Shown one piece after another: positions 1 through 64,000 of a stretch of DNA of 64,000 bases. The stretch spans positions 82,832,001 through 82,896,000 of the forward strand of contig NC_043006.1 in NCBI RefSeq assembly GCF_006345805.1. Reading direction: 5' to 3'. The translations under genes were made by a program, and so were the position numbers. Source of the stretch: Octopus sinensis. Taxonomy: Eukaryota. Numbering within the stretch: position 1 is the first letter of the stretch; the number at the start of each line of letters is the position of its first letter. The notes under the pieces were generated by a model that was given only the letters and a program-made list of their open reading frames with translations, ran no database searches and was not told where the DNA came from.

Positions 1-395
1 TATATTATATATATATATATAAAGAAATAGTAGTACAACAAGGTACCAATGTTTACTGGAAAGTGATACTTTTGTATTGCAATAATGTTTAAAATATCAT
101 ATATATATATATATTTATATATGTAAACAGAGTTAGCGGTTATAGTAACCGACTAAGGGACAAAATATCCGTGTATACTATCCGTGTCCGTTACCTGTAT
201 TATCCCCGGGCAATGGTGTGCAGTCATGCCATACACTTTGAGTGCAGATAACAACAGGATAAACAAGAAATTAAACAATGAAAATAATTAGAAAATGGAG
301 AAAACCACAGGTTAATCAACACATCGATTGGACCACATTTATAGCTTAATTTTTAATACAAAGCATGACGTAGCAAAATTGGTGACGTAACATAT

Positions 396-510
396 CTTAC
401 AGCCTTTACTGATGGGATTGCCAGAATGCAGTCTGTACATTAATGCGAGGATAAAATTCTTCGTCTTCATAGGGCATTCGAATTAAGGCAACGGATCTTC
501 ATCAGAGTGA
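396..510 (-). ncRNA. Degenerate hammerhead-like motif in a (TA)n-anchored module
   Basis: Minus strand: CACT-CTGATGA-AGATCCGTTGCC...GGCAATCCCATCA-GTAAAGGCT-GTA-AGA. The GAAAC box is decayed. Confidence 0.35.
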
Positions 511-1161
511 AAAACAAGAGCATACAATATAAGCAAAAGGAAGAAGGAAAAGGAAAGAAAACATGGGTGAGACAAATAGTCTGGAAGCCCAATATGTTAA
601 GAGCAAATGATTATTTATCATCACGGCTACAGGGTCAGTATGTAAAAGAGTGAGCTAGTAAAGGTCTAGGGAATACTACAATTAATTAATGAGTAGGTGC
701 AATTTAAAGAGTGGGGTCAGTGTGTGTAAAAAAAAGTAGTTATCAAGAAACTATATATAAGGAAAATACTAACATGGTTATCAAAGGGCAGTACCTATGC
801 TACCAGAGTAAACTCAAGTAAAAGTAAACAATTACCGTAGAATGCTAAAGAAAAAATTTACTCACAGAAATTAATACCGAGAATCCCACCTATGATCCAC
901 AATGGGGCAAGTCTAAGTTCAGCGGTCTCTACAATTGGTCAATTACAATTTGAACCGGGGTCACAACTTAAAACCGTTACAAAGGATTTGTTTATGAAAT
1001 AAACAAGAAAAAGCAGAAAAGGTACGGGGGATAAATCAATGCAAAGATATTGAGGGCCGTTTATGTACTTCAACATCTTAACGTTATAAGCTGCATGAGG
1101 GAAGAATTAGGGAATCTGCGGCGTTAAACACTCATACGCCGTCTTCAATGGAAGTGTCCGC

Positions 1162-1531
1162 TTACCAACCACATGGTTCTGGGTTCAGTCCCACTGCGTG
1201 GCACCTTGGGCAAGTGTCTTCTACTATAGCCTCGGGCCGACCAAAGCCTTGTGAGTGGATTTGGTAGACGGAAACTGAAAGAAGCCCGTCGTATATATGT
1301 ATATATATATGTGTGTATGTGTGTCTATGTTTGTGTGTCTGTGATCGTCCCCCCAACATCGCTTGACAACCGACACTGTTGTGTTTACGTCCCAGTAACT
1401 TAGCGGTTCGGCAAAAGGGACGGATAGAATAAGTATTAGGCTTACAAAGAATAAGTTCTGGGGTCGATTTGCTCGACTAAAGGTTGTGCTCCAGCATGGC
1501 CGCAGTCAAATGACTGAAGCAAGTAAAAGAG
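1162..1531 (+). mobile_element. tRNA-derived CORE-type SINE; other copies at ~2725-2945(-), 3764-4160(-), 5217-5515(-), 9008-9160(+), 47385-47630(-), 48375-48780(+), 61170-61335(+), 61915-62440(-)
   Basis: B-box-like ggttcagtccc, core gtggcaccttgggcaagt, tail cagcatggccgcagtcaaatgactgaa.caagtaaaagag. Confidence 0.85.
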
Positions 1532-2947
1532 TATATATCTATTATATAAAATCCGTTCTGTCTGTGTGTGTGTGTGTCTTCTAGGATCTCGGGCATCCTC
1601 CATCCGGTTGCGCTCAAATTTGATATGTAGATACCGACGCTATCTACATTCTTCACTACTCACCACTGCTGAACCTGATGTTTCCTTTGGCATTTTTACT
1701 GCTTAATTAGGGAAAGAATGACAGAGTCCTTAAGCCTATTTTTTTCCTGAACCTCCGATACTGGTGGAAAAAAGCGAAGAAGATGCCTTTAAACCGAAAA
1801 TGGATTGAATGTTTACAACTGAAAACCTCCACTAAAGCACCCAAGGTCGTGATATTAAACTGGGCGACGGATGAAATCTTCCACCTTCAAACACAGAACG
1901 CAAAAAGCAAATATCGATGCTACAAAGCATCTCCTCCGACAGTCGGAAAATTCGACCAAACAACCGCCTTGGAATAGTACATTATTTCATGAAGTCCCGA
2001 AATGCAAAATGATTGCGTTAAGAGAGCAGGAAACTGGGATAAATAACGAAAGATATTTAAGCATTTTATCCTACACTTTAGGGAGTCTGTCAATTTGTAG
2101 ATGATATCAAGTTTTCACGACCCCGAAAGGCAAAGCTGACTTCGGCTAGATTTGAACTCAGATCACAGATATGCATGAATACTGGAAGGCATTTTGTTCT
2201 ATGCTCCTGTGATTCACAGTTTGTGGATCATTGTTAGTGTACTTGATTCCGAAAGACTGAAAGGCAACATTAAATGTAGAAGTTGTAAGTCAAAGCGTAT
2301 TTGGTTTGCAAGATTCTTAATATAAGTTCGTGTGATGAAACATATTTTATTGTGTCTGGGGTCAGCCATTCTCTTTTGGTGCCTTATTATTTAACACGCT
2401 CACCGGTTGGATTTCCACTCATTTTTTTCTAAAATTTCGTTGCGTCTTGCAAATTTCTCTGATCCGGCCAAAACAGCCCTATTGAATACTACTAGTCAAT
2501 TGACCATACTTAAATTCCTCATTCTCTCTTGCTTTTTTCATGCACACTTTTTCTCCTCCTTGATCGAAAATATTTCTCCTCCTATTCCCTCCACGTTATT
2601 TTTCTTTAAATACCACTCCCCTTGCTAATTTCTATGATTCGGCCAAAACAGCCCCATTGAATACAACCGGTCAAATTACCTTGCTTTTAAATTCCTCATC
2701 TCTCATCCCTCTCACTATCTTATACTCCTTACTCTTTTACTTGTTTCAGTCATTTGACTGTGGCCATGTTGAAGCACCGCCTTTAGTCGAGCAAATCCAC
2801 CCCAGAACTTATTCTTTGTAAGCCTAGTACTTATTCTATCGGTCAATTTTGCCGGGCCGCTAAGTTACGGGGACGTAAACACACCAGCATCGGTTGTCAA
2901 GCGATGTTGGGGGAGGGGACACACAGACACACAAACATACACACACG

Positions 2948-2983
<36 letters not shown>

Positions 2984-4758
2984 ATATATTATATATATAT
3001 ATATAATATATATATATATGTTCAGCAAAACTTAGATTCAGATGAATATGGTACTTGAGTTAAAGGCACCAGAATTTTGTATGGTATTATAAATATAAAT
3101 CAAATGGGGGTGATTACAATCAAAATAAGCAACAAAGATATCCAAGGTAGTGTAGTAAAATTATTTTATGCTACTTCATTTTATTAAATAATGTATGTAT
3201 TACATCAGTTTTAAAATGTCGAGCAATCTTCAGCCATATATAGAATTTTTCAATTAAACTGACAATGCACATTCTTATACATTTTCCAACATTACAAAGA
3301 GGGTAGATATATAGACAGAGAAGTTAATTTCATCATTAAGAACATGATGGTGGTATGTTCGTTCTCCGTCTGTAGATTTTACCACTAAGTTCACTTTGTT
3401 ATTTAGATCTATCAGTGGGGAGGTTTTTTTTAAATTCTTGGTTGAATGGAGACAAACAAGATCTTTTTTCTATTTATAGATGGAGGAAGGGGTAGTACAA
3501 ATGTCAAAACCATAAATGGATTTATGAGTGAGAGAAAGTTTCTGCCAGCTCACCGCCTTGGGCCATTGCGCCTCCACTGTCGCTGTTGTTGATTCTGCTG
3601 TTGTTCTTTAGATTTGTGTCAAATTATGAAACTAAGCAAGAACTATGATTAAATATATACTAGTCCTTGTCTATCCTTCATTTTTATTTTCACACAGGGA
3701 TACATTAGCCACAATGTCTTTCTGTTTTCTTTTTAAGTCGATATAGCGTCATTCGAGGATATTACTCTTTTACTCTTTACTTGTTTCAGTCATTTGACTG
3801 CGGCCGTGCTGGAGCACCGCCTTTAGTCGAGCAAATCGACCCCAGGACTTATTCTTTGTAAGCCAAATACTTATTTTATCAGTCTCTTTTGCCGAACTGC
3901 TAAGTTACGGGGACGTAAACACACCAGCATCGGTTGTCGAGTGATGTTGGGGGGGACAAATACAGACACACAAACACATACATATACATATATACGACGG
4001 GCTTCTTTCAGTTTCCGTCTACCAAATCAACTCACAAGGCTTTGGTCGGCTCGAGGCTATAGTAGAAGACACTTGCCCAAGGTGCCACGCGGCGGGACTG
4101 AACCCGTAACCATGTGGTTGGTAAGGAAGCTATTTACCACACAGCCACTCTTGCGCCTATATATGATTCAAATTTCAATCGGTTGTTTACGACCTGATCG
4201 ATGACATGCCCTCTCTCTTTTAGGTCTGCCTTCAGACTGTCTGAGAATCAGCCTTATGCCTGTGTGTATGTATGCTTGTATGTATGTATGTAGACGTTTA
4301 GCTGCTTACATGGGAAGGAAAGTGTGAGAGTAAACGAAAAATGTGTATGTGAGTATGTGTGAGAGTATGCACGTGCGTATGTGTGGTTGGGTACAATCGC
4401 GAGCCTGTCTGTAGTGTGCTTGTGTGTTTGTGAGTGTGTGTGTGTATGTGTGTGTGTGTGTGTGTATGCACTGGCGATCCATGAGGTTTTTAATGGTTCA
4501 AGACCAGTTAGGTCTCAGATCTGTAAGGATTTTCCATCCCGTAAAGGCTCATGGATTTAATTCCTTTTGCGGGGAAGAGGAGAGGGAGGATAGGATAGGG
4601 GGAGAGGAGATTAGGCCTGGTGTGTGTGCGTGTGTGTGTGGACAACGTGTGTGCAAACAATTACGAAGCACAGGATCAGGACACTTAATTTAATTTAATT
4701 CGATCTAAAATTTAGTTACACAACGGATGGTATAAGTAGTACAAAATGGTAACGATAG

Positions 4759-4848
4759 TCTCTGACAGCTGTTTCTGGGATATCCCAGCTATTGGAATAT
4801 CGCATCGAATGAAGACTCCATAAGTTGGGTATCCCTCCATCGGAGAAA
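4759..4848 (-). ncRNA. Degenerate hammerhead-like motif
   Basis: Minus strand: TTTCT-CCGATGG-AGGGATA...TATCCCA-GAAA-CAGCT-GTC-AGAGA. Two core substitutions. Confidence 0.5.
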
Positions 4849-5032
4849 TAGGAGTTAGATAATGGGAGGATATTCCTCATCAATGATATTTGTTGTTGTT
4901 CATTATGTCCAAGATATTAGGAGAGTCCAATTAAATCCAGTTGGATCGGGTCTTTTTTACGTAAATCTATGATCAGAAAGAATGGTCAAGTGGTATAGTA
5001 TGGTGACAGTACTTGTCTCCCCCTAACTCTCG

Positions 5033-5064
<32 letters not shown>

Positions 5065-5355
5065 CCCACTCATCTACCCTCATTATTACTTTATTTTAAA
5101 CTAACAATATCTTTCTTAATTTACTGATCGTCAATTACAAAAGCTTCTCCGTATTTTTACTCGCAATCTAAAATAATTTTCTTTCCTTTTATTTCAACCC
5201 CTCCCCTCCTACTCCCGGTCTCTTTAGCCGAGCCGCTAAGTTACGGGGATGTAAACACACCAGCATCGGTTGTCAAATGATGTTGGGGGATAAACACAGA
5301 CACATAAACATATACACACACATACATACAAACACAGACACACACACACACACAC

Positions 5356-5418
<63 letters not shown>

Positions 5419-8342
5419 CGACGGGCTTCTTTCAGTTTCCGTCTACCAAATCTACTTACAAGGCTTTGGTCGGCCTGAGGCTATAGTAGAAGACACTTGT
5501 CCAAGGTGTCACGCTGAGCTAAGTCACGAACAACACGGATTCTTCAATGTTGGTGCAATTATTAGGTCTCGCAATCTTTCATAGTGATTTCTCATTGGTC
5601 TTACTTTGCAAAATTTCCCCACCAAAACCTAAACTTCTTCAGGAACAGAAAGCAATTCAGTCCTGTTTACTGTGCTCAACTATCTTTTAACTTGTTCGTT
5701 TTGAAGGAAGCTCCTTTTCCCAAAATCATTGTAGACTTATTGAGTGCACTGCGACTGGCAATTACGTTTTTCCTGAATACATGCATGTCGATGATTGCAA
5801 GATAAAATACGCCCAATACAGCAAGTTCCAGAGGAACAATTGTTAATGTGAGACCTAGTGTGATATGGATACAATATGGCTAGTGAGAGAACAGACAAGT
5901 GGCTCAGGTGTGCTTGAGGGGAGGTAGCATGAGATAAGCAGATCAGAATGGGAAAAACCAGTGAAGTGCTAGTAGAAAAAGCAGAGAGAGTAATAGAGAG
6001 AGGGAGAGAGTGGAAGGGAGAGAGAGACAAAGGAGGGAGAGGGAGTGAGAAGAGTGGAGGGAGAGATGAGAGAGACGAGAGAGAGGAGGGAGCGACGCGA
6101 GAGAGGAGGGAGCGACGCGAGAGAGGAGAGAGAGAGAAAGGAGGGAGAGACGAGAGCGAGGAGAAGGTGTTGAGGTTTGAGGTAAGAGACTAAGTCTGCG
6201 TATGATTGATTGCAGTAATTCGCAAAACGATTATTCTTTGAATACGGTCTAAGATACCTACAGCAGCAACAGCCGTTCAAGAATTTGGATCTGAAGATCT
6301 CCATTTCCAGCGACTTCGAGGGCCACCTCCCAGTGGTGTCGGGCGACAACGAAGAGCCCTCGACTACAACAAGACGACCAAAGTTTTTTTTTCCAAGGTC
6401 TGGGGTCTCCCGCCCCTAAGCCCTAGACCATCATCTAATCACCCTTACCCGTCTTGTTGCTTAACAACAACAACAGCAGCAATAGCACAGTCGCATGTGT
6501 GAAGACAGTACTCCAGTTTGTTTTACTTGAACTTTATAGAAATTTGAAATGCAGTCTTTGTTTTAATATGGATGTGTACATGCTAGCAGAGATCCTCAGT
6601 ACTAGTAAGGCATTTTAGCAGTCACAAAATTCTCAGGTTTTATTTTGTTCATATTTAGGAGAGGAGGAAAGGAGTACGCTAATGTTTTCTTCGTTTGGGC
6701 AGTCATTTTTTAAATGACATTTTGCTGAAGAAGATTAAGCTGGCTTGGCTCCATTGGCGGATCTTCGCAAGGGCTCTACTCATGATTTTAGTGCAGATTT
6801 GGTTTGAAGTATCTAGAAGGGATACATACCGATGAGAGAAGCGGAATGAAAAGTGATTTTATTTACGTGGGACAAATAGATCAGTTTGTTTAATTAATGT
6901 TCTGCTTACATAGAACGACACAGCTTCTTTATACATCTTAGATCAGTGGTTCTGAAAGCGAGAAATACCATCACTACTCTGGAAATTTTTTTGTTACCTC
7001 GCTGTAATTAATAGGAGAAAATAAACTTTTTATTCATATAAGACTTCTTTCTTTGTCATGATACTTACATTCTTTCATTACTCTAATCTTTTACTTGTGT
7101 CAGTTACTAAAAGTGGTTGGGCTGGACCTCAATACACCATGCTTTTCACACGGACAGCTGTACGTGGGGTAGTCCAGAGTTGGAAACTCGGTCAATCTTT
7201 TCTACTACGCTACCGAAAAGCTGACAAAAAAAAAACGTGGTTTACAAGGCAGCCCACCAATAGTTTTTCCGTTGAGTTGAAATCCTCTTCAGGTTGGACC
7301 TTATTGCGCTTATTTACTCATCACGATAGATAATGTTAATCTTCTAATAAATGCCCGTTGTTAATGTCAGCTTCCCAGATGCCACCGACAATTTCATATT
7401 GCAATTGAACCTATTTCTTACAGATTGCCTTCATGTCCATAGAAATATCATGTATGCTTTTTGAAACCGATTCCTCAGCCATCCAGTTAATTAAATGGCA
7501 TTCCGAACGATAATTTTCAATATTTTCACATTTTAATACCCGATATCTGCGAATAAAACATGCTCCTTTTTGAATAGCACTTTTTTTTTATTTATCGTCC
7601 CAATAATGCCAAATAATCCTCAATTTTAAGCATAAACAGAAGCGGAATTACACTGTTTTAGACTTCAGTTCTATCACAAACTTACACCGTCCAATGGACG
7701 GCGGGGCGTTTGCTAGTATATTTATATATATGAATATATTATATATATATATATATATATATGGAGTATTTTGGAAATTCCTTGATACAGTTATAATATT
7801 TGGAGAGAAGATATTTTCTCAAAGAGCTAAGATTAAGACAAGAACCTTTTTAGAAAGTCAAAAGGTACTAACCTTTGGGAAGAGATTTCACAAAATGTGT
7901 GTAGCTTTTGCTTTTGTAGATGTGCGAGCGCTTTCAGTAATGAACGTTTTCAAGCACATGTTATTTCATACAGTGAAAGCTGTTTTGAGTAAACTTGTCA
8001 AATAAAACATCCCGCACTCAGATGCATACCATGTAGCGATCATTTGGACACCTGTGCACAAGGAAAATTTACAATTTTCCCTCTTCATATAATAAATGAA
8101 GAGATCGACCTTCTCCAGAAGGCAAAAGAAGAATATTTCATAAGATTTCTGAGTCCGAAACAAAACCGGAAATAGTCAATGACAATTTTACTGAAAACAA
8201 CTTTCACTACATGTAATAACATGATATTTCATGTTCCTGGATTGAAAACGCATAACTTTCAAAGTAAGAGTTAGTAATCCGATTGTTGGTCCATGTTGAT
8301 GATCAATGATATTATCATCCCGGAGCTTTGTATGTATGTATG

Positions 8343-8376
<34 letters not shown>

Positions 8377-9594
8377 TGTATGTATGTATGTATGTATGTA
8401 TGTATCTGCTAGAAAGTATCTGCTAGAAATAGTGACCAAATTCCCTGTGAACCTATATCATCGGTTCTCACCCGCAAAAAAAATAAGAAACAAAACTTTG
8501 GAACGGCACAGTCATATCAGAAAAATTTTCTTGATACTGCTGTTTGATTTCCAGAATACCTCTGATATCAACGGATGTGACATTTCAGTTTAAATGTTAC
8601 CAAATTCTCTCCATGCTCAACTTCCCCATGACCATCAATACGCCTCAAGAAAACTCAATGAAAGGCGCTAGAGTGAATCTTGTGGATAAAGTGCCCGTGT
8701 AAAACGTCTGTCTATTCACATAATCAGTTTTTTCATGTTACTTCAGCAGTGGAAAACACCTTAGTAACTTCCATAATAGCATCACAGGTCAAAAACAAGC
8801 AAGTATTCTTAGTCATGTCTTCATTCCAATGCCAAAAGGGTTGGATTTACTTTTACTCGTACGTTTTGCATTGAATAAGTAACCGAGGAATTTTTGCTGC
8901 AAACTCTACTTTACAGAGATAGTATTTTATTGTTCATTTAGTTGTAATGTGTGATAAAATCAGTAAATTATTGCATGTGATTACTTTGATATACAGTACC
9001 ATTCCCCAGGAGTAGCTGTGTGGTAAGTAGCTTGTTTACCAACCACATGGTTCTGGGTTCAGTCCCATTGCGTGTCATCTTGGGCAAGTGTCTTCTCGGG
9101 CCGACCAAAGCCTTGTGAGCAGATTTGGTAGGCGGAAACTGAAAGAAGCCTGTCGTATATATATATACATCCCCTAAAGTTGCTGGCCTTGTGCCAAAAT
9201 TTGAGACCATTATTATTACGCTAACGAAACGAATATTACACTGGATAACAAATTTCAATTTTTTTGTCTGTTGAGTTAAATTTGATAGTTCTAGGTAATT
9301 TGCATGCGGTAAGTACGAATTTTTGGTGCATCAGGTCCTCATTTTGAGTGACACCTTTTGAAAAAATTCTTAAAAGCAAGCTACTTATCGCTTTTGTTAC
9401 GCCGAGAAACAGGCGCCTGGCCGACCAACAATCACTTGACCCATTTTGCTCTGCATTCTGACGTCAAGTGTACATGTACAGGTACACTTGACTCACTTTG
9501 AATAGAAATAAGTAAGGTAAAAGTAATAAAATGATAGAGAAGAATGGTCCAACTGCATTTAACTTAAATGGTCCAACTGCATTTAACGTTAAAT

Positions 9595-9764
9595 GCAATT
9601 GTGTTTCCAAAACAGGTTAGGTGAGAACCTACTAACCATGGAACCGATTGTTACTTTTGCTTTATTGCTCGGTTATTTGTAACGTATGAATAAACTCAGT
9701 AGCTTACTGCATGGGATATATTGTATCGAAGTAATCACCTAACCTGCTTTGGAAACACAATTGC
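9595..9764. mobile_element. ~170-bp hairpin/MITE-like repeat; partial copies at ~12375-12497 (-) and ~13980-14020
   Basis: gcaattgtgtttccaaaacaggttaggtga / tcacctaacctgctttggaaacacaattgc. Confidence 0.65.
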
Positions 9765-9836
9765 TCTCGTGACGCATTATATATATATATAATATATATA
9801 TATAATATATATATATATATTTATTATATATATATT

Positions 9837-9869
<33 letters not shown>

Positions 9870-9872
9870 ATT

Positions 9873-9909
<37 letters not shown>

Positions 9910-9921
9910 ATATTATATATA

Positions 9922-9958
<37 letters not shown>

Positions 9959-10211
9959 CTATATATATATATATTTATATATAATTAATCAATATAGGGA
10001 GGCAAAAAAATTTTGTAGAATTCTTTTGCCCCCAGCGGCCTAGTGGGAAAAAATTAAATAGTCATAAACCATTTTTAAGTTCAATATCACAATCAAGGAA
10101 CGGCCATAATAGGCCATTCACCCACTAGAAATAACAGCCAAAAAGCTTCAACCGCAAAATAACATTAATTCTGTAAACCAGGAGAAAATTAAAAAAACAT
10201 TTACCCTGAAA

Positions 10212-10315
10212 TCCTTATACGATGCACCGTTTCGTCTACTGTTTAATGGTAAACTAACCTGATTAAATTAAATCAAGCCAATCTACCATAGGCCCTTAGA
10301 TTCATCAGTAAGGAA
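10212..10315 (-). ncRNA. Type-I hammerhead ribozyme motif, mirror copy in left arm of palindrome
   Basis: Reverse complement of 10370-10472; + strand reads tccttatacgatgcaccgtttcgtcta...tagattcatcagtaaggaa. Confidence 0.78.
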
Positions 10316-10369
10316 TAGCCAAATCGGAACAGATATTTTTCGTGAAAAATATCTGTTCCGATTTGGCTA

Positions 10370-10472
10370 TTCCTTACTGATGAATCTAAGGGCCTATGGT
10401 AGATTGGCTTGATTTAATTAATCAGGTTAGTTACCATTAAACAGTAGACGAAACGGTGCATCGTATAAGGAA
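10370..10472 (+). ncRNA. Type-I hammerhead ribozyme motif (Penelope-type), intact core, long stem II
   Basis: TTCCTTA-CTGATGA-ATCTA...(~56 nt)...TAGAC-GAAA-CGGTGCATC-GTA-TAAGGAA. 7-bp stem I, canonical core, quasi-palindromic stem III; predicted cut after 10465. Confidence 0.8.
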
Positions 10473-10603
10473 TTTCAGGGTAAATGTTTTTTTAATTTTC
10501 TCCTGGTTTACAGAATTAATGTTATTTTGCGGTTGAAGCTTTTTGGCTGTTATTTCTAGTGGGTGAATGGCCTATTATGGCCGTTCCTTGATTGTGATAT
10601 ATT

Positions 10604-10634
<31 letters not shown>

Positions 10635-10942
10635 TAAGGGTGAGAGAATTAGATACTAATTTAATAGTATATCTATTCAACACCAAGTGGCCTAGTGCTC
10701 CGAGAAACCTGGATTATTATAATATTTTATAACATATTATAATATTTTTACAAAATAAATATAAGAGAGTGGTCACTATATGGCTCACTCTAGCACCAGT
10801 TAATCCAAAAGGTTTCAACCACGAAAATACATGTTTCCCATGAGAGTCAATACGATTGTTAGCTCACACGGACAGGGCAAATAAACAATAACAAAAATAC
10901 AGAATAATCTGTATTTAGTGACCACTCTCTTATATTTATTTT

Positions 10943-11170
10943 ATATATATATATTATATATATATATATTTATATATATATTATATATATATATATTATA
11001 TAATATATTATATATATATATTTATATATATATATATATATATAATATATTTTATATATATATATATATATTTATATTATATATATATATATATAATATA
11101 TATTTATATATATATTATATATATTATTTATATATATATATTTATATATATATTTAATATATATTTATAT

Positions 11171-11201
<31 letters not shown>

Positions 11202-11237
11202 ATATATATATATTTCTATATATATATATTTATATAT

Positions 11238-11268
<31 letters not shown>

Positions 11269-11341
11269 ATATATTATATATATTATATATATATATATAT
11301 ATTATATAGATATATATATATATATATATTTATATATTATA

Positions 11342-11372
<31 letters not shown>

Positions 11373-11379
11373 ATAATAT

Positions 11380-11410
<31 letters not shown>

Positions 11411-11488
11411 TATATATATAATATATTATATATATTTATATATAATATATATTTATAATATATATATAATATATTATATATATATATA

Positions 11489-11534
<46 letters not shown>

Positions 11535-11541
11535 ATATTTC

Positions 11542-11576
<35 letters not shown>

Positions 11577-11643
11577 ATATATATATATTTATTATATATA
11601 TATATTTATATATATATATATATTATATTATTATATATATATT

Positions 11644-11678
<35 letters not shown>

Positions 11679-11704
11679 GATATATATATATATATATATA
11701 ATAT

Positions 11705-11788
<84 letters not shown>
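10943..11788. repeat. ~0.8-kb (TA)n followed by (TG)n
   Basis: Read directly from the sequence. Confidence 0.95.
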
Positions 11789-11791
<3 letters not shown>

Positions 11792-12058
11792 GCGCAATGG
11801 CCTAGTGGTTAGGGCAGCGAACTCGCGGTCGTAGGATCGTGGTTTCGATTCCAGACCGGGCGTTGTGTGTGTTTATTGAGCGAAAACACCTTAAAGCTCC
11901 ACGCTGCTGTACTCTTTCACCACTCTTCCTCCCACTCTTTCTTCTGTTGGCCTGCTCGCTTAGCCAGCGGGGTGGCGTCATTCGAAGGCTAAAACAATGC
12001 GAACGCATTGTGACCAGCGATGTGTAGCAACATCTGATGGTCTGGTCGGTCACGTGAT

Positions 12059-12066
<8 letters not shown>
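11789..12066 (+). mobile_element. tRNA-derived SINE; copies at 34799-35095 (-) and 29498-29660 (+, partial)
   Basis: A box tggcctagtgg, B box ggtttcgattcc; ends cacgtgatcacgtg next to (TA)n. Confidence 0.85.
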
Positions 12067-12122
<56 letters not shown>

Positions 12123-12202
12123 CTGGCAGGGTGAATTGCGTCATGTTGATGTTTTACTCAGACAGTGCTCAACTGACCCTACTATATATATATATATATA
12201 TA

Positions 12203-13324
12203 TCAGGGGTGATGGGTAAATTGTCGCCATTTTGAATTTCGCGCAAGCGCAGTTTTATAATAGTGTCAGTTGAGCACTGTCTGAGTAAAACAGCACCATA
12301 ACGCAATTCACCATGACGCACCATGGCGCAATTCACCTTGCCAGAAATATATATATATATAATGTATCGAAGTAATCCCATGCAGTAAGCTACTGATTTT
12401 ATCACACGTTACAAATAACCGAGCAATAAAGCAAAAGTAACAATCAGTTCCATGGTTAGTAGGTTCTCACCTAACCTGTTTTGGAAAAACAATTGCAGTT
12501 TTTTGTTTTGCCGCCTATACAGTATAGTAGGGTCAGTTGAGCACTGTTTGAGTAAAACAGCCGCATGACGCAATTCACCCTGCCAGAAATTTGGAAACGA
12601 CATTCTGTATTGCTTGGCATTCGCGCCGGAAGCTCCAATACGAACATTTCAGAGTATTTGGGTATCAATCTGAGGACAGTGCAATCTGTTGCCATGCACA
12701 GTGAGCGATAAAAGACACACATCTAGTCAACATCATGGTGTTTGGAGTGATCACTAGTGATGGAGACGTTATACCTTCATTCATCTTCCCTCACGGCCTC
12801 AGACTCAACACGGAGGCCTATATCGAGTTACTAGTGCAGGTAGCTCTATCCTTGGTTAAGAGGCTGGCTGCTGGAAGACCCTGTCTGGCAACAGGAATCT
12901 GCGCCATGCCACACATGCAGTAGAACTCGGTCATGGCTGTCAGACAATTTCTGCAGCCACGTCACTCCTAACATCTGGCCACCTAACTCCCCATACTGCA
13001 ACCCTCTTGGTTATTATGTGTGAGGCGCAGTTGAGCGAGGGAACAAAAAAAAACTCCTTGTAACACCAAAGATGAACTGAAGGCAAAGATTATGGCAGCA
13101 TTCATCAACTGAAATAAGGAGTCCGTCCAGAAAAGTTGCAGGAGATTCCGAAGTCGTCTGGAGGCCGTGGTTGAAGAAATAATGGCGTGTTTATTGAATA
13201 AATTTACTTTTTAGTATTTCAAGATATTTTTATATAATTTTGGTAAATATATCTGTTAAAATTAGATGTCTGTGTTATTTTCAGTTTTGCGTAATTTAGA
13301 CGACAGTTTATTCACCGCACTCTC
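12203..13324 (+). mobile_element. Internally deleted Tc1/mariner-superfamily transposon, DD37D (maT)-like
   Basis: MVFGVITSDG..; QQESAPCH..WPPNSP.CNPL with about 37 residues between the catalytic positions. Degenerate TIRs caggggtgatgggtaaattgtcg / cgacagtttattcaccgcactct in TA context. Confidence 0.72.
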
Positions 13325-14029
13325 TATATGTGTATGTATAGATATATGGTCAAAAGTCAACCGACATTAAATCAAAATTCCATAAATATCTAATATTCAA
13401 TTGTATTTATTCATTCCAATTATGAATGTTTAATAATTGAATGCTGTGAGTTAAAATCACCGTTTTTTAAAAATCAACATTTGTCTATGTATTAACGAAG
13501 TCTCATATAAAATAACTTTTTGTTTGAATCTTGGAATTAAATGGGATTTGATTTACTGTCAGACTGTCAGGTTACTTTTGGCCAACCCTTAATTTTGTAT
13601 TTATATTCGTGTCACATCGTCCGTTTTCCCGTCCTTGTTTCGTATATATTCGAAGCTTTTTTCCAAGGAATCTAATGCTCTTAGCTTACTTTTTCCTTGG
13701 GGCTGGCCAGATTGGAGCAATCTCAAGATTAATCAGCCGAAATTGCGAGGATGATCCGGTTCTTGACTGAAGATTGAAGGCTTCGAATGACCCGTCCGTG
13801 TTTTTTGTATCGTCTATCTGGATATTTTGCGTTCTTGTCCCAATTTGTATTTGAATTTCATCGAATTGGAGTCAGAGAGAAGTGGTTCAAATGAGTTTAA
13901 GTTAAATGCATTACGAAAGCAATTTTTGTTTACGTCAAAAATAACCTTTTGACATTTCTTTTTATATATATGAGACGAGAGGGAACCTGCTAACCATGAG
14001 ACCGATTGCTACTTTTGCGTTGCCAAGGA

Positions 14030-15613
14030 TTCGGGCTTCACTAAGAAAAATAAAAGTATCGATTACTCAAATTTTGATACCGTGATATGACCTGTGCTAC
14101 ATTTAAACGAAATCCTTATTTTAATATTTAAAAGTCTGCCACGTCAAGAACTAGTTGAAAATGCTCCAGAAAATTCTGTTATGCACTCTGAGGTGTCTGA
14201 CACTGATTTTGACCCCAGCGCAAAAGTTTAACTAGGTTGAATTGATTGATCATGTAAGAGATCTCAATCTGCCCAAAAAAGGCTGCAGAAATTTAGGTCC
14301 AAGGCTTAAGGAGAAAAAATTTCTTATTTCAAACACTTACATTACATTCTACAGAGAAAAAGAACTTCTTAAATATTTTAGAATAGACGATAGTTTAGTA
14401 TATTGCTGTAACATGCCTGGTTTGTTATAGCAGATGGGGGTTGAGTCTTACAATGGAAATGATTGGCGCTTGTTTTTAGACAGTTCGAAAAGAAGTCTTG
14501 AGTGTGTGTTGTTACATAATGGCAATCTATACGGCTCGATAACGACTGGGCACTCAACAAATTTAAAAGATATATATGTGAATATATAGAAAAGATTTTA
14601 AATCTTATCAAATATATAGATAATATACGTTGACTTAAAAATGGTTAATTTTCTGCTAGAGCAACAAGCAAGGTATACTAAATGTCTCTGCCTCCTTTGC
14701 TTATGGGACAGCAGAGCCAAGGAAGAATAGTATTTCAAACAAATCTGGCCAGCACAGACATCACTTACTTATGGAGAAAAAAAAACGCCATTAATCCACC
14801 TTTAGTGATCAAACTAGACCGCATTAAACAACATGTAAAAGCTTTAGATACGAACTGCGATTGTTTCAAATACATAACATCAAAGCTTCCAAGTTTAAGT
14901 TATAAAAAATCAAGGCAGGAATTGTCGGTGGTCCACGAATAAGAAAATTAATTAAAGACTGCGATTTTCCTAATGTCATAAATGAACGCCAAAAGGAAAA
15001 AAAACATGCCTGGTTACCAGTAGTGGACTTGACAAAAACCTTTTTAGACAATTATAGGGCAGATAACTATGAAGAAATCGTAAAAAAAAACTTTAAGGGG
15101 CAAGGAGCAAGGTTGCAATATGAGCGTAAAATTGCTTCTTTTGAATTGCCATCTTGACCAATTTCCAAGTAATATAGGTATTTTAAGAGAAAACAAGAGA
15201 AAAGATTCCACGAAGATATCAAAATTATAGAGGAACGGTACCAAAAACACAGGGATTCCCACATGATGGCTGATTACAGTTGGTACTCGAAAAGAGACAT
15301 GTCATCGACAAGCAAATGCGCTAGAAAAACCTAGAAAAGAAAATTTTTGTCTGCGTGAAAGCTTCATATCTCTTTATTTTTTTTTTAAACTTCAAGTAAT
15401 TTCTATCGTTATAATGTAATATTACAGAAATTTGAACTGCTTGTATTTATGAAACTTGAAAATATATTTGAAGACATGACAACATTTTAATACTAATTTG
15501 AAAAATTTGGAAAATGGTAAGTAGGCTGCTGACAAGAATCAGAACCAGATAGAGCCAAACCCAAATTACTTAGAATCAAATGTCAGATATTCAATAAAAT
15601 ATGTTTCACAGTG
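14030..15613 (+). mobile_element. Decayed DNA transposase, Chapaev(3)-like
   Basis: Fragments VRDLNLPK, WRLFLDSSKRSL.CVLLHNGN, VDLKMVNFLL, CLWDSRA, GCNMSVK, RFHEDIK, MMADY; right end ..CACAGTG|TTA. Family assignment is from recall and the left boundary is uncertain. Confidence 0.65.
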
Positions 15614-15764
15614 TTATTGTTGTTGTTGTTGTTGTCGCTGCTGCTGCTGTTGTCGTCGTCGTCGTCGTTGTTGTTGTTGTTGTTGTTGGTAGTGGTGGTG
15701 GTAGTGGTGATGGTGGTGGTGATAGTGGTGGTGGTAGTGTTGGTGTTGGTGTTTGTGTTGTTGT

Positions 15765-16958
15765 TTTACTTCTCAGAGCGTTCGGTCTTGTTTGCTCTGG
15801 CAGATTCTGTGAAAGCGGACAGGGTCTCACAGAGTCTCTTCTCACACATTATAAGCTTTGATACTTGGTTGTTAATTATCGTGGGAGACATTCAGCATCC
15901 AAGTACCAATCTCAAAGTCCTAACTGTCCCCAGCAGAGCAGTTTTTGGGGCTTACTCTGCTTTCATGTCCATTCCGATTTTCGATATATTTCTTGAACTT
16001 GATTGTTAGTGCTCCGAGTGCCCATACAGCTACTAGTATGACAGACACTCTCAACATAGTCCACATTCTTGCTGTGTCGTCTTTTAGTAGTCTGTACTTT
16101 CCAGTCTTTTCTAGTCCTTTGTCACTTATGCCTGCATCCCAAGGTATTGCAATATCTATAATCTTGGTTTCTTTTTCCCTTTATCTACCTCAAGATCTGG
16201 TCTCTGAGCATCGATTAGAGAGTCACATTGGATGTAAAATCCCACAGTATCTTATATCCCTTGTTCTCCATGACTCCTGGTTCATATTCGTACCATTTTC
16301 ATGCTCTGACCAGGACGTATTTTTCAAATAACCTCCCGTGGACGAACTTAGCCACGTTATCGTACCTCCTTTTATAGTGCTTTTGGGCCTGCTTGCTACA
16401 TTCATTCACAATATGCGAAATTGCTTCGTTTTCGCAGCCACATATCCTACAAAGGGATGATTCGCTGCTCTTATCTATTTGGAACTTGGTGTAGTTAGTT
16501 CTCAAAGTTTGTTCCTGGACGCTGCATATCATTGTCCCAGTGCATCCATTCAGATCACTTTTTCTTAGCCATCTCTAAGTGTCGATTTTGTCTTTTCCTT
16601 CAATTTCTCTGGAGTATTGCACAGGCAGTGATGTCATATTCCAATTGTTTATATTTCTTCATTTTGTTTCTTTTTGCATTACATTTTCGGTAGGTATTTT
16701 ATTGTTAATTCTACAAGCGGTAAGTATGGATTCGCTCAGCTGCTTGAAGTACCATCCTAGAATGTTCTCGTTGCCAACACAGCTCTTGCATCCTGCGAGG
16801 CTGCTTCCTCCTCTCAGTATTGCTTTTGGGATGTAGTTCCTCGTTAATTGTCATCACTTTGCTGGCTTTCCTGTCCATTCCCTCAAGTTCGTTCTTTGCC
16901 CACCTAACACTTGCGCCGTATCGCATTAAGGAAACAGTCCATGTGTTCATTAGCCCAT
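15765..16958 (-). mobile_element. Degenerate Dong/R4-type element
   Basis: QEQTLRTNY, CRICGCENEAISHIVNEC, RRYDNVA, ILWDF-like segments; internally deleted. Confidence 0.75.
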
Positions 16959-17453
16959 GATTATTGTTATTGTTGTTGTTGTTGTTATTGTTGTTGTTGT
17001 TTTTATTATCATTTTTCATTATTATTATTATCATTAATGATATTTTCTAGTGTGTTTATGAAAAGGTGGTTGACAGTGCCAAGATGGGTGAAACTGAATG
17101 GATCAACTCTGAGTATACTTTTTTAAGCAGGAGGAAAGAAACTGGAAGAGAGCACTTACCAAAGCCTTCAGGATCGCAGAGTAAGCCGGGATTTTTGCAT
17201 GCGATTTACCCCTGATTACCCTAAGTGGACTGCTCCGCTATTGGGAATTTTATTCATTTATTTATTTATCTTTCTAATTTCTATTATATATCCTCTGTTA
17301 TATCCTTTAATGTGTAGTTATCTTCCTTTGATTGATGTAAACCCTACCTGTTTTCGTTCTTGTTTTAGTTTGTGTACTGTAACCCTCCTTCGATATTGTC
17401 TTGCATGTCTTGGGCCCTTCTAGCCAATTGTTATTATCCTTATCATCACCACC

Positions 17454-17507
<54 letters not shown>

Positions 17508-17963
17508 GAGTGAGAGAGCAGTGCATGCCATCAAAGTGACATTTAGGTAAAATATACGAAGCCCAGTATACCCATCATGACTACACGTCTGATAAGGGTA
17601 CACTAGGCACATGCATCACAACCATATGTGCGCGACATGGTGATTTCATATCAAGATAAACAACGCATGACCTTGCAGGTGGGGTCCCAATTAAAATGTT
17701 CTTCAGGTTGAGTAGCCCATCCCACTCAAAATGTCCCTAAATAAGGGTTGTTTAATACCCATGTTTCCAGAGGTGAACCATTCAAGCCCCAAACAATTCC
17801 TCTTTACACATGGCTATGATGCTCCCCCACAAACAACCGACAAACAAATCTGTGGTATTGAACAAAATATTTGTTGTCGCCCATCTTTTGCACTAAGACA
17901 AAACATGTACATGATAACATTTCCAGTCAGTTAAGAAGCCATTATTATTATTATTATTATTAT

Positions 17964-20900
17964 ATTTGCTGCGGAGTACGTCGGACGTGTTTTCGAACGC
18001 TCGAAGTAAGTCCTCGTTATATTTGTTGTTTACAGCCGTTTGGTGCTGTTTGTGCTTAAAATTTTAATCCCAGAGCATTACTAAAAACTGCAGGAACCCG
18101 GTGCTGGGTTTCCTGAGGTTGTTTAGTCACGTAAGTGGCAAATTTTGGCCCTTCAGAAAATCGCCTGAGAGCCGTTTAATAACAATAATTTTATAAAGAA
18201 GGTGGTGTCCACTCTAAAGCTTTTGAATGGAAAATTAGTTACTCTCCCCAGCCTTCTTGCAGCTGAAGACTTCCCTCCTCTTTTCTCTGTTACTCACAAC
18301 GATTCAGGAGAAGGGGAAGCGAAATCGCAGAGGGGAAAACTACAAAGTCCACCTCGCAACAGCAACAGTGAAGGGGAAAGCAGCAGCTACAGTGGCAGTA
18401 TCGACAACAGTCGTGGTAGCAGTGACAGCAGCAGCGGAAGCAGTGACAACAGCAGCAGCAGCAGTAGTAGGATTAGCGGCAACAATACGAGCAGCAGCAA
18501 TAGCAGAAGTGGTAGTAATGACAGTAGTAGCAGAGACAGCAGTTTCAAAGAAAGTGGCGGTAATAGTAGTGGTGAGGGTAGCAACAATCGACGTGGCCAT
18601 AATTCCACCACCACCACCAACAACAACAACTAAACCAAAAGGTTTGCCGACGTCATGAGCACAAGAGAGAAATATTTTCAATCACACTCGATGAGAAAAC
18701 ACGAAACCTTTCAGAATCAAACAGCATTATTAAACTTGAGGTGGGTAAGGCAGCAGAAATTATAAAGACAAAAGAAAAGAAGACGGTCTATTTTAGATGC
18801 GTATCACGCAAAAGTCACATTGAGAAGGCACTAAAAGAAATTTTGATAGACGTGGCCCATATACAGTGAGTGAGGCAGTTTGCCAACATTGAGATCCTCT
18901 TTAAAAGCAAGGACCTCGTACGAAGAAACGCAGTGTCACACCGGTGGACTGAGGAGTGTGTCCATTATCCCACCTACCTCTCAAAGATAGCAGGTGTGCC
19001 GCTGGACGTAAACGTCTGGTGGATTGTTGTCTGTGTGGTGCAGGACCCAAAGTCACTCAAGAAGGTAAAACGGAGCAGCAGAGAGAATTCGTTTGGGATA
19101 AACATGGAAATATTTATGCATGTAAAAACATAGACTATCGAAAAGATCCCGGACCTGATCCAGCTGCCCAACTGGATGAAACTGCATGTTGTTATGAAAG
19201 GCGGGAAGCCCAGATGTAATAACTGCGGGATCACAAACCACCTCAGAGGCTTCTGTCCCTAAAAGTTGGGAAATATGCGGCCATGCCTGCTGCCTACATA
19301 GCATCCCCAATAAAAGCAACAGCAATAACAGAGGCACGTGAACCCCATACAATGGAGAAAACCACCCAGGGTGTCTCTCAATCCAGACCCCTCACCCCTC
19401 TGTCAAGCATACACTTACACAGACACGTTCACACTATCACAAACACACTTATATTCCCCGAGATAGATCCTACAGACATGAGTCCCTCCTCATCCTGTGA
19501 TGAAAACGAGGGCGAGCCTTACAAAAAAGAAGAAGAAAAAAAGCTAAAAAGACAAAGGAAAAAGAAAACAAATGAACGTACACCAACAACTGAAAACATA
19601 GCAAAAACAACACCAGCATCAACATGCCACAACCACTACCACCCCAACCAACTCCATCAATGCACTCACAATCATACATAGCCCCCAAAAGAAAGGTCAT
19701 ACTCACAAATACAGAAACACCCAATTACGTGCTGGTGAGGAGAGCCAACAAAATTTTGATGGCCCTCATAGTCAGAAACAAGGAGATTGAGAGCACCCTT
19801 AGGGTTCCGGATGACTTAATGCTAATTCGGTTACCCCTCAAAGTGTACGAAGGCATTCAAATGTTGGAAAACCAAGTGTCTGTCTCACGAAGAGGCTATT
19901 AAGCAATTTCACAGAGGAACCACGATCAGATCTGGAGCCCGGGTCAACAGGTAGCCAACAGCTTCAGGAGGGCAAGTAACTCCATTCTTTTTCTTTTCTT
20001 GAACCCTTTCGAGCCATCATGAATATTATCAGAGTGGGCTGCATAAATAATCGCGGCCTAAGATCACCCTGGAAGCAAGGTCACTAGCTCAATGACCTCA
20101 GGTCGCTAGGGTTGGATGTGATAGCAGCTAAGAAGACCTGGATTTCTGACACACGCGATCTGGCACTCATTTTCGACAATTATGAGATCTTCGCATCTCT
20201 TAGTCGGTCCAGAATGGGTGGCTGGGTGGCAGTGCTGCTTAGGAAAAGCCTGAATCTCGAGCTTCAGACGATTTTCCTGGACCCGGCGGGTAAGTTGGTG
20301 GTCCTAGTTGTGAGTAACAGCGAAGGAGATGCCTTTAGACTAGTCGCTGTTTACATCCCTACGGGGGAGGAGTAACCAGATTTCTTCAGACGTTTGGATG
20401 TTTTCCTTGGGACATCGCGCTCTTTAATGTTAGTAGGCGATTGAAACGCCATCTTGAACACACGCCTGGATAAGGCATGGCTAGCTAGTAGGAGAAGGGG
20501 GTGTAAAAGCCTCACAAACCTGCTCAGTGGCTTCTCGTTGGCTGACAGGTGCCGAGTGAATTTCCTGAATGCGTAAATGCGGACATGGGCAAACTGCTTT
20601 GGGTCTTCCAGATTGTATCTCGATTGAGTATTTAGTAGGCTTGTAAATAGAAGTAGTATAAGTTGTCTTCAGTTCAAAGTCGTCAGCTACACGGACCATA
20701 AATTTGCGATCTGTACGGTCGGCATAAATAGGATCCATAGACAGGGCTCTGGATTCTGGAAGCTGAACGCATCCTTCCCGGCGCACCAAGTTCTCAGAGG
20801 CCGGGTTAACAAGTTTGTCCATAGGAAGTTGGCGGGTGCAATCGTCAACAACCGATGCTGAATAACCCTGAAAAGGGCTATTAGAGTAGACGCGCTAAGT

Positions 20901-22620
20901 TTTAGTCAGAAAATAGTGTTAGAGGAATCTAGGATAGAGGGAGACCTAGTTAAGAAGCTAGAAGAGGTGCTTCTGATTGGCATAGCGACCGACGTGCTGG
21001 CGGCGAGATTGACTATTGGTCAGTTCTTCAATACCAAGGACGAAGGTCGTTTTATCAGAGTTATAGCGCGTGCACTGAGATGGGAAGGTGACGCGCAGAC
21101 TTGCGTTATCCCAAACAGAACTATCCATTACAACCTTTGCCTCACGCGCTACATCAAAAAGAGGGTGGGTAGGGTGCCTGGCATGGATGGGGTTGTGATC
21201 AATTTGGATCAATTGAAAGCTTTTGATAAGGTCGACCACCAATACCTGGAGGATGTTCTCGCGGAAGAGGGTTTCGGTCCTGTTTTCAGACGCTGGATCG
21301 CTGCAGTGCACAGCGAATTCTGTTCGGTGGTCAGAGTAAATGGCCACCTATCGGAATCATTTAGCATCGTTCATTCGGTCCGTTAACGATGCCGACTCTC
21401 GCCTCTTCTTTACGTACTGGCTTTCGAGCCATTGCTGCGGAAGCTGGATGTTTCGAGGGGCATCCCGCATGATCTAGGATGCAGTAGTTTCATGTCGGCT
21501 ATGCAGACGACGTCACCGTAATAGTATCGGATATCTCTGAAATGAGGTTGTCGGCATTGCCTTGAGGGAGTACGAAGCAGTGACCGGAGCAAAGATTAAT
21601 CAGGAAAATTGGGTGGGCTTGATACCTGGAAAGGAAGGTCCATGCAACAGACTGAACGGAAGGACCGATTAAATTGTTCGTGGTCTAGTTTCGTCCAGAC
21701 CTCTAGGTGAATAAGAACTGAGAGAGGAGATAACAAATAGGGTGGCCGATCTCACCCAGAAACGAGTAGACAAGAATCTGTCTCTGAAGGGTCAGGCGTA
21801 CATCGCTTCAGTCATCTTGCTCCACTTGCCTGATAAAGCTGGAGAGCTTGCTCTTTCGCTTTCTGTGAAAGGAACGTGTTCCGCTCGTCAGACGATCCAT
21901 CTGCTGTCAACAGCAGCTGAGTGGAGGACTGGGCATGCCGTGGTTAGTGATGTCCAGGCATGCGCTGAGGCTGCAAGATCTCAAGTGGTTTTCTTAACGG
22001 TGAGCAGGTGTGGTCGATGTTTGTTAAACGGGATTTTCCGCTGCTCATTTCATTGCCTCTTTGATGGAGCTGCAGTTCTGGGTCGAACTAGACTTCTTTT
22101 AGCCGAGAGGGAAAGACAGTTTTTCTCTGTTTCGTGGTTATAGCGAAAGAGGTAACGTGGTGGACGAGGCTGAAAGGACTGAAGACAGACAGAATCTTCT
22201 CTGGTCAAGCCCTCATCGACTTTTTCAAGTGGAACTTGAAAAGGAAAGTGAGAGTGGAGAGGGAAGTACTGCCTCCCTTCTCCAGTAATTTTGTTGAAAG
22301 GTGGGTGAACGTTGCGAAAATCGCTCGTGAAAATGGGCCTACTCTGAATATTCACCTATAAGCCGGAGCAATTGAGGGAAGAGGGGTGCCTACTTGACGT
22401 GCCCCTGGTAGTCGGGGTGACCTGGATGTGTAGGGCGACCTTGTTGGCCCTGGGCGAAACTCCCCTGTATTGGAGAATTTTGTTGTTAGAATCTTTTGTT
22501 AACTGTTTTTGTTTTATATTGTTTACACAATTTCTGTTTTAAAACCCACTTATCTCTTGTTTAGTATTGTCCCTTTATGTTTTTTGTGTTCGGCCCTTGT
22601 GTCCAATAAAGAAAGAATTA
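17964..22620 (+). mobile_element. Decayed Tx1/L1-clade LINE (ORF1 with CCHC knuckle; ORF2 APE-RT)
   Basis: RCNNCGITNH near 19215; MNIIRVGCINNRGL near 20019; GSGFWKLNAS; INLDQLKAFDKVDHQYL; LSPLLYVLA; YADDV; ends aataaagaaag. Many stops. Related 3' tails at ~17130-17430 (+) and ~40150-40340 (-). Confidence 0.85.
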
Positions 22621-22718
22621 TCCTCCTCCTCCTCCTTATTTGTTTGGCTTTTGCTTTGTATTTGTATAAGTTGACTCCAAGTCTCACCTAGAGAACTCAC
22701 GAGACAAGTTAGAAGTTC

Positions 22719-22775
<57 letters not shown>

Positions 22776-22806
22776 CATCATCATCATCATCATTATTATT
22801 ATTATG

Positions 22807-22904
<98 letters not shown>

Positions 22905-23884
22905 TAGTAGTAGTGTTAGTAGTAGTAGTAGTAGTAGTAGTTGTAGTAGTAGTAGTATCATTATTACGCTAGTGCATGCTAATTTAATGAGCAAGTATTT
23001 TATCTCAGTGTTTTGTGACACCAAGTCTCCTCAAATCTCAAGAATCCTTCTTCAGATTCCTGCAGAATATAGGATGGTACTTTTCTGCGGGTTGACAAGT
23101 TTGTTTTTTTTTTACTTTCATAGCTTAAGCACATTGTGCTCTTCTCCTGCCAATAAATTTGATTTGAATCTGATTTGACAATGCGAATTTCAATACCAGA
23201 TTCATTCAGTGATTTATGTAGCATTTTGGGTGGAATAATTTTTGTCTTCGTCTGTTCTAGCCAGAACCTGATATTCCTAAATTATTATAATTATTATTTT
23301 TATAGAGTGAGAGAGCAGTGCATACCATCAAAGTGACACTGGGGTAAAATATACGAAGCCCAGTATACCCATCATGACTACCCGTTTGATAAGGGTACAC
23401 CAGGCAGATGCATCACAAACATATGTGCGCCACGTAGTGATATATCAAGATAAACAGCGCATGACCTTGCAGGTGGGGGCCCAGTAAGAATTTTCTTCTG
23501 GTCGAGTAGCTCATCCCGCTCAAAAGGTCCCTGAATAAGGATTATTTAAGGATGTTGAACGAACCACCCATGTTTCCAAAGGTGAATTATCGAAACCTCC
23601 AAGAATTCCTTTCAACACACTGCTATGGTGCTCCCCTACTACTTCTGATCGTGGTCAGAGATGTCCATATCGTCAGCCACTAAGGGACATGGTCAACTGG
23701 TTATGGTCAAACAACTGATAAGCAAATCCGTGGTACTGAGCAGAATATTTACTGTAGCCCATCTTTTATACCAAGACAAAACATGTACATGATAACACTT
23801 TCAATCAGTTAAGCTCAGCAACCATGAGAGCCACTGCCTGGTACTGCATCAGGGCATTTTTATTATTATTATTATTATTATTAC

Positions 23885-24628
23885 TTTTTTTTTCTTCTTC
23901 TTTCAAATTTGCTTCCATTTCTTGCCGAGTGTCTTCCCGACTCCTAGGGCGAAGAAACTCATAGTATACATTGGTAGGCCATTAAACCAAACTCAGTAGT
24001 TCGTTCATTTTTTTAATTTTTTTTTTTTTAAAGTTAAATTAAAATACACGAGCAGCAACAGTTCTCACATCGACAATGCTCTTCTCAATACGTGTGATGT
24101 ACCAGTTAAGACAATCTTTTGCACTTCTTGCAGGGATGGTAAGCCAGGGATCATTCTCATATAATTTTCGGTTCCCTTCTTGATCATTCCTAGTGCTCCT
24201 ACGATCACTGGTATTGTAACCGCCTTGAGATGCCACATTTTCTCAATTTCAATGAGTAGGTCTTTATATTTTCTGAGCTTGTCAAACTCTTTCGCTGAGA
24301 TATTATGATCACAGGGGATGCTCATGTCGATCAATAAGCAAACTTTATTGTTTTGGTCTTTCACAACAATATCTGGTTTATTGGCCTTGATGGTTCGGTC
24401 TGTATGTACTGGAAAGTCCCACAGAATGGTTACATTTTCTCCTTCAGTTACAGCCTCAGGGTGGTGATTATTCCACTTGTCGGCAGTTTTGATATTGTAA
24501 TGCCGACTTATTAGCCAGTGGAGATATTGGCCAACTCTGTCATGTCTTAATTTATACTCCACTGGTGCTAAGACTTTACATCCAGAGATTAGGTGGTCCA
24601 GACTTTACATCCAGAGATTAGGTGGTCC
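23885..24628 (-). mobile_element. Dong/R4-type family A, 3' fragment with 29-bp 5'-junction duplication
   Basis: ORF 24065..24562 matches the family A endonuclease; inserted in (TAA)n. Confidence 0.92.
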
Positions 24629-24659
24629 TTATTATTATTATTATTATATTATTATTATT

Positions 24660-24779
<120 letters not shown>

Positions 24780-25336
24780 TTCTTCCGATTTATTACTTTC
24801 TGAATTCAAATCTGTTATGGTCATCTTTACCTTTTACCCCTCCAGTATAAAATAAAATACCAGCCAAAAAATATGATTGAAGGTATCAGCTAAATCCCTC
24901 CCTTTAAGATTGGTGGATTTGTGCCTAAGTCAGAAACCATTAAAGATTTGGATGTGGTTGAACATTTAGAACGTCAGACAAAATCATCGCGGTATTTCGT
25001 CCGGCGTTTTACGTTCAGAACTCAAATCCGCCGAAGCCAACTTTGCTTTCATCCTTTCCAAATCAACAAAATAAAATACCCGTCAAGTACTAGGGTCGAT
25101 GTAAATGACTTGCCCTCTACCCTCAAAATTGGTGGTGTTGTACCAAATTTAGAACGAATCATTTAGCGCATTTTTCGTGGTACCCCAGATGAGTTAGTTG
25201 GCTTGGGATCTTTGAGACTTCTTGGTTGCTCCTGGTGGCGTTTTCTCCAGTTGGAGAGTATATTAAGATTATTCTGTTTTTTTGCAAATTGTTATTGTTT
25301 CATTAGCTTCTATTTATTATTATTATTATTATTATT

Positions 25337-25371
<35 letters not shown>

Positions 25372-25393
25372 TATTATTATTATTATTATCATT

Positions 25394-25434
<41 letters not shown>

Positions 25435-25459
25435 TATTATTATTATTATTATTATTATA

Positions 25460-25845
25460 AAGGCGGCGAGCTGGTTGAGTCGTTAGTACGCGGGAAAGAT
25501 TCTTAGCTGCATTTCGTCCGGCTTTACGTTCTGAGTTCAAATTCTCGCCGAGATCGACTTTACCTTTCATCCTTTCAGGGTCGATAAATTAAGTATCATT
25601 TGAGAACTGGAGTCGATATAATCGACTTATCCCCATTATTATTATTATTATTATTGTTACAGCGGTGAGCTGGCAGAATCGATAGCAACCGGGCAAAATG
25701 CTTAGCGGTATTTTGCCAGTCGCTACACAGAGTTCAAATTCCACCGAGGTCGACTTTTCCTTTCATCCTTCCAGGATCGATGAGTTAAGTACCAGTGAAA
25801 CACTGCACCCCCAAATTTCAGGCCTTGTGCCTATAATAGAAAAGG
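25460..25845 (+). mobile_element. Two tandem tRNA-like SINEs in (TAT)n; family also at 26010-26390, 30530-30668, 39940-40133, 45105-45313, 53702-54165 and 63055-63270
   Basis: ggcggcgagctgg..gagttcaaattc..gtcgacttt.cctttcatcctttc.gggtcgataaattaagtac. Confidence 0.8.
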
Positions 25846-25885
25846 GACATTACCATTATTATTATTATTTATTATTATTATTATT

Positions 25886-25920
<35 letters not shown>

Positions 25921-25942
25921 TATTATTATTATTATTATCATT

Positions 25943-25983
<41 letters not shown>

Positions 25984-26951
25984 TATTATTATTATTATTA
26001 TTATTATAAAGGCGGCGAGCTGGTTGAGTCGTTAGTACGCGGGAAAGATTCTTAGCTGCATTTCGTCCGGCTTTACGTTCTGAGTTCAAATTCTCGCCGA
26101 GATCGACTTTACCTTTCATCCTTTCAGGGTCGATAAATTAAGTATCATTTGAGAACTGGAGTCGATATAATCGACTTATCCCCATTATTATTATTATTAT
26201 TATTGTTACAGCGGTGAGCTGGCAGAATCGATAGCAACCGGGCAAAATGCTTAGCGGTATTTTGCCAGTCGCTACACAGAGTTCAAATTCCACCGAGGTC
26301 GACTTTTCCTTTCATCCTTCCAGGATCGATGAGTTAAGTACCAGTGAAACACTGCACCCCCAAATTTCAGGCCTTGTGCCTATAATAGAAAAGGGACATT
26401 ACCATTATTATTATTATTATTATTATTATTACTAGTGGTGGTGGTAGTAGTAGTAGTAGTAGGTGGTTGTTGTTGTTGTTGTAATAATAATAGTAGTAGT
26501 AGTAGTAGTAGTAGTAGCAGCAGCAGCAGTAAGAGTAACAAGTACTATAAACACGTGAACCTCAGTAAAAAAAAAATGGTTAAAGTCTGTTAATTCCGTT
26601 TCTTACGGCATCTTTAATAATAGTTTGTGAATCATTTAAGCAAGGAAAACAGTTTATTCTTTCTTAATTTTTCTTTTTGTTTTTGTTTTTTCTTCTTCTT
26701 GTTTTCTTCTTTTACTGTCAGAATATGCATGCAGACAGAAAGGGAGAGTGGTGGGGAGAGGAAGAAATATGTTTGAGATGAAAGGCATCAGCAGTGTCAG
26801 TCGACGATATTTAAACGACGATAAGAGTTTTACATTTCTTTCGTTTTCTTTTTATTTCTCTATCTTTTTTTCGTTCATTCCTGTAATGCAAAGTATAATT
26901 GTTTAGTATAAAATGTTGACTGCGCCATCATTGTAGCAAAAGGAGGAAATG

Positions 26952-27004
<53 letters not shown>

Positions 27005-27006
27005 CG

Positions 27007-27047
<41 letters not shown>

Positions 27048-27066
27048 ACATTATATATACATGCAT

Positions 27067-27129
<63 letters not shown>

Positions 27130-27228
27130 ATATATATATGCATGTATATATATTTTATATTTTTCATTTTATTTTATCTACTTTCAGTTCACGAGCTGTG
27201 GCCGTGCTGGGGCAATGCAATTTTATAT

Positions 27229-27347
<119 letters not shown>

Positions 27348-27484
27348 ATAAAACACACATATATCTGTGAGTATATATGTATATACGTATAAATATATAT
27401 ATATATGCATACATATATATATATATGTATACATATATATATATGTATACATATATATATATATATATATATACGTTTATATAA

Positions 27485-27567
<83 letters not shown>

Positions 27568-27588
27568 TATAATATTAAAGAAGAAAAG

Positions 27589-27594
27589 TTTATT
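27589..27594 (-). terminator. Candidate polyadenylation signal AATAAA for the DMBX1-like gene
   Basis: tttatt on + strand, about 43 nt past the stop codon. The context is AT-rich, so a chance match is plausible. Confidence 0.25.
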
Positions 27595-27636
27595 AAACTA
27601 GATAATTTGTGTCCAGTAATGGAGCTGAAACAAAAC

Positions 27637-64000: not shown

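What the first reader, a model, noticed from the sequence alone, without database searches (positions are those of the whole stretch)
10084..10600. Giant palindrome carrying two intact, outward-facing hammerhead ribozymes
Seen: a ~517-bp palindrome between (TA)n tracts. Each arm carries a type-I hammerhead with 7-bp stem I (TTCCTTA/TAAGGAA on the right arm; 6 bp on the left), CTGATGA and GAAA boxes, a GTA site and a quasi-palindromic CGGTGCATCG stem III. No ORF is nearby. Established: Penelope-like retroelements carry minimal hammerheads with palindromic stem III in their terminal repeats and often form inverted structures. Inference: this is a young non-autonomous ribozyme element made by fold-back replication. 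A transcript from either strand holds one sense ribozyme that competes with a ~258-bp hairpin, which would also be an ADAR/Dicer substrate.
Basis: partly seen in the sequence, partly recalled or inferred. Interest (0 to 1): 0.8.

Follow-up and report, generated by a model that had tools for sequence, protein, structure and literature searches.

The report
Head-to-head hammerhead retrozyme insertion
The palindrome is one of hundreds of insertions of a 491-base, non-coding repeat that carries a hammerhead-ribozyme motif; its two head-to-head arms always end at two fixed points 103 bases apart, likely because a Penelope-type reverse transcriptase copies the RNA onto both strands of the target at once, which would explain how such elements form inverted structures.

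Summary
The palindrome and both type-I hammerhead motifs are real, but this is not a stand-alone fold-back element. In 84 of 84 insertions with both ends classed, the arms are head-to-head, one ending 135 and the other ~238 nt past the cut site; 85 of 88 sit in (TA)n. In 34 of 84 neither arm could be copied from the other, against simple fold-back; twin priming on both target strands at two reverse-transcription start sites fits best (inferred). Copies show compensatory changes in stems I-III, and stem III pairs only as a dimer. Young intact Penelope-like elements with the same two-end architecture exist here, and one insertion is a chimera with one of them. Known kind (non-LTR retrozyme, Penelope insertion signature); new are the long tail and the strict one-long, one-short rule.

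The parts
9981..10341 (-). Left arm: 5'-truncated copy of the 491-bp unit (unit positions 369-492 + 1-238, counted from the ribozyme cut), ending at the long end
   Evidence: BLAST of a natural unit (L008:1627-2118) against the window, 98.7-100%
9981..10083 (-). 103-bp tail (unit 136-238), present on the left arm only
   Evidence: long-end junction pattern found 880 times in G000
10340..10600 (+). Right arm: 5'-truncated copy (unit 365-492 + 1-135), ending at the short end
   Evidence: short-end junction pattern found 487 times in G000
10340..10343 (.). Head-to-head junction, 2-nt microhomology; the two central bases belong to the right arm
   Evidence: 34-nt junction occurs once in G000
10369..10473 (+). 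Type-I hammerhead motif: 8-bp stem I, core 10377-10383, A10.1 (10384) opposite C11.1 (10449), long stem II, palindromic stem III, predicted cut after 10465
10210..10316 (-). Second hammerhead motif, same sequence; predicted cut between 10218 and 10217; one A missing from stem I relative to the family
9778..9980 (.). (TA)n target tract, left
   Evidence: sequence
10601..10629 (.). Short (TA)n run, right
   Evidence: sequence
10622..10945 (.). Neighbouring insertion of a second family (B, ~535-bp unit) with the same head-to-head, long-end/short-end layout; this copy lacks the ribozyme core
   Evidence: 96% to L063, which carries a long-stem-II hammerhead motif

Best explanation
The palindrome is a single insertion of a 491-bp non-coding tandem repeat with one hammerhead motif per unit, likely pasted into a (TA)n tract by a Penelope-like element's enzyme that would prime reverse transcription on both target strands at two fixed internal start sites. 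Shown: the family, its two fixed ends (135 and ~238 nt past the cut site), the head-to-head layout with one end of each kind, TA targets, variable 5' junctions and ribozyme covariation. Inferred: a multimeric or circular RNA is bound by a Penelope RT/GIY-YIG protein (probably a dimer); each nicked strand primes cDNA, one from the long site and one from the short site; both cDNAs stop early and are joined by a few nucleotides of microhomology. Here both stopped within 4 nt of each other, giving a near-perfect palindrome. The ribozyme is predicted to work as a dimer through its palindromic stem III in tandem transcripts; in this locus a read-through transcript meets the antisense arm first, so it would be trapped.
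For: Tandem arrays at 99% identity; 417 and 481 exact motif copies; 487 short and 880 long ends. 84 of 84 insertions with both ends classed have one long and one short end, 43 long-left and 41 short-left (105 insertions examined); 85 of 88 inverted insertions have TA on both sides. 34 of 84 have neither arm contained in the other. Of 48 junctions that resolved without inserted bases, 34 overlap by 2-10 nt. Autonomous element p68 (775-aa RT + GIY-YIG) shows the same layout in 7 of 8 inverted pairs, its short end lies about 140 nt past its own hammerhead cut, and L218 joins a p68 long-end arm to a family short-end arm, with the switch 3 nt from the other arm's start. In vitro a Penelope protein nicks and extends both strands and starts at two internal sites that bound the tail (PMC11167929). 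Covariation; unconstrained two-molecule fold gives the double hammerhead (-72.7 vs -61.4).
Against: No DNA similarity between the unit and either autonomous family; the partner rests on one chimera. 12 of 84 junctions are within 10 nt of symmetric (3.6 expected, p about 2e-4) and arm lengths correlate (rho 0.52), which independent priming does not predict. 50 of 84 insertions are also compatible with copy-back. 17 of 105 insertions show one arm only in BLAST and 4 have an unclassed end; 5 of the 17 show tiny inverted remnants that fit the rule. One p68 pair has two long ends (L260). Tail is 103 bp against 30-40 bp reported. Stem II closing pair is never G-C in 283 units. No cleavage, strand or circle data.
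Confidence: 0.7

Rival explanations
1. Same family and enzyme, but the inversion arises by self-priming or copy-back: one cDNA folds on itself (or an antisense RNA self-primes) and the hairpin is resolved by staggered cuts that leave the tail on one side, with later deletions around the centre.
For: Excess of near-symmetric junctions, 12 of 84, this locus among them, and correlated arm lengths; unit-specific variants in mirror position in L140 and L142; self-priming was proposed for head-to-head Penelope palindromes (PMC3846280).
Against: 34 of 84 insertions have neither arm contained in the other; here the central 2 nt read as the short arm's cDNA, which holds no template for the tail; L218 has arms from two different RNAs.
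Confidence: 0.2
2. The ribozyme motif in this youngest subfamily is decayed and plays no part: arrays are copied from uncut multimeric transcripts, and the A-C mismatch marks relaxed selection.
For: 10.1-11.1 is A-C in 116, A-A in 51, U-U in 23 and A-U in 83 of 283 units; monomer is predicted to misfold; 6 of 27 arrays have variants in only some units; cleavage was dispensable for insertion in vitro (PMC11167929); 8 of 9 Xenopus retrozymes did not cleave in vitro (bioRxiv 10.64898/2026.07.22.740005).
Against: Core boxes nearly invariant apart from the free N7 position, compensatory changes in stems I, II and III across subfamilies; natural U-U at this pair is active (PMC3088659; PMC7229834); units within an array differ by a median 2 substitutions against 6 between arrays.
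Confidence: 0.3
3. The palindrome is a chimeric fold-back artefact of long-read assembly.
For: Arms nearly identical; no listed short-read contig bridged this centre (table cut).
Against: Arms end at different element positions with different flanks; the same layout recurs in 84 insertions with different junctions; a head-to-head joint of this family stands in a public run's contigs (X1).
Confidence: 0.03

Closest known systems
Animal non-LTR retrozymes (Cervera and de la Pena 2020, PMC7229834; Li, Clavereau and Pollet 2026, bioRxiv 10.64898/2026.07.22.740005)
   Same: Non-coding, low-GC (36%) tandem units, one type-I hammerhead per unit, dispersed arrays, palindromic stem III predicted to need a dimer, co-occurrence with Penelope-like elements.
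   Different: Unit 491 bp (above the ~170-400 nt of the 2020 paper, inside the 51-972 range of the 2026 preprint); 66-68-nt stem II, 10-nt palindrome in stem III, mismatched 10.1-11.1; arrays here are bounded by fixed ends and inverted. No homology to an autonomous pLTR found. Circular RNA not shown.
Insertion structure of endonuclease-bearing Penelope-like elements (Arkhipova 2013, PMC3846280; Craig 2021, PMC8557442; Frangieh 2024, PMC11167929)
   Same: Partial tandems, inverted 5'-truncated copy head-to-head, tail at one end, TA-microsatellite targets, two internal start sites.
   Different: No ORF; tail 103 bp rather than 30-40; the one-long, one-short pairing is strict (84 of 84), where the papers call the tail optional or often at one end.
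Opposite-strand pairs of minimal hammerheads 100-700 bp apart in Schistosoma (Cervera and de la Pena 2014, PMC4209133)
   Same: Two hammerheads on opposite strands within a few hundred bases, from truncated Penelope-type ends.
   Different: Those are minimal motifs with G10.1-C11.1; here a large stem II and a whole retrozyme family are involved.
LINE-1 twin priming
   Same: Both target strands prime cDNA; the two are joined by microhomology into an inversion.
   Different: In LINE-1 the second primer anneals at variable internal sites and the arms do not overlap; here both start sites are fixed and the arms overlap fully.

Membership tests
Type-I hammerhead ribozyme | Core boxes CUGANGA, GAAA and NUH site | tested here: met
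   Both arms; 274 of 283 family units have CTGA[T/A/C]GA, 274 GAAA, H17 A in 275 and C in 6
Type-I hammerhead ribozyme | Stems I-III supported by compensatory change | tested here: met
   Stem I A-U/G-C 249/29 and C-G/U-A 177/89; stem II U-A/C-G 253/21, A-U/G-C 223/53; stem III second palindrome in 19 units; 6 pairs changed on both sides in 12 hand-picked variants, 2 of 500 shuffles as high (relatedness not controlled)
Type-I hammerhead ribozyme | Paired 10.1-11.1 (usually G-C) | tested here: not met
   A-C in both arms; G at 10.1 in 0 matches in G000 against 481 with A (one search gave one deletion variant); A-U in 83 of 283 units
Type-I hammerhead ribozyme | Self-cleavage at the NUH site | not testable with these tools
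   Only contigs were available
Type-I hammerhead ribozyme | Loop 1-loop 2 tertiary contact | not tested
   A 7x7 internal loop in stem II is predicted; contacts not examined
Non-LTR retrozyme | Tandem units each with a type-I hammerhead | tested here: met
   Family arrays of 1-9 units; this copy itself has less than one unit per arm
Non-LTR retrozyme | Non-coding, GC below 50% | tested here: met
   GC 36%; longest Met-ORF 85 aa on either strand of an array
Non-LTR retrozyme | Expressed as linear and circular monomer RNA | tested here: inconclusive
   Family sequence lies in contigs of two runs guessed to be RNA (X9, X17); contigs show no ends, strand or circles
Non-autonomous Penelope-like element | Head-to-head inverted 5'-truncated copy, tail at one end, AT-rich target | tested here: met
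Non-autonomous Penelope-like element | Sequence shared with the pseudo-LTR of an autonomous element | tested here: not met
   No significant match in 66 GIY-YIG loci, 30 p68 end loci, or the p68/p61 units; other Penelope families may be unsampled
Non-autonomous Penelope-like element | Mobilised in trans by a Penelope protein | tested here: inconclusive
   One chimeric insertion, L218

The most novel reading that the evidence does not exclude
Penelope-type integration is obligate twin priming: a dimeric enzyme starts cDNA on each target strand from a different fixed site of the RNA, so tail and inversion are one event; this retrozyme family rides the p68 element's enzyme, with two RNAs held together by the ribozyme's palindromic stem III, which could pair the templates whether or not it cuts.
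Probability: 0.4. Interest if true: 0.7.

Novelty: new variant of a known kind. Interest (0 to 1): 0.48.

Why it matters
The locus itself is a dead-end insertion. The family is useful because it is young, abundant and has sharp ends: it gives a genomic rule (one long and one short end, head-to-head, 84 of 84) for how Penelope-like elements build their inverted structures, a step left open by the in vitro study, and a direct lead (a chimeric insertion, intact candidate enzymes in the same genome) that animal retrozyme arrays are inserted ready-made by Penelope enzymes rather than grown locally. Both can be tested with an existing assay. It also offers natural hammerheads with A-C, A-A, U-U and A-U at the stem-II closing pair and a long stem II that Rfam misses.

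Tried and rejected
Rfam scan of 8000-13000: no hammerhead family, 17 sub-threshold hits. Palindrome as a replicating unit: rejected, centre unique. Homology to an autonomous pLTR: none found. Read support for this centre: inconclusive; four runs laid, all contigs, piece table cut. A-to-I editing that would turn A10.1-C11.1 into a pair: one contig of run X17 (RNA guessed) has G at 10384 (724 of 2828 depth), but a DNA-guessed run of another organism label also has it (625 of 897,950) and no matched DNA exists; G000 has no such copy; kept only as a weak lead. Rolling-circle copying of a monomer: only 3 of 27 arrays have a strictly private variant fixed in all units and 6 of 27 are heterogeneous, so not established. 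Target-site duplications: 1 direct and 1 inverted flank match in 88, not informative in TA tracts. The 880 versus 487 end counts are not a test of pairing, because the short-end pattern misses older subfamilies. Atlas search placed p68 among unnamed GIY-YIG/RT clusters without a clade name. Look-ups of earlier findings by sequence and by seven words gave nothing.

Full report
Observation. The stretch 10084-10600 is its own reverse complement except for three 1-nt indels and a 2-nt centre. Each arm has a type-I hammerhead motif facing outward: CTGATGA at 10377 (+) and 10308 (-), GAAA, stem III CGGTGCATCG and a GTA site. A descriptor with these features gives 2 hits in the window and none in 100 shuffles. 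Three points need correcting. The left arm continues to 9981, so the insertion is 361 + 261 nt and asymmetric. Stem I is 8 bp on the right; the short left stem and the two other arm differences are single-base deletions in short runs relative to the family, probably assembly errors. The pair that closes stem II is A-C, not G-C, and stem II holds 66-68 nt that fold into 4 pairs, a 7x7 loop and a 19-bp hairpin. Rfam reports no hammerhead.

Family. The window lies on contig C10 of a 2.72-Gb genome. One arm has 2360 first-look candidates; the best 40 are 99% identical and lie in tandem arrays with a 491-bp period. Exact motifs count 417 (3' half of the ribozyme) and 481 (5' half); end-junction patterns count 487 and 880. 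These are lower bounds. The unit is 36% GC with no Met-ORF above 85 aa. The 34-nt centre occurs once, so the palindrome is not itself the replicating unit. Family sequence is present in public runs under five organism labels and one feces metagenome.

Architecture. I mapped 105 insertions in 102 loci, after dropping 3 duplicated loci (L125, L214, L215); loci were the best hits and the first listed matches, mostly on C1-C3, so not a random sample. Counting from the predicted cut, arms end at ~135 (short) or ~235-238 (long). In 84 insertions both ends could be classed: all 84 are head-to-head with one long and one short end, 43 long-left and 41 short-left. 17 show one arm only and 4 have one unclassed end; 5 of the 17 carry tiny inverted remnants of the missing kind. 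85 of 88 inverted insertions have TA on both sides. 5' junctions fall all over the unit; 48 of 84 resolved without inserted bases and 34 of these overlap by 2-10 nt; the other 36 have inserts or failed to anchor (the method leans upward). The window's copy is one of 12 of 84 with junctions within 10 nt of symmetric (3.6 expected).

Ribozyme. In 283 units the core is conserved, N7 varies freely, and stems covary: stem I A-U/G-C 249/29 and C-G/U-A 177/89; stem II U-A/C-G 253/21 and A-U/G-C 223/53. Stem III is CGGTGCATCG in 247 and another palindrome, CGGTATACCG, in 19; the change includes two adjacent bases that can pair only between two molecules. A formal count on 12 chosen variants gave 6 pairs changed on both sides, 2 of 500 shuffles as high, none in slid controls (kinship not controlled). 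One molecule is predicted to misfold (-30.7 against -27.8 for the active form); two fold unconstrained into the double hammerhead (-72.7 against -61.4). Against full activity: 10.1-11.1 is A-C 116, A-U 83, A-A 51, U-U 23, never G-C. At this locus any read-through transcript makes the antisense arm first and a hairpin of about -447 kcal/mol, so cutting here is unlikely (inference).

Partner. G000 holds thousands of GIY-YIG candidates, among them two young families with open 781-aa (p61) and 775-aa (p68) frames carrying RT and C-terminal GIY-YIG and a cysteine linker of the Neptune/Nematis type (seen; clade label from PMC8557442, not tested by a tree). Both end in (TA)n at two positions some 25-40 nt apart; 7 of 8 inverted p68 pairs have one long and one short end (chosen by their long end). 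p68 has its own hammerhead motif with U-U at 10.1-11.1, and its short end lies about 140 nt past the cut, like 135 here. Neither shares DNA similarity with the unit. One insertion, L218, has a p68 3' part with the long end as left arm, switching into unit position 326, while the right arm starts at 329 and ends at the short end. This points to p68 as mobiliser but is a single case, and a nested insertion with deletion is not excluded.

Mechanism. In vitro a Penelope-like protein nicks and extends both strands of AT-rich DNA, starts at two internal RNA sites that bound the tail, is predicted to be a dimer, and does not need ribozyme cleavage (PMC11167929, parts 1-2 of 4 read). The strict pairing seen here follows if each strand uses a different site and the two cDNAs are joined by microhomology. 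Copy-back requires one arm to lie within the other; 38 of 84 allow short within long, 12 long within short, 34 neither (20 nt slack). The excess of symmetric junctions, correlated arm lengths (rho 0.52) and mirror variants in L140 and L142 keep copy-back with later central deletion alive. Whether the template is a circle is open: units differ by a median of 2 substitutions within and 6 between arrays, but only 3 of 27 arrays have a strictly private fixed variant and 6 are heterogeneous.

Reads. Only contigs were served. No listed contig bridged this centre, with the table cut; run X1 holds a different head-to-head joint; two runs guessed to be RNA hold family sequence, X17 mostly the A-U subfamily. 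This neither confirms this junction nor shows expression from this locus.

Known and new. Inverted copies, one-sided tails and microsatellite targets are described for Penelope-like elements (PMC8557442 and PMC3846280, passages), opposite-strand hammerhead pairs in Schistosoma (PMC4209133, parts 1-2 of 4), and tandem retrozymes in animals including a mussel (PMC7229834, passages and one section; bioRxiv 10.64898/2026.07.22.740005, parts 1-3 of 5). A mismatch at 10.1-11.1 is known for U-U (PMC3088659, passages). I found no paper on a cephalopod retrozyme, on twin priming in Penelope elements, or on head-to-head retrozyme arrays in listings; the library is open-access only and no supplements were read, which may list such families. 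Earlier scan notes on other genomes report the same layout; they are leads, not support. Verdict: real, a new variant of a known kind, interest 0.48.

Noticed in passing
window 10622-10945; L063:6264-7375; L210:1800-2341: Second hammerhead-repeat family (B, ~535-bp unit, 51-nt stem II, G-C closing pair) with the same head-to-head long/short layout and a tail of roughly 125 bp; shares short motifs with family A near the long end.
   Followed up: partly
window 9591-9717 and 12375-12500: 95% inverted pair of 127 bp flanking the whole TA cluster; further short TA-bounded repeats at 12119-12186, 12256-12315, 12523-12590. Possibly other small Penelope-type ends.
   Followed up: no
window 10384 in run X17: One contig of a run guessed to be RNA has G at position 10.1 (26% of depth there); G000 has no such copy. 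Minor subfamily or A-to-I editing that would restore the stem II pair.
   Followed up: partly
L061-L065 (e.g. L061:5860-5895): The young p61 Penelope-like family has an upstream 479-aa ORF and a minimal hammerhead-like motif with the U3-A8 core variant in its 3' end.
   Followed up: partly
L008 flanks: The flanks of this insertion are inverted copies of each other, 1 of 88; the target may itself be a palindrome.
   Followed up: no
window 35304-35864 and 27637-28137, minus strand: Exons of a probable paired-type homeobox gene: a WFKNRRAK stretch (motif recalled) and a weak OAR match below cut-off; the finding lies about 17 kb downstream.
   Followed up: partly
window 11785-12060, with copies near 29493, 30466, 35097: Dispersed repeat with a tRNA-like start, probably a SINE (label recalled; copies).
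   Followed up: no
window 40695-53251 and 20862-22143: Several broken non-LTR retrotransposon frames (weak zf-RVT match), unrelated to the finding.
   Followed up: no
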